A program made the translations under genes and the position numbers. A stretch of 64,000 bases of DNA from an uncultured Hormoscilla sp. (GTDB taxonomy: Bacteria > Cyanobacteriota > Cyanobacteriia > Cyanobacteriales > Desertifilaceae), in the NCBI GenBank assembly GCA_963921275.4, contig OZ001293.3, positions 1,440,001 to 1,504,000 on the forward strand, given 5' to 3'. A model generated the notes under the pieces. That model was not told where the DNA came from, did no database searches, and saw only the letters and a list, made by a program, of their open reading frames with translations. How positions within the stretch are numbered: position 1 is the stretch's first letter; every line of letters begins with the position of its first letter. Shown here one piece after another: positions 1 through 64,000 of the stretch.

Positions 1-24
1 GAAAAAAAGAAAAAAGAGCCGATC

Positions 25-405
25 GTGTGGCAACTGCATCTGGATGGCGTCGAAAGTATGCTGTCAGAATTCGCGGAAGAGATCGCCGAATATGAAATGC
101 TCACAGCTCACGATCGCAAAACTCCATTGGTGCTGAAACTAGATGACCCGAACTATCTGCCGCAGATTCTGATTAAAGCCAGCATGGGTGCTAAACTGAG
201 TCAAAAAGAACTAGCGGATTTATCTGGACTGACAGAAGAGCAAATTTGCGAATATGAAGCTAAAGATTATCACACGGCGAGCGTTCTTGACCTGTTTGCG
301 GTTATCGATGCCCTGGAACTGAAAATCAAAACATGTGAGTTTTTAGTGCCATTAGATACTCTCAGGAGAGAAAGCCCGCCAGGGATTTTAACCCCTGCGG
401 GGTAA
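25..405 (+). CDS. XRE-family HTH protein (antitoxin-like), probably 5'-truncated by the window edge
   Basis: LSQKELADLSGLTEEQICEYEAKDY helix-turn-helix motif. Confidence 0.6.
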   Translation: MWQLHLDGVESMLSEFAEEIAEYEMLTAHDRKTPLVLKLDDPNYLPQILIKASMGAKLSQKELADLSGLTEEQICEYEAKDYHTASVLDLFAVIDALELKIKTCEFLVPLDTLRRESPPGILTPAG

Positions 406-528
406 CGAGACAAAAGATGCCCAGAAACCCGGCAACTTCGGCGAAACCGGGTTTCTCAACTTTCACAACTGATTTGGAATTGCTATAGTTGCGCAAACCG
501 CGCGGTTTGCGCAACTACAAACCTAAAA

Positions 529-1168
529 TTAGGTAATGAGTTTGCAGATCGCTTTGAATACTTGCAGCAACTGAATTGCCCGTTCTGAGTACATCAGATG
601 CAATTCTGGCATTAGCTGATAAGTTGGGGAATTTCCTTGCCGGATCTGGACGAACAGATATTGCAGTCCATTTGTTACCAGTCCCCAAACTGATGGTTGC
701 CGTTTCAGGCTATTATAAGCATAAGTCAGCAATTGAGGCAACCCCTGACGCACTTCCACTCCACTTTCCTTGGCTTCTATAAGCAGCAGCCAAAACGGCA
801 CCTCATTTGTAGTTGCCTTGTTGACTGTCGCAATATCAAAGCGCCCAGTGATGACTTTATCTTCATCTTCAATGGCAATATTATCGATCCCTTCTTCCAC
901 CTTGATTTCGATCGGGTAGCGATAAAAGCCAGCCAGCCGTAATAAGGGCAAGACCGCGCTCGCCTTCACTTGTCCTTCTGAGGCTTTGTCTTCTGCTAGG
1001 TAGGGACGAAAGTTATTGCGAATTTGCACCAGTTCCTGCTTTTCCCACTCGGTTACTGACTCCAGAGATAAAAAAATATGTGAAAGAGACATCATCAATT
1101 TGTTTGATAAACTTCAGACGAAGATAAACATCTTTGAGAGTTAGCTTGCTTGCTTTCAGAGTTATCAT
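529..1168 (-). pseudogene. Type I restriction enzyme R N-terminal-like (PD-(D/E)xK) protein, frameshifted
   Basis: ATG at 1168 (MITLKASKLTL...) is out of frame with the 529..1098 body (GRFDIA...LLIEAK...QLLTYA...GLVTNG); the shift lies at the A-run near 1070-1076. Confidence 0.7.
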
Positions 1169-3581
1169 TGCTTTGACCTTAAATCAAGATATCTGATAAT
1201 TATATTCTAATTCATCAGGTGGGCAATGCCCACCCTACGCAGATTTTTATCGGAGTAAGGAACCTACGGATGCATTGTCAAGTCTAATGATTGCACTAAC
1301 TTCCAGAGAACTCGATATAATTGCAAAGGCTCCTCTTTACCTTTAACTCGAACAGGAGATAGTTTTTCCAGAGGTATATTATGAGTATCGATCTTATCCA
1401 AAGTGATTTAATTGAGCAGAATATTACCAGAATCTGCAGCGCTACAAATGCGACTAGCAATATTGATAGTATCGCCAATTGTGGCATATTGAATCAGTTT
1501 CTACGAGCCAATGTTTCCCGCTGCTACTTTGCCAGTATTGATGCCAATGTGGATGTGAAGTGGTTGCTTGTTATGGGCAGCCCGATCGCGATTCATCTGG
1601 CGCACCGCCCATTGCATCTCGATCGCGGCTTGCACGGCTCGCTGGGCGTCATCTGGCTTCTGGCAAGGCGCACCCCAAACGGCGAGCAAGGCATCCCCAA
1701 TATATTTTTCTAAAGTGCCTTCGTAGGGAAAGACTATTTCCTCGACTATCACTTGGAAATATTCGTTGAGCAGCTCAATTCCTTGACGCGGTTCCATGAC
1801 GGAGGACATTTTTGTGAAGCCGCTAATGTCGGAAAACAAAGCTGTGACTTCCGGATCGACAATTTCTGACAACTTGCCTTCTTCTCTGATCTTTTGACTG
1901 ACAGCTGTCGGGAAGAAACGTTCCAGTTTATCCCGGACGATCGCCTCCGCTTGCATCTGTTGATATAGTTGGGCGTGGTTAAGGGCGATCGCGGCTTGGT
2001 TAGCAAGGGCAGTCAGAAACTCCGCATCTTCGTCAACATAGATATTGGACATGGATAAGTTATCAACGTATAACACCCCAATCACTTCCTCTCGCGGTTT
2101 CAGAGGTACGCAGATCGAGGCATGAATATTTGGGAATAAAATCGACTGGGAACCTTGAAACCGATCGTCCGCGCAAGCATCGGAAGTGATGATCGCATCC
2201 CCTTGCTCGCGCACCGTATTGGTAATCTTTCTGCTGTAGAACTTATGGTCCGTTGGCACTCCCGATCGGGAGTTGACTGCCTTGCATTCCAGCTTTCCGG
2301 TTGCTGCTCCTGCTTTTCCCACTCGGTTACTGACTCCAGAGATAAAAAAATATGTGAAAGAGACATCATCAATTTGTTTGATAAACTTCAGACGAAGATA
2401 AACATCTTTGAGAGTTAGCTTGCTTGCTTTCAGAGTTATCATTGCTTTGACCTTAAATCAAGATATCTGATAATTATATTCTAATTCATCAGGTGGGCAA
2501 TGCCCACCCTACGCAGATTTTTATCGGAGTAAGGAACCTACGGATGCATTGTCAAGTCTAATGATTGCACTAACTTCCAGAGAACTCGATATAATTGCAA
2601 AGGCTCCTCTTTACCTTTAACTCGAACAGGAGATAGTTTTTCCAGAGGTATATTATGAGTATCGATCTTGTCCAAAGTGATTTAGTTGAGCAGAATATTA
2701 CCAGAATCTGCAGCGCTACAAATGCGACTAGCAATATTGATAGTATCGCCAATTGTGGCATATTGAATCAGTTTCTACGAGCCAATGTTTCCCGCTGCTA
2801 CTTTGCCAGTATTGATGCCAATGTGGATGTGAAGTGGTTGCTTGTTATGGGCAGCCCGATCGCGATTCATCTGGCGCACCGCCCATTGCATCTCGATCGC
2901 GGCTTGCACGGCTCGCTGGGCGTCATCTGGCTTCTGGCAAGGCGCACCCCAAACGGCGAGCAAGGCATCCCCAATATATTTTTCTAAAGTGCCTTCGTAG
3001 GGAAAGACTATTTCCTCGACTATCACTTGGAAATATTCGTTGAGCAGCTCAATTCCTTGACGCGGTTCCATGACGGAGGACATTTTTGTGAAGCCGCTAA
3101 TGTCGGAAAACAAAGCTGTGACTTCCGGATCGACAATTTCTGACAACTTGCCTTCTTCTCTGATCTTTTGACTGACAGCTGTCGGGAAGAAACGTTCCAG
3201 TTTATCCCGGACGATCGCCTCCGCTTGCATCTGTTGATATAGTTGGGCGTGGTTAAGGGCGATCGCGGCTTGGTTAGCAAGGGCAGTCAGAAACTCCGCA
3301 TCTTCGTCAACATAGATATTGGACATGGATAAGTTATCAACGTATAACACCCCAATCACTTCCTCTCGCGGTTTCAGAGGTACGCAGATCGAGGCATGAA
3401 TATTTGGGAATAAAATCGACTGGGAACCTTGAAACCGATCGTCCGCGCAAGCATCGGAAGTGATGATCGCATCCCCTTGCTCGCGCACCGTATTGGTAAT
3501 CTTTCTGCTGTAGAACTTATGGTCCGTTGGCACTCCCGATCGGGAGTTGACTGCCTTGCATTCCAGCTTTCCGGTTGCTGC
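1034..3581. repeat. 1274-bp direct tandem duplication (1034-2307 and 2308-3581)
   Basis: Sequences match at offset 1274; two A/G differences seen at 1396/2670 and 1411/2685. Confidence 0.95.
1501..2442 (-). pseudogene. Chimeric ORF: restriction-enzyme N-terminus fused to GAF + truncated adenylate/guanylate cyclase
   Basis: Created at the duplication junction (2307/2308); has LFSDISGFT and KYIGDA cyclase motifs; TAG stop precedes the TINIASR motif. Confidence 0.8.
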
Positions 3582-4125
3582 ATTCACCAGCAAGATTGCT
3601 GCCCGGTCTACATTCATAATCTCTAACAGCAGGTTGAGAATTTTCTTTAGCAGTTTGTCAGGTTTCTCCGGAGAGGACAGCTGCTTGCTCACTAAGAGTA
3701 AAATTTGCAGCTTGTCTACCACCCGCTGGTTGCGATCTTGCTCCCTCAGCTTCAGCAATGAGCCCTCTACGGATTTATCCTTATCCAGCAATTCGGACAT
3801 CCCCGTGCTAGTTTGATTAGTGGAGAATTGCTTGAAAATAGTTCGCGGAACCGATCGATCCTCTTGACGCTTTGGCCCGGTTTTCTGGAGAAATTGGAAG
3901 TTCACATGTCCGCAAGGAACTTTGAACTTTGTCCCCGTCTTCCAGTTGGCATTCCTCAATTTCTACCTCGTTGACATAGGTGTGATTGCGGCTTTCCAGA
4001 TCCTTGACGATCGTCACCCCATCTGAGTCGATCTCGATCTATGCGTGCTTACAGGACAAACTCCTATGGGGCACAATGATATTGTTGTCCAGAGCACGTC
4101 TAGTTTATCCCCCGATTTAATTCAT
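2535..4125 (-). pseudogene. FHA-GAF-class III adenylate/guanylate cyclase, disrupted
   Basis: FHA remnant (VKDLESRNHTYVN), GAF (CVPLKPREEVIGVLYVD), cyclase core; frameshifts at the 5' end and a premature TAG at 2775-2777, after which the frame continues KLIQYATIGDTINIASR. Confidence 0.8.
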
Positions 4126-4466
4126 AAACTGTTTCCGTTTTCATTTATGCTTGCTATATAACTCAACTTGCAACAAGATCAACATACTACCTTCCCGAGA
4201 TATTTTTTGGCAAAAATTGCGACTCAAATGACGTATCACTGGTTACGTCATGGGTACGCGGTCACTTTTTTGACTTATTATACCTCCATTTCGGCAAAAT
4301 GTTCGAGTAGCAGTCTGTGAATAAAAATGTAGCCGCCGCCTACTTTTTGCAAAAATATCAGCTGGGTTGCATAGTCGAGAAAACGGGCATAATTACAGGG
4401 AGTATATCGATTGCCATATAGGATAACGCGCATTATTACATGTTAAATGCAGGCGATACCCGCAGG

Positions 4467-4796
4467 CTAAAATATGCCCAGAACTATGCCAGCAATTACT
4501 CCCGAAAGAATGGGTATCCCTAGGATCATTTTAGCCAGTATCCCCCAAGTTATTCCTGCCATTACCCTCAAGATTGCCGCATAGCCGACTGCCAAATTTC
4601 TTGATTCTGGGGTACTGGTGCCAATCACTCCTCCCTTCACGGAACGAATTAGAGCAACAATCAAGCCAGCATCTAGTCCTGCTAGTCCAGCCGGGATCAG
4701 AGCCATTATCCTCACCACAGGCATCTGATAGATTAAACTCAAAATTACCCAACTAGCTAGCCCAAATACAACTCCAGCTATTAAACCGATGCGCAA
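4467..4796 (-). pseudogene. Gly-rich membrane protein fragment (possibly a NACHT-associated transmembrane region)
   Basis: Hydrophobic Gly-rich helices; downstream sequence resembles degenerate LDYATQLIFLQKVGGGYIF. Confidence 0.4.
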
Positions 4797-4969
4797 AGGG
4801 AAGAATAGGTGGCTCTTCGGTACTTGGTTTGCTAAACTATCAGATAAACACTCCTTTGCATTGAACTAAAATTGTTACATATTAAGAGCAAAACTCTTGC
4901 CTTTACTTGTAGCAGTTTTTATGCTTTAATAAAATTACCGAAAGATTGAAAATTGAGGTAAAAATAATC

Positions 4970-5612
4970 ATGGCTTATAATGGACAACTAAAACTACTAA
5001 CATATTTTCTTAATATCCCGGATCAGTCACTCATTTCATACAGAAACCATCTCTAGGAATAATCCTCACCGTAGCTAGTTTAAATTCTGAAGCAGCTTGC
5101 CCTCACTGTCATAAACTTCATCAAAATCATTCAGATATCATCAAATATTTACCTATGAGTGGTCAAGAGGTTTATTTACAAGTAAACAAGTAAATAGGCG
5201 ACGTGAAAATTGCTTAAAAACTTTTAGTGAGTCTTGGGTTTTTGCGAACCAAAACGCAACGCTCATGAATTGCCTCCGATATCTTGAGTCAAGTAAAACA
5301 GAGTAATATTAAAAGCGTTGCGGAAAATCCAGGGGTAAGTGAATCGTAAATATTAACTATGTTAAAGGATTTTAAAAAAGAGTTAGTATCCCAAAAACCT
5401 CAATAATTAAAAAGATTTGAATTGATGAAATTAGCATGAGAAAAGGACAGGGCAATTACTGTGCAGTTTTAGTATATTTAGACACCAGTCAACTTTTAGC
5501 TTTAGTCCCAGACAGAACCCAAGAAGCTATTGAAAAAGTGTTGATGGATTGGGGAATAGAGGTAAGATCAGGCATAGAAGAGGTTAGTATTGATTTATGG
5601 CGTCCTTATGCT
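4970..5612 (+). mobile_element. ISL3-family transposase remnant
   Basis: CPHC zinc finger; IDEISMRKGQGNYCAVL...IEEVSIDLWRPY; multiple stops. Confidence 0.8.
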
Positions 5613-6650
5613 CTCAGTGGCAGATTGTCTGGTTGTTAGCCAAAGGAAACAAGAGTTCCCTTCGTGGCGGAAGTCACTGGCTACGGCTTGCAATGGATTC
5701 GAGTTATCGCCCTTCGATATCTCTTGTCGTGCTCTTGTCCCAGGGGACTCGGCACGCAAGAGATATCGCCGCTTCAATGAAGGGGTTGTCGTTGCTATCG
5801 GAGATAGTCGTCATCGTAATCCGGGAGCCAAACCCTTGCAGCAAGCTCAATTAGTGCAAGCATTAGAGGGACCTGCTCGAGTCGGGGGGAAATGGAATGG
5901 TCCCTTCGTGGCCGCTTGGATGAGTGAGCTGCTTGGTCGTCCAGTGGCCCCGCAACAGGGGTGGGAATACCTCAAGGGCTTGGATTATAGCATAAAAGTT
6001 CCCCGTCCAGCTCATACTCAAGCGGACGAGCTTGAACTTCAACAGTGGAAAAAAAAATTGCCACAACAATTCATAGAATTAGAAGCCTCCGTCGGAGGTA
6101 CACCGATACGAGTCTGGGCAATGGACTCCCACCGAGTCGGACTTAAACCATTGGTGCGCCGAGATTGGTTTCCTTGGTGGGATCTCCCGATTGCCCCGGT
6201 ATACTGGCGATTTGAATGGTGCTGGGTCTACAGCTTTATCTTCCCGAGTACTGGAGAGAGTGAATGGTGGGTATAAAACCTTTGTCGATACAGAAATCAT
6301 GAGCCGAATTCTAGCGGCCTTTGCTGAGGCTACCGGCATTGATGAGCAGCACCCGGCCTTGTTGATTTTATGACCTTGCCCGGGTGGCATACAACAGAGA
6401 AACTCTCCATTCCACGCGGTTTATTCTTAGAGTTCTTACCCGCTTACTCTCCCGAGTTACAACCGGCTCTGGCCCATTCTAGATGAAGCCATTATGAATC
6501 GTGTATTTGACTCTCTCGGAGAACTGGAAGAGACAATCTGTGAGCGCTGTCGTCAGCTCATTAAACAGCCTCAAATCCTTCATGCATTCACTCAATTATA
6601 CTGGTGGCCGCAACTAGCTACAAGCAATGTCTAATCAAGCAGATTCCATA
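5613..6650 (+). mobile_element. IS630-family transposase remnant
   Basis: GWEYLKGLDYSIKVPRPAH, WAMDSHRVGLKP, FLPAYSPELQP; frameshifts; its right end abuts the HMG-CoA reductase fragment at a TA. Confidence 0.8.
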
Positions 6651-7025
6651 TGATAGATTGGCTTCTAGAAAGAAGTATTGCGGCTGTCCGGGGGAACGAT
6701 CGCGGATATATTTGCAAATAGCATTAGTGGCAATTGTTACCATGTTTTGCCCCGCCGCATCCCCCGTAGTAAACTGAAACTCTAGATAGACATAATTGCC
6801 TTCTACGGTAAGGCGCATATCAATTAATTTACCGTGGCGGGTAGTAGCTTCCGCTTGGCGCTGGAATTCTCCCTGTTGGGCGATCGCCCATGTCAGAAAT
6901 TGTCCAACTTCTTGGAGGTTCTTGAAGGCCAACCCCGGCACAGGACTGACCCCTTCATTAAGTAAAATAGCACTACAGACTTCACTGATTAACTGGGCAC
7001 CCGATGTCCCTTGACAGGGGTGTAA
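6651..7025 (-). pseudogene. Hydroxymethylglutaryl-CoA reductase fragment
   Basis: TTRHGKL...FTTGDAAGQNMVTIAT...EANLS motifs; cut on both sides by IS remnants. Confidence 0.8.
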
Positions 7026-7500
7026 AAATAGAATATCACCCCTAGGGACATCGCCTGGAGAAAGAGGTCCCAAAAGTGATATAAATATTTGGCGAGAAAG
7101 AAAAGATGTTTTTCATCTATAACAGAAATTTGCAGGAGATAAAGCTGATATTGGAGAAGGTCAAATTAAGAGCCCTCATAAAAAGCCCAAAAAACAAGAA
7201 TTAATCGCAAAAAAAAAAGAAGAAAATTATTGATTTTCTTCCCTAATAATTTTTGTGAAACACGTAATTAGATTGGTCAAAATATTCCTATCGCGCAGGC
7301 GTAGCCGTGTGCCATTAGCCATGTTGCTAGTGAAAGATTTACTTTGAGTTCTGACAAATATGACTCAGTAATTTCCACAAGAGTTGGGCTGGTTAGATTG
7401 CGAATTGGTGCGTTGATTTTAGAAGTAGTATATCTGGGTGATGGCGCTGAAAATTTTGAGGTTAACCAATACCATGCAATGGAAGCGCAATGTTTACAGG
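7026..7500 (+). mobile_element. IS5-like (DDE_Tnp_4) transposase remnant
   Basis: Degenerate GPKSDINIW...FAGDKA...SPHKKPKKQEL...HVIRLVKIF...GLVRLRIG. Confidence 0.6.
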
Positions 7501-7994
7501 AACTCTATCAAACCCCGATGTTGTCGTATGAGTAACATATGTGAGCAAGTGAGGTACATACTTGAAACCCAAGACTGGTAAGGATTTCAGTTTTTGGAGA
7601 GGTCTAATCCATATTCCGAAACGCTCTGATATGGCGGTAAGTTCTACCGTGTCAGTCTGTGGAGTAGGCAAACCCTCTAGTCGTCAGGCTAGAGCTACGA
7701 CGAAGCAGAAAGTAAGCGCCAAAACTACCTATGTACAGCTAAGTCTAGACTTTGGCAGTTTTGGGTAGGTATTACGGAGCGGTTTAGCCCCTAGCTTGCC
7801 AGACAGTTATCCAAGAGATCCCGATCACAACAACTCTTTGAGATAATCGCTAGCATGACGATAGTCAGTTGACATTTTCTTCTCCTTTGTCCGTGACGTG
7901 GGGCACCGCAGGGGGGAGTCTCGCCTGCCGTAGGACTTGTCCCGCCTGTCCGTGATATGTCAACATTAAACTGGATATGAGAACTTAAAGAAAG

Positions 7995-8909
7995 ATGTTG
8001 CCTCAGCCACCGGAAACTCAACCCTGGTACTCTAAAATTGGCGCTCAACGCGATTGTATCTGGCGCGGTTGGCAAATTCGCTATACTTATATCCGTTCTG
8101 GCGCTGATAGGACACCCTTGGTTTTCCTGCATGGTTTTGGGTCTGCGATCGGTCAATGGCGCTACAACTTACAGCCCCTGAGTGAAGATCGTACTGTCTA
8201 TGGGCTGGACTTGCTGGGGTTTGGCGCTTCCCAAAAAGCACCTGCTGAGTACGGAGTTGAACTATGGATGGCCCAAGTGTATGACTTCTGGCGCAGTTTT
8301 ATTCAAACCCCGATCGTCCTCGTAGGCCACTCCCTTGGCGGTGCAGTAGCCCTAGCAGCTGCGGCCAGTTACCCAGAAATGGTGCAGGGTTTGGTATTGC
8401 TGACCGTGCCACCTTCTGTACAAGAAAGATCCTCTTCCAAATTACAAGCCTTAGGCGCGTCTATGGAAACAGCTTTCGCTTCTCCCTTGCTGTTGCGATC
8501 GCTTTTTCCCCTCTTCCGGCGTCCGGAAGTAATTCGCAAGGGTCTCAAGCTTGCCTATGCTAACAAAGAAATGGTGACCGAAGAATTAGTCGCCCTATTT
8601 GCCGACCCACCCCGAGACAGAGGGGCCGCAGGAGTATTGTGCCGACTGTTCCGAGCGAAAAACCGACGAGACTATACACCTAACGTAAAGGTAACGCTAC
8701 CGCAACTAGAAATGCCGATTCTGATGTTGTGGGGAAAACAAGACCGAGTGATTCCCCTAGACTGGGGACGTAAGTTAGCACCACTTAACCCCAAATTAGA
8801 GTTTGTCGAGATTGAAAATGCAGGTCATTGCGCTTACGATGAATGTCCCGATATAGTCAATCAGAAAATTATCACTTGGCTAAAATCTCATCTCATGCCC
8901 CCTCTTTAA
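7995..8909 (+). CDS. Alpha/beta fold hydrolase
   Basis: HGFG, GHSLGG nucleophile elbow, catalytic D and H (QDRVIP, AGHC). Confidence 0.9.
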   Translation: MLPQPPETQPWYSKIGAQRDCIWRGWQIRYTYIRSGADRTPLVFLHGFGSAIGQWRYNLQPLSEDRTVYGLDLLGFGASQKAPAEYGVELWMAQVYDFWRSFIQTPIVLVGHSLGGAVALAAAASYPEMVQGLVLLTVPPSVQERSSSKLQALGASMETAFASPLLLRSLFPLFRRPEVIRKGLKLAYANKEMVTEELVALFADPPRDRGAAGVLCRLFRAKNRRDYTPNVKVTLPQLEMPILMLWGKQDRVIPLDWGRKLAPLNPKLEFVEIENAGHCAYDECPDIVNQKIITWLKSHLMPPL

Positions 8910-8950
8910 GAACCGTTTGTAGTAAGGACTAAAGTCCTTACCGCTGATGT

Positions 8951-9598
8951 TTATGTCCCTTGCACTTGAGCTAAAAACCAGATGCCGACTCCAGTATTAT
9001 CCATTTGGCGCGATCGCTGTAAACCCTCCGCCAACAGGGCCATTTGAAATCCGGGTAATACCTGAGATTCTGTAGTCCGTTGACTGCCACCAGCGGCGAG
9101 CATTTTAAATGCGATAATCTCTGCTTGCTTGACATCTACTACCCAGTATTCTGCTACTTTTATTTCTTCGTATATTATTCCTTTTCGACCCCGATCGTCA
9201 ACCAGAGAACTGTCGGCAATCTCTATCGCTAAGTCTGGGGGTGGGTTGCTATCTAGATATACTACGGAACTTCCTTTGGGAGCTAATTTTACTCGATCGG
9301 CAATATAGTAAGAAGCATCTGGTTGACATTTTCTGACACCTAGAAGACGGTAGCTACAGTTTACCAATAGTCTCATCGGCAAAGCTTTGGCTATGCCAAA
9401 TAGCTTGACTAATATGACAATAATCCCATTATCATCTGAGTGGTTGGCTCCGACTGGTGACATTTCAATCTGATATTGTCTGTTGTGATAGTAGCACTTG
9501 GCTTTTTCATAGGCGGGGGAGGCAATAGCTTGGATGTATTCTTCCCAGCTAGCTGCTACCCAGGTATCAGTTGGCAGTTGGGTTTGTAAGAAGCTCAT
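8951..9598 (-). CDS. Uma2 family (DUF820) endonuclease
   Basis: EMSP...H, QPDASYY, PPDLAIEIA, EYWVVD motifs. Confidence 0.85.
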   Translation of the reverse strand: MSFLQTQLPTDTWVAASWEEYIQAIASPAYEKAKCYYHNRQYQIEMSPVGANHSDDNGIIVILVKLFGIAKALPMRLLVNCSYRLLGVRKCQPDASYYIADRVKLAPKGSSVVYLDSNPPPDLAIEIADSSLVDDRGRKGIIYEEIKVAEYWVVDVKQAEIIAFKMLAAGGSQRTTESQVLPGFQMALLAEGLQRSRQMDNTGVGIWFLAQVQGT

Positions 9599-10070
9599 AA
9601 GCAATTCAAAATTCCAAATTTTGAAACCAATTTTTAAAAAAGCTCTAAGCTTTTCTAGCGCTACGCACGCTACGCTACTTCGTAAGGGGTGCAAATTCAA
9701 TGCACAACAGCTTACCTTGATTATAGCGTTTTTCAAGCTGATGAGGTACAGCATTTCAATCCCCCCAACCCCCCTTTGAAAGCTATGCCTTACTCACATA
9801 TTTCTTAACAATTGTAGCAACAGTCACGATTGGCAAATATGAGTCTATTGTTTTTTCAATAAAACCTATATATTATCAATAAGCCCGCCATTGAATTGGA
9901 TATCTGGTGAAGAGTCAGCTCCTTTTTTGTTTGAGCACAAGTGTTTTGAGTAATTGTACCAGTTCACCACAAGAAATTCTTCTATAAAGTTGTGAACTGG
10001 CACGGTTCATTCAGTTCTACTTCCGGCGCTCAATTGTCAGATAAGGGCCGGACTATTGACGACCGTCCGG

Positions 10071-10194
10071 GCGAGAGAGCGAATTTACACTTATGGAGTT
10101 AAACATACTTTTTCATATTTTGGGACAGAGGCGAGAGAGCGAATTTACACTTATGGAGTTAAACATACTTTTTCATATTTTGGGACAGAGGCGA
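10071..10194. repeat. 60-bp tandem duplication inside the IS4 element
   Basis: Lines 10081 and 10141 are identical through GGCGA. Confidence 0.9.
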
Positions 10195-10199
10195 ATCTA

Positions 10200-11582
10200 G
10201 AGAATCGCTTGAGCTAGAATTCAAGTATCAGCTATGTCATGCAAGCGTCGTAACCCTTGCCAAATAGTTTTCACCCCTGGTTCACCATCCCGTTTTCGTC
10301 CTAAAAAACCACCTAATTTAGCAATCCAATGAATACAAGTCTTTATTGTTGGCGTCGCCTCTAGTGGTGTCGAAGTTTTATTTATCGTGCAGTAAAGAGC
10401 TTGCTACTCATGGGTTTCTAAAATACTATCTGCTGGGGCCTCCGGGTTGTAACGAGCTTCATAAGTAAGCCACAATAATCGCCATGCCACGATTGTATAA
10501 GTGGCTAAAGCCCTTTCAATGCGATCTGTTGTTTCTAGTTGTAGTTGTTCTTTTCGACAACCACTTTTTAGGACATAATGATAACGTTCAATTAACCAAC
10601 GATAGCTATACCAACGCAGGCACCACGTCATCAAAGCCAGTAATCGTCAGCGTCGTTAACAACAACCAGCTAACCCGGTCAACTCCAGAAGGTGGATGCT
10701 CTTCTTCTGCCAGAATTACTTGTATTTTAATTGGCTTTAATGATTTGTAGTGAATATGTGTTTTGGGTGGTTGAATCTCTACCGAAGTGCTACCCAGGGT
10801 TAAGGTTGCTTCGCGAGCCTTTCTCTCGGGATTTTTTGATAATTCTATCGTCACAACTGCTACGGGAGAAACTTTGTAGATAGCTGATTCTAATTTCTCT
10901 ACTTCCTCTGAATCAACTGATTTTACAGAACGGTTCTGATAAGCGCGAATTAGAAGCATGCTCTGAATTCTCAGAGCGAGGCAAGGCCAAAAAATCATAA
11001 ATATCTGCCTCCCGATCCGCCACTGTCACCACTGTAACATCTGATGGTATCACTGCTTCCGTTGCCGATAGCGAGTCCAGCCACCGCTGGCTTTCTTTAT
11101 CTTTTGTTTCTATGAATCTGTCGAGAATGCTTCTTGCCAATATCAGAAATATCCCGTGCCCTGCTGATTTAACACTCAAGGGCGGTACTCCTGTCCCACT
11201 GGTACAAAAAACCGAGTGAACTTTTAGTTCTCGACTGGTTCTACAATTCCATTTGCCCCATTCCTTTTTTACTGGGATGGTGCGTAAAATTTAGTTCGGT
11301 GGTGTCCTGAATTGCTAAAATCGTTTCATGTTGTTTGACTCGGGAGAGCGTACTTTGTTGGTGGCAATCGCGAATCGCTTCCGCTTGAATCTGTGGATTT
11401 GCCCAAAAGTCATTTGTGCTTGGGTCCCTGCCCAATCTCCACAAGCTTGTGGTACCGTAGCATTGGGTTGTTCTGCTAAATCTGATACAATTTTTACCAG
11501 TATGAATGTGGCGACGGCGATCGCCCAAATCAGCAGATTTTAGTTCTTCTGCGGCCCAAGACTTTATATTTTTCTGTCCATG
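10200..11582 (-). pseudogene. IS4-family transposase, frameshifted
   Basis: WAAEELKSADLGDRRR, IQDTTEL, KESQRWL, VADREADIY, WLLLTT, YSYRWLIERYHYVLKSG motifs spread over several frames. Confidence 0.9.
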
Positions 11583-11599
11583 GATAATTTTTGCTCTTG

Positions 11600-12497
11600 G
11601 TTGGGGTCGAGCTGGTACTCGCGTACTAACCCTCCCTTTCGGAACCTGAAGAGCGACTTTCACCGCACACGGCTACTGGTTGGTAAGCCCTTGTCACGAG
11701 TAGGATTACTAAGGGTTACCCCTATTGTCCCTTATTCCCTGAAATTTTGCCCCTTCATGGTCAGTCAATGGACTATTCTTTGTACCTAACTCCGGAAGGT
11801 TCGCGGGGGATAACTAGAAACCACTACAACCGCTCTTTACTAACATTTTACCGTATCTTGGGGCTCTACATTTTTACCCGGTTAGGATTTTAATCCATCA
11901 TCACTACCTAGGATTCCTCCTGATCTAGCACGTTCAGAGGGCTACTACCTCCGAGAACTTCTTACCATATCCGTCCTACGTCTGCATATCCTAAGCATTA
12001 CCCCAGGCATTTGCTTCTTAGGACATCCCTCCCCACGTGACCATTCGCTTCACATCTAACTTGTCCAAACTGGACAGAATCACGGGAGTTACTTCGTTCC
12101 CTGGTATCATTTCACGAGGCTTTTAGGTTTCTCCTATATACCGGCAGTTATTTCGAGTACGATATCAATGAAGCACAAACATTGACACGCTAACTGCTTC
12201 CCTTTTGGGCCAGCGTTACAGCCCTTTTCGCTGGTTTGTATTCACGATACTTACAGAGATTCGCTTGTTCTAACCATGAGCCTCTTTCCTAGCGGAGTCG
12301 CTCCTTTGGGCTAGGTGCTATCCTTCATTTAAGTCCTCGCTTGGCACCACGGCGATGTGGCTCCGCAGCACCTCCGACCGGTGTCACCCCCGTACCTGGG
12401 GGAGGGGAATTTAACCCCCATGATTACCAGAGTTATCTGGCAAATGAAACCAGATCAGACTTTCACCATTACTGGTTTACGTCAGAACGAATCGCAC
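11600..12497 (-). mobile_element. ORF-less group II intron (IIB-like), copy 1
   Basis: 5' GUGCG; D1 closing stem UUCGUUC/GAACGAA; D5-like AGCCGUGUGCGGUGAAAGUCGCUCUUCAGGUU; D6 with bulged A 8 nt from the 3' AC; no RT ORF; boundaries +/-1. Confidence 0.85.
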
Positions 12498-13057
12498 CGT
12501 GATCTCTACAATATTAGCAACGCCGGAAGCAAGAGTCGTTTTATTTAATCATTATTTTACTTTTTAGCACTGGCGAGGGTTCCGACAGCGCGTAGCGCAT
12601 TTCGTATCGGACTATATATTAACTTAGTGGAAGTATATTGTTAACTTTTTTGAAGCAATTGTACTCAAATCAAGACGGTGTAAGGATTTCAGATTGTTAA
12701 GAAATATGTGAGTAAAGCATAGCTTTGAAAGGGGGGCTATTCTTTCGTCCCCTTTCAAAGGGGGATTTAGGGGGATTTTTCTGTACCTCACTAGGATGAA
12801 AACCGCTATATAGGTCAGAGATAATGTCCGCACCCGATCTGCCTGAGAGCAACAGGGTGGCCCGCCAAGAAACTTATGGACTACCGGTAGTGGCACATAG
12901 CAAGGACTAAAGTCCTTACTACAAACCGTCGCCAATGTTTAAGTTTTGTTAATTTTTCTTTTATTCACCCCGAAAGTAGGAGAAACTGTAAATATGGATA
13001 CAGAACAAAGTTATGAGAGGGTGAAATGGACCGCTATTGGACAAGAGGTGATTCATC

Positions 13058-13471
13058 ATGAAATTGTCTTATCGTGGTATCTACTACCAAGATGAGCCGA
13101 TCGCAAGGGAGATGAGCGAGGAGGTTCCTGGTGAGTACCGGGGTCAAGATTGCCAATTATGGCGCTATCCCAGGCACGTGCCGGTACAAAAAAAGCAAGG
13201 GCCGATCGATCTGAAATGTCGCGGTATTGCTTATAGCACCCACCAAACGGCGGAACCTGAGTTTGCCGCTCTCAATGTTAAACCGGTAGTGAGTGAAAGA
13301 GATACTCTCATGTCAACAGCAAAATCCCGTCACAGCGTCAAGCAAGAAGTCGCCAAAGTGCATCGCGCCAATATTCTCGAAAATCTGGAACATCGGTTAC
13401 AGGTTGCCAGATCCAGAGGGGACCAAGAGTTGGTCCGTCAGCTGGAGAAGGAAAAAGAACAAATTTCTTAA
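13058..13471 (+). CDS. DUF4278-domain protein
   Basis: MKLSYRGIYY, repeated YRG motifs, C-terminal LEHRLQVARSRGDQELVRQLEKE. Confidence 0.8.
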   Translation: MKLSYRGIYYQDEPIAREMSEEVPGEYRGQDCQLWRYPRHVPVQKKQGPIDLKCRGIAYSTHQTAEPEFAALNVKPVVSERDTLMSTAKSRHSVKQEVAKVHRANILENLEHRLQVARSRGDQELVRQLEKEKEQIS

Positions 13472-13789
13472 CCCATCCAGGGTGAACTATTTGACTGGTT
13501 CCCAGCCTCAGACTGGAAACGACGGTGGGAGCATCTCAATGCAAGAATTAAGAAACCCGGTTTTTCCTATACGCAGTGCCGCACGTTGCGCGTAAGGCAC
13601 GTTGCGCAGGCGCTAAAAACCGGGTTTCTGGGTCGGGCGCAGCCGGGTCGGGCGCAGCCGGGGCACTGGTGAATTGGTTGTTTTCTCTGGTGCGGGTTCC
13701 GACGGCAGCGGTGGATCTGCCCCTTCTTCAGACTACAAACGGTCCTTACTACAAACGGCAAGGACTAAAGTCCTTACTACAAACGGCAG

Positions 13790-14250
13790 CGAGTTTGTCT
13801 TGGATGGGACTGACTGCAACCAGGTTCTAGAACAGGTGCTGAGCAATTTACTAGGGGCGATCGCCTCTAGTAATGCTATAATCACCTATGAAAATCTGCC
13901 CACAGTCATGGCCAATGAATGGCAACTAGCACAGCTATTCCCAAACCTAATTGCCAATGGGATTAAATATAGCCGCCCCGAATCAGCGCGAAGGAGTGAA
14001 TATTTCCGTAGAAATGAGAGACAAATTAAGTGAATGGCTGGCATTCATGATAATGGCATTGGCATAGAATCAGAACATTTTGAAAGCATCTTTGATATTT
14101 TCCAACCTCTGCACAATGCCGAGGAATATTCAGGCACTGGGATTGGTTTAGCCATCTGTAAGAAGATTGTTGAGGCTCACCAGCATCTGGGTATAATCTG
14201 AGTTGGGTGTCTGCACTAGCTTTTACTTTACTATTCCTGAGTCATGTTTG
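13790..14250 (+). pseudogene. Sensor histidine kinase C-terminal (HATPase) remnant
   Basis: [46 protein letters not shown]. Confidence 0.75.
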
Positions 14251-14316
14251 TAGACAGTTTACTTGACTATTAGATCGTAAAAAATCTGCTATTTTCCAGT
14301 TATAACGGAGTATAAA

Positions 14317-14954
14317 ATGCTAGTAGAAGTCAAACAAGTAACCGTACCGCCAGGACAGCGAGTGCTGCTCAAAGATATCAGCTGGCAAGAGTTTGAAGCA
14401 ATTTTAGAGGATTTAGGAGAACATCGCGGATCTAGAGTCGCTTATGATAACGGCACCTTGGAAATCATGACACCATTACCTGAACACGAAAGCGGAAAAT
14501 AAATTATTGGCGACTTAGTAAAAGCCCTTTTGGAAGAACTAGACATTGAATTTTGGTGTCTAGGTTCTACAACTTTCAAAAATCAATTGATGCAGCAAGG
14601 TATAGAACCGGACAACTGTTTTTACATTTAAAATGAGGCAGCAGTACGCGGCAAGGATCGCTTAGACTTGACAAAAGACCCCCCACCAGATTTGGCTTTA
14701 GAAATTGACGTGACTTCTCGTACCCATCCCAGTATATACGAGAAATTGGGAGTCTCAGAACTTTGGCGCTTCGAGAAAGGGAAGTTGAAAATTAATGTGC
14801 TGCAAAAAGGTCAGTATGTAGAATCAGATATTAGCCCTCATTTCTGAATTTGCCAGTAAAATAGGTGATACCGCAATACCTCAATCAGTGTAAGATTCAG
14901 GGAAGGAATAAGACGATGAAAGCTTTTCGCGCTTGGGTGAGAGCACAAATTTAA
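14317..14954 (+). pseudogene. Uma2 family endonuclease pseudogene
   Basis: ISWQEFEAIL...LEIMTPLPEHE, EPDNCFY, PPDLALEID; several in-frame stops. Confidence 0.85.
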
Positions 14955-15005
14955 GCGCGGGTTTACAGGGGTTTAGGAAGGCGATAAAAACCGCACCAAG
15001 TCCCT

Positions 15006-15515
15006 TTAATTGCTCTCAGGTAAATCTGACGGAAGATAAGACAAACTTGCCCCTTTGCCCACCTTGAGGACCATCCGATCCGGTGTGAATAACTCGTAGT
15101 ATGGTAAATCGGAATCATCCTGTTCATTTGGGAAAAGCTTTAATTGACAACCATTGCTGAATTCTACAGTCAAACCTAGTTCTGTGCTGATTTCAAAAGC
15201 AGTTATCCTAGTTCCCTCTATCACATGAATTTCGTCTCGCATTTCTGGTAAAGACTGGGAACTGAAAATCATTTCTCCCTTGCACTCTAGCTGCCATTCT
15301 GTTATCATAGTTCCTAATATCCAGGATCCTTTCTCTTTACCCACCATAGATTTTTGCGAGTAAGGAATTCTGGCTCCAGCATGAAGCACTAGCTCATCTC
15401 CATAACTCATTCTTGCTCTCCAGCAAGTTTCCCCCACAATCAATTGTGTTATCTCTTTCACTCCCTCTAAATCATTAAATCTTGTTCTTCTCTGGACTTT
15501 AACTGGTATACTCAT
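15006..15515 (-). CDS. Hypothetical protein (immunity-protein-like)
   Basis: 169-aa ORF whose start overlaps the end of an upstream small broken ORF. Confidence 0.6.
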   Translation of the reverse strand: MSIPVKVQRRTRFNDLEGVKEITQLIVGETCWRARMSYGDELVLHAGARIPYSQKSMVGKEKGSWILGTMITEWQLECKGEMIFSSQSLPEMRDEIHVIEGTRITAFEISTELGLTVEFSNGCQLKLFPNEQDDSDLPYYELFTPDRMVLKVGKGASLSYLPSDLPESN

Positions 15516-15711
15516 TACTTGCCAATCCTAAAAAAATCCTTGCCTTTTGTCGTAGTTCTTGGTATGTAAAGTCCCCCCGTTCATTCTTGGTTCCTCTATT
15601 CCCAGTAGCTTTCTCATCCTCCAAGAACTCTCCAAATTCTCTTCTTTCTTCTGATCTCATGTCAAATTCTTTAGCAATGTTATTAACTTGCTTGATATCT
15701 TCCTTACTAAC
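15498..15711 (-). pseudogene. Small frameshifted ORF resembling a polymorphic-toxin C-terminal domain
   Basis: GAGGAGG RBS, then KEDIKQVNNIAKEFDMRSEERREFGEFLEDEKATGNRGTKNERG / FTYQELRQKAR with a frameshift in a G-run near 15574-15578. Confidence 0.4.
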
Positions 15712-15761
15712 TGTCCTGCCTCCTCAATACTTCAATACCATTATTATCATACCAGAGCAGC

Positions 15762-15866
15762 ACTGTCGCAACCGGCAATCGCTGTGCCGCAGCCAGCAAC
15801 CATTGTGTCGCAACCGGCAATCGCTGTGCCGCAGCCAGCAACCATTGTGTCGCAACCGGCAACCGC
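15762..15866. repeat. 21/42-nt tandem repeat
   Basis: TGTCGCAACCGGCAATCGCTGTGCCGCAGCCAGCAACCATTG, about 2.5 copies. Confidence 0.85.
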
Positions 15867-16008
15867 TGGGCCGCATTGAGCAAAGCTAGAGTACCAGGGA
15901 GCATCGATGACGCAAGCAAATATATCTGTAGGGGCGGGCGAAGCACTCTGGCAGTATATCTAGGAATAACATGATAAGCGGTTTGACAGAATGCTAGCGA
16001 GGTTGGAA

Positions 16009-16082
16009 CCTCTCGGTTGACGTTTTAAACCTCTCGGTTGACGTTTAAGCCTCTCGGTTGACGTTTTAAGCCTCCCGGTTGG
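16009..16082. repeat. 20-21-nt tandem repeat, 4 copies
   Basis: CCTCTCGGTTGACGTTTTAA units. Confidence 0.85.
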
Positions 16083-16241
16083 CCCCCAGGGCTGTTGCAT
16101 TCTTCCCGGCCACCCACGCGAGGATGGTTTCATTAGTTTAGTTTCCGCAGAATTTTGCCCAAATCCTGGGTCAGTTGATCGAGATATGAGTTACAATAAG
16201 CGATCGCAAGCCCAATCCTGGTATTATAGTTGGAGGTGTGA

Positions 16242-16541
16242 TTGTCAAAGTTTATATTGAAGGTTCTCTGGCTGGACTCGAACGTCGCCATTGCTGTAGA
16301 TCAAGTGGTGGGCAAGGGGCTTAGCCCTTTGACAAAGTACTTTTTCTGGCCCCGGAACGATGCCTGGGAAGAGCTGAAAAATGAGCTGGAGGCCAAAAAC
16401 TGGATCGCCGAGACCGATCGCATTGCCTTGCTCAATCAAGCCACAGAAGTGATTAACTACTGGCAAGAAGAAGGTAGAAAGTGTCCCATGTCTGAAGCGA
16501 TGGGTAAATTTCCAGAGGTTGCTTTTACTGGTAGCAGTTAG
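16242..16541 (+). CDS. ycf65: 30S ribosomal protein PSRP-3 / Ycf65
   Basis: [18 protein letters not shown]...[18 protein letters not shown]. Confidence 0.92.
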
Positions 16542-16644
16542 ACTTTAAGCCTACTTCCCCCGATCGCAAGACTCCTCCGACAAGCTGTGGAGGAGTCTAA
16601 GTTTCTGTATGTACTGACCAGCGCCCGTCATGCATAACGCAGGC

Positions 16645-17061
16645 TTAGATTTGCACCATGCCACCAGCAGCTTGGTAACGAGCCCGGGCCCGCTTCAGGG
16701 CCTGAGTCGCCTGAATTTTATCTTGACGGTCTTCGCCAGCGTCAGCCGCCCTCAGGCGCTCTTCCGCTTCCGAGTAAGCAATGCGAGCCTCTTCTTTATC
16801 TATGCTATCGCCTCCCTCGGCTCCATTCACCAAAATGGTCACCTCATTGTTGTCCACTTCCGCAAACCCACCCATGAGGGCGATCGGCACCCATTCCTTT
16901 TCTGGGCGCACTTGCATCACACCAGTATCGAGAGCCGTTAACAGGGGAGCATGATTAGAGAGGATCCCCAGTTGACCAGTGATACTAGGTAAAATTACTT
17001 CCTGAGCTGTCGAATCCCAGACCGTTTTGTCTGGAGCTATTACCCGAACGGTTAAAGTCAT
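16645..17061 (-). CDS. atpC: ATP synthase F1 epsilon subunit
   Basis: [16 protein letters not shown]...[13 protein letters not shown]; lies downstream of the beta subunit. Confidence 0.97.
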
Positions 17062-17106
17062 TCGTCCTTTGTCCTTTGTTAATAATCCCATCCTTCGATC
17101 CCATCG

Positions 17107-17261
17107 TTCGTAGTAAGCACTTTAGTCCTTACGCGAGGGAAGCACTAAAGTGCTTACTACAAACCCAAGGGAAGCACTTTAGTGCTTACTACAAACCCAA
17201 AGGAAGCACTAAAGTGCTTACTACAAACCCGAGGGAAGCACTTTAGTGCTTACTACAAACC
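17107..17261. repeat. Tandem array of 32-nt palindromic REP-like units between atpD and atpC
   Basis: GGAAGCACT(AA/TT)AGTGCTTACTACAAACCC x4 plus one inverted partial copy. Confidence 0.9.
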
Positions 17262-17262
17262 A

Positions 17263-18729
<1,467 letters not shown>

Positions 18730-18980
18730 TCAGTTATTAGGTGACTGGCGGACAGTCTTAATTTATGCTTAAATTGCCATCTTTCAGATTATCACCGAAA
18801 AGGATCGACTCAGACTTTTTTCCTCTCAATGTCACCTGTCCCTGGGCCGTTGGCCGTTCGATCCTGGTGTGTTTAGGGTTTGAGTGGTGGGCGGTGCTTT
18901 AGAGTTTGAGTGGTGGGCGGTGCCTGGTGGGCAGTGCCCTACAGGTATAATCGCGGTAAATGCAGCTGCCTACCATCTGA

Positions 18981-20321
18981 TTGAGCATGAGAGTAGTCTC
19001 ACGTACTTCAAACAATCTGCGTCAACCGCCCCCCCTATTTACCAAGCCCTCCTGGATGTTCTGGAGTTCCTTGTTGATCTTGACTACCCTATTATCGGCA
19101 TCGATGGGAGCATTTGTAGCATTGCTTGTTCCCGACAGCCTGACCAGTATTCCTCGGACGGTGTCGGGCCGATCACTCGGACATCTGTGGCGTCACGGCT
19201 TTCAATACCGATTAACCCGACCCGTGCATATCTTAATTATGGGCATCGATCGGGTGCCTGGGACAAGAGAAAATTCTCCGGAGAGCTTTTCTGGCCGCAG
19301 CGACACCCTGCTGGTGCTGCGAGTCGATCCTAACGATAATTCTCTGAGCATGCTTTCTCTGCCCCGAGACACCCAGGTGTACGTCCCGGCCCTGGGTTGG
19401 CAGAAGCTTTCTCATGTTAATCCTTTAGGTGGTCCAGATTTAACTGTCAAGGCAGTCAGTAACACTCTTAACGACCTGCCCATTGACCGCTATATCCGAG
19501 TTAGCACCGGTGCCTTTCGGGAGTTGGTGGATCTGGTGGATGGGGTGGAGGTGTTTGTCGATCGCCCGATGTATTATGTGGACTACACCCAGGGGTTAAA
19601 AATCGATCTGCTACCCGGATGGCAAACCCTGAATGGCAAGCAGGCGTCCGATTTTGCCCGCTTCCGCGCCGATGAGTTAGGGGATATCGGCAGGGTGCAG
19701 CGCCAGCAAGCTGTCATCAAAGCTTTGCGCCAGCGTCTGAACAGTCCTTCTGTGTTGCCCCGTTTGCCCCAAGTGATTCGGGTCGTGCACAAGCATATCG
19801 ATACTAATATTAGTTCCCAAGAAATACGAGCGCTAGTGAGTCTCGCTTTGCAAATCGAACCAGAGCATTTTAAGCAGGTAATGCTGCCCGGTCGTTATAG
19901 TTATCCCGGAGAGTTCCCTACTAGCTACTGGGTGCTCGACCCCAGAGGGCGCGATCGGGTGTTGCGGGAATATTTCCACATGTACTGGATGGGCAATGCT
20001 TGGAGTGACTATTCCGGTACTAGCGTCTCCACCGGGCGATCGCCTAAATCTCTGAGGATTGCGATTCAAAACGCTACAGGCCAACCCAACATAGCCCGTC
20101 AACTAGCCCAGGAGCTGCAAAAACAGGGTTTTTATAATTTGTACTTAGTTTCCGATTGGTCAGTGGAGGTACTTTATACCCAGATTATCGTGCAAAAAGG
20201 TGACCTAGTAGGAGCAAAATACCTGAAAAGAGTTTTAGACAAGGGTAAAATTGAAGCCAGTTCAACAGGACATGTCTACTCAGACTTAACAATTAGGATC
20301 GGTAAAGACTGGCTCAAATAA
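18981..20321 (+). CDS. LCP (LytR-CpsA-Psr) family protein with LytR C-terminal domain
   Basis: GRSDTLL, SLPRDT, ARFR..DIGRVQRQQ, IQNATG...DLTIRIGKD. Confidence 0.92.
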   Translation: MSMRVVSRTSNNLRQPPPLFTKPSWMFWSSLLILTTLLSASMGAFVALLVPDSLTSIPRTVSGRSLGHLWRHGFQYRLTRPVHILIMGIDRVPGTRENSPESFSGRSDTLLVLRVDPNDNSLSMLSLPRDTQVYVPALGWQKLSHVNPLGGPDLTVKAVSNTLNDLPIDRYIRVSTGAFRELVDLVDGVEVFVDRPMYYVDYTQGLKIDLLPGWQTLNGKQASDFARFRADELGDIGRVQRQQAVIKALRQRLNSPSVLPRLPQVIRVVHKHIDTNISSQEIRALVSLALQIEPEHFKQVMLPGRYSYPGEFPTSYWVLDPRGRDRVLREYFHMYWMGNAWSDYSGTSVSTGRSPKSLRIAIQNATGQPNIARQLAQELQKQGFYNLYLVSDWSVEVLYTQIIVQKGDLVGAKYLKRVLDKGKIEASSTGHVYSDLTIRIGKDWLK

Positions 20322-20405
20322 TACTATTTTCTCGTTATCTCATCTACAAAGAGCGGCGAATCTCATCGGCTCGGTCCTCTGTGCAGCCGTATAGGTCATA
20401 AAATC

Positions 20406-22551
20406 TAGTGGTATGTCAAGTAAATAATGACGGATAAGGGAAGAGAACAAAGAGTGAGAAACTATGCCAGCCAAACGATATATAGTTTCCCTAATAGAAG
20501 AAGAACGCCAAAGTCTAGAAAAGCTAACTACAACAGGAAAAGCTGCGGCGAGGAAAATTAATCAGGTCGGGGTCGAGCTGTCCCTCGCGGGACAATCCTC
20601 CCATTCGGAACCTGAAGAGCGACTTTCACCGCACACGGCTACTGGTTGGTAAACCCTTGTCACGGGTAGGATTACTAGGGATTACTCCCGTTGTCCCTTG
20701 CCCTATGAAATATAGCCCCTTTATGGTCAGTCATGAACTAGTTGAGTACCTAACTCCGGAAGGTTTACGGGGGAGAACTAGAAAACCACTATGACCGTTC
20801 TTTACTAACAGGTGCCCGTATGGGGCCTCTAAATTTTTTACCCGGTTAGGATTTCAGTCCATCATTACTACCTAGTGTTGCCACTGGTTAAGCACGTTTA
20901 GAGGGCTACTATCTCCTAGAGCTTTTTACCATATCCGTCCTACGTCTGCATATCCACAGGCATTACCCCGGGCATTAGCTTCTTAGGACCTCCCTCCCCA
21001 CGCGGGCATGCGCTAGGCGCTGCGCGCACACTACGCGGACGCACATCTGACTTGTCCATCTGGACAGCACCGCTCTTGTCCGGAACGTTCCCTGGTATCA
21101 TTTCACGAGGCTTTTAGGTCTCCCCTATACACCGGCAGTCATTTCGGGTACGATATCAGTGACGTGCAACCACTGATACGCGGACTGCGTGCGCATTTTG
21201 CACCAAGCGTGTCAGCCTCTTTTCGCTTGTTTAAGATGACGATGCTTACAGGGATTCGCTTGCTCTAACCATGAGCCTCTTTCCGATCGCGCAGCGTGGC
21301 GCAGCCATGCGGCGTCGGTCTCTGGGCTGAGACCTTATCCTACATTTGTCCTCGGGAGGCACCACGGTAATGTTACTCCGCAGCACCTCACGCGGTCACC
21401 CCCGTACCTGGGGGAAGGGGAATTGAACCCCCATGATGACCAGAGTTGCTGGTATTAACCAGCCCGGCGATCGCCATATTTCAGACTTACGCCAAAACGA
21501 TTCGCACTGCTCGCATCTTACTTAAAGCCGATATTAATCAAACCGATGGAGGGTGGACAGATAGTGAAATTAGCCAAGCTTTGAACATTAGTACCAGAAC
21601 CATTGAAAGAGTTCGACAAAGGTTTGTAGAAGAGGGTTTAGAAAAAGCAATAACCCCCCGTCCCCACCCCTCATCTCAGTTACGGCGTATCGATGGAGAA
21701 GTCGAAGCTCATTTAATTGCATTAGCTTGCAGCCAAGCACCGACTGGGTATAGTCGTTGGACTTTATGACTCCTCGCTGATCAAATGGTAGCTTTAGGAT
21801 ATGTAGAAAGCCTTTCCCATGAAACGGTACGACAGGTATTAAAAAAAAACGAAATTAAACCTTGGTTTCAGGAATGTTGGATAATTACACCTCAAGAAAG
21901 TGCTGAATTTGTCTGTCAGATGGAAGAAGTTTTAGACCTGTACACCCGTGCTTATGATTCAGATTACCCTTTGGTTTGTTTTGATGAATGTTCCAAACAG
22001 TTAATTTCAGAAACGAGAACCCCCATTCCAGCAGAACCTGGGAAACCGGAACGTTTTGACTACGAATATCAGCGAAAGGGAGTCTGTAATCTGTTCATGT
22101 TTTTTGAACCTTTAACCACGGCACGTAGAAGTAACTGACCAACGGACTTCTTACGACTATGCTCACCAGATGAAGTATTTGGTTGATGAATGTTTTCCTC
22201 AAGCGAGGAAGATTCTCGTCGTTCAAGATCATCTTAATACTCATGTGAAAGCTTCTCTATACAAAGCCTTTAGCCCATCGGTAGCTCGTAGAATTCTGGA
22301 TAAGTTAGAATTTCATTACACTCCTAAACATGGCAGTTGGTTGAATATGGCGGAAATCGAGTTAAGTGTCTTACGCCGACAGTGTTTAGACCGAAGGATT
22401 TCCGAGAAGGAGTTTTTAAAAGAAGAAATAGCGGCTTGGGAAAAGCGTAGAAATGAAACCGCTTCGGTTGTAGATTGGCAATTTACCACCGAAGCAGCTC
22501 GAATTAAATTGAAGCAATTATATCCGTCAATTCAATTTTGACAAATCACTA
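20406..22551 (+). mobile_element. IS630-family element; transposase split by an intron and by stops
   Basis: Imperfect inverted repeats TAGTGGTATGTCAA..TGACGGATA / TATCCGTCAA..TTGACAAATCACTA; CTAG at both ends; CFDE, QDHLNTH, TPKHGSWLNMAEIE; A-run frameshift site at 21841. Confidence 0.92.
20566..21507 (-). mobile_element. ORF-less group II intron (IIB-like), copy 2, antisense within the IS630 transposase
   Basis: 5' GUGCG at 21507; D5 identical to copy 1; D6 ending GAC; colinear with copy 1; splits ...ARKIN / ARILLKAD. Confidence 0.87.
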
Positions 22552-22581
22552 GTATACACCCTCACCGAGTGCGAGTGGTGG

Positions 22582-22620
22582 GGATAAATGGGCTATTCCT
22601 GGAAGGAATAGCCTTTATCC
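22582..22620 (+). terminator. Rho-independent terminator-like hairpin
   Basis: GGCTATTCC-TGGAA-GGAATAGCC followed by TTT. Confidence 0.6.
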
Positions 22621-22761
22621 TTATTTGGGTGCAGACGCGGTGGGCCAGAAAAAAATAACCACGCTTCGATGCACTCGGGGCGCTTGATGTCCCCCGGACG
22701 CACGGCGAAACCCGGGGGACATCATACTCGCACTACCCCTCGCGCATCGACGATTGATTTT

Positions 22762-23105
22762 GGTAAGTGGTAAGTGGTAAGTGGTAAGTGGTTAGCGAGA
22801 CTTTGGGAAAAAATAGGCGTCAATGAGCCTCAAACCCTTTCACAGAGCTACTTTTAGGTCGCGATGTCTGAGGGGTTTTCGCCATGCGTCCCGAAGACAT
22901 CGGAAGGTCTCAATCTCCGTAGGCTCAGGGTTTGCTGCCATTTAATACCCTTCGACGTAAAACCCCCCACTCCGTAAGGGTTTGAGCAGTTTTTGGCCTG
23001 AGAAAATTGCTCTTGTCCCGTTAGTGGTTAGTGGTTAGTGGACAAAGAACAACTGACAACGAACAACTGACAACCCACAACTGACAACGAACAACGAACA
23101 ACTGA
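22762..23105. repeat. Heptamer STRR-type tandem repeats flanking an unexplained non-coding block
   Basis: GGTAAGT x4 at 22762-22795; GGTTAGT and ACAACTG/ACGAACA runs at 23020-23105. Confidence 0.75.
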
Positions 23106-23651
23106 CTACTGACAGTGGTTAGTGCAATAGCGCTGTAGCAGTGTAGTTAAGAACTCTGATGCGGTAGTCCGTTGAGCATTGCCGTCGGGGAGTTGCCACC
23201 AACCTGATACAGTATCGGGCTCACGCCACAATTCCAAATGTGCCACTGGGGGGTTAGCATAGAAACTATCTTCTCCCGTTCCCAGTAACCTGGAACTCCA
23301 GTGGGTAAAATAATCGTGACTGAGTCGATGGATAGGGAAATTGCCCAACAGCGGTACACCCCAACCATCCAGAGCAAAAAACGCTTTTACCTTACCTCCC
23401 CACATCTGCCATTGCCAAGCTGCGCCTATTGCCCCAACTACTCCAGCGCTAAAGCAGATCGAGATGATGGCCTCGCTCTCACGCCCAGGTTCTCCTATAT
23501 TATCCCTCAAAAACTGCCAAACCTGAACTGCCGAGACCGGGGAGTAACCCGATGCTGGAAAAATCATAGCAGGCGCAGATAATTCTAAGACTTGGAGAAA
23601 GCTTTCCGTTAGGGCGCGATCGTGAATTCCCGGACAAATAATTATCTTCAT
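23106..23651 (-). CDS. Conserved cyanobacterial hypothetical protein (alpha/beta-hydrolase-like)
   Basis: ICPGIH, FSAGVVGA, LDGWGVP, SHDYFTHWSS. Confidence 0.75.
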   Translation of the reverse strand: MKIIICPGIHDRALTESFLQVLELSAPAMIFPASGYSPVSAVQVWQFLRDNIGEPGRESEAIISICFSAGVVGAIGAAWQWQMWGGKVKAFFALDGWGVPLLGNFPIHRLSHDYFTHWSSRLLGTGEDSFYANPPVAHLELWREPDTVSGWWQLPDGNAQRTTASEFLTTLLQRYCTNHCQ

Positions 23652-23727
23652 GTGGAAATTGCTAATTGCTTATACGAAGTGCGCGTAGCGCTATTGCTAA
23701 TTGCCATGAACGATTAACCATTAACTA

Positions 23728-24487
23728 TTAACCATTAACCATTAACGCTTGACCACCGTCAATTACCAACTCAGCACCAGTCATGAACTTTGATTCATCA
23801 GAGGCAAGGAAAACCACAGCATAGGCAATGTCCGAAGGTTCCCTCCAAACACCCAAAGGTATTTTAGCCCGAACTGGCTCTTCTCGAAGTTGCCGATCCT
23901 CCCCTTCACCCAAAAAACCATCCCAGATCGGAGTTAGTATTGGTCCGGGTAGAATGCAGTTACAGCGAATATTATAACTTGCTTGAGCGCAATAGAGAGC
24001 AACGGACTTAGAATAATGACACAGGCTAGCTTTACTCGCGCCATAAGCTATAGTTCCCGGCGTAGGAGTAATGCCTGCCAGATTCGATGCACTCTGCGCG
24101 CGCGGTTGAGCACTGCTTAATGTGCTCTGCGCGCGCTACTCGCACTGCGCGGAGCACATTAATCGCACATCGAAGACACATTCACGATCTCCCCTCCTCC
24201 AGTATCCTTCATCATGCCGATAGCATATTGGCAACCCAGGAACACCCCTTCCATATTCACCTGCATCACCTGACGCCATAGTTCCAAAGTAGCATTTTCT
24301 GGATTTTGTGGTCCCGGAATGCCAGTAATTCCGGTACGTCCCTGCCAAAGCGATCGCGACCGTCCCGATCGGAGCGATCTGATACCAGCACTTGCGCACC
24401 TTCGCTAGAAAGCATTATCGCCGTCGCCCTGCCAATTCCCGAAGCCCCTCCTGTTACCAAAGCCACCTTACCTTCAACTCGTCCCAT
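23728..24487 (-). pseudogene. SDR oxidoreductase disrupted by frameshifts and an 88-nt hairpin insertion
   Basis: TGGASGIG, IVNVSS|NLAG, YGASK, FMTGAELVIDGG. Confidence 0.85.
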
Positions 24488-24508
24488 TATCCTTTCCTCT
24501 CATCCCAA

Positions 24509-26435
24509 TTATTTGACTTTTGTTTGCCGAATCGGAATTTCAATTTGAAACACAGCCCCTCGGCCTGCTATAGATATACATTGCAGCTGGCCCTGATGTT
24601 TTTGCACCACTATTTGGTAACTTACATACAGGCCCAAACCGGTGCTTTTCCCCACAGGTTTGGTCGTAAAAAACGGGTCAAATATCCGGCTTTGGGCTTC
24701 AGCACTCATTCCCGGACCATTATCAGCTATTTCTATGATAACGCGGTCTTGTTCTAAATATTGAGTTCTAATTCCTATTGTCCTTTTTTCGCGGTCATTG
24801 TACTTTAGACAAGAGGACTCTAAAGCATCAATAGCATTAACTATAATATTCATAAACACCTGATTCAGGTGACCCGGATAGCATTGCACCAAAGGCAGCT
24901 GGCCAAATTCCTTAATCACGGAAATATCGCCACATTTGTTAGCGTGCAAGCGGTTTTGCAAGATTAATAAGGTACTTTCAATTCCTTCATGAATATCAAC
25001 CCACTTCATCTGGGCTTCATCCAGACGGGAAAAGTTGCGCAAAGACAGAACAATCTGGCGGATGCGCTCCGTTCCCCCTTGCATCGATTCCATAATTTTG
25101 GCGAGATCCTCCTGAAGGAACTCCAAGTCATTCTCCTCTAGGTATTCTGCAATTATAGCACTTGGTTGGGGTATATTCCTGTTGATATAGTTCTACCAGT
25201 TGGAGCAACTCTCTGGCATATTTATTAACATAGGGGAGGTTACCGTGGATAAAATTAACAGGATTATTAATTTCATGAGCAACCCCAGCAACTAGCTGAC
25301 CCAGAGAAGACATTTTTTCCGACTGAATCAGTTGAGCTTGGGTATTTTGCAATTGGCGCACTGTCAGCTCCAGCTGGCGAGCTTTTTCTCGTTCTCGCGC
25401 TTCACTTAAAAACAGCGTCTCTTCAGTCAGCTTGCGCTCTGTGATATCTGTATGGGAGCCAACCATTCGCACTGGGGTTCCCTGTTCGTCCCAGACTGCT
25501 TGTCCCCGTAAGAGCACCCATTTGTAATTGCCATCTTTGCAGCGCAGGCGATACTCTGCCGCATAATAGGGAGTAGTCCGCTCTAGGTGGTCTCGCAGGG
25601 AGTCGATCACCCAACCTCGATCCTCGGGATGTATGCGGCTTTCCCATTCATCGAAATGGTTCGCAAACTCCCAGTCTCCATAGCCTAGCATTTCCTGCCA
25701 GCAGGAGGAGAAAAAGACTTGATTAGTTTTGATATTCCAGTCCCAAACGCCATCGCGATCGCCCTGGAAGACTAACTGGGCGACTACTCGGGCGACTACT
25801 CGGGCGGCTACTTGCCAGGGTTCTTCACTTTCTTTTAATTCCCTTACTGTCTGCTTTAATTGGGCGGTGCGCTGCTCAACGCTGATATCGGTGCCAATGG
25901 AGAGGATACCCGTGAAGCTTCCTGACTCATCCATCAGAGCTTTATGCCACCAACCAATCCAAACCTGTTCGGCATTCTGACGGATATGTTCATTTTCATG
26001 GTACTTTTGGGAGGATTCTAAGATATCAGAGAGCATGGTTGCCAGGTCATTACCAGACAGATCGGTTTGTGGGAAAATTGTGCCAATTACATTTTTACCG
26101 ATGATTTCTTCCGACGAATAGCCAAAGAAGCTTTGGGCGTACTCATTCAAGAAAGTAATATTTCTCTGGGTATCCAGGCGCAAAATAATGCTATGAGCAT
26201 TTTCCACCAATTCCCGATACTTATCTTCTACAGCGAGGCGCAATTGCACTGGGTAGTAGATAAACACCAGTACCCCAGTCAACAGGGCCAGCAGGCCGCT
26301 AGCAGTTTTCAGCCAAAATGTTAATGGTGCATGGGATAAGCACTGTTGTTCTGAGCCGGACAGCACCCATACACCGGCAATAACTAGCACTACTGCTGAC
26401 AGCGCTGTCAAGTAAGGCGTCCATCTCAATTTCAC
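24509..26435 (-). pseudogene. PAS-PAS sensor histidine kinase, frameshifted near 25165
   Basis: PAS domains and AHEINNP H-box in ORF 25128..26435; N, G1, F and G2 boxes in ORF 24509..25126. Confidence 0.85.
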
Positions 26436-26624
26436 GATCGTCGGTAGATTTTTTGACCCTATCAGCTACTTTAGTTTACATACCTTGGGGACCGGTCTGC
26501 GATCGCAGACCAGTCCCATCTCCAGTGACAAATACCCCCCTAGGGGTATGCTACTCTAGGATAGGCAATGCACCGGAGCATCCGGTGCATTGTCAGAGTA
26601 AATTATCCAATAGAGGATGACATT

Positions 26625-27821
26625 GTGGTTGCTACAGCAGAACAACAGCAAGTAGTCTCGCCCAACTCACAGCCAGGCAGCGATTGCGCTGCGCGCACGC
26701 TACGCGAACGGGTTGCCGTGCTGCTGATGGGCTATGGTGAGGTGGAAAGCTACGATGATTTTGCCAATTATAACGAACAAGCCTTAAATCTGCTCACGGC
26801 CAAGTTTGCCCCAGTTCCCACCTGGATCTATCCCCCCCTAGCCAAGCTACTGGCCATGTTTGACTTGCATGAGTGGAATCACCGGCATGGTAACTTTATT
26901 TCGCCCCACAATGCAATTTTTGAGCGGCAGCGGGCGGGCATTGAAGGGCATCTTCAGTCCAAATGGGGAGAAAAGGTGCAACTCTTCAAAGCATTCAACT
27001 TCTGCGCCCCCTTTCTCCCCGCACAGGTTTTAGCAGAAATCAAAACCCAAGGATTTGACAAGCTGCTGATTTATCCCCTGCTGGTTGTGGATTCCATCTT
27101 CACCAGTGGCATTGCCGTCGAACAGGTAAATAATGCCCTGGCCCAGTTGACAGACTCCGGCCTAGAACATTGGGTCAAAAGACAGCGTTACATTCCCTCA
27201 TTTTACAACGAACCGGACTACATTAACCTGCTGGCCCAGCTAGTTTCCGAGAAAATCGATCGGGAACTGGCAGTTGCCCACTTGCCATCGCAAACAGGTA
27301 TAGTATTGATGAATCATGGCTGTCCGCACAAGGCCAAAGGATTCACTTCTGGGATTACTGAAAGTCAGGTACTCTACGATTTAGTCCGAGAACAGCTGAT
27401 TTATAAGTATCCGCTGATTTCGATCGGTTGGCTCAACCACGATACACCTTTAATTGAATGGACGCAACCGAATGTGAAGTTAGCGGCGGAAAACTTAATC
27501 CAACTGGGGGCGACAGCGGTTGTGTTTATGCCCATTGGTTTTGCCACAGAGAACCACGAAACCTTGCTGGATGTGGACCACATTATACATGCCTTGCAGC
27601 ACCAGCATCGGGAGGTTAAGTACGTGCAGATGGAATGCGTTAACGACCATCCCGAGTTTTTGCGGATGGCAGCAGAGTGGGCAAATCCCCAGATTGAGGC
27701 ATTATTATCAGAAAATGCCTTGGCTGTCAATCCGCAATTAGCAGCAGCAGGAAATGGTCACCACCATCATCATCACCACGACCATGACCATCATCATCAC
27801 GACCATGACCATCATCATTAG
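26625..27821 (+). CDS. Ferrochelatase-family chelatase with His-rich C-terminal tail
   Basis: LLMGYG, MNHG, PIGFATENHETLLD; poly-H/D tail; no CAB domain. Confidence 0.85.
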   Translation: MVATAEQQQVVSPNSQPGSDCAARTLRERVAVLLMGYGEVESYDDFANYNEQALNLLTAKFAPVPTWIYPPLAKLLAMFDLHEWNHRHGNFISPHNAIFERQRAGIEGHLQSKWGEKVQLFKAFNFCAPFLPAQVLAEIKTQGFDKLLIYPLLVVDSIFTSGIAVEQVNNALAQLTDSGLEHWVKRQRYIPSFYNEPDYINLLAQLVSEKIDRELAVAHLPSQTGIVLMNHGCPHKAKGFTSGITESQVLYDLVREQLIYKYPLISIGWLNHDTPLIEWTQPNVKLAAENLIQLGATAVVFMPIGFATENHETLLDVDHIIHALQHQHREVKYVQMECVNDHPEFLRMAAEWANPQIEALLSENALAVNPQLAAAGNGHHHHHHHDHDHHHHDHDHHH

Positions 27822-27882
27822 GGTACTCGTGGTATAATAAGCAGTAGGGTGGGCATCGCCCACCTTCGCAATTAGCTATAAT

Positions 27883-28131
27883 TTGCAATTTGAGAGTTAT
27901 AATTATCAACTGTTGCAGCGGATCACGATCGATCAGAATATCTGCCACGGCAAACCCTGCATCCGGGGAATGCGCTATCCAGTAGAATGTATCCTGGAAT
28001 TGCTCTCGTCTGGCATGAGTATCGATGAAATTATCTCCGACTACGATGATTTGGAACGGGATGACATTCTCGCCGTTTTGCTGTTTGCCACTAGGCTGAC
28101 TCAAGTAAAAAGCATCTACAAAGTAGTATAA
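27883..28131 (+). CDS. DUF433 antitoxin-like protein
   Basis: RITIDQNICHGKPCIRGMRYPV. Confidence 0.88.
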   Translation: MQFESYNYQLLQRITIDQNICHGKPCIRGMRYPVECILELLSSGMSIDEIISDYDDLERDDILAVLLFATRLTQVKSIYKVV

Positions 28132-28481
28132 TGAAGTTTTTGATAGATGCACAGTTGCCAGTCGGTCTAGCCCGTCCGCTGCAATTGACTGGTTATGATA
28201 CGATTCACACCAAATATTTACTCTTGCAAAACCAAACTACCGATGTAGAAATTAACGCTATATAAATCCAGAGAAACTGAATTTTATCTCCAAATACAGA
28301 GATTTTTTTGAGTCGTTTATGATTTGCCAAGAACCAGATATGCTGTTGTTATTGACTACAGGCAAGATCGATAACATAGAACTGGTAGAGTTATTTATAA
28401 ATAACATACCACGGTTAGTTGAACTGTTCCAAGAATATTCGTTTATAGAAATGAATCGCAGTACAATTATCGTTCATCAGT
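28131..28481 (+). pseudogene. DUF5615 PIN-like toxin pseudogene
   Basis: MKFLIDAQLP...GYDTIHT...LLLLTTGKIDN with stops; coupled to the DUF433 gene. Confidence 0.8.
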
Positions 28482-28599
28482 AGGTCGCTCGCTGTCTGGA
28501 CTGGATGGCGCAAATGCTTTGGCATCACATAGGCGATCGTAATGATTAATAGTTAGTCGCAATTGACAATTCGTAATAAACAATTCGCAAAGGGGGACG

Positions 28600-28968
28600 G
28601 TGACTCGCAAACGGTTAATTATCGTTCCGGGGGATGGGAGTAGACCAGCACGGACAAGACCCGACGGTGGCAGCAGCAAGGGCGGTAAGCAATGCTATTG
28701 CTCATAATGCCTTGCCTGGGGTTTGGGAAGTGGCCAGTTTAAGTCACCCCGATCGCATGATTGTGGAAGTGCTCTTGTTCCTTTCCGGGAACTAGTGCGG
28801 TCAGCAGAAGTGCTGGAAGTCCTGCCGCAATGGTGCGCAAAACCATCGCAGTCGAGTCTGGGGGTATGGTAGTTCGGTCGAGCAATTCCCGAACTCAATG
28901 ATAAAAATGACGAAAAGTTAATCGCGGTTGCAGCTGTTACCGTTATAGTGGATAATGAGGATACATAG
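28600..28968 (+). pseudogene. Lin0512-family protein, frameshifted
   Basis: RKRLII..GMGVDQHGQDPTVAAARAVSNAIAHNALP...LIAVAAVTV. Confidence 0.75.
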
Positions 28969-28991
28969 CATTTAACAGCAGGAGGATCGTA

Positions 28992-29465
28992 ATGGTTCAA
29001 GAAGTATGGCAACAACCGGAAATCATTACTTGGAGTCAGCTGCTACTGGACAGCTACGAGAAGCTGCTAGGACATCAACTGATAGAAAGGAAGGGCAATG
29101 CCCAAGCACAGGCACAAGCACTCTTCTTTGCTCCCTTAGTAGTAGCATCTCATGGGACAGAAGCAGATCCTATATTAAATTATAGCAACCAAAAAGCTCT
29201 CGATCTCTGGGAGATGACATGGGATAATTTTACCAAAACCCCATCCAGGATGACTGCGGAACCGGTGAACAGAGAAGATCGTAAAAAAATGCTCGCCCAG
29301 GCAGCTAAACAAGGGTTTCTTGATAATTATCGGGGAGTGCGGATTACTAGTACAGGAAAACGTTTCCTAATTGAAAAAGCAATAGTATGGAATTTATTTG
29401 AGGAGCGAGATCGGCCCTGTGATCAAGGGGCTACTTTCTCGAAATGGTATTTCTTAAATGACTAA
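28992..29465 (+). CDS. MEKHLA domain protein
   Basis: SHGTEADPILNYSN, PSRMTAE, YRGVRITSTGKRF. Confidence 0.88.
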   Translation: MVQEVWQQPEIITWSQLLLDSYEKLLGHQLIERKGNAQAQAQALFFAPLVVASHGTEADPILNYSNQKALDLWEMTWDNFTKTPSRMTAEPVNREDRKKMLAQAAKQGFLDNYRGVRITSTGKRFLIEKAIVWNLFEERDRPCDQGATFSKWYFLND

Positions 29466-29513
29466 AAACAGCTTGGAGAAGTTGTGAAGGTTGAAATTGC
29501 CGGAGATGAACAA

Positions 29514-30330
29514 ATGAAAGATAAGAAGAACAAAGTTGCAGTGGTAACAGGTGAGAGTTCGGGCATAGGCAGATCGACCAAGCTTTTGCCGAGAAAGGGG
29601 CAAAAGTAGTTATTGCCAGTCGCAGGGTGAAGGAGAGTGAAGAAACGGTACAATTGGTGCAAGAGGCGGGGAGTGAAGCGATTTTTGTCCAAACTGATGT
29701 CAGTCAGGCGAATGAAGTGGAAAATTTAATTAGTCAGGCAGTAGAAACCTATGGTCGCATTGATTACGCTTTCAATAATGCTTGAGGGAAAACGAAGTTC
29801 AATCATTGAACAAAGTGAGTCGGACTGGAATGAAGTGATCGATATAAATCTTAAGAATACTTGGTTATCGATGAAATATCAAATAGCTGTGTCTCCTGGG
29901 TAGTGCGATTAGCGCTCCCAGGAGACACAGCAGTAGATGCTTTCGATGTCTGAGGGATGCAACGCAGGCAACCCCTCAGACATCGAAGCAGGGTCAAGGG
30001 GCGATAGTTAATAATATTTCCAGCACTGATAGGATCTCGTGTTTCTTGCATTTATGGTGCTAGCAAACATGGTGCGATCGGGTTGACAAAAAGCCTTGCC
30101 ATAGAGTATGCTAATGCGGGCATTAGAATTAATGCTGTCTGTCCTGCTGGCATAGACACAGATATGTTTGATCGTCTGTGGGGCAGTAATAAAGCTGAGT
30201 TGGCAGCTAAACATCCGATCGGACGTATTGGCACGAAGAAGTGGATAAGGCAGTAGTATGGTTGTGTTCTGATGCAGCTAGCTTTATAACTGGTCATTCC
30301 CTGGTGATTGACGGTGTTTTTACTATACAG
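29514..30330 (+). pseudogene. SDR oxidoreductase pseudogene with hairpin insertions
   Basis: [46 protein letters not shown]; frameshifts. Confidence 0.8.
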
Positions 30331-30499
30331 TAGAAAAGAGGATAAAAGAGGTCGATCGCCTGTTATGAGTGAGAAACAAACTGGAACCACCGATATGGTT
30401 GGTCCCCTTAGAGTCACGAGATTGCACGGGAAGCGATCGAATCGTGGATGCCGGTTTGGGAATGGTTTTATCACTACTATTTTCGGGTGAAAAGCTCAG

Positions 30500-30850
30500 G
30501 TTGGCATTACATCCCCACTGAGTCAAGGGTTTTGTTCGTGGGTTCCCATAATGGGGGACTAGCGGCTCCCGATATAGTCATATGATGTATGATTTGTTCC
30601 GTCGCTTTGGTACGTCTCGTCCAGTCTACGGTTTGCTGCACTCCCATGTTTGGAAGGTTTATCAACCACTCTCTAAGTTAGCGGCCCAGATCGGGGCAAT
30701 TATGGCCCATCCGAGGTTATTCGACCTAGATCGCGAAGTATTTCCCATTCAGGTTCATGTCAAATATCGCAAAGACACTTCCTCCTGATACATCTGTAAT
30801 TTGGTACAAGGCGCTTCTGCCCGATCGCTAAAGCGTGCCACGATTGCGCT
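30500..30850 (+). pseudogene. Possible thioesterase/PKS-NRPS domain remnant
   Basis: FVGSHNGG...LFRRFGTSRPVYGL resembles a thioesterase N-terminus. Confidence 0.3.
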
Positions 30851-30983
30851 GACGGTGTCTCCTGGGTAGTACGAATAGTGCTCCCAGGAGACGCCGAGCA
30901 CCGACAGGCTACCGGTCCTACGCGAACGAACGGGCAAGCGCTTTAGCTCTTATCTTACTACAAACGGGGGTTATACCTTAACC

Positions 30984-31319
30984 CTAATCACCTTGCTGAC
31001 CGAATAAATGGTCCAAGATGCGCCGATTTTCCACCTGCAATCCTCGAATCTCCAGTTGAATATCTCGAATCTCCTGTTTGATTTCTCGGATATCCTGTTT
31101 TGCATCTTGGATCTCAGAAACAATTACCTCAAAATTGCGCTGAAATTGGTTAGCTGTCTCGATCAGGCTACTGACTGCTAGCCTCATATCAATGAGCGCC
31201 GTTGTATTCTTCTCGATCTGCTGGCTGTTTGCCTCGATCTGCTGGCTGTTTGCCTCAAGGATTGCCTCTATCCTGTCCAACCGGTTTTCTATCTTGTCCC
31301 AGTTTTGTTCCTTGGTCAT
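30984..31319 (-). CDS. Coiled-coil hypothetical protein
   Basis: Heptad repeats (IEANSQQ x2), C-terminal GLQVENRRILDHL; AAGGAG RBS. Confidence 0.7.
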   Translation of the reverse strand: MTKEQNWDKIENRLDRIEAILEANSQQIEANSQQIEKNTTALIDMRLAVSSLIETANQFQRNFEVIVSEIQDAKQDIREIKQEIRDIQLEIRGLQVENRRILDHLFGQQGD

Positions 31320-32281
31320 CTCCTTATTCCTCCACGATCGCTTTTCTTGATTCTACCTCAATCGCTGCTATCATCAGTTGAGCAAACCTTTTTCCTGAAC
31401 CCACCCTATTATTAGCTTTCATCAAGAAACACTGTTTATTTTTTGTCAATGTCTGGATTTTTGCGATCGCCTCACCATCGACACGGTTTCTGAGAAATGG
31501 GTGCATCTCCTAGAAGTAAATATACAATAAAGTGACAGGGGTTTTCCGGCGAGCGCCCACATTTATATACCACCCTATGGTTTTGTCTATTAATTTCTTC
31601 GATGTGCTCTGCACACGCTACTGCGCATGGCACAGCGCTGCAACGTTGCTCTTTTTATCTTTGCTCTTCAATGATATTCTTTTATTTATATAGTTTGATG
31701 ATTTATATAATTTTGATGATTTTGTAAAAAATTAAAAAAATGCCAAAATTTATGTTATGCTTAAGTTCTGGCTTGTTAGGCTATTCAGTCTATTTATGTA
31801 GGGATGCAATGGTTCGGAATCTTTACATTTATGGTGGGGATTGTTATCGCTAAGTAACTTGGGGGCGATTTGGGTGAGTGGAGAGCAGCAGGTAATAAAG
31901 GCGATCGCACTATCGGATAATGGTTGCGTAGTAACTTTGTGAGTGATAATGGATTGAAAAAAAATGCACAATTACAGTATTTCGATGTCCCCTGGGAGCA
32001 CTATTCGTACTACCCAGGGGACATCGAAGCGGGGTTAAAAATGGTTGATTGAGAATCGTATATTGTTAATAGTCAGAAATGTTGAGAATGCATCTCAATA
32101 ATGGCTAATGGCTAATGGATAATTGTCAATTGTCCAAGTTCACCCGCTATAACCGGCAAGCGCTAAAGCGCTTACTACAAACATTAGGATAATTTACAAA
32201 ACTTAACATCATTAAGCCAGAACATGGGTTAGACTAGCGGAAGCAAAGAATTCGAGAACCCAGAGAGTCGAGGATCGCCAA

Positions 32282-33000
32282 ATGACTCAAGCAGGACTTC
32301 TACCAAAAAATCAGACCAGCACGCAACCGCTATCAGGTGAAAAAAAGCTAGTAGTCATCGATGTCTGAGAGGTTGCATGCGTTGCATCCCGAAGACATCG
32401 AAGACCCCAGGGTAGAAGACTACCAAATGCTAGCCGCAGGAGTTCTCAACATTGTCCAGATCGCGATCGCGCAGGACACGTAGCCCGGTGCGCGCAGCGC
32501 AATCCTGGAAACAGATCGGGATGGCGTTGCACAAATAACCCAGGCCCTAACACGAGATATCGGACTTTCCCATCAATGAATTACGGCAACGGGATTGAAA
32601 CTCGGGATTGAAACGATTTCGATAATAGCACGATCACGCTCTCTTTGGCTCCCGAACAGACCACGACCGTTATTACCATTCCGATCGACGACGATGACAT
32701 AGCAGAAGACACCGAAAACCTGACTCTCACCTTAACCAATACTAGCGTCGGGATTGAAACGGGCAGCAAAAGTACAGCTACTCTAGAAATAATCGATAAT
32801 GATAATGTAGTAAATCCGGTAAATCTGGACATTGACAGCAATGGCCAAACAGATGCTCTTACAGACGGCATTTTGGCTATCCGTTATCTGTTTGGTGCTA
32901 GAGATAATGCCCTGATTAATAATGCGATCGTTCCGGATGCCACCCGTACCGATGCCCCTAGCATACTCAGCTTCCTGCAATCATTCGTTCCCGTAGCGTG
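32282..33000 (+). pseudogene. DUF4347 + Calx-beta-like surface protein remnant
   Basis: LVVID|PRVEDYQMLAAG, DGVAQITQAL, IDDDDIAEDTENLTLTL, LDIDSNGQTDALTDGILAIRYLFG; two small insertions. Confidence 0.65.
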
Positions 33001-33019
33001 CTCGGCGGGGATACCGAAA

Positions 33020-33715
33020 GCTCCCCGGGGACACCGGTGGCTTTTGGCATCCGCAACAAGCAGCCGTATCGTTCTACCTTTGTAGTTGCTGATGAAGGAG
33101 TGCAACCAGTTTTTGTTCTGGAAGTGGTATCGCCTCGCGATGTGCGATTAATGTGCTCTGCGTAGTGCGAATAGCGCGCGCAGAGCGCACATTAAGCAGT
33201 GCGATCGCGCAGGACACGTAGCCCGGTGCGCGCAATGTAGCGCGAGGTATCTCCCCTTTTGTGCGATTAGCGCTCCCAGGAGACACAGCAGCAGAGCACA
33301 TCGCTACCGCAAGGAAGACAAGGAAACTAAAGTAATCGAATACGAACAGGCCGAAATTGGTCAATACGTAATTATAGATCGGCGCAGTCTGCGCGGTCAA
33401 GTAATAGATGAGGTGCTGGGTTATCGGTTAGTAGCCGGACGCTATCAATCTATTATTCCAGACGATGACGGACGCCTTCCCTGCGAGACGATTCGGTTGT
33501 GGATCGGTATGCAGGATGGTCGTTTGGTGCTGGAAGACATGGAAACTGGAGAAAGGTTGCAGAAATCCAGAGAATTGAAAGCGGAAAATCAGGAATTGAA
33601 AGCCCAAAATCAGGAATGGGAAGCTAAATTCACCGAATGGGAAGCCCAAAATCAAGAATTGCAAACTCGCTTACAGGAACTGGAAGCCGAACAGGAAAGG
33701 CGTCAATCATCATAA
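33020..33715 (+). pseudogene. Uma2 family endonuclease interrupted by a 166-nt composite hairpin element (33138-33303)
   Basis: PVFVLEVVSPR|YRKED...YVIID...LGYRL; coiled-coil tail. Confidence 0.8.
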
Positions 33716-34011
33716 GGGTTAAGGGATAAAATGCTATCGGCACCGAATTGTATTGACGGCACCACTGGGCGATCGCGCGTGTCTGGCCTTTTCGAGGCGA
33801 TCGCGCCAACCTGGTTTCTTGCCACAAGGGGGCGATCGCGCCCATCCCAGGAACCAGAAAATTATAGATTAGTAAGGAAGAGGTCTGGGTGCATCTCACT
33901 TTGGCCGCGGGTAGATCAGCGGTAGCCCTCTAACCCGGTTTTTTGCTCATACCGGGTTTCTTATACATTAAAGAGATGCGCCCGTTGCTGTTTCCTTGGA
34001 TGGCATTCGGG

Positions 34012-34177
34012 GCAAGGACTAAAGTCCTTACTACGAACCACTAGGAACGAGCAAGGATTTTAGTCTTGATTACCAACGGAGCAAGGACTTTAGTCCTTAC
34101 TACGAACCACTAGGAACGAGCAAGGATTTTAGTCTTGATTACCAACGGAGCAAGGACTTTAGTCCTTACTACGAACC
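34012..34177. repeat. Tandem REP-like palindromes downstream of the prohibitin gene
   Basis: GCAAGGACT(AA/TT)AGTCCTTACTACGAAC alternating with GCAAGGATTTTAGTCTTGATTACCAAC (69-nt period). Confidence 0.85.
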
Positions 34178-34185
34178 ATAGGATT

Positions 34186-35028
34186 CTACTCCAGATCGCC
34201 CATGTTGAATAGGAAGGGGACAGTACTATTAGAGTCTCCACTCATAACTAGCACCTTCGGCATCTGAGCCCCACCTTGTCGCCAAGCCTCGATCGCCTCC
34301 TTTTGCAGCACCAACTCACCCCCTTGCGCTTTCAGGGTTTCAGCCAGTAATTTCTGCGCCTCCGCCTTACCCTTAGCACGATTAACTTCTGCTTGCGCTT
34401 CTTGTTCGGCTTCTTGCGCCACATAGACCGCCCTTTGGGCCCGCTGTTCGGCGATTTGTTTCTCCTCCACCGCCTTGGCAAACTCTGGGGAGAACGTCAG
34501 GTCGATCACGCTAGTATCCAGCACGATGATACCGTACTTTTCTAACCGCTGATTCAAGGTTGAATCAAAGTCTCGCTTGAGTTCCGATCGTTTGGTAACA
34601 GCTTCTTCCACAGTCCGCAGGGCCGCAGCTATTTTGAACGCTTCCTGGGTCTGGGGCGCAATCACTTTCGACACCAGATTCTGCAATGTTCCTTGTGTCC
34701 TGCGGATATCAACTACTTGCAACGGATCCAGGCGGAAGTTGATCGCGAAGCTAGCGCTGATATCCTGTAGATCCTTCGTGGAACTCTGGGCGGGGACTTC
34801 AAACTTTTGCACCGTCACATCATAAACATCCACCACAGAGATCAGGGGGGGCTTAAAGTGGAGACCCTCCAGTAACGCCCCATCTCTAGCTTTACCCAGA
34901 ATACTGATGACTCCTGCTTGACCTGGGTTGATGATTATGAAAGAATTAGAGGCGATCAGAATGATCGCCGCCGCAATAATTCCTCCGATTACTGCTTGAA
35001 TATTGCCTTGGGGTGATTGACTTCTCAA
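34186..35028 (-). CDS. Prohibitin / SPFH (band 7) family protein
   Basis: GLHFKPP, TKDLQ, FSPEFAKAVEEKQIAEQ. Confidence 0.92.
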   Translation of the reverse strand: MRSQSPQGNIQAVIGGIIAAAIILIASNSFIIINPGQAGVISILGKARDGALLEGLHFKPPLISVVDVYDVTVQKFEVPAQSSTKDLQDISASFAINFRLDPLQVVDIRRTQGTLQNLVSKVIAPQTQEAFKIAAALRTVEEAVTKRSELKRDFDSTLNQRLEKYGIIVLDTSVIDLTFSPEFAKAVEEKQIAEQRAQRAVYVAQEAEQEAQAEVNRAKGKAEAQKLLAETLKAQGGELVLQKEAIEAWRQGGAQMPKVLVMSGDSNSTVPFLFNMGDLE

Positions 35029-35444
35029 ATCCTATACTCCTTTATTTTCCTCGTTACTGACTGCGATTTAGTATACTCTGAAGGGTCCCTTTGTTCTTAG
35101 GGCCATATGTCATTGCGAGGGGGGGGCCCAATTGAGAGATCCTTGCGATCAATGAGATACTCCCCCCCTCAGCAATCTCCTAAAGGGCGCACCTCTTGTA
35201 TGCTTCTCGGGGGGTCGATAAGTTGTGCGAACCTAAGTTACTACTGCTAGAGCCCCCCGAGCAATGACACCAGCAATGCTCTTTAGCGCAAGTCGATCCC
35301 TTTGGGAGTATAGTTAGGCGCATCTGTGCCAGATTACAGATTACAGAATAAACCATTTTTACCATAGCGATTGATCGACTATGACATCACAGCAGCCCCA
35401 TGCCAAGCTATCCTGAAAGGGAACTGCCATGCAATAGAACACCC

Positions 35445-36650
35445 ATGACTGCACAACCTACACGCATCTGTATCCTGGGTGGAGGCTTTGGTGGCCTCTA
35501 CACCGCCGGACGCTTAAGCCAGCTACCTTGGGAAAAGTCCCATGAACCGGAAATTCTGCTGGTCGATCGCCATGACCGGTTCTTATTCTCGCCCTTGCTG
35601 TACGAACTGCTGACGGAGGAACTGCAAACCTGGGAGATCGCCCCACCCTTTGCCGAACTTCTAGCCAACACCGGTGTACGCTTCATCAAGGCAACTGTAG
35701 CCGATATTGATGTGGATAGCAAGCAGGTACAGTTGGATAATGGGCAAAAATTACAGGCCGATCGGCTAGTTTTAACCCTGGGTGGCGAGACCCCTTTACA
35801 GATGGTGCCTGGATCTGCCGAGTATGCTATCCCCTTCCGTACCATAGCAGACGCCTATCGTTTGGCTGAAAAACTGCGGATCTTAGAACAGTCTGATGCC
35901 GAAAAGATTCGCATTGCCATTGTTGGTGCCGGTTATTCTGGGGTAGAATTAGCATGCAAGCTAGCGGACAGACTCTCCATGAGGGGACGGGTGCGGTTAA
36001 TTGAACAAGGGGATATGATTTTGCGTACCTCTAGTGAGTTTAACCGAGAAGCTGCCATGGATGCTTTGTCGGCACGGGGTGTATGGACTGATTTGGAAAC
36101 TACTGTCCAATCAATTGAACCAGACTCCGTGTCACTTGTATATAAGGAACAGGTTGACAAAATTCCTGTGGATGTGGTTTTATGGACTGTGGGAACTAGA
36201 GTCCCCGATGTCGTGCGATCGCTACCCCTGAAACAAAACCAACGCCAGCAGTTGATCGCAACACCCACATTGCAAATCATCGACCATCCAGATATTTTTG
36301 CCCTCGGGGATCTAGCAGAATGCCGGGATGCGGTAGGTCAGCAAGTCCCAGCAACAGCCCAAGCAGCCTTACAACAATCAGATTATACCGCCTGGAACAT
36401 CTGGGCATCCCTCACCGGGCGTCCCCTACTGCCTTGGCGCTATCAGAACTTAGGGGAAATGATGACCCTAGGGATAGATAACGCCACTCTTACGGGTTTG
36501 GGAGTGAAACTAGATGGTCCGTTGGCTCATATTGCCCGACGTCTAATATACCTCTATCGCCTGCCCACATTCAATCACCAAGTGAAAGTTGGTTTTAACT
36601 GGATGACTAAACCTCTACAGTCGGCGCTAATGGAAGTCTTGTCTACTTGA
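35445..36650 (+). CDS. ndbB: Type II NAD(P)H dehydrogenase, NdbB/demethylphylloquinone reductase-like
   Basis: GGGFGGLY, FLFSPLLYE, GAGYSGVELA, PATAQAA. Confidence 0.8.
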   Translation: MTAQPTRICILGGGFGGLYTAGRLSQLPWEKSHEPEILLVDRHDRFLFSPLLYELLTEELQTWEIAPPFAELLANTGVRFIKATVADIDVDSKQVQLDNGQKLQADRLVLTLGGETPLQMVPGSAEYAIPFRTIADAYRLAEKLRILEQSDAEKIRIAIVGAGYSGVELACKLADRLSMRGRVRLIEQGDMILRTSSEFNREAAMDALSARGVWTDLETTVQSIEPDSVSLVYKEQVDKIPVDVVLWTVGTRVPDVVRSLPLKQNQRQQLIATPTLQIIDHPDIFALGDLAECRDAVGQQVPATAQAALQQSDYTAWNIWASLTGRPLLPWRYQNLGEMMTLGIDNATLTGLGVKLDGPLAHIARRLIYLYRLPTFNHQVKVGFNWMTKPLQSALMEVLST

Positions 36651-37229
36651 ATTATCGGTGGGCGGGTGTGGTCATGCATTAGTTGATATCCTTCTGGATT
36701 GGATCGACTTGCGCAAAATGTTGAAGTTGATGTCATGGCTTCGATATCTCTGGGTCGAGGTATCTCCTGGGAGCTTGATGTCCCCCGGACCCACTTCGAT
36801 GCCTTCGGGATGCAACGGAGGCAACCCCTCAGGCATCGCTCAGGCATCGTCGAAACCCGGGCGACATCATCTGAGCACAAAAGAGGAGATACCTCGCGCT
36901 ACTCGCACTACCCCAGAGATATCGAGGGGGGATACCAAAGCAGTAACTGTGGTATGCTTTTCTATCAGACCCCCCGTTAGCGCAGCGGCTGCGCTAACGG
37001 GGGGCTACTTCCTCTTGCACAAGCATCTTTCAATAGAACCCCCCTCGCAATGACATAAGGGAGGTTACTGTGAAGCTTCCAAAGGGGTGTGGTCAAAAGT
37101 AGCGGTGCCCACGGGCAAGCGATCCGCCCGTCCCACCTATCCTCGATGCGCGAGGGGTAGTGCGAATAGCGCGCCCCGAGTGCATCGAAGGGCAGGCGAT
37201 CCGCCCGCCCGACGTTCATGAACAATATA

Positions 37230-37943
37230 ATGAAACAACCAAAAGTAATTTTTTTAGATGCCGTTGGCACCCTGTTTGGCATCCGGGAAACTGTAGGTCA
37301 AGTGTATGCAATGCTAGCGCGTCAGTCAGGTGTCGAGGTAGCAGCTGAGGCCCTAGATGCAGCATTCATCCAGAGTTTTAGATCCTCTCGGCCAGCTGCA
37401 TTCCCCGGAATAAACCCAGTCGATATCCCCACCCATGAATATAACTGGTGGAAAGTAATCGCCATGCAAACATTTCAACAAGTAAGGGTTTGGCAACAGT
37501 TTTCCGACTTTGACAGTTTCTTTAGCAAACTATACGCTTACTTTGCTACAACAGATCCCTGGTTTGTTTATTCCGATGTCTTTTCTGCCTTATCATCTTG
37601 GCAGCAGTCCGGGATCGAGTTAGGAGTTTTATCTAACTTTGATTCTCGGATATACTCAGTATTACAAGCATTCGGACTGGCAGAATTTTTCACATCCGTG
37701 ACAATATCTACAGAAGTAGGTGCTGCTAAACCCGATCGCCATATTTTTGCAGCCACCTTAGCAAAACATAATTGTTCTCCGAGTGACGCCTGGCACATTG
37801 GGGATAGCTTTAAGGAAGATTATAAAGCCGCCCAAAAGGCTGGTTTACAAGCCATCTGGCTAAAAAGAAATCATCAAGCAGGTACGGAAGAGGGCGACTT
37901 CTGGACAACTCTACAGCCTCAGAACCAGGCGATCGACAATTAA
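37230..37943 (+). CDS. HAD-superfamily hydrolase
   Basis: FLDAVGTL, SNFD, KPD, HIGDS...D motifs. Confidence 0.9.
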   Translation: MKQPKVIFLDAVGTLFGIRETVGQVYAMLARQSGVEVAAEALDAAFIQSFRSSRPAAFPGINPVDIPTHEYNWWKVIAMQTFQQVRVWQQFSDFDSFFSKLYAYFATTDPWFVYSDVFSALSSWQQSGIELGVLSNFDSRIYSVLQAFGLAEFFTSVTISTEVGAAKPDRHIFAATLAKHNCSPSDAWHIGDSFKEDYKAAQKAGLQAIWLKRNHQAGTEEGDFWTTLQPQNQAIDN

Positions 37944-38718
37944 ATAAAGATTTCTTCTGATTCAGGACTATAGATATAGTCATAATTAAAATTAAAGCTT
38001 TTAATATTTATCATGATAGAAAAGCCAAATTACGTGACAATCTTTGTAGTAAATGTGGCTATTATCAGCTCAATCAATTTCTTGTCTGACAAAATCGGTT
38101 CTTTGACAAAGTAACTCCGTTTAGCAAAGAATAACTTTTCATCTTTGGGCATAATAATTCCATTCTTTGGGCATAATAATTCCATTAATTATATGTGCAT
38201 GTTGAATGGGCTTAATATAATTTTTGAGAAAATCTTCCTGATTAATCTGCATTCTATATAATCTTTCATGTTGTAACCAACTCATTGTAAACATAATTTT
38301 CATAATTTCAAAGCCAAGAATATAATTGAAGACATTATTTTTTTCTTCAACACTAAGAACTAGACGGAGCACAGATTATAAATATTGGTTAGGCTGGATG
38401 CGCAGATCATGAGCTGAATGAATATAAAACTGTTTAATATAGCTTCTCAAGATATCTTCTCTGAGGTTGGTCGGAATCAGGAATTGTTTGAGATAGCGTT
38501 GAACTTTATTTTTAGTATAGCGGTCTTCGAGCATTTTGGAGACCAAGCCATCGGCAGTATAATCATCTAAAAATTCAGCTTGGGTTTCCAGCCGAAAGCA
38601 GAAGATGACATAAAGATAAAACATAACGGCGGTGTTGCCAGGGCAAACTTTCCGCCCATTTTCTGGCTTCAGGAGGTAGTTTCTGAATCATACTTTTCAA
38701 ATTTTAGCCCTCATTCAT
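37940..38718 (-). pseudogene. AT-rich hypothetical gene in fragments
   Basis: ORFs 38376..38624 and 38139..38372 in successive frames; 22-bp duplication at about 38143-38186 shifts the frame. Confidence 0.45.
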
Positions 38719-39362
38719 GACCATAAAATTGAGTAAGGAAAACAAACCGCGTAGCGCTAGCGTGCCCAGGTGCGAGAGTCGCTGCAAGCAACTGAGATAA
38801 TTATATAATTGAAGAGCGCAGTTCGAGGTCTCCTGGTCGGGAGATGTATCCTGGGGCGAGGTATCTCCCGGGAGCGCTAGTCGCACAAAAGGGGGAGATA
38901 CCTCGCGCTGCACTACCCAGGATACATCGTACTCGCACTACCCAGGAGACCTCGAAGCGTGAATAATCTAGAATGAGAGGATTACCTATGGGAGAACTGG
39001 CAGCAGGAGCAGGGCAAGAATTAAGAAATCCAGTTTTGTGTCAAAACTGGATTGAAAAACATAAGTAAATATACTTATGTGCAGGCCAGTAAGCACCCAG
39101 ATATGACAAGATGCCCCCTAATGCTGTATTTTAGATGTAGTAGTGAAGTCAGTAAAATAACTGACAGTCCGCATAAGATAAATGCTATTAATAGTTGTTA
39201 GCTTAAGCCAATAGGCGTTGCACATTTTGGGGATGATGCCATTTGTTGCATATAACTGAAAGTGGCTTGTAGTCTACGTTTAAAACTTCTGCAACGATGC
39301 TCATCATCCCGTCCGAAGTGCAACGCCAGCCAATAAACAAGCGCAAGCCACGGAAGATAACT

Positions 39363-40547
39363 ATGCCACTCAAGCAGTCCCAAGTTCTGTCTCTGCTTCA
39401 GGCAAGGCGATCGGACTTTAAAAGATTTGACCAAAGTGCTGCCATAGTAAAGCGGTATAGGGAAGCATGGGCAGCAGCAGCATCGGATTTTTCTGAACTG
39501 GCCCGATCGTCCGAGGGGCCCCTGGCAGCAGTACCATTGGAGAAAGTTGCCAGTCAGGCAATCCCCTTTGAGATCGAATTGACGAACCGGGAGGAAAGAT
39601 TAGCATGGGCGCGGCCACGGCTGACAGGAGTAACCACCTTTGCCGTGGATGGTTCCCAAATTTATCCTAGTAAAGATTTCTCAATCCCGATCGCCCTCAT
39701 CCAAGTAGGATGGTATGAAAATCAGCACTTGCCCGCCAGCGCTTATCAGAAAGATGTGGCGGTCGATATTTTGACTCCAGCCCAGCTGCGGACATCTGGT
39801 TCGAGTAGCCAGGCTCTAGAGCGGGTCGTTAACCGGCGTCGGTTTGAGTTGGAAATCAGGCGGCTGATTAAGTATATGCAGGAGCATCGTCAGGATGGCT
39901 CACGGACTCTAGTCTTCTACGACGGATCTTTGATTGCTAGTTTTGCCGAAACCCAAGATCCAGAGAGCCGGGAATTTTACGTGCAAAATCTGCGACAGCT
40001 GTTACATACTAGCGAACGATGTCGGGTGCCTTTAGTCGGTTATATCGATACCACAACTGCTCGCGACCTGACAGAGACATTGCGAGAGTTGTTTGCCTTG
40101 CCAGAAATGCCTGGACTTAACGATGCCCAACTGCTGCACCCTCAAATGCAGTGGGACTCGCGAACTGGACTCTGGAGGTGCCAACGGCCTGGTATTCTCA
40201 AGGAATACGGATCTTGGGCTGACAAAATCGCCTTCTGTTATTTGAAAACCAATGACGGTTATCCGGCTCGCCTGGAAATGCCAATATGGATATATGAAGA
40301 TTGCGCTGCGCGCACGCTACGCGATCGAAAAGACTCTTTGCTGGAGCGGGCGATAGACTGGGTAATGGGTGAAGTAATTATTGGCGGCGGTTATCCCTAC
40401 GCCATTGAAACAGCAGATCAAGTAGCCGTACTGCAAGCAAAGGATCGGCAACTCTTTTACCAACTGCTGCAAGACTGGGCCGACAAAGAAAAGTTGAATC
40501 TCCGTCTTTCCCGCAAAATGGTCAGCAAAGTGCGCCGTCGTTCGTAG
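39363..40547 (+). CDS. nurA: NurA-family nuclease
   Basis: FAVDGSQ, FYDGSL, GYPYAIETAD motifs. Confidence 0.85.
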   Translation: MPLKQSQVLSLLQARRSDFKRFDQSAAIVKRYREAWAAAASDFSELARSSEGPLAAVPLEKVASQAIPFEIELTNREERLAWARPRLTGVTTFAVDGSQIYPSKDFSIPIALIQVGWYENQHLPASAYQKDVAVDILTPAQLRTSGSSSQALERVVNRRRFELEIRRLIKYMQEHRQDGSRTLVFYDGSLIASFAETQDPESREFYVQNLRQLLHTSERCRVPLVGYIDTTTARDLTETLRELFALPEMPGLNDAQLLHPQMQWDSRTGLWRCQRPGILKEYGSWADKIAFCYLKTNDGYPARLEMPIWIYEDCAARTLRDRKDSLLERAIDWVMGEVIIGGGYPYAIETADQVAVLQAKDRQLFYQLLQDWADKEKLNLRLSRKMVSKVRRRS

Positions 40548-40742
40548 GGCGGGCGTCTCCCCTGCTCGGGGGGAAAGGAACGTCTCCGATGTCTCCGCGA
40601 TGTGCGATGCGCAGTGCGAATAGCGCGCATCGCAGATCGAGAGCGCTATTCGCACTACTCCGGAGACATCGGGCGGGCATCTCGCCTGCCCGTCAATTGT
40701 AATTCGCAATTGGCAAAAATTACCAACCATCATTCCGAAAAA

Positions 40743-42414
40743 ATGCAACGCCGATATGAGTTTTTAATTTCTGGTTTGGTTGTTGTTGCCTGTATTGCCC
40801 CAAATTGGGCCAGTTCTGCTTCTATATCCTCTCAGGACGATGGCGCTGCGCGCACGCTACGCGATCGGGTCATAAACTACGCCCAGTCTTTACCAAACCG
40901 ATCGGCAGAACCAGAAAAGCCGATCGCGATCGAGAAAATAGAAGTGAAGGGCAGTACCATTTTCGGACCAGATATCCTTGACTCGATCGTCCAACCTTTG
41001 TTAGGCCGTTCCGTTACCCTGAAAGAACTAACCCAGACAGCCGATCGGATTACCCAATTGTACCTCAGCGGCGGCTTCATCAACTCTCGGGCAATTATAC
41101 CAGACCAAGAGATTATCGCAGGCATCGTCCAGATTCAGGTGATCGAAGGGTCTCTGGAGTCCATCGAAGTCGAAGGAACGCGCCAAGTAAATCCAGAATA
41201 CATCCGATCGCGGGTGCGTTTGAGAGTCAAGACCCCTCTGAATAGCGCCGATCTAGAAGAACAGTTAAGATTGCTCAATACTAATCCTTTATTTGAGAAT
41301 GTGGAAGCTAGTCTGCGTGCAGGTGGTGATATCGACCGGAGTATTCTCGTGGTGCGGGTGACTGAGGCCAAGCAAGTAGATACTAGCTTATTTGTGGATA
41401 ACTATTCTCCCCCCAGTATTGGCAGCGAAAGATTTGGCGGTACGGTTCGCTATCGTAATTTAATTGGTATTGGCGATGAGTTGGCCGGATCCTATAGCCG
41501 CACTACGACAGGGGGCGCTGATGTTTATTCCTTTGATTATCGGGTGCCCGTTAATGCTAGAGATGGCAATCTCTCACTCAGAATAGCAGGAAATCGCAAT
41601 CATATTACTGCGACTGAATTCCAGGAGTTCGGCATTCGGGGCAAGTCGAGGGCTTTTGATATTACTTACCAGCAACCTATTCTGCGCAACCTGCGTTCTG
41701 AGTTAGCTATATCTGTCGGGTTCTCTCACCAAAATGGTCAAACTTTTTTGTTTGATAACCAACCTGTTGGCTTTGGTTCTGGTCCCAATGCAGATGGTAA
41801 CAGTCGTACCAGTGTAGTGAAGCTAGGAACTTCTTTCTTACACCGTGAAGTTAATGGTGCTTGGGCCCTGCGATCGCAATTTAGTTTCGGCACGGGCTTA
41901 TTAGATGCTACCATAAATCCCGAACCAATTCCCGATGGACGTTTTTTCAGCTGGTTTTTTTCTGGCAGACGGGTGCAACTTTTGGGTGCGGATCATCTAC
42001 TCATTTTTGCAGGCCGACCTCCAGCTTACCCCTGATAGTCTCCTACCTTCCCAACAATTTCTGATTGGCGGCGGTCAATCTTTGCGGGGCTATCGCCAAA
42101 ATGCACGGGCTGGAGATAATGGTTTTCGGCTTTCTATTGAAGACCGAATTACTGTCGGACGGGATAATACAAATAATTTGACTGCACAGCTGATTCCTTT
42201 TGCAGATCTGGGCCTGGTCTGGAATAGGTTTGATAATCCCAATTCTTTACCGGAACAGACCTTTCTTGCTAGTTTCGGTTTAGGATTATCTTGGCAGCCT
42301 TTTCCTGGTGTAGATATGCGATTTGACTATGCTTTGCCTTTGGTTGACTTGGACGATCGGGGTAACAATGCTCAAGATAGCGGTTTTTCCTTCAGCATTA
42401 ATTTTCAACTTTGA
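40743..42414 (+). pseudogene. ShlB/FhaC/HecB (TpsB) outer-membrane transporter, frameshifted near 42005
   Basis: POTRA domains (ITQLYLSGGFINSRA); GGGQSLRGY and terminal F lie in the second frame. Confidence 0.85.
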
Positions 42415-42423
42415 TAGTTCAAT

Positions 42424-45400
42424 TTACCAAGGGTTACCAATCATCGTGAAAGCCGACCAGAAGTAAGGATGGGATAGAGATGTCTGTTGAATGCCTCTGA
42501 GAGTTGGGGGTAAAGAGATGCCTTCTGCTACTGCTGGCAGATGCAGGCGATCGCCCTCGAAATGGATGCGCCCAGAAATCATCGCCATCTGGGCCTGGCG
42601 CAGGGCCTCTGCCTTAATAGGTGCATTTTTCAGCTGTCCGTAAAACTCCGTCATCAGCCCCAATGTCCCCTCATCACTTACATACCATAAAGAAGCCAAA
42701 ACCGACTTAACTCCCGCGTTCACCGCAAACCCAGCAAAACCAAACTCCGCCTCCTCATTACCGAAGGCTGTCTGGCAAGCACTCAGCACCACCAAATCCA
42801 CTTGCAGTTTATCCCAACCCACCTGTTCCATTTGGTCTAAATGTAGCTTCCGATCGGACCACAACTGAATATAAGAATTACTGAGGGCACCCGGGCGGAA
42901 CTCCGCGTGGGTAGCGAGGTGAATTATCCCATAAGACCCTTTATGTAGTTGGCTTTTCAGATTAGCGAAAGTAAAAGCCTGGTTCAAGAAAGATTCGCCT
43001 CCCCACTCCTGCGCGATCTTCTTTATCTCTATTGGCACCGCTGGCAAGGGACCATGTTCCAGAAATTCCGAGGCCCCCATTGCCAGCAGATTCTTTTTCT
43101 TGACATCCACATAGCTAGCATCAGATAGGGTCAAGCTGGGCATCAGACCAAAGCTATATTGCTGCACCAGAAACTCCTCACCATCATGCAGGGCAGCTAT
43201 TGGCAGAGAACGCAACCCCCCATCCATGATGAAAACTAAATTCTGGACCCCGAGTCCTTGCAAATCAGCCCGGAGTGGTTGGATCATCCACTGGTAAAGT
43301 TGTTGGGCTGAGGGTAGATAGCTAGTAGTATCAATTTTTCTCCGATTTGTGACTTCTCGATAGAACTCCTGAGTTGTGGACATCACGCGCGATCGGGTAG
43401 CCTCTTTAATTCTATAGCGGATTGGCAGACCCTCCGCCGTCACCAGCATCAACTCCAAATGGTCTGACTCCATCTTGGGCCCTGATTTTCCCAGCCGATT
43501 TTTCCGGAACGGTGTATTTTCCCAGATTAACTCAGATTCCCCTTCCCTTTTTTCCATCCCATCCTTTTGCTGGCTGGGCACAAAACTGATATAGATAATC
43601 CCTGGCCTTACCTTAATGGATTGCTCAATTTTACCCAGAAAATGGCGCGCATCATCCAGAGTCCGCACTTTGTACTTGTCAGAAGGTATCTGTAAATACT
43701 CGGCAAACTGATTTGTGAACTCCTCTTCCCGTTCAGAAGCCATCCTGTATAATTCCCGATCGCTCCCAGTGGCATTCTGGAAGAATATGCTGTCCACAGA
43801 CCCTATTGATGATGTTTCCTCTTCTGAGGCCGATCGCCCCATCACCTCTTCCTCGGAGCTTGGATCTGCCTGGGTATCTGGTTCTGTCTGGAGGTCAGCA
43901 GTTTCAGTCTCCTCCTTACCTGGCTCCCGCCTGGTAACCTCTTCTGAGACTGGAACATCATCCGACACTACTTCCTCTTGTGGCGGTAAGTTTTCATCTG
44001 GTTCTGTCTGGAGGTCAGCAGTTTCAGTCTCCTCCTTACCTGGCTCCCGCCTGGTAACCTCTTCTGAGACTGGAACATCATCCGACACTACTTCCTCTTG
44101 TGGCGGTAAGTTTTCATCTGGTTCAATTAAATCGTCAGTATCTAAAACCACTTCTGGTTCGGTACTTGGTTCAGAATCTTCTGATACTGGCGGTTCAGAG
44201 ATAGTGGGTGAAGGTTCTTCTTCTGGGGACAAATCTACTTCTCCTGGCGGCTCTTCTGATAGATCCTCAGGAGGATCGGTTATTTCTTCCCCTAGCATTA
44301 AATCTTCCTCTGGTGGCGCGAGTAGGGTCGGGTCTTCTTCTTCTGGCGGCGGTAGATTTTCTTCCCCTAGCGGTATCCCTGGACTGTTTGTTTCGATCGT
44401 AATATTTCCCAAGTTGCTCGTACCAGTAAAAGATTGGGATGGTTCCATCGTAAACTCTCCACTGGTAATCGCAGCAGCTGTGCCTAATATCTGAGCATCT
44501 CCGATATGAAAAGGTTCAAACTGACTCGCGCCTGTGTGACGAATGGCGATCGTCCCACCTCCCGTTCCACCTGCTGTAGAAATACTTGCCTCATTGGTGC
44601 TAGCAGCGGATGTTTCAAACCGACCTGTTGCCCGGAATAAGCTACCTGTGATGGCAACATCCCCTCCGAGGCCCTCTGACCCCCCTTCTGCATTAATAAA
44701 TTCAACAGAGACATCACCACCCGTCAGACTCACATTGCCACCATTTCCCAGCTCAGCATTCGTATTTATTTGTCCAGTTGTAATTTCCCCATCGGCCCCT
44801 ATAGATATCTGTCCGCCTTGACCTTGTCCTCTAGCATTGAGATTACCTGTTTGTACCGTTCCCATCTGTGCTTGACTCGTAACATCCCCTCCATTCCCAA
44901 CAACTCCAGAGCTGTCTATATCACCAGTATTTATACTTCCCCCAGTACTCTGTAGAACGATCGCCCCACCATTATATCCCGAACTCGAAATAATACTTGT
45001 TCCTGTAATAATGTCCCCTGCTGCTACCATGTCAATGGTTCCTCCATCACCGGAAGCAGAGCTGGAGATTATTTCCCCTGTAATGGTATCAATTTTCCCA
45101 TTTGTCGTGTTTATGGGGATGTTTCCTCCCCGTCCGCTACCCCCAGAACTGGAGTTAATTGCACCTGTAATCACGTCACCCCTGGCCGTTGCTGTTATTG
45201 CTCCTCCCTCACCTATATTCCCCCTCGATATCAGGCTTCCAGAGCTTGTATCAATATTCCCGCCGCTATTGAGAGTAATATCGCCTCCCCTGTTCTGTCC
45301 GCTGCTATCCAGGTGAAGAGTGTTAATATTACCCCCACTATCAAGTGTAATATTTCCTCCCTCACCAGAAACCGAGACCGCATTGAGCCTTGTTCCTGGT

Positions 45401-47487
45401 TGTTCACTTAAGCCCATGGACCCGCCCACAGTATCCTGAAACTGGACCGTGCCCGCACCTGAATTTACAGTCAGTTGTTGATTGCCGTCAACAGTACCCT
45501 CAAAGGTAATGCTACCCCTATTCCCCGAGTCTATCGATATATCCCTTTCCAGAATCAAAGGACCACTCAGCTTAATTTCGACCCTAGATATATGTCCGGC
45601 AGCATTTATATTCCCCGTCGTTATTTTATCCGATGCCAGCAACTCAATATTCCCAGATTGTATAAATGAGCTAGAATCTATGTTACCAGTTGCGATCGTC
45701 CCTGCTGCTTGCAGAGTAATATTGCCCCCATTTCCTCCTTCCGATTTTTCCGGAACGGTAGACTTGGATATTATATCCGCCGCGAATATGTTAGAAAAGT
45801 TGCTAATCAAGCGAATATCCCCGCCATTAGAGAATATGCTGGCGGATGGTGACTCGGGGTTGAAAACAATCTCACCCCCAGTAGACACAAATACATTCAG
45901 CTTTCCGGCATCAGAACTAATTTGGCCATTAACCAAAATTTCATTAGCAGCATTCAGGGCGAGGGTATTCTGAACGCCATCTGTTTTCTTAATTGCTGAT
46001 TCTACAGTTATTTGTCCCGGATGCTGTGTACTACCAACATTGCGCGACGCGAGCGTGACGTTGGTTCCATTATCTAAAGCCGAGGATATATCGGAGGCAT
46101 TAACCACAGCTTCCTTATCTGTCCGATCGAAAATATCTGCAATCTCTCCCTCTAACAGATTATTATTGTCGATGATGATATTACCAGATTCTAACAGCCA
46201 TGTTCCTTGATTCCCCCGTGGAGCACTAGCGTCCACTGACGCATTTGTCACATCTAGACCCTCTCGGCCTATGACCTCCACTCGTCCCCCATTAGTTGGT
46301 TCTGAACTACCACCACGGGCCGAGATCGTGCCGTAGAAACCCGTCATTTCCTCTGCCGCCACTCTCACCGAACCCCCCTTGCCCGATCGCATCCCATCTG
46401 CTGCGATCACCGCATCATTGCTAATATAGGTCTGACTTGTACCATCGCCGCCAATCAGCACTTTGCCACCGTCGTTGCCCGAAACGTTAATATTGGCATC
46501 AACCACACCCACCCGATCGCCCATCACTCGCACCGTTCCTCCTGGGGCCAGTTCAGTCTCGAAACCCGATGATGCGTCCAAAGTTCCAGAAGTGATCGCC
46601 ACCCCCTGAGATGCGGAAACTGTAATGCCAGAACCAGTCAATAGCAATTGTCCTCGTTCGTTCACGCTTACGGAACTGGCATGTTCTCTATCTGTACCGG
46701 TCAGCAATTCTGGCAAAGACAGAGGGGTAATTGGGACTTCAGTGTCTGGAGTAATATCTAGGGAAAGCAGTTGTCCTGCTTGAGAAATGCGCAGTATAGA
46801 CTGGCCGGTAACTGCTTGCACGGTGATATTCCCCGATGGTGCTTTTATTGTCCCCGTATTAATCGCCGTGCCACCCAGCAAGGTTATACTCTCTCCTGTC
46901 GCCACGGTTAAGTTACCTTCGTTGAGAATACTTCCAGGCGCGATCGGGTCAAATCTCAAGGCATTTGGCGTCCCTACTAAGCTTGCCCAATCATTTTCCC
47001 CAAATGCCTGAAACCAGCTGTCATCATCAAAACCGATGCCCGTAGCGGTAGTGGCACTAAAAGCAGCAGGAACATCTAGACTAGCATTGGGGCCAAATAT
47101 GATGCCAGCAGGATTCAGCAAGAACAGGTTAGAATTGCCCCCTGTAACTTGTATTAGACCGTTAATCACCGAGGGGTCGCCTCCATTAATCCGACCCAGA
47201 ATATTTTGGATCTTTCGGTTAGAGAGAAAATTAGCGATTTGACCTTCCGAGAGATTAAACTGGGTAAAGCTGTGGAAAAGATTCGTCCCATCACCAGAAA
47301 GCTGACCGCCGGTAATATTATATGTATCGCCGGTGTTTTTTATTTTGGTATCAGTGCCATCTGATGCTGGGACGAGCGGTTGTGCCTTTGCTGGACTGGC
47401 ACCGACTGAGGCAGTGAAACTCAGGGTGACGAGAAGCAGAAGCTTGACACGGGGCGTTTTAACTATGCTATTCACGGCTAATTTCAT
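42424..47487 (-). CDS. Filamentous-haemagglutinin-like TpsA protein with C-terminal CHAT protease domain
   Basis: Signal peptide, NLFHSF, NPAGI TPS motif, Gly-rich beta-helix, acidic linker, HLATHA / LSACQT dyad, HPYFWSAF. Confidence 0.93.
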   Translation of the reverse strand: MKLAVNSIVKTPRVKLLLLVTLSFTASVGASPAKAQPLVPASDGTDTKIKNTGDTYNITGGQLSGDGTNLFHSFTQFNLSEGQIANFLSNRKIQNILGRINGGDPSVINGLIQVTGGNSNLFLLNPAGIIFGPNASLDVPAAFSATTATGIGFDDDSWFQAFGENDWASLVGTPNALRFDPIAPGSILNEGNLTVATGESITLLGGTAINTGTIKAPSGNITVQAVTGQSILRISQAGQLLSLDITPDTEVPITPLSLPELLTGTDREHASSVSVNERGQLLLTGSGITVSASQGVAITSGTLDASSGFETELAPGGTVRVMGDRVGVVDANINVSGNDGGKVLIGGDGTSQTYISNDAVIAADGMRSGKGGSVRVAAEEMTGFYGTISARGGSSEPTNGGRVEVIGREGLDVTNASVDASAPRGNQGTWLLESGNIIIDNNNLLEGEIADIFDRTDKEAVVNASDISSALDNGTNVTLASRNVGSTQHPGQITVESAIKKTDGVQNTLALNAANEILVNGQISSDAGKLNVFVSTGGEIVFNPESPSASIFSNGGDIRLISNFSNIFAADIISKSTVPEKSEGGNGGNITLQAAGTIATGNIDSSSFIQSGNIELLASDKITTGNINAAGHISRVEIKLSGPLILERDISIDSGNRGSITFEGTVDGNQQLTVNSGAGTVQFQDTVGGSMGLSEQPGTRLNAVSVSGEGGNITLDSGGNINTLHLDSSGQNRGGDITLNSGGNIDTSSGSLISRGNIGEGGAITATARGDVITGAINSSSGGSGRGGNIPINTTNGKIDTITGEIISSSASGDGGTIDMVAAGDIITGTSIISSSGYNGGAIVLQSTGGSINTGDIDSSGVVGNGGDVTSQAQMGTVQTGNLNARGQGQGGQISIGADGEITTGQINTNAELGNGGNVSLTGGDVSVEFINAEGGSEGLGGDVAITGSLFRATGRFETSAASTNEASISTAGGTGGGTIAIRHTGASQFEPFHIGDAQILGTAAAITSGEFTMEPSQSFTGTSNLGNITIETNSPGIPLGEENLPPPEEEDPTLLAPPEEDLMLGEEITDPPEDLSEEPPGEVDLSPEEEPSPTISEPPVSEDSEPSTEPEVVLDTDDLIEPDENLPPQEEVVSDDVPVSEEVTRREPGKEETETADLQTEPDENLPPQEEVVSDDVPVSEEVTRREPGKEETETADLQTEPDTQADPSSEEEVMGRSASEEETSSIGSVDSIFFQNATGSDRELYRMASEREEEFTNQFAEYLQIPSDKYKVRTLDDARHFLGKIEQSIKVRPGIIYISFVPSQQKDGMEKREGESELIWENTPFRKNRLGKSGPKMESDHLELMLVTAEGLPIRYRIKEATRSRVMSTTQEFYREVTNRRKIDTTSYLPSAQQLYQWMIQPLRADLQGLGVQNLVFIMDGGLRSLPIAALHDGEEFLVQQYSFGLMPSLTLSDASYVDVKKKNLLAMGASEFLEHGPLPAVPIEIKKIAQEWGGESFLNQAFTFANLKSQLHKGSYGIIHLATHAEFRPGALSNSYIQLWSDRKLHLDQMEQVGWDKLQVDLVVLSACQTAFGNEEAEFGFAGFAVNAGVKSVLASLWYVSDEGTLGLMTEFYGQLKNAPIKAEALRQAQMAMISGRIHFEGDRLHLPAVAEGISLPPTLRGIQQTSLSHPYFWSAFTMIGNPW
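43876..44124. repeat. 120-bp in-frame tandem duplication in the TpsA acidic linker
   Basis: Lines 43921 and 44041 are identical. Confidence 0.92.
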
Positions 47488-47888
47488 CCAAGCGTCTTTT
47501 TTTCTGGGAAAAAAATATTTTTTAAGCTCTACTCATGCTAATATAACTTATTTATCCAGGGTAAGCGCACGCTTCGCTAAATTCTAATCGTTGGCTACAG
47601 ACACAAGTCGGACAATAGAATCTTGAAAATTATTATTGCCTTTTCAACTGTGGCGAGCGCTTGATGATTCCGTTAGTCTAGCAGCCATCTAGAGTCCTGG
47701 ATATGCGTATATTCTGGCAAAATATACGCATATCCAAATTTTCTTCTACTGATTTCGGATTATACTCCCGATTTTCGCCACACTAAATTTAGTTGCTCCC
47801 TGGCTTTTTGTCAAGAGGGGGGGGGGGAGCGCCAAACCATAATTATCTGTTGCAAGTACAATTAAGACAAATCAAACAAACTGACCTC

Positions 47889-48509
47889 ATGATTCCTACC
47901 GTTATCGAACAATCCGGTCGTGGCGAACGCGCTTTTGATATCTACTCCCGACTGTTGCGGGAACGCATCATCTTCCTGGGACAAGCGATTGACGCTGATG
48001 TGGCCAATCTAGTCGTGGCCCAGCTGCTGTTTCTAGATGCCGAAGACCCGGAGAAGGAAATTTATCTCTATGTCAACTCACCAGGCGGCTCGGTCACAGC
48101 TGGCATGGGAATTTTCGACACCATAAATCAGATCCGTCCTCATGTTTGTACTATCTGCGTAGGATTAGCCGCCAGTATGGGTGCCTTCCTCCTTAGCGCC
48201 GGTGCCAAGGGGAAGCGAATGAGTCTGCCTCATTCCCGGATCATGATCCATCAGCCCCTAGGTGGTGCTCAGGGACAAGCTACTGACATCGAGATTCAGG
48301 CTAAGGAAATACTATATCATAAGCAACGACTGAACGAGTTGTTGGCTCAACATACTGGTCAACCTCTGGAACGGATTGAGCAGGATACCGAGCGGGATTT
48401 CTTTATGTCGGCAGCAGAAGCAAAGGACTATGGCCTCGTGGACCAAGTGATTAACCGCCGACCCACCGTTCCGGAAAAATCGGCGACTAAACCGGTGGCC
48501 GCAAGTTAG
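47889..48509 (+). CDS. clpP: ATP-dependent Clp protease proteolytic subunit
   Basis: [37 protein letters not shown]. Confidence 0.97.
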
Positions 48510-48575
48510 CGCGATGCTGCTGCGCAGCCGCTACGCGATCGGGTGTAGGAGACGGGTTACACCCGACCAACTACC

Positions 48576-49502
48576 TCAAAATAGGCCCTGGTTCGGTTGG
48601 GGTTGAGATTGCAGGTAATCTCGGAATTCCTGTAATTGCTGACAACTAAGGAGTACCCGCGATCGCTGGTTGTAGGTAAGTTCAAGATGTTTGCGTCCCT
48701 GTTTTTCAGTCCAGCCCAAACGCTTAAGTTCCTGGGTAGTTTGAGAGTAGGCTTGCAAATAGTGCAAAAATTCCAGCAACTCATCGTTGCCCAGCAGCGA
48801 TCGCTCCGGTTGGCCATAGAACTGTTGGAGATAATCCCTTTCTTTGTCAGTATCCCAGCCCACTCGCTCCAGTTCAACTGTAATACTGTTGCTTACCTCC
48901 GAGTAATCAAACGGTGCAGGCGATGCATTCAAAGTCTCATCCGGCATCCCACCCAGATCGGTCTGACTCGACTGATGAGTATAACTGGCAGACCAAATCG
49001 GATCGTCTGAAGTATCGCTGGTTGCATCTGTGTCCTCCACGACAGTCCCTAATATATCGCCAGTTGTATCGGCGATCGAGTTGCCAGTAACAGAGGCATC
49101 GGCAGCTACGGTTTCAGGGCTTGACTGGTAGTCAAAGAAACTGCTCTGGGTACTGGTGCTAACAGTAGTTGTGGGTGGGTGACTAGGGTTCGCTGTTTGC
49201 TTCATCTGGGAGACAGCGGTTGGCGGTTCTAGGGGCTGTGTCCCCCCTTTTGTGCGAGTAGCGCTCTCGGGGGACACAGAAGGTGCTGGTGGGGACGTCA
49301 TCTGCATTCCCAAAACTGCGATCGCCCTTTGACGTGCTTGATCTTCTGCCTGTTCTATACTAGGAGCAGCAGCCATGCCAGAAGCCAGGGTAACTCCCCC
49401 GACTTGAACCAGGGCGCGAACTAGATAAGTCCCCCGTTCGACCAGCAGTAACTCAGAAATTAAACTACCAGTTGGATAATGGGCGCGGAATTGAGTGAAC
49501 AT
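48576..49502 (-). CDS. Conserved cyanobacterial hypothetical protein
   Basis: N-terminal FRAHYPTGSLISEL domain, S/T/P linker, two C-terminal ELxRxGW...YL repeats. Confidence 0.75.
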   Translation of the reverse strand: MFTQFRAHYPTGSLISELLLVERGTYLVRALVQVGGVTLASGMAAAPSIEQAEDQARQRAIAVLGMQMTSPPAPSVSPESATRTKGGTQPLEPPTAVSQMKQTANPSHPPTTTVSTSTQSSFFDYQSSPETVAADASVTGNSIADTTGDILGTVVEDTDATSDTSDDPIWSASYTHQSSQTDLGGMPDETLNASPAPFDYSEVSNSITVELERVGWDTDKERDYLQQFYGQPERSLLGNDELLEFLHYLQAYSQTTQELKRLGWTEKQGRKHLELTYNQRSRVLLSCQQLQEFRDYLQSQPQPNQGLF

Positions 49503-49728
49503 AGGTTCTTCGATTGCTTGTGAATACTTCTTTCGAGCGCAGCAACTCCTCGTTACCTGGCTTTTGCCTGGTAACCTAGGATCCTGCCTGATAACGTAGG
49601 CTATTGAGTTCCACCATATGGTATGATCTGCCCTTATATGTTACGATAACCCAAAAATTGTCAAAAACATATGATATCATACCCCCAACCTTCAAGACGA
49701 TCGATCCTGAAAAGACCCATAGCGGACA

Positions 49729-50220
49729 ATGCTAAAAGATAATTCGGCCTTGATGAGTGACGCTAACCGCCTACAATTTCTCCGGAAAGTGCCAATTTTT
49801 ACCATAATTACTAGCGAGGCTTTCCTAGAGCAACTGGCGACTAACTTAGATGAGGTTATATTTACATCTGGTCAAACTATTTTTACGCAAGGGGAGGAAG
49901 GGCATTTACTTTACATTCTGGTAGAGGGCAAAATCAAGATTCATATTGAATATTTTCCCCTAGCTCAGTTAGAACCAGTAGCATATTTTGGCGAGATAGC
50001 TTTGCTTGATTCTCAGCCCCGATCGGCTTTCGCGATCGCAGTTTCGGAGTCTAAGTGTTTAGTGTTAACGTCCGAACAAGTATATCAAGCGATCGAGTCA
50101 AGTCCATCAGTTTCCCTGAACATAATTCGCGTACTATGTCAGCGAGTGAGAAAGCTCAACCGGATGTTTGGGGCCTCGGAAGACATATTTTACGACCTAG
50201 TTAAAAGGCAAGTATTATGA
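49729..50220 (+). CDS. Stand-alone cyclic nucleotide-binding domain protein
   Basis: IFTQGE, YFGEIALL..PRSA. Confidence 0.88.
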   Translation: MLKDNSALMSDANRLQFLRKVPIFTIITSEAFLEQLATNLDEVIFTSGQTIFTQGEEGHLLYILVEGKIKIHIEYFPLAQLEPVAYFGEIALLDSQPRSAFAIAVSESKCLVLTSEQVYQAIESSPSVSLNIIRVLCQRVRKLNRMFGASEDIFYDLVKRQVL

Positions 50221-51287
50221 TGCTATCTCAATCCAACTTACAACTCCTGCAAGAAGTCCCAATTTTTCGAGAAATCGAGCAGCATAAATTCCTATCACAA
50301 ATCGCAGCCAACCTAGAAGAGGTTGAGTTTGCAGCTGGGCAGACCATTTTCAAACAAGGAGAACCAGGGTCATTACTTTACATTGTAGTTTCTGGTACGA
50401 TTCAGGTTCACATTGGTGGTTTGCAGCTAGCCAAATTGGGACCAGGAGACTATTTTGGTGAGATGTCTTTATTTGACTCAGAGCCCCATTCCGCTTCTGT
50501 AACGACTCTGGAGGTATCTAAATGTTTAGTATTAACCCAGCAGTTGATTTATCAAGCCATAGAGTCAAGCCCGGAGATGGGACTGAACATTATTCGCCTC
50601 CTCTGTCAGCGTGTACGCAAACTCAACCTGCATATTAGTGCTTGGTTGCGAGGTCTGCTAACAGTTGCTTGGGCAGATAACGAATATAGTCAGGAGGAAA
50701 AAGATTTAATTAAGGGGCTGATTAAAGATGACCTTGGTCCTAATACGAATATCGGTGTTCTCAAACCAATTTCGGCACCGGAGTTAGCGGCTGCTTTGGC
50801 GGGTGATACCCCAGTAGCGGATAATTTCTTGAGAACTGCTGTGATTGTTGCCCTAGCCAATGGGACTTATTCTGAGGCCGAAGACCGAGTATTGCGCGAG
50901 TTCTGTACAGCATTAGGTCAAACAGAGGAAATTCTCAATGCCCTGAGGCTCATCCTGATTCCTAATGACATAGAAAATCAAAAGCAGCACAAAAACTTAG
51001 TACAGACCTTGCAGTCTAAGTTTCCCCATGGAGATGTATTGCATCCAGTCCGCCAATGGTTGGATGAAATGGATATTAATACCCCTTATACGGCCAAATT
51101 TTTGTGCAAAATGATTCCCGCCCAATGTCCCTTTGAGCGGGATATTATCCTATTTGGTCACAAGGTCGTGCATATTACTCCCATGTGTAAGATCAATCCT
51201 TTGTACGAGCAGTTAGTGGGTCTACGGTTTCGGGCACTGTCCTATCTAGCAGATCGATGTGGAGAGGACATCTCTAGTTACATATAG
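50217..51287 (+). CDS. cNMP-binding domain fused to TerB-like and 'Mo-dependent nitrogenase C-terminal' domains
   Basis: YFGEMSLF; WLRGLLTVAWAD; IPAQCPFERDI...MCKINPLYEQLVGLRFRALSYLAD. Confidence 0.85.
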   Translation: MMLSQSNLQLLQEVPIFREIEQHKFLSQIAANLEEVEFAAGQTIFKQGEPGSLLYIVVSGTIQVHIGGLQLAKLGPGDYFGEMSLFDSEPHSASVTTLEVSKCLVLTQQLIYQAIESSPEMGLNIIRLLCQRVRKLNLHISAWLRGLLTVAWADNEYSQEEKDLIKGLIKDDLGPNTNIGVLKPISAPELAAALAGDTPVADNFLRTAVIVALANGTYSEAEDRVLREFCTALGQTEEILNALRLILIPNDIENQKQHKNLVQTLQSKFPHGDVLHPVRQWLDEMDINTPYTAKFLCKMIPAQCPFERDIILFGHKVVHITPMCKINPLYEQLVGLRFRALSYLADRCGEDISSYI

Positions 51288-51376
51288 CAACAGTCTGGCT
51301 AATGGCTAATTGTAGCCATTAGCCACTCATGAACGATGTCCCCTGGGAACGAGGTGCTCCCAGGGGACATCGAAGA

Positions 51377-51826
51377 TTACTCATGAATCCAAGACATCAA
51401 GCTGGGTTTCCAGTTGACGAGTTCTTCTTGTTCAAACCAGAGGTTAATTTCCCGTTGTGCGGTCTCTATGGCGTCTGATCCGTGGATGAGATTGCGACCA
51501 ACATCAACGCCGAAGTCTCCACGAATGGTTCCTGGTTCAGCGTTGAGGGGGTTAGTGGCACCAATTATTTTTCTAGCTGATGCTACGACTCCATCACCTT
51601 CCCAAACCATAGCAACAACGGGTCCAAAGGTGATGAACTCAATTAGACTAGAAAAAAACGGTCTTTCTTTGTGGACCTCGTAATGCTTTTCCGCCAGTTC
51701 GCGACTGACGTTCGTTAGCTTCAAGCCCACTAGGGTAAAGCCTTTGACCTCAAACCGGCGGATGATATCGCCTACGAGCGATCGCTGGACTCCATCAGGC
51801 TTAATGGCTAAAAAAGTTCGTTCCAT
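51377..51826 (-). CDS. ndk: Nucleoside diphosphate kinase
   Basis: [22 protein letters not shown]. Confidence 0.98.
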
Positions 51827-52326
51827 GGCAGTCTCCTCTTTGCATTATATGGCATTCCGGTGTCTCCTGGGTAGTGCTCCTACGATGTCCCCGGGGTAGT
51901 GCGGCTACGATGTTTCCCGGGTAGTGCGATTAGCGCTCTCGGGAAACATCGAGCTCCCTGGGGACATCGAGGTCCCAGGAGACACCGCCCTGGTCGGCGA
52001 TCTGATCTCACTTGCGCTCGCTCATGATTCGATCGCGACAAATACCAGATTATCAGAGTTCGGAGTTCTCTGTTCAGAGATTGCTTCGTTCCTCGCAACG
52101 CTGCGCGGTTATTTTTTTCCGATTTTTCTGTAGATCGCACTACATTTGGTGTTTGGCCGCTCATTGGTGACCAGTGGGAGCGGGTGGAAAGTAATACCAT
52201 TTTGGAAAAACAATGCTACAGTTGCCGCTGCCCCTGAAACCAACTGACCCATGACCACACCCGTCTGGCAGTCATAAAGAGCAAAAGTTCTCTACTCTAT
52301 CAACGGTCTGCATGACCGCACTTATG

Positions 52327-52512
52327 GGACAAATCACGCTTACTGTGTGACAAATTACGCTTATTCTGTGACAAATTACGCTTATTCTGTGATAAATTAC
52401 GCTTACTCTGTGATAAATTACGCTTACTAGGTAAAATGTCAATCTTACTATGTGAAATGTCAATCTTACTAGGTGGCATGTCAATCTTACCTTTGACATG
52501 TCACGCTTACTA
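52327..52512. repeat. 21-nt tandem repeat, about 9 drifting copies
   Basis: GACAAATTACGCTTATTCTGT grading into GAAATGTCAATCTTACTAGGT. Confidence 0.85.
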
Positions 52513-53074
52513 TTTGACCAAGTCGGCTTTCATGTCGGCAGGCTAGACCGGAACTGTGGCTGCTTTCAACCTTTGCATGGAGAGTACTTCACCCGCCACC
52601 AGGTGTAAGTAGTAGGGCATAATTATTTTTAGATTTTATTTTTAACTCAACAAGACTATAACCCTTGCTCTGTGGTAATTTGAAGCTTTCTGGTGTCCAA
52701 GGTCGAACTACGAACTACTTATCGTGGTCCCGAGATGTCCGGTGGGGTCGAGGTATATCCCGGGAGCGCCGATTTTTCTGGTGCGCACGCTCCGGGCCCC
52801 CTCCGCTACGGGCGGATAAGAGCGAGCGTTAACCGCACTACCTCGGGGACATCTCCTGAACACTACCCACTCGACACCTTCCGGTTCAAATCCAAAGGCC
52901 GATAGCGCACGGCTGGCACGCTCCGGGAACCCTCCGCTGCGCAGTGCGCGATCAGTCGGTGTTATACCGACTAAAAAGATGATGCTGAAACTAATTGTAG
53001 CATTGTTTTTCCAAAATGGTATAAGTTACGATCTCATAGCAATTCCAGATTTAAGCAGTGAGGTGAAGGTCAAA

Positions 53075-55057
53075 ATGGAGCTAGAGGTAGAAATGAATCA
53101 AACTTTCTCGGACAGAACGGTTAAAGTGATTCCCAAGGAGGCGGCACTGGTAAAGCAAGAAAAGACATGGGCTTGGACGATCGAGGCTTCTGAGGAATTA
53201 TATCGGATTAATGGCTGGGGAGAGCCATATTTTTCGATTAACGCAGCGGGTCACGTGACGGTTTCCCCCAAGGGCGATCGGGGGGTGACCCTGGACTTGT
53301 TTGAACTGGTTGAGGCCCTGAAGCAGCGCAACATGGGACTACCACTACTGATTCGCTTTTCTGATATTTTAGCAGATCGGCTGGAACGGTTGCATGCTTG
53401 TTTTGCTAAGGCGATCGAGCGTTACAAGTATCCGGGTATCTATCAGGGGGTGTTTCCGGTAAAGTGCAATCAGCATCGCCAGCTAATTGAGGATTTAGTG
53501 GAATTTGGCCAACCGCATCAATTTGGTCTAGAAGCCGGTTCCAAGCCGGAATTAATGATTGCCTTAGCAACCTTAAATAGTCCGGAAGCCCTGCTAATAT
53601 GTAATGGCTACAAAGACCGGGAGTACATAGAAACGGCAATTATAGCTCAAGGTTTGGGAAAAAAAATTATTATTGTCCTAGAACAGCTATCAGAAGTCCA
53701 GATGGTAATTGCCGCATCGCGAGAACTAGGCATTGAGCCAATTGTCGGGATTCGTGCTAAGCTGAGTACACAAGGAATTGGACGCTGGGGAAAATCAACA
53801 GGCGATCGGGCTAAGTTTGGTTTGACGATTCCTGAGATAATTGAAGCTGTTAACCAGCTGCGGAATGCTGGTATGCTAGATTCATTACAGCTGTTACACT
53901 TTCACGTAGGCTCTCAAATTTCCGCCATTAGCGCGATCAAAGACGCCATTCGAGAAGCTAGCCAGATTTATGTAGAATTGGCGCAGCTGGGAGCTAATAT
54001 GAAATATCTGGATGTCGGGGGTGGGTTGGCAGTAGACTACGACGGCTCGAAAACAAATTTCTACGCCTCGAAAAACTACAATATGCAAAATTATGCCAAT
54101 GACATTCTAGCCGAGGTGAAGGAAGCATGTGCCGAAGTCCAACTGGATGTACCCGTATTAGTGACAGAAAGTGGCAGGGCGATCGCCGCTCATCAATCGG
54201 TGCTAATTTTTGACGTTTTGGGCACCAGTGATGTCTCTAGCGAAACACCAGAACCAGCTGCAGACAAAGAGCATCTGATTATCCGCAATCTGTGGGAAAC
54301 TTACCAATCAATCACTGTGGATAATTATCAGGAGACCTACCATGACGCTATCCAATTCAAAGAAGAAGCCATCAGTCTGTTTAACTTTGGCTATCTCAGC
54401 CTGCCTCAGCGAGCCAGAGCCGAGGGACTTTATTGGGCTTGTTGTGCTAAGATAGGGGCGATCGCCCGTCAGCAGGAATACGTGCCAGATGACTTGGAAG
54501 ACTTAGAAAAAATCATGGCATCGATTTACTACATCAACCTGTCTGTCTTCCAGTCAGCACCCGACAGCTGGGCAATTAATCAGCTGTTTCCCATTATGCC
54601 CATCCATCGACTGGATGAAGAACCCACGCGACGGGGTACATTGGCAGATCTCACCTGCGATAGCGACGGTAAGATTGACCAATTTATCGATCTTCGGGAT
54701 GTCAAACCCGTATTAGAACTTCATCCCCTCAACCCAGGGGAACCCTATTATCTGGGCATGTTCCTCGGAGGTGCCTATCAGGAAATAATGGGCAATTTGC
54801 ATAACCTGTTTGGTGACACAAATACAGTCCAAATTGCCTTGACTCCCAAAGGCTACCAGATCGAACAAGTCGTCAAAGGCGACACCATCGCAGAAGTATT
54901 GGGTTATGTCCAGTATGAAGCCGAGAATTTGGTCGAGAGTATCCGCCAGCAGGCAGAAGCAGCCCTCCAAGAAGAACAAATTACAATTGCAGAATCTCAG
55001 ATGTTGCTGCAAAATTACGAACGGAGTTTGAGCCGCTATACCTATTTATCAAGTTAG
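53075..55057 (+). CDS. speA: Biosynthetic arginine decarboxylase
   Basis: FPVKCNQ PLP lysine, EAGSKPEL, HFHVGSQ, DLTCDSDG; start codon uncertain. Confidence 0.96.
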   Translation: MELEVEMNQTFSDRTVKVIPKEAALVKQEKTWAWTIEASEELYRINGWGEPYFSINAAGHVTVSPKGDRGVTLDLFELVEALKQRNMGLPLLIRFSDILADRLERLHACFAKAIERYKYPGIYQGVFPVKCNQHRQLIEDLVEFGQPHQFGLEAGSKPELMIALATLNSPEALLICNGYKDREYIETAIIAQGLGKKIIIVLEQLSEVQMVIAASRELGIEPIVGIRAKLSTQGIGRWGKSTGDRAKFGLTIPEIIEAVNQLRNAGMLDSLQLLHFHVGSQISAISAIKDAIREASQIYVELAQLGANMKYLDVGGGLAVDYDGSKTNFYASKNYNMQNYANDILAEVKEACAEVQLDVPVLVTESGRAIAAHQSVLIFDVLGTSDVSSETPEPAADKEHLIIRNLWETYQSITVDNYQETYHDAIQFKEEAISLFNFGYLSLPQRARAEGLYWACCAKIGAIARQQEYVPDDLEDLEKIMASIYYINLSVFQSAPDSWAINQLFPIMPIHRLDEEPTRRGTLADLTCDSDGKIDQFIDLRDVKPVLELHPLNPGEPYYLGMFLGGAYQEIMGNLHNLFGDTNTVQIALTPKGYQIEQVVKGDTIAEVLGYVQYEAENLVESIRQQAEAALQEEQITIAESQMLLQNYERSLSRYTYLSS

Positions 55058-55137
55058 TGCCATGGCTAATGGCTAATGATAAGTCAAAGACAATTATTGC
55101 AGGTTTGGGCCATAACCATTAGCCATAACCATTAGCC

Positions 55138-56298
55138 CTACCTTGCCAGCAGATCGGCGATCGCCTGCCCTTCTACCGGAGTATAAGGAGGTGGAACTTT
55201 ACGGGCGTCAGTAATCAGCCAATCCAGGCCAGCTGAGTGCATGTCAATAGAGGAACCGGTCTTATCCACACAGTAACGCCCAAATACCAGCTTATCCACC
55301 AAGCGGATACCCTGATTCAAACGGGAATATTCAAAAATTATGCTATTTTCCACCACTGCACCGCTACAGAGATGACAATTGGGACCGATCATTGTTGGTC
55401 CGATAATCTTAGCGCCATCTTCAATCCGAGTCATGCCGCCAATGTATACCGGTCCTTTGATATCAACCTTGTCCCAGTTCACCACCACATTCAGACCCGT
55501 GTAGATCCCTGGTGCCACTTCAATACCGGGAATTTGCACAGCTTTGATCTTCCCTAGCAGAACATCTCGCACTGCCCGCCAATAGTCTGGTACTTTACCA
55601 ATGTCCACCCATTGAAAGTCCATGGCAATCCCATAAAATGGCACACCCATCTCTACCAGTTTGGGGAACAGTTCGCTACCAATGTCGTACTCTTGCCCTG
55701 AAGGGATGTATTCTAACACTTCTGGTTCAAAAATATAAATCCCAGTGTTAATGTTGGTGCTTCTGGCTGCTTCTATGGAAGGCTTTTCCTGGTAGGCTTT
55801 AATCCGCCCGGTAACATCGGTCACCACAACCCCGTAGCTGGACAGTTCCTGGAGGGGTACAGATTTCATCACCACGGTGGCGATCGCTCCTTTTGATTTA
55901 TGCCAATTGACAGCTGCGGTTAAATCCAGGTCAATCAGGGCGTCTCCACATAAGACCACAAACGTATCGTCAAAGAAGGGGTTGTGATCCTGAATGCGCC
56001 GCATTCCACCGGCAGAACCCAGAGCCTTACCTACCAATGTACCATCTTCTTCGATCCTACCTTCAAAGGAATAGGCAATCTGAACGCCAAACCGTTGACC
56101 GTCACGGAAGTAACTCTCGATTTCTTCAGACAGGTGGCTGACATTGACCATGATTTGGTCAAAACCGTGCTGGCGTAATAGTTCCAGTAAAAATTCCATC
56201 ACTGGCTTTTGCAGGATAGGAATCATCGGTTTGGGAATGATGTGAGTGATTGGCTGGACACGGGTTCCCTTTCCAGCCGCCAGAATCATGGCTTTCAT
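55138..56298 (-). CDS. cugP: NDP-sugar pyrophosphorylase (CugP-like UTP-glucose-1-phosphate uridylyltransferase)
   Basis: MKAMILAAGKGTRV..IPKPMIP, C-terminal left-handed beta-helix. Confidence 0.8.
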   Translation of the reverse strand: MKAMILAAGKGTRVQPITHIIPKPMIPILQKPVMEFLLELLRQHGFDQIMVNVSHLSEEIESYFRDGQRFGVQIAYSFEGRIEEDGTLVGKALGSAGGMRRIQDHNPFFDDTFVVLCGDALIDLDLTAAVNWHKSKGAIATVVMKSVPLQELSSYGVVVTDVTGRIKAYQEKPSIEAARSTNINTGIYIFEPEVLEYIPSGQEYDIGSELFPKLVEMGVPFYGIAMDFQWVDIGKVPDYWRAVRDVLLGKIKAVQIPGIEVAPGIYTGLNVVVNWDKVDIKGPVYIGGMTRIEDGAKIIGPTMIGPNCHLCSGAVVENSIIFEYSRLNQGIRLVDKLVFGRYCVDKTGSSIDMHSAGLDWLITDARKVPPPYTPVEGQAIADLLAR

Positions 56299-57173
56299 GA
56301 ATTTTTATTCCTTAACCCTAGCTACGTATACTGCGGTGAATTGACATCAGTGTCAACCAAACTCTATGGCTATGCCCCCAGCGCAGCGCTATCGGTACTG
56401 CTGCGACATTACAAGCGCGTAACGCTTGTTTTAGCCGTAGCTGCGATCGCCCTTGCACCCTGGCTACCAACTTAAGCCGGGACAGCCCCTGATGCAAGGC
56501 TTCCAGCCCACAGGGATTTCAGCCGCTCCCTAGGGCCAATTTGTCCCGCTTTACGTTGGTAGCCTGCACCCTTTTTGGAGATGATATCCTGACTTTAGCT
56601 TAAAGAGCGATCTCACTAACATACTGCCAAAGCGCTTACAGTTGCCATAACCCACTGCTGTTGCTTTGAAAATGTTCGCCCGCGAGTCTATGGGATAATG
56701 CTTGCCGCCCGCAGCTACCACATTTTTTGCCATAGCTGCTACAAGTGACCCAGACGATCATCCTATGGCAGCCACTTCTGGGGTGCTTTACCTCTGTCTT
56801 ACTCATTACAGTACACTGTTTAATCATGTAAGCGGTGCCATTTAATAATTTTTCCTGCTTAACTTTCATTGATTCATGCTTTTACATTATTTTTACCCAG
56901 CATTGTTTTATTCTAAATTCTGTTACATTATTTCTGTCATTTTTTCGCTTAAAATATCCTTTTACATTACTTTTACCCAGCTTTGATTATTTATGCCATG
57001 CTTTTAGATTACTTTCCCCACGCATTCCCTGCTTGCGCCGGAAGCACTAAATTGCTTACTACGAACGGCGATTATCATAAATAAAAACTAATATCCATTT
57101 CGGGGCATCTGTATTATCTAGAGGTTAATGGCTAATGTCCAATTAACAATTAACAATTAACAATTATACTATC

Positions 57174-58037
57174 TCAAAGAGTGCTGCGGATCTTCAAATC
57201 CTGATAGAATTCCTCTTGGGCTAATTCTACCTTAGACTGAGCCGAGAGCAACAGCAGTGCCCAAAAGACACCAACCTTGTCCTGTTGTGGCTGCCATGCC
57301 AACAGCTGCTCCAGATCCAACCAATCAGATCCTTGAGCCATTTTCGACCAGTTATTGGCGAGAAAATATTCCAATTGCTCGGCAACTTCAGACAAATTTT
57401 CTTGGTGCGCCAGCTGGCTAATAGTATCAGCAGCTTCTGCCCGCGATAGAGAACTTTTGCGTCGAGTGGGAATTCTTTTTTGCTGCTGTGCTATAGTTTT
57501 AGTCATCAGCTGCAACTGATCGATCAATTCCTGTAATGTCACTCGACGTTGCTGAGGTGGTCTGGCAACAGCGCGACGCCGCAACTGGCGCTCTAGATGC
57601 AAGGGCAACTTTTGTTTGAGTGAACCATCAGAGGAATCTTCGGACTCCAAAGCCTCTGGGAACATTTCAGAAGTTTCTGGTGCCGGGGCAAGACTATCGG
57701 CTTTCAGCAGAACTAACATCGACGCATACAAAAAAATCTGCCCTGATTGGGACAGCTCAGCTTCAACAGTTGTAGTATCATCATTGCTATTGGACGCCCT
57801 TAACTGACTCAACACCCGGTCAATCACATCAATCACCTGTACATCCCAAGGGTCGATTTCTCCTCGCTGGGCCATATCAATCAGCAAAGCGATTCCGATC
57901 TCCTCTGGACGATAAGTAATCTGGGAATCTCGCATATGTTCGATGCCATTGAAATTCCCAGAAGAGACCACTTCATTAGTAACGCCGGAGTCCTGGTCAA
58001 ACTTCGCGCTTATACCAGGCGACAGCTCAGTGTTCAT
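57174..58037 (-). CDS. scpA: Segregation/condensation protein A
   Basis: GEIDPWDVQVIDVID; C-terminal FWALLLLSAQSKVELAQEEFY; start uncertain. Confidence 0.9.
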   Translation of the reverse strand: MNTELSPGISAKFDQDSGVTNEVVSSGNFNGIEHMRDSQITYRPEEIGIALLIDMAQRGEIDPWDVQVIDVIDRVLSQLRASNSNDDTTTVEAELSQSGQIFLYASMLVLLKADSLAPAPETSEMFPEALESEDSSDGSLKQKLPLHLERQLRRRAVARPPQQRRVTLQELIDQLQLMTKTIAQQQKRIPTRRKSSLSRAEAADTISQLAHQENLSEVAEQLEYFLANNWSKMAQGSDWLDLEQLLAWQPQQDKVGVFWALLLLSAQSKVELAQEEFYQDLKIRSTL

Positions 58038-58273
58038 TTGACTTTGATCTGGAAAAATAGACAGCTGCTAACACAATCCAGCTCATTATATCACCGGCAT
58101 AAAAAGATCCAAATACTCTTAGACTTTGTCAAAGCATAAGCCGTCATCTTGACAAAATTTCGGAATTTGTTACTGTGGCGATGTGCTCTGCGCTATTCGC
58201 ACTACGCATCGCACATCGGTTCTACCTTGTCGCTCTCCTGGATAGCAGCAGGAGGCAGCTTCCCTTGGGAATC

Positions 58274-58576
58274 TTACAATTGTATTTTGTAACTATCAAG
58301 ATCTTGCTCTAACTGATCGATCCGCATATCTCTTTGCCGAACTGCCTTGACACCTTTGCGAGATATAATCATATCCTGCAACCGGCTCCATACACTAAAA
58401 ATCCAAGCTAAAACTGCTCCCACTCCCATTGCCAGAATCAGTTCAACTGAAAGGGGAGCTTGTACTTGAACCCCTTCGACAAGTTTAACAGTAATAGGCT
58501 CCGTATTTTGCAGACTGAATAAAATCATGGCCAAGCCAAATACAAAGATGAGCAAAAAATTAATTTGTTGTTCCAT
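58274..58576 (-). CDS. LapA-family membrane protein
   Basis: FSLQNTEPITV...APLSVELILA, two TM helices and a coiled tail. Confidence 0.75.
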   Translation of the reverse strand: MEQQINFLLIFVFGLAMILFSLQNTEPITVKLVEGVQVQAPLSVELILAMGVGAVLAWIFSVWSRLQDMIISRKGVKAVRQRDMRIDQLEQDLDSYKIQL

Positions 58577-58888
58577 GGCGCTATTCTGAAAAATTCTCTG
58601 ACAATTCTTGCAATTATAGCTAATCACAGCTATTGTAAAATTAATTTATTTTTGCTCAAGCTGAAATTACTGCTTTAGCCTTGCCCTGATAGTCAATTAT
58701 AGTTTTACTAGCCAACGAATACGATCATAATCTGATATTATCTGAGGTAATTTTTTTGCCATTATCGGACTGGCGATAGTCCAAGCCAACGACGATATTC
58801 TCAAAACTAAAACCTACCTAGCGCTGCGCGCCGCTGCGCGATCGGAAAGTCAATGGTTCATGACCCTAAAGCCATGAACCACTAACTA

Positions 58889-59900
58889 ACTCAAGTTGCG
58901 ACCTATAAAAATTGGATACAAAAAGCTATGATAAAGAGAATTATTTTCAACTCTAATCCCTTAGATGTAACAGCATGAATTGACTTGGGAAACAAATTGG
59001 TGATTCGACTAAAACAGGTTTCAACTTGTTTTCTTGTTACTTTTTGTATATATTCAAAACAAGAATATTCTTTTCTTTTTGAGTTCTTTTTTCGCAAAGG
59101 TTTTAACATTATACTTGACGACTCTTTTAGTAAATCCTCTAATTGATAATCATTATAAGCTTTATCTCCATAAACTATTGAATTTGATGGTAAGTCAAAG
59201 CCAAAAGATTGCAAAACTTTAACATCATTATAACTACCAGGATCTAGATAAAATTCTATTGGCTTTCCATTTTTGTTTACCAACATATGAACTCTTAATC
59301 CATAAAAATAACGTTTTTTACTGGCAATATACCCTCGATATTCTTCCTTGTTATAAATTTGGCATCTATCAATCCTAATATTATCACATACTGGCACCGG
59401 GAAACTATCAAGAATATATTCTTGACCCGGATTGAGCTCTTTAAATGTTTGAGCTATAACTTGGAAGAAAAACATCTAAATTGGTTCGTCAATATTGTGT
59501 AATCGACGATTGAACCTACTTTTACTTAACAGATTTTTTATATACTTGTGTTGGACCATAAATTGACAAGAGCGATCGTGGTGTCCTCCGAAAAAATATG
59601 CAGCAACTAATCCGACTGTCATCACTTCGGCATTGTTCATTTTTACTTGTGGATCTTCTTTTATATTTAACGCTTTTAGTAGCTCGTCACAAAGAACAAA
59701 AATTGTTGTAATCATATCTTCCATCATCTACATCCCCCAGCAATTAACTATTATTTTAGTACATTATAACCTATAAACAGCCAACCCGCCGTCTAGCACA
59801 AAAAAAATATAATTTTGTATCAAAAGCTACGAAATATCCCAAATATCTGTAAAGTCTAAGTGGGTAATTCATATTTTTTTTAATAGGTCGCAACTTAGGT
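58889..59900 (-). mobile_element. IS982-family element; transposase has one internal stop (59476-59478)
   Basis: Inverted repeats AC(TC/CT)AAGTTGCGACCTAT; TAACTA direct repeats at 58883-58888 and 59901-59906; DSFPVPVC, YGDKAY, RKQVET motifs; low GC. Confidence 0.92.
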
Positions 59901-59938
59901 TAACTATATTCTTGCATTGAGATGCAGAGCGTAAATGC

Positions 59939-61180
59939 TTACCGTTGATTGCGGGCTAGGGAGGCCAGTTGCAAAATTTTTTGCCAGTGCTTTTGTACCT
60001 GTTTGGGTTTACATTGGAGGGATGAGGCAATCTCGGCCTCACTGACACCAGATTGCTTGAGCTGCAATATCTGTTGCTGTTCTGGGGAAAGTTTTTCCAC
60101 AAAATTAGACCAGTTAGCGGTGGTCATGCCTAGATTTTGCTCAATATCCGCACCCAACCATTGATGCACTAGCTGCCATTGGTGAGAACAGGAGAACTTT
60201 TCTACATGATACTTGAAGCGCTGTTGCAGGTAATCTCGCTGACGCGGTGAAAGACCAAGGGTACGATCGATCTCTGAGGCGGGGAAGTCTTGGAGTTTGA
60301 GATTGAGATAATCAATACAGTCAAACTGTTTTTGGGATTCTAGGTATTGCACCAGTTCAGAGATGACCCGATCGCGCAATACGCCTTCAGATGGGTCCAC
60401 TGCAGCAGCAACCATTTTCTCCTGTACCTGGGCGATAGCGGGGTTACGGCTATGAATTTCGGCTTCTTCTTTCTTGCTAGATTCTACGGCCATTTCAATA
60501 TCTAGGGACATTTCTGGGGGTTGGCGGCGAGCAAAATTCTGAGCCCGCAGTATGATTAACCTCTGGGTTATTCCCCTTGGTAAGTTGATGCGACGCTTGG
60601 CATAATGATCAGTAAAGGTCATATATTCTGCCAATTCTAGTCTGGTACGGGGGGTGTAATCTTCTGGCAGTTGGTTTTCTCTCCGGAAGGCTTTGAGGGT
60701 TTCGACGTAGAAACTTTGCAGGAAGTCCTCAATCAGATTGTACCGGGCATTGAAGCCTAACTGGGAGTCATTATTAGTGATATGGCGGTAAATCATTACG
60801 CTCAGGTTGCTGTGTAGTTCGCTGCGCCCCTGCCCTGAACCTAATTTATAATATTCCAGACATTTTTGCAACCGATTTCGTGCTAAGGTCAGCTGCCAGG
60901 AACTGACAAGGCCAGAACTAGCGATGCGATCGCTCTTTCCACAAATCCGCTGCACTTCGGTAGCTATCCGAGTTATCACTGCACGAGCTGACAGAGGAGT
61001 GGTTTTCGTCCCGATCGCGGCCTGCAATTCTGTCCATAGTACCTCAACTAAGGCGGTTGTGTCCATAACTGTCTCAGTCGGGGTGAGGACAGACTGGGAT
61101 TTATAGGTGGCAGAGTCTTTGACTGACGGCAAATCTACAAGGGACTGGCTGCAAAGATTTACTTGTGTGGCGTTCATCAT
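59939..61180 (-). CDS. HetZ-related protein
   Basis: EVQRIC..SDRI, YYKLGS..GR.ELHSNL, RQRDYLQQRFKYH, C-terminal HTH. Confidence 0.85.
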   Translation of the reverse strand: MMNATQVNLCSQSLVDLPSVKDSATYKSQSVLTPTETVMDTTALVEVLWTELQAAIGTKTTPLSARAVITRIATEVQRICGKSDRIASSGLVSSWQLTLARNRLQKCLEYYKLGSGQGRSELHSNLSVMIYRHITNNDSQLGFNARYNLIEDFLQSFYVETLKAFRRENQLPEDYTPRTRLELAEYMTFTDHYAKRRINLPRGITQRLIILRAQNFARRQPPEMSLDIEMAVESSKKEEAEIHSRNPAIAQVQEKMVAAAVDPSEGVLRDRVISELVQYLESQKQFDCIDYLNLKLQDFPASEIDRTLGLSPRQRDYLQQRFKYHVEKFSCSHQWQLVHQWLGADIEQNLGMTTANWSNFVEKLSPEQQQILQLKQSGVSEAEIASSLQCKPKQVQKHWQKILQLASLARNQR

Positions 61181-61508
61181 CGCTTCTCCTCTAGATTTCG
61201 ATGTGCTCTGCGCGCGCAGAGCACATCGAGTAGTTGTTGTTGCTCTCTACAATTCGACTGTAGGCAACCACAACTCTCACTAAAAAGGAGCGTGTACAGT
61301 TCCTGATAGGAACACAGGTTCTGGGAATATAGGAGTATGGGGAGTATTGGGGCTCTGGTAGCTCTAACCCTTGCGGTCTAAGGACTAAAGGCTGTTTTCG
61401 CCCCCCTGGGGGGCGTCAGCCCCCCCAGTGTGACAATCCCGAAACTGTCCTGCCGTTCTTTTCTTCCTGACGCCAAAACAGGGTTTGAGTATCAGCTAGA
61501 TGAGGGGA

Positions 61509-62162
61509 CTAAATCCATGCTGCTGCTGCTTCCCAGCCTAGTCCTTGTCGGACAATCGCCGGTTCATTATCTGTGAAGTCCAGAATGGTGGAAACCTGAT
61601 ATGTCAGTTCACAGGAGTCATCGACTATCACGTCTACCAATTTTTCCAGACTGTCAAATAGTTCAGCTGTAGAGGTGTAATCTGATGTCTTGGGTGCTGG
61701 TGCCATCTCCTCGGAACCCACTAAATGAGCTGAAGTAGAAATAATTGGATTGCCTAAGGAATTCAATAATTCCTGGCATACCGGATGAGCGGGAACGCGA
61801 ATGCCGGTGGTTTTCCTTGTCGGTGCCATCACCAGTCGCGGCACTAATTTGGTGGCTGGCAAGAGGAAGGTATAGGGCCCTGGAATCAGATGTCTCATAA
61901 TCCGATAAGCCGAATCCCTGACGGTGGCATAACTGGCCACATTAGACAAGCTGGAACATAAAAAGGTCAAGGGCTTATCATTAGACAGCTGCTTGATGCG
62001 TCGGACTCGTTCTACTGCCGATTTAACGTTAAGATCGCAACCGATCGCATAAACTGTGTCCGTGGGATATAACATCACGGCACCATCCCGGAGAGCATCC
62101 CTAATCTCTTCTATCAGGCGTTTTTGGGGTGTCTCGGGATGGACTATGTATATGGTGGCCAT
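61509..62162 (-). CDS. Sua5/YrdC/YciO-family threonylcarbamoyl-AMP synthase-like protein
   Basis: YPTDTVYAIGC, PGPYTFLL, GIRVP, ISTSA. Confidence 0.9.
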   Translation of the reverse strand: MATIYIVHPETPQKRLIEEIRDALRDGAVMLYPTDTVYAIGCDLNVKSAVERVRRIKQLSNDKPLTFLCSSLSNVASYATVRDSAYRIMRHLIPGPYTFLLPATKLVPRLVMAPTRKTTGIRVPAHPVCQELLNSLGNPIISTSAHLVGSEEMAPAPKTSDYTSTAELFDSLEKLVDVIVDDSCELTYQVSTILDFTDNEPAIVRQGLGWEAAAAWI

Positions 62163-62188
62163 ATTGAGATTGCTGATGAGTATTAAGG

Positions 62189-63457
62189 ATGAACAAGTTA
62201 GCGTATCTGGAATGTCCTACTGGCATTGCTGGTGATATGTGCTTAGGGGCACTGGTGCATGGGGGTGTACCCCTAGATTACCTGATTGAGAAACTCTCTC
62301 ACCTGGGAATTTCTGATGAATACCAGCTGAGGGCAGAACTTGTTCATCGCCATGGCCAGCAGGCAACTAAAGTCTATGTGGATCTATATCAATCTGACCA
62401 TTCCCATGATGAACATCATCACTCTCACGCCACAAACTCTGAAGAACTCCATTCCCATTCTCCTACACGCCATTTGCCAGAAATTGAACAGATGATCGAA
62501 TCTGCTGGCCTGCCAACCCAGGCAGAAACTTGGAGTTTGGCAGTGTTCCGGAAGTTGGCCCAGGCCGAAGGAGCGGTGCATGGAATCGATCCAGAACGGG
62601 TGCATTTTCATGAGGTAGGTGCTACGGATGCGATCGTGGATATTGTCGGTACTTGTTTGGGGTTGGACTGGTTGGGTATTGACCAGCTTTATTGTTCTGC
62701 GCTACCGACTGGTGGTGGCACGGTGCGGGCGGCCCACGGTCAGTTGCCGGTGCCCGTGCCAGCCGTGCTGAAGCTATGGGAAATGGGCCAGGTTCCGGTT
62801 TATAGTAATGGCATAGAGCGGGAACTGGTAACTCCTACTGGAGCGGCGATCGCCACTACCCTCGCCACCAGGTTTGGTACTCCACCGGCCATGACTATCC
62901 ATAACCTGGGGCTAGGTGCTGGTTCCCACTCACTGCCTCTTCCTAATATCCTCCGCCTGTGGATTGGATCCTTAGGGCCTGGGAAAGAGGATCTGCCTAG
63001 CCCTAATTTAGAAACGATCTCTGTTTTAGAAACGCAAATCGATGATTTGAGTCCTCAGGCGATCGCTTATGTCTTTGATGCCCTATTTGCCGCTGGTGCC
63101 GTGGATGTGTTTACCCAGCCTATTGTCATGAAAAAGTCCCGACTGGGGGTGCTGCTAACGGTGATTTCTCCTCCGGAAAAGTTGTCGGCTTGTGAAGCTA
63201 TCCTCTTTCGCGAGACTAGCACTTTAGGGATCCGCCGATCGCTCCAGCAGCGCTCTATTTTACGACGGGAAATACAACCGGTGCAGACACCCTATGGTGC
63301 CGTGCGGGTGAAGGTTGCCGGGACTGGTAATGATATCAGCAATGTCCAGCCGGAATACGAAGATTGCGCCCAGTTAGCTAGGGCAAATAACCTGCCTTGG
63401 CGGCAAGTTCGCCAACTGGCGCTGCAATGCTGGTATCAAATGAACAGTGATGGTTGA
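62189..63457 (+). CDS. larC: Nickel pincer cofactor biosynthesis protein LarC
   Basis: [11 protein letters not shown], His-rich loop, [23 protein letters not shown]. Confidence 0.93.
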
Positions 63458-63624
63458 TTTTAAGCTGTGATGCATTTAAATTGCATAGTCCAAAATTGCC
63501 GTTATAGCTGAAACGCTCACCTGTCGTGGGTTGCCTCGATTTTACCCTCAGCCCCAACATGCAGTTTAGATGCGCGACAGCTTACTAGGCCATAAACCAT
63601 TTATTCTCAACCATCAACCGCTGC

Positions 63625-64000
63625 TTAGGTTTCTGATGCTGCTTCTTCCTCCGAGGAGGCTACATCTGACTCTTCACTGACTGATGCTGCTTCTTCCTCC
63701 GAGGACGTGACATCTGAAACTTCTAAAGAGGTGTCTGATTTTGCCTCATCCGGCGTAGTTTCAATCACCTCCGAGACGCTTTCTTCCTCCGAGGAGGCTA
63801 CATCTGACTCTTCACTGACTGATGCTGCTTCTTCCTCCGAGGACGTGACATCTGAAACTTCTGGAGAGGTGTCTGATTTTGCCTCATCCGGCGTAGTTTC
63901 AATCACCTCCGGGACGCTAATCACTTCTTCTGGGCCTGAACTTTTTTCGACTTCCACATTGTTGCAGACCGCGATCGCCCAGAGCATGATTCCCGCTAGC
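63625..64000 (-). CDS. Acidic repeat protein, probable lipoprotein; start lies beyond the window
   Basis: Frame is open to the window edge (LAGIMLWAIAVCNN); 138-bp internal repeat; rich in E and S. Confidence 0.55.
   Translation of the reverse strand, partial: LAGIMLWAIAVCNNVEVEKSSGPEEVISVPEVIETTPDEAKSDTSPEVSDVTSSEEEAASVSEESDVASSEEESVSEVIETTPDEAKSDTSLEVSDVTSSEEEAASVSEESDVASSEEEAASET

Follow-up and report, generated by a model that had tools for sequence, protein, structure and literature searches.

An abundant family of site-matched ORF-less group IIB-type introns, probably mobilised in trans, in an uncultured Hormoscilla

Introduction

Group II introns are thought to be ancestral to spliceosomal introns and occur in few copies per genome in most bacteria; how a genome could come to hold many of them is a question of long standing. 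For the best-studied bacterial case, Thermosynechococcus elongatus, the published account describes 28 introns that make up 1.3% of the genome, including 17 ORF-less copies in six families, and shows experimentally that those without an ORF are mobilised by the IEPs of related introns (Mohr et al, 2010; PMC2882425). A survey of 1,790 representative genomes reports a maximum of 101 introns per genome (Miura et al, 2022; PMC8919778).

Here, we describe two ORF-less group II introns in a window of 64,000 nucleotides (contig OZ001293.3, positions 1,440,001 to 1,504,000) from an uncultured Hormoscilla sp., together with the family to which they belong. The family resembles the group IIB1 introns TeI3 (ORF-less) and TeI4 (ORF-containing) of T. 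elongatus in several respects covered by the description of that system: the host is a cyanobacterium, ORF-less introns outnumber ORF-containing ones, families are told apart by EBS1, EBS2, and EBS3, which have diverged and fit the sites of their own family, insertions occur in IS elements and in other introns (twintrons), and the protein is of the RT/X/D/En type (PMC2882425).

Results

Two related introns with precise boundaries

The two introns, copy 1 and copy 2, lie on the same strand of the window:

11599..12497, minus strand: copy 1, ORF-less group II intron, 899 nt, 5′ GUGCG ... AACC 3′
20565..21507, minus strand: copy 2, ORF-less group II intron, 943 nt, 5′ GUGCG ... GACC 3′

As the original prediction had it, these are two colinear, diverged elements of ~0.9 kb on the minus strand. 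They align at 85% mean column identity, with similarity that begins precisely at GTGCG and ends right after ...CCCCRAC, between unrelated flanks. The ends had been given as GUGCG...AC, which is right on the 5′ side, where GUGCG is found in both copies and in 295 of the 315 family copies, and one base short on the 3′ side. The 3′ boundary was moved one base further 3′ because, in paralogs of the host IS elements that lack the intron, the 5′ exon is followed immediately by the base that lies beyond ...GACC or ...AACC, making ...ACC the true end; the same 1-nt 3′ offset is seen in 1354 of 1362 empty-site comparisons genome-wide (83 of the 287 elements tested).

Both introns had also been placed in IS elements, and this is confirmed by their hosts and by precise empty paralogous sites for either copy:

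10404..11598, minus strand: copy 1 host, 3′ side, degenerate IS4-like repeat with the intron in the same orientation
20464..22541, plus strand: copy 2 host, IS630-like element (Pfam HTH_32, HTH_29, HTH_23, DDE_3)
20464–20564, resuming at 21508–21769, plus strand: N-terminus of the copy 2 host transposase, HTH domains
22170–22541, plus strand: DDE_3 fragment of the copy 2 host (Pfam)

Copy 2 is antisense to the IS630-like transposase gene and sits inside a His codon; three empty paralogs of its host are present, and the uninterrupted sequence reads ...AARKINHARILLKAD... The degenerate host of copy 1 gives weak Pfam matches (Tnp_DNA_bind at 18.4 bits, cut-off 24; DDE_Tnp_1 at 22 bits, cut-off 23), and in three uninterrupted host paralogs, at 85–99% identity, the 3′ exon joins the 5′ exon contiguously across the insertion site. 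One contig, from DNA or an unlabelled sequencing run, skips exactly 899 nt from 11598 to 12498; as the empty paralogs explain this skip, we do not attribute it to splicing. No exon–exon junction attributable to splicing was seen in one RNA run, which yielded contigs of other family members only, or in three DNA or unlabelled runs, and among contigs from related strains none bridges either insertion site.

Intron loops match their own target sites

To identify target recognition elements we compared all variable columns of the intron with the flank positions in 41 subfamilies, without prior selection, and took significance from 2000 label shuffles. Three clean antidiagonal signals emerged and no others: EBS1 against exon positions −1 to −6 (mean 5.27 of 6 pairs versus 2.68 when shuffled), EBS2 against −10 to −13 (3.51 of 4 versus 1.88), and one D1 base against exon position +1 (a complementary fraction of 0.95 over the 41 subfamilies versus 0.50). 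For each of them, none of the 2000 shuffles reached the observed value. The third signal is EBS3, a single D1 column ~35 nt downstream of EBS1, as is characteristic of subgroup IIB. In the window the elements are located as follows:

12172..12177, minus strand: copy 1 EBS1 UGUGCU (intron positions 321–326), loop of an 8-bp hairpin
12236..12240, minus strand: copy 1 EBS2 UACAA (intron positions 258–262), pairs with exon UUGUA at −14 to −10
12136, minus strand: copy 1 EBS3, U362, pairs with A, the first 3′-exon base (window 11598)
12498..12511, minus strand: copy 1 5′-exon sites, IBS1 AUCACG (12503–12498) and IBS2 UUGUA (12511–12507)
21163..21168, minus strand: copy 2 EBS1 UGCACG (intron positions 340–345), 5 of 6 pairs with exon CGAGCA (21513–21508)
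21232..21237, minus strand: copy 2 EBS2 AUCUUA (intron positions 271–276), pairs with exon UAAGAU (21520–21515)

The EBS1 loops of the two copies differ and, as predicted, each is complementary to its own 5′ exon, with five of six pairs in either copy; the correlation between EBS1 and IBS1 holds among the further copies as well, on average over the 41 subfamilies. The copy 1 exon had been written ..CACGG, of which the pairing stands and the final G does not, being the first intron base. UGUGCU forms five of six pairs with AUCACG at the copy 1 site and six of six with AGCACG, the sequence carried by two empty paralogs, and compensatory changes occur at all eight pairs of its hairpin across subfamilies. 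The EBS2–IBS2 pairing comprises 5 bp in copy 1 and 6 bp in copy 2. With the consensus target of its subfamily, CGUGCA, the copy 2 EBS1 forms six of six pairs; the site that copy 2 occupies in the window is mismatched at IBS1 position −4 and at IBS3, and copy 2 seems to have inserted ectopically, not by homing.

RNA structure of the family

Helices were folded domain by domain over subfamily representatives; a global RNAalifold over all representatives was unusable in D2–D4 because of indels. The domains relevant to the two copies are:

11681..11967, minus strand: copy 1 D4 (intron positions 531–817), structured, ORF-free, closed by UGGUAAG/CUUACCA
11643..11674, minus strand: copy 1 D5, AGC triad, GAAA loop, 3′ strand UCUUCAGG, 5 of 8 lower-helix pairs
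11599..11637, minus strand: copy 1 D6 and 3′ end, candidate branch point bulged A891 (window 11607), last base C899 as γ′
20609..20640, minus strand: copy 2 D5, lower helix mismatched in the same way as in copy 1

All six domains had been described as recognisable. This is sustained for D1 (69 bp, 39 with compensatory changes), D2, D4, and D6, whose helices are supported by compensatory changes, whereas D3 is thinly supported by covariation, in one 4-bp helix, and D5 has a mismatched lower helix that was left unpredicted in the domain folding because of the mismatched variants. In D6 the upper stem covaries as described, and at the family level compensatory changes affect five of the nine base pairs; a putative branch point is the A left unpaired 8 nt upstream of the last intron base, at window position 11607 in copy 1 and 20573 in copy 2.

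The 3′ end of a group II intron is expected to be AY. The true 3′ ends in this family are AUCC (134), GACU (85), GACC (47), and UAAU (18), of which only the UAAU type conforms. The γ–γ′ pair between the last intron base and J2/3 is G–C in 19 and A–U in another 19 of the 38 informative subfamilies, with no G–U and no A–C. The non-AY end is a deviation within the family and no ground for excluding it from group II.

Both window copies belong to a clade of 17 lineages in which D4 is a homologous, structured domain of ~290 nt (49 bp, 25 with compensatory changes), with compensatory changes in six of the seven pairs of its closing stem. An alternative closing helix, GUAGGA/UCCUAC, was rejected as it crosses the covariation-supported GGUAAG/CUUACC stem.

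A variant domain 5

We regarded D5 as canonical if it forms a hairpin of ~34 nt in which the AGC triad and a 2-nt bulge are present and the lower helix is paired throughout, and if it exceeds the threshold of the Rfam Intron_gpII model. In both window copies the AGC triad is present, as are the upper helix and the GAAA loop; owing to three non-standard pairs in the lower helix the copies score 21.9 bits (copy 1) and 20.0 bits (copy 2) against a threshold of 40, which canonical-D5 family members exceed at 44.4–47.0 bits. At the gathering score, Rfam gave no match in the whole window, and the group-II-D1D4 models gave none to the window copies at E ≤ 10 and a single weak match (22 bits, E 0.78) to other family members. 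An above-threshold match to these Rfam models, the check put forward with the original prediction, was obtained for neither copy.

The predicted D5 fold has −7.2 kcal/mol in the window variant versus −16.6 and −17.4 kcal/mol in canonical family members, ~9–10 kcal/mol less predicted stability, and because of this weakened D5 the present catalytic competence of the window copies is uncertain. The mismatched D5 is carried by all eight copies of the copy 2 subfamily, a mismatched lower helix occurs in ~12% of the D5s in a motif census, and lineages with a mismatched D5 have spread as recently as canonical ones. The variant has a 5′ strand of the CCGUGU type facing the 3′ strand UCUUCAGG, and CCUGGU, with which this 3′ strand would pair properly, is still found in single copies; judged from these strands, the D5 of the window copies appears to be a chimera of two strand types. 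An alternative register with a bulged G, U–A, and G–C was rejected, as it destroys the GAAA loop and misfits other variant combinations. In a search of one genome per species, 50 of 54 matches to the variant 3′ strand are chance occurrences in unrelated coding DNA, and the remaining four lie in D5–D6 contexts, all in Hormoscilla sp. records.

It is conceivable, if unlikely, that the mismatched-D5 introns do not depend on their own D5 and are rescued in trans by a shared protein or a D5-containing RNA, for which the cell's ~350 canonical introns are potential donors. If true, this would be a bacterial case in which numerous degenerate introns share one splicing apparatus.

Spread of the family in the ORF-less state

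Searching the genome for further copies yielded ~315 ORF-less copies in ~55 subfamilies, which occupy 3.9% of the genome, among ~400 D5 motifs or intron cores in total. Three of four sampled congeners look similar, with at most 136 candidates scored per genome. Median pairwise identity is 99.6–99.8% in subfamilies of 136, 75, 16, and 8 copies, and 83 elements have precise empty paralogous sites. The subfamily of copy 2 consists of eight near-identical copies (pairwise identity median 99.75%, minimum 98.6%) at eight different, EBS-matched sites. Copy 1 is the sole member of its own subfamily in the clustering, its nearest full-length relative being 81% identical, with no near-identical donor copy within the assembly; for this reason, the spread of copy 1 to EBS-matched sites is extrapolated from the family.

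As predicted, the window copies lack an RT ORF. When the intron RT encoded by this genome was used as a tblastn query, none of the 315 family copies gave a match at E ≤ 10, and their longest stop-to-stop frames reach a median length of 68 aa. From this lack of an RT remnant and the homologous D4 in 17 lineages, we infer that the ORF-less state predates the divergence of target specificities. The copies might instead be decayed, immobile relics that arose as independent internal-deletion derivatives of ORF-containing introns, a history that would fit the weakened D5 and sub-threshold Rfam score of both copies and the isolation of copy 1. However, it is at odds with the RT search, with a D4 that is homologous and covaries across lineages, with the merely ~68% identity of the nearest ORF-containing introns, with the EBS/IBS covariation in 41 lineages, and with the seven near-identical siblings of copy 2 at different matched sites; we regard it as exceedingly improbable and already largely refuted. 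The original claim of a lineage that is no relic, and that retargeted and spread while ORF-less, is supported, with copy 2 and its seven siblings as an example.

High copy number could also have come about mainly through DNA-level multiplication, with the introns carried along by IS elements, by other introns, or by segmental duplications. Both window copies lie within multi-copy IS elements, 46 of 295 clean copies share their site with another copy, and up to nine copies are found at one site inside repeated composite units; these site-sharing copies have probably multiplied as passengers of larger repeats. Yet the 295 clean copies occupy 249 distinct sites, the flanks of all eight members of the copy 2 subfamily differ and share the IBS motifs only, the paralogs of the two host IS elements lack the introns, and flanks covary with EBS loops, all of which makes passenger multiplication highly improbable as the main route.

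A candidate source of the RT

An RT-encoding relative, which trans mobilisation had led us to look for, is present as a related family of ORF-containing introns with at least 14 uninterrupted RT/maturase/HNH ORFs in the genome. The protein has RVT_N, RVT_1, GIIM, and HNH domains and matches TIGR04416 at 356 bits (cut-off 300); its best relative of known structure is chain 6me0_C (E 1.4e-113), which we take to be the intron RNP of T. elongatus. At the RNA level, the ORF-containing introns are ~68% identical to copy 1 over D1–D3 and the start of D4. We infer that these proteins act on the ORF-less RNAs.

The RT could alternatively be supplied in cis, by master copies that carry an ORF-containing intron nested in D4 (twintron), with such composites alone driving the spread. 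At two loci an outer ORF-less intron does enclose an ORF-containing one, whose end lies 37 nt upstream of the outer D5. These are the only two composites seen, however, and neither belongs to the subfamily of copy 1 or copy 2; moreover, hundreds of dispersed copies are ORF-free, and each would need precise removal of the inner intron. We consider supply in cis very unlikely.

Discussion

Copy 1 and copy 2 are, with high probability, non-autonomous ORF-less group IIB-type introns of one large family, which spreads by RNA-guided retromobility with an RT encoded elsewhere in the genome. How would such an intron move? An intron copy would be transcribed, and an RT/maturase/HNH protein from an ORF-containing intron would bind the RNA and aid splicing. 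The RNA–protein particle would then reverse-splice into DNA where EBS1, EBS2, and EBS3 pair with IBS1 (−1 to −6), IBS2 (about −8 to −14), and IBS3 (+1), a pairing shown at the level of sequence by covariation. By analogy with the known pathway, HNH would nick the opposite strand and the RT would copy the intron into DNA. Mutations in the EBS loops would have given rise to no fewer than 41 lineages that differ in their targets. Copy 1 and copy 2 represent two of them, the former inserted in an IS4-like and the latter in an IS630-like element at sites matching their own loops.

A genome with ~400 intron cores, ~315 of them ORF-less, and dozens of retargeted lineages is a natural system for the diversification of target specificity, for how few proteins serve how many RNAs, and for how much degeneration of the ribozyme core (D5, 3′ end) is tolerable while mobility persists. 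Surveys based on Rfam thresholds undercount families like this one. Because the pipeline of Miura et al, as outlined in their survey, relies on the Rfam D5–D6 model, it would miss copies like the window pair at 20–22 bits (PMC8919778).

In that survey, Arthrospira platensis resembles our host in being a filamentous cyanobacterium whose intron load is exceptional, with chloroplast-like types dominant, whereas the reported maximum of 101 introns per genome contrasts with the ~400 D5 motifs found here (PMC8919778). Trichodesmium erythraeum is likewise a cyanobacterium with nested group II introns, described as a twintron (Pfreundt & Hess, 2015; PMC4649490), but has far fewer of them, 24 per chromosome according to Miura et al (PMC8919778).

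The closest system, T. elongatus, differs foremost in scale, with 17 ORF-less copies in six families there and ~315 copies in ~55 subfamilies, or 3.9% of the genome, here. Its ORF-less introns are described as keeping both ORF termini at one shared breakpoint, whereas no ORF remnants are found here, and trans mobilisation was demonstrated there and is proposed here (PMC2882425). Further differences on the Hormoscilla side are the identity of only ~68% between ORF-less and ORF-containing introns, the 3′ ends that are mostly CC or CU rather than AY, and the ~12% of D5s with a mismatched lower helix. In conclusion, the T. elongatus pattern is repeated here at about ten times the scale: the family is a selfish RNA element of a type already described, present in unusually high numbers.

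Results

Both minus-strand introns of the window, which spans G000:C1:1440001-1504000, belong to a large ORF-less family in this genome. Blastn with the two copies as queries gave 1245 HSPs that merged into 729 regions; chaining yielded 315 ORF-less elements of ~830-1000 nt, 295 of them starting with GTGCG, and left 162 regions unchained. The elements total 274,970 nt (3.9% of the genome) and form ~55 clusters at 95% identity, here called subfamilies, with 137, 75, 16, 9, 8, 5, 5, 3, 3 and fewer copies. The 295 clean copies occupy 249 distinct insertion sites; each of the other 46 has its site in common with at least one further copy, in sets of up to 9, and these were probably carried along in composite repeats. 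Copy 2 belongs to a cluster of 8 copies at 8 different sites (median pairwise identity 99.75%). Copy 1 is the sole member of its cluster, with its closest full-length relative 81% identical; its 5' half matches members of other subfamilies at 86-88% identity, suggesting a mosaic origin.

As originally observed, the two copies are colinear and diverged, with 85% mean column identity from GTGCG to ...CCCCRAC and unrelated flanks. They also lack a reverse transcriptase (RT) ORF: tblastn with an intron RT from this genome as query found no match at E<=10 in these or any other family copy, and the longest stop-to-stop frame per family copy has a median of 68 aa. The Rfam Intron_gpII (D5-D6) model does match both 3' ends in E-value mode, yet at 21.9 and 20.0 bits where the threshold is 40, and at the gathering score Rfam matches nothing in the window. 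Rfam alone thus identifies the window copies weakly and their group II identity rests on the family, which is bona fide group II since its canonical-D5 members score 44.4-47.0 bits on the same model.

Of the originally noted GUGCG...AC ends, the 5' start stands, whereas the intron extends 1 nt further at its 3' end. In the empty paralogs (uninterrupted copies of the host sequence elsewhere in the genome) of copies 1 and 2, the last 5'-exon base joins the base after ...AACC and ...GACC, respectively. Empty sites exist for 83 of 287 elements tested, and 1354 of 1362 flank pairs make the intron one base longer than first taken (offset 0 in 7, -4 in 1). The last intron base, C or U, covaries perfectly with one J2/3 column in 38 informative subfamilies (19 G-C, 19 A-U, no G-U, no A-C), which is the gamma-gamma' contact. 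Offset and covariation together give the corrected coordinates, and with this 1-nt change the original observation is confirmed.

Introns and D5 motifs in the window
11599-12497, minus strand: copy 1 intron (899 nt), by empty paralogs
20565-21507, minus strand: copy 2 intron (943 nt), by empty paralogs
11643-11674: D5 of copy 1, mismatched lower helix
20609-20640: D5 of copy 2, mismatched lower helix

Group II introns usually end in AY. The family's 3' ends are AUCC (134), GACU (85), GACC (47) and UAAU (18), so that most members, including those ending at window 11599 and 20565, depart from AY with CC or CU.

Both hosts have uninterrupted paralogs in the genome. The transposase gene that hosts copy 2 is IS630-like (Pfam HTH_32, HTH_29, HTH_23, DDE_3), and the intron lies antisense within a His codon; an uninterrupted paralog has the sequence ...KINHARILLKAD.... 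Splicing cannot remove this intron from the transposase mRNA. The host of copy 1 is a degenerate IS4-like repeat, in which the intron sits in sense close to the 5' end; its Pfam matches are weak, just under cut-off (Tnp_DNA_bind, 18.4 bits; DDE_Tnp_1, 22 bits). The assembly holds no donor copy for copy 1, although its host IS paralogs are 99% identical. The window is otherwise ordinary chromosome (atpD and atpC, encoding ATP synthase beta and epsilon subunits; a LytR-family gene), with no third family copy and no RT gene. Between the beta and epsilon genes, a tandem array at 17136-17261 (32-nt palindrome-bearing unit, 3.9 copies, 90% matches) gave spurious microRNA-like Rfam matches.

Target recognition was examined by scanning each variable intron column against flank positions -20 to +8 in 41 subfamily consensuses. 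Clean antidiagonals link intron columns 325-330 with exon -1 to -6 (EBS1/IBS1) and columns 259-262 with exon -10 to -13 (EBS2/IBS2), while column 365 covaries with the first true 3'-exon base (EBS3/IBS3). The EBS1/IBS1 correlation therefore holds among the additional copies. An EBS3 separate from EBS1 is a mark of subgroup IIB.

Intron-exon pairing in 41 subfamilies (observed mean; shuffled mean; shuffles reaching observed)
EBS1/IBS1: 5.27 of 6; 2.68 (sd 0.18); 0 of 2000
EBS2/IBS2: 3.51 of 4; 1.88; 0 of 2000
EBS3/IBS3: 0.95; 0.50; 0 of 2000

The match of each EBS1 to its own exon was borne out. In copy 1, UGUGCU pairs 5/6 with AUCACG, EBS2 UACAA pairs with UUGUA, and EBS3 U with A. Two of three empty paralogs read AGCACG, which pairs 6/6 with EBS1, so a change in the occupied site after insertion is probable. 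Window position 12502 (exon -5) is T in the occupied site and G in these two paralogs. In copy 2, EBS1 UGCACG pairs 5/6 with CGAGCA (subfamily consensus target CGUGCA), EBS2 AUCUUA pairs 6/6 with UAAGAU, and IBS3 is mismatched; the site fits ectopic insertion.

Domain-by-domain folding of subfamily representatives recovered compensatory changes at 8 of 8 pairs of the EBS1 hairpin and 6 of 7 pairs of the D4 closing stem (UGGUAAG/CUUACCA). The D6 difference first noted between the copies (GUAC/GUAC versus GUCCC/GGGAC) was recovered within the D6 covariation, and D3 has thin support, with one 4-bp helix by alifold.

Covariation by domain (sequences; base pairs; pairs with compensatory changes)
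D1: 36; 69 (11 helices); 39
D2: 36; 8; 5
D4 (copy 1 intron 531-817): 17 related lineages; 49; 25
D6: 36; 9; 5

Two GC-rich inserts in the D1 and D2 loops of copy 2 (window 21282-21311 and 20998-21041), absent from copy 1, belong to short repeats dispersed through the genome, with 146 and 55 blastn-short matches; the motif TGCGCGCAGCGC occurs 243 times.

D5 of both window copies reads AGCCGUGU...UC UUCAGGUU, and its lower helix, which pairs at just 5 of 8 positions, is a combination of two D5 types. The hairpin's predicted energy of -7.2 kcal/mol (z -0.42) compares with -16.6 and -17.4 in members with a canonical D5. Of 409 D5-like motifs in the genome, 39 have exactly this combination and ~11 more have related mismatched ones. 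Of the congeners, one has two occurrences of the mismatched form; a search of the other three found none. The proper 5' partner of the 3' strand, CCUGGU, is present once here and once in each of two congeners, and the variant 3' strand also appears in records titled Hormoscilla sp. In a tree that leaves out D5-D6, the mismatched D5 falls mostly in one clade and is patchy, which suggests that D5 halves were exchanged between lineages. It is carried by 8/8, 16/16 and 3/3 copies of three subfamilies with median identities of 99.25-99.75%, as young by this measure as the canonical subfamilies of 136 and 75 copies; mobility evidently continued with this D5.

RT-encoding relatives are present in the genome, which has 75 GIIM and 93 RVT_1 matches and 14 uninterrupted RT ORFs. 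The proteins combine RVT_N, RVT_1, GIIM and HNH domains, with a TIGR04416 score of 356 bits; among solved structures the closest relative is chain 6me0_C (E 1.4e-113). These introns span ~2.4 kb from GUGCG to UUUAAU. Their D5-D6 (Rfam 58.8 bits) fall within the final ~70 nt of the RT ORF, whose stop codon is in D6 (L039:2138-2214 and L041:2138-2214; G000:C1 about 1147221-1147297 and its paralog). Across 571 aligned positions, the 5' 620 nt of these introns share ~68% identity with copy 1; they are relatives and not recent parents. Nesting between the two kinds runs both ways: a sibling of copy 2 is inserted in D1 of an RT-encoding intron, and ORF-less introns in turn carry ORF-containing ones in D4. 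A composite made of a truncated RT intron with two ORF-less inserts is present ~8 times.

Nested introns
G000:C1:1144148-1145089
L039:2215-2330
Composites such as C1:1057258-1060631

Discussion

The original reading, a non-autonomous ORF-less lineage that retargeted and spread, is supported by the EBS/IBS covariation, the 249 sites and the absence of RT similarity. The family is present in all four congeners, with faint matches alone in 5 of 36 other genomes searched. With scoring limited to 136 candidates per genome, Intron_gpII matches number at least 137 here; three congeners have at least 134, 108 and 131, the fourth (a fragmented, 230-contig assembly) has 2, 16 other relatives have 0-16, and other genera of the same family have 0-5. 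A full-text literature search found no paper pairing "Hormoscilla" with "group II intron", and the main text of a 2019 comparative genomics study of Hormoscilla (PMC6520454) does not contain "intron", "reverse transcriptase" or "transposase".

This kind of element is already known; what is notable is its scale here, the ends that are not AY, and the lineages that are still mobile although their D5 is mismatched. The per-genome maximum given by Miura et al. (2022, PMC8919778) is 101 introns. For T. elongatus, Mohr et al. (2010, PMC2882425) describe 17 ORF-less introns in 6 EBS families, inserted into IS elements and introns. The intron biology is the same as here, with mobilisation in trans shown by experiment in T. 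elongatus.

Follow-up and report, generated by a model that had tools for sequence, protein, structure and literature searches.

The question raised by this locus is why two group II introns that lack an open reading frame (ORF) keep a large domain IV (D4), and whether its interior is an RNA structure maintained by selection or what is left of a lost ORF. Both introns lie on the minus strand of the 64,000-nucleotide stretch of DNA from an uncultured Hormoscilla sp. that was analyzed here (the window), and an earlier note on this DNA had taken the interior of their D4 to be a conserved, covarying structured RNA rather than a decayed ORF. Copy 1 is a complete intron of 898 nt (11600..12497, minus strand) that extends from a 5' end of GUGCGAUUCG at 12497 to a 3' end of ...GACCCCAAC at 11600, as established by reading of the sequence and by alignment to copy 2 and to hundreds of genomic copies. 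Copy 2, likewise complete, is 942 nt long (20566..21507, minus strand), begins with GUGCGAAUCG at 21507 and sits antisense inside an IS630-like transposase gene; in the ORF list the 5' part of this gene occupies 20464..20565 on the plus strand (beginning MPAKRYIVSLIEEERQSLEKL...), and domain matches place its continuation past the intron, also on the plus strand, at 21446-21766 (HTH_32/HTH_29) and 22170-22538 (DDE_3). The two copies are 86% identical over 1028 aligned columns, flanks counted in, and with a longest stop-free stretch of 47-76 codons in any frame the window introns contain no ORF for a reverse transcriptase (RT)/maturase (IEP).

The GUGYG 5' end is found in both copies, as it is in RT-encoding introns, and the six-domain layout is present as well, with the D4 stem enclosing a variable interior between D3 and D5. 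D1-D3 and D5-D6 of the window copies are homologous to those of hundreds of genomic copies. Sibling ORF-less copies score 44-48 bits on the Rfam model Intron_gpII (RF00029, gathering score 40), and together with the RT introns of the same family the range is 44-60 bits. From these D5 matches and the 5' consensus GUGCGAUUC (cf. PMC4649490) the window family is classed as group II of the IIB/chloroplast-like type, not IIA.

The domain V of the two window copies is a variant. In copy 1 it reads AGCCGUGU GCGGUGAAAGUCGC UC UUCAGGUU (11643..11674, minus strand) and copy 2 has the same mispaired form (20609..20640, minus strand). Tabulation of the pairs establishes that the AGC triad and the GAAA loop are kept and that 3 of the 9 canonical lower-helix pairs are broken, GUCGC-UC-UUCAGGUU standing opposite AGCCGUGU. 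RF00029 gives no match to the window copies at E <= 1, so that a canonical domain V is not recognized in them, and an identical twin of copy 2 within another locus (L012) has no Intron_gpII match at E <= 0.1, whereas the neighboring introns there do match; the Rfam matches of the window copies are missing because domain V is mispaired. Several 5' strands are found opposite the variant 3' strand, of which only AGCCUGGU, seen in a single copy, pairs well with it; the variant in its UCUUCAGG form has 32 copies in the genome, and two congeners have one apiece. Given the mispairing, the two window copies may lack catalytic competence, and it is a testable oddity that a lineage with such a domain V appears to have left near-identical copies in new places.

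Copy 2 has seven further full-length copies in the genome, 96.5-99.8% identical to it, with flanks that differ but all carry a GTAAGA motif, as well as one 602-nt piece; one of the seven sits within the D4 of another intron. Such near-identical relatives at different sites indicate, so far as sequences can tell, that the ORF-less copies have moved recently. The genome holds a resident supply of RT, with 75 GIIM and 93 RVT_1 matches and 79 RT-intron 5' ends. A blastn search with copy 1 against its own 7.03 Mb genome returns 789 HSPs that cover D1-D3 ∼385-410 times, D5-D6 ∼370-380 times and the D4 interior only ∼84-110 times. The family comprises about 390 copies. Pairing of D3 and D5 anchors delimits 339 elements, 318 of which have a D3-to-D5 interval of <450 nt and are, for that reason, ORF-less; these reduce to 124 unique sequences and to 36 clusters at 88% identity, and in 14 of the clusters D4 is of the long type, meaning that its homology to the window copies extends along its whole length.

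An nhmmer search with a profile of the D4 interior yields 392 genomic matches (83 full-length and 309 partial, nearly all of the latter being the 3' end). The earlier note had asked whether the module also exists outside introns; none of the 392 matches is free-standing, an assessment made partly by eye, and the 32 that lack a simple D5 anchor by eye either have a variant D5 downstream or are themselves interrupted by another insertion. Two subfamilies of 140 and 76 copies (216 together) form the majority. By eye they share H1-H3 and the 3' arm of the fold described below, with a central domain that is different and has pairings of its own. The D3-to-D5 interval in these high-copy subfamilies is 307-344 nt; variants with intervals of 234-272 nt have only 1-4 copies each, and by eye a few of the low-copy variants are without a central domain.

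D4 itself is 287 nt long in copy 1 (11681..11967, minus strand) and 285 nt in copy 2 (20647..20931, minus strand), in keeping with the claim that about 280 nt are retained inside it in both copies, and in each it adopts, on the basis of structure prediction and covariation, a fold of 12 helices (H1-H12). The basal stem H1 pairs UGGUAAG (11967-11961) with CUUACCA (11687-11681) in copy 1; the earlier note had given this sequence for the stem, and in copy 2 it is UGGUAAA (20931-20925) with UUUACCA (20653-20647), the end pair differing by a compensatory change. Covariation, in the alignment described below, extends to 6 of the 7 basal-stem pairs. Two long outer stems, H2 and H3, surround the interior (11734..11958 in copy 1, minus strand): H2 joins 11958-11948 with 11744-11734, 8 of its 10 pairs being changed on both sides, and H3, GCCCU/GGGGC, joins 11942-11938 with 11753-11749 (3 of 5 pairs changed on both sides) and in copy 2 20906-20902 with 20719-20715. 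H3 is the long-range GCCC/GGGC helix that had been described as kept, and the H2/H3 frame is visible, by eye, in other D4 types too.

Within this frame H4 is a small hairpin with a GNRA-type loop, AGGA-GGAA-UCCU in copy 1 (11910..11921, minus strand; 3 of 4 pairs changed on both sides) and, by helix mapping, AGUG-GCAA-CACU in copy 2 (20874..20885, minus strand). The central domain, at 11785..11886 in copy 1 and, from helix mapping and covariation, at 20749..20850 in copy 2 (both minus strand), is a three-way junction that in the RNAalifold structure consists, with the letters of copy 1, of H5 (CCUAAC/GUUAGG), H6 (GGGU/ACCU), H7, a hairpin with a loop of variable length, and H8 (GCGG/CCGC); H9 occupies 11775-11762. 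A 3' arm common to all subfamilies (11688..11732 in copy 1, minus strand) is made up of the H10/H11 hairpin with its GUAA loop (11732-11702) and of H12, CUC-GUGACAA-GGG (11700-11688). H11 is AGGG/CCCU in copy 1 (11723-11712) and GGGA/UCCC in copy 2 (20689-20678), and the compensatory changes noted earlier in the GUAA hairpin and in AGGA-GGAA-UCCU versus AGUG-GCAA-CACU are thus both present, as H11 and H4 (11921-11910 versus 20885-20874), respectively. Of two blocks that had been called invariant, AACCUUCCGGAGUUAGGUAC is the same in both copies without any difference; AAAUCCUAACCGGGUAAAAA is common to both except for an A-run that differs by one base, the exact string being that of copy 2 only. 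Long single-stranded blocks, for example UGUUAGUAAAGAGCGG and ACCUUCCGGAG, are invariant in the D4 alignment.

Because the whole introns are 86% identical, flanks included, two copies alone prove little about covariation. We have used an alignment of 35 distinct long-type D4s, comprising the two window copies and 33 genomic loci, with a mean column identity of 66%; the set excludes a locus that is the same as copy 2 and two loci whose 3' end is rearranged. RNAalifold predicts 56 pairs in 12 helices for this set, with 33 of the 56 altered on both sides, and 97.0% of the paired cells are indeed paired versus 87.1% in shuffles. The number of doubly changed pairs in the shuffles is 19.0 ± 2.1, and none of 500 shuffles reaches 33. 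In a slide control, where the 3' partners are moved by 1-3 columns and relatedness is kept, only 32-54% of cells are paired (maximum 53.9%) and 6-11 pairs are doubly changed. At many pairs of the model 3-5 standard pair types occur, and at several of them four or five. When all column pairs are scanned naively, 94 that do not belong to the model have 4 or more double changes, from which it follows that clade structure alone yields isolated apparent covariation; the case for covariation rests on contiguous stacked helices and on the slide control, not on isolated pairs. The folding energies of single sequences are unremarkable relative to shuffles, with z = +1.65 for copy 1 and z = -1.02 for copy 2. 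Mean identities among 14 cluster representatives are 0.665 for D4, 0.597 for D1-D3 and 0.810 for D5-D6, a comparison that is biased since the group was picked by D4 similarity.

The fold is also found beyond this genome. A covariance model of the central domain (R1; 133 positions, 22 pairs) has 17 matches (16 distinct sequences) among loci from four congeneric species, and in a model-fitted alignment of the 16 sequences 91.3% of cells are paired and 17 of the 22 pairs are changed on both sides, so that collection of homologues and construction of a covariance model, the route proposed in the earlier note, recovers the same fold for the central domain. Taken with the shuffle and slide controls, these data support structural selection on D4, and the claim of a conserved, covarying RNA in D4 of the ORF-less introns stands.

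By BLAST, D4 is present in all four congeneric species searched, and 36 genomes from other genera yield no match. The R1 model, applied to 151 genomes of the order, finds the central domain in its own genome and in the one congener sampled; the other 79 genera represented in that sample yield no match (strict filters, 22 candidates scored per genome). The central domain is thus genus-restricted among the genomes searched, in the sense of "not found" rather than "absent". Matches of a D4 signature pattern across species genomes (at least 116 stretches) were discarded as chance, the pattern being too loose, and 0 of the 80 loci examined match the D4 profile. Rfam 15 contains no family that matches D4 in the 64-kb window at gathering thresholds, a search over 12.5 kb at E <= 1 returns nothing for D4 or the window introns, and D4 alone at E <= 10 gives only snoRNA models with E of 4.4-7.9, that is, noise. 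Rfam matches to MIR395 and mir-2076 at 17159-17258 correspond to a tandem hairpin repeat unrelated to D4. No published description of such a D4 fold was found in the portions of the literature on group II introns, D4 and cyanobacteria that were available, subscription journals lying outside this coverage.

We turn to the relation between D4 and the RT ORFs of the resident introns. A translated search for RT remnants in D4, as had been suggested, gives no significant match: when 20 RT ORFs from various lineages are compared with 37 long-type D4s, the best tblastn E is 0.14, with matches mostly on the wrong strand, a single RT frame of 609 codons gives 0.085 on the 124 unique D3-to-D5 segments, and for one RT against the two window copies the best values are 0.23 and 1.2. 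Weak recurrent matches involve RT residues 559-583 and, within the D3-to-D5 segments, domain V, a location that agrees with an RT ORF that runs through domain V of its own intron and stops in domain VI. The sole sense-strand match obtained with the 20 RT ORFs pairs the first residues of one RT lineage with the subfamily c6. In c6, whose D4 is of the long type, D4 positions 36-75 align over 40 nt at 80% identity with the start-codon region of a resident RT-encoding intron, and the AUG itself is part of the match. DNA comparison with 20 RT loci gives 12 forward matches in D4 positions 22-79 and 0 in a reversed-sequence control; seven 3'-end matches that belong to the outer intron were set aside.

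Two small elements of D4 have counterparts near the ends of the ORF. H4 is equivalent to the hairpin that follows the start codon of the RT-encoding intron, and among RT introns this post-AUG hairpin varies compensatorily (CGAU/AUCG, CGGC/GCCG and GUC/GAC, by eye); H12 appears as CCC-AUGACAA-GGG within the C-terminal coding region of RT introns, just before domain V. At the corresponding position (∼11935-11930 in copy 1) the window copies lack an AUG. For the long-type D4s that include them, 5' homology to RT introns gives local-alignment z <= 1, nhmmer with D4 against RT introns finds nothing in one lineage and in the other a match at E = 0.0018 and 4.0 bits that covers profile positions 15-88 only, and an RT 5' profile finds a single long-type D4 at E = 0.95. 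By eye, the opening ∼110 nt of the long-type D4 had seemed collinear with the opening ∼25 codons of the RT; on these grounds (z <= 1; nothing or 4 bits; E = 0.95) this was dropped for the window copies and kept for c6 only. No common deletion breakpoint between ORF remnants can be defined, and nhmmer finds no counterpart of the central domain in the introns of two RT lineages. Judged by these sequence comparisons, the bulk of D4 is not an RT pseudogene, yet its origin appears to be tied to the ends of the ORF. The phrase "rather than a decayed ORF" in the earlier note is therefore correct for the bulk, where no coding remnant is detected (best E 0.085-1.2), and too strong for the margins, given the AUG-region homology of c6, H4 and H12.

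Two of the rival explanations can be weighed against these data. Were the interior of D4 a neutral leftover of ORF loss, its conservation would reflect the recent common ancestry of the copies, in line with the 86% identity of the window copies throughout, D4 not being special, with the many isolated pseudo-covariations that clade structure alone makes, and with the descent of parts of D4 from ORF ends. A leftover is, however, hard to reconcile with 97% of cells paired at a mean column identity of only 66%, with 3-5 standard pair types at many pairs where slid partners are 32-54% paired, with a fold that is kept in other species, and with a D4 no more diverged than D1-D3. We strongly disfavor it and regard it as most improbable. 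A function of D4 separate from the intron, as a nested small RNA or ribozyme or as a preferred landing pad for other introns, is also improbable, if less so. Insertions into D4 do occur: the 5' strand of H2 in one intron is interrupted, after GGUAAGAAGCCUUGGG, by an intron of the copy 2 type, an H11 loop holds an RT intron, and five identical composites carry an insertion after H10/H11. Only 2 of the 79 RT-intron 5' ends fall in a D4, however, the other flanks being diverse, and D4 as a homing site of RT introns was rejected on this count; insertion into the D4 of other introns is, moreover, a known general habit (PMC2882425). As for a nested RNA, all 392 of 392 profile matches are in intron context with none free-standing, there is no Rfam match, and no evidence was found for the nested ribozyme that the earlier note had listed.

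What, then, does D4 do? It is, in our preferred reading, a composite selected RNA domain that most likely serves as a handle for an RT/maturase supplied in trans by other introns, and we give this proposal about an even chance of being right, protein binding and an effect on mobility being the inferred parts. The "trans-RT recruitment platform" of the earlier note is thus retained as plausible, by analogy with studied introns, and elaborated. IEPs made by other resident introns would bind D4 and would then fold, splice and mobilize the ORF-less RNAs. D4 may be thought of in three layers. The outer frame H1-H3 with the 3' arm H10-H12 would form the first and is common to all ∼390 family members. 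H4, the second, would descend from the hairpin right after the IEP start codon of ORF-containing relatives, at what is, in studied introns, the site of the high-affinity IEP site DIVa. The central three-way junction H5-H8 of ∼100 nt, in ∼83 copies here and in congeners, would be an added stabilizing or contact module. Since the introns have no protein of their own and yet give evidence of movement, it is most economical to suppose, following the role of DIVa, that D4 keeps the elements by which sister IEPs are recognized, namely the post-AUG hairpin and the frame.

DIVa, known from Ll.LtrB and yeast IIA introns, is a stem-loop that lies where the intron ORF starts and binds the IEP with high affinity. 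H4 is DIVa-like in being a small hairpin by the position of the IEP start codon, with compensatory changes in both ORF-less and RT-encoding introns, and by analogy might have the same binding role; it differs in that the window introns are IIB/chloroplast-like rather than IIA and in that the window copies have lost the AUG. In favor of recruitment by a trans-acting IEP are the covariation in the 35 D4s and in congeners, the lack of an ORF, a resident source of IEPs and recent movement, together with the homology of c6, the variation of the hairpin among RT introns, the sharing of H12, a D4 as conserved as D1-D3 and the low copy number of short-interval variants. Against it are the central domain, the largest part of D4, for which RT introns have no counterpart, 5' homology of the window copies to RT introns that is non-significant, single-sequence energies no better than those of shuffles and the mispaired domain V. 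The two most abundant subfamilies (216 copies) have a different central fold, from which it follows that the central domain is no universal requirement for IEP action. Two alternative cassettes argue against a universal sequence-specific role and leave room for a generic structural role or for that of a lineage-specific driver.

These last observations are where two further proposals find their footing. D4 could be a protein-independent module, a compact stable domain that shields the excised RNA from nucleases or aids folding of the ribozyme core, with no IEP contact beyond its basal part. Two different central folds of similar size at the same place in different subfamilies suggest such a generic role, as does the freely varying loop length of H7, and compactness of ORF-less introns is tied to nuclease resistance and higher mobility in the literature (PMC2882425). 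Yet a short hairpin would serve compactness better and deletion variants are rare, the invariant single-stranded blocks suggest specific contacts, and the stability of single sequences is no better than that of shuffles; we consider a purely protein-independent function rather unlikely. Equally doubtful, in our estimate, is that the central domain, including its invariant single-stranded blocks, was invented as an RNA within this lineage once the ORF had been lost and is devoted to the docking of a trans-acting RT or host factor, with D4 as a swappable cassette that encodes "driver" specificity.

Recruitment in trans, our preferred reading, has its closest precedent in the TeI3 introns of Thermosynechococcus elongatus (Mohr, Ghanem, Lambowitz 2010; PMC2882425), ORF-less, proliferated derivatives of RT-encoding introns that are mobilized by the IEPs of sister introns. 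That study describes a branched TeI3 D4 (DIVa1, DIVa2, DIVb) with covarying loops, DIVa being the critical IEP-binding region, retention of DIVa and of the ORF ends in ORF-less copies, and frequent insertion in other introns or IS elements (PMC2882425). The introns here are alike in being ORF-less derivatives with a branched covarying D4 that insert in introns and IS elements; mobilization in trans is established for TeI3 and would apply here by inference. There are also differences. In TeI3 the N- and C-terminal ORF remnants are clear, with one deletion breakpoint in all 17 copies, as opposed to the ∼40-70 nt at the 5' side (significant in one subfamily) and one 3' hairpin found here; 17 copies compare with hundreds; and a central three-way junction of ∼100 nt without RT-intron counterpart, with at least two alternative central domains, is particular to the present family. 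That the motif is undescribed, as the earlier note held, accordingly stands in so far as there is no Rfam match and the fold was not found described, and falls short in that the TeI3 introns are already known to keep DIVa and the ORF ends and to have covarying D4 loops (PMC2882425).

Other cyanobacteria offer further points of reference. For the IIB introns of Trichodesmium (Pfreundt and Hess 2015; PMC4649490) the published account gives the 5' consensus GUGCGAUUC and D4s of 215 nt and 317 nt besides the IEP ORF, sizes which imply that a large D4 framework is not unusual in the cyanobacterial IIB group; these introns share the 5' consensus of those studied here but, according to the same source, still carry the ORF. 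In Arthrospira platensis at least 150 group II introns, 71 with and 79 without RT, were reported (Fujisawa 2010, PMC2853384) and a later pipeline counted 101 (Miura 2022, PMC8919778), a similarly heavy load of RT-encoding and ORF-less copies, although both studies count elements.

Non-autonomous group II introns are known to retain elements of D4, and the D4 described here is a more elaborate form of this, with a central domain that is restricted to the genus among the genomes searched. If it is only a stabilizing stem, it is an ordinary, well-documented case of structure retention in a retroelement. The genome is a natural experiment in which ORF-less copies by the hundred and RT genes by the dozen occur together with a single universal D4 frame and at least two structurally constrained central cassettes, and the covariation-supported D4 model gives boundaries for the design of deletions and swaps. 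If the central domain is indeed a docking module, non-autonomous introns, including lineages with a mispaired domain V, could thereby reach hundreds of copies, and if it is the cassette that decides by which protein an intron lineage is driven, the system would have its recognition code in D4. Recruitment of an RT by non-autonomous introns bears, in turn, on the evolution of shared splicing machinery from selfish introns.

The domain V sequences of copy 1 and copy 2, the two ORF-less group II introns of the window (minus strand, 11643-11674 and 20609-20640, respectively), belong to a variant of the type GUCGC-UC-UUYAGGUU in which the 5' strands do not match, so that 3 of the 9 pairs of the canonical domain V lower helix are broken. 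The variant occurs at 32 places in the genome from which the window derives and once in each of two congeneric genomes, and introns bearing it do not pass the Rfam Intron_gpII model. Despite this mispaired domain V, 8 full-length and nearly identical members of the copy 2 lineage occupy different sites. Possibly, the variants are chimeric domains that arose via template switching or recombination.

Copy 2 lies antisense within an IS630-like transposase gene (20464-22538, plus strand; HTH_32/HTH_29 and DDE_3 domains) and, because of this orientation, cannot be spliced from the transposase mRNA. At the junction of copy 1 there is no spanning reading frame, and a Tnp_DNA_bind match 3' of the intron (11244-11588, minus strand) is weak and below the cut-off. 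In its D1-D3 region, copy 2 has GC-rich insertions at two points, about 22 nt and about 26 nt long (columns 241-262 and 509-534 of the alignment of the two copies, A1; roughly 21260-21290 and 20990-21030 in the window), which copy 1 lacks. D3 or D4 of other intron copies is broken by comparable palindromic inserts rich in GC, some with GCGATCGC, a 24-nt insert at intron locus L042 being one example; they resemble dispersed palindromic elements of small size.

Repeats of other kinds are also found in the window. Between 29889 and 51958 there are dispersed hairpin repeats of 40-50 nt (repeat families D2, D10, D11, D15 and D19; for example GTGTCTCCTGGG...CCCAGGAGACAC flanking a GTGCGATTAGCGC core), with 3-6 copies over the window, and at 17122-17281 32-nt units form a tandem array of alternating hairpins (AAGCACTAAAGTGCTT). 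The matches of this array to plant and animal microRNA models are spurious and sub-threshold (MIR395, 28.7 bits vs a gathering score of 56). Further repeats (1034-2607, 10070-10189, 15764-15889, 43876-44115 and 63643-63918) include an exact 300-nt repeat with a spacing of 1274 nt, exact tandem duplications of 60 and 120 nt, a 138-nt tandem duplication of 98% identity and periodic repeats with a period of 21 nt.

In the RT-encoding introns an open frame of 609 codons, with a Met start about 16 codons in (intron loci L012/L014 and 6623488-6626000 of contig C1 of the same genome), continues across domain V of its host intron before ending in domain VI. Domain V of these introns thus doubles as coding sequence, and tblastn consequently returns spurious matches of the RT C-terminus to every domain V.

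Several twintrons are present in this genome (example loci for load and nesting, C1:6623260-6625921, C1:1143738-1147400 and C1:2406679-2409920). The H11 hairpin loop in the D4 of one ORF-less intron holds an RT intron, domain I of an RT intron appears to house an ORF-less intron of the majority type, and five identical composites have an intron placed after H10/H11 of another intron's D4; RT ORF and intron matches again lie side by side at several further loci. The intron load of the genome is very high: ribozyme copies number about 390, of which 318 clearly lack an ORF, and to these are added 79 RT-intron 5' ends.
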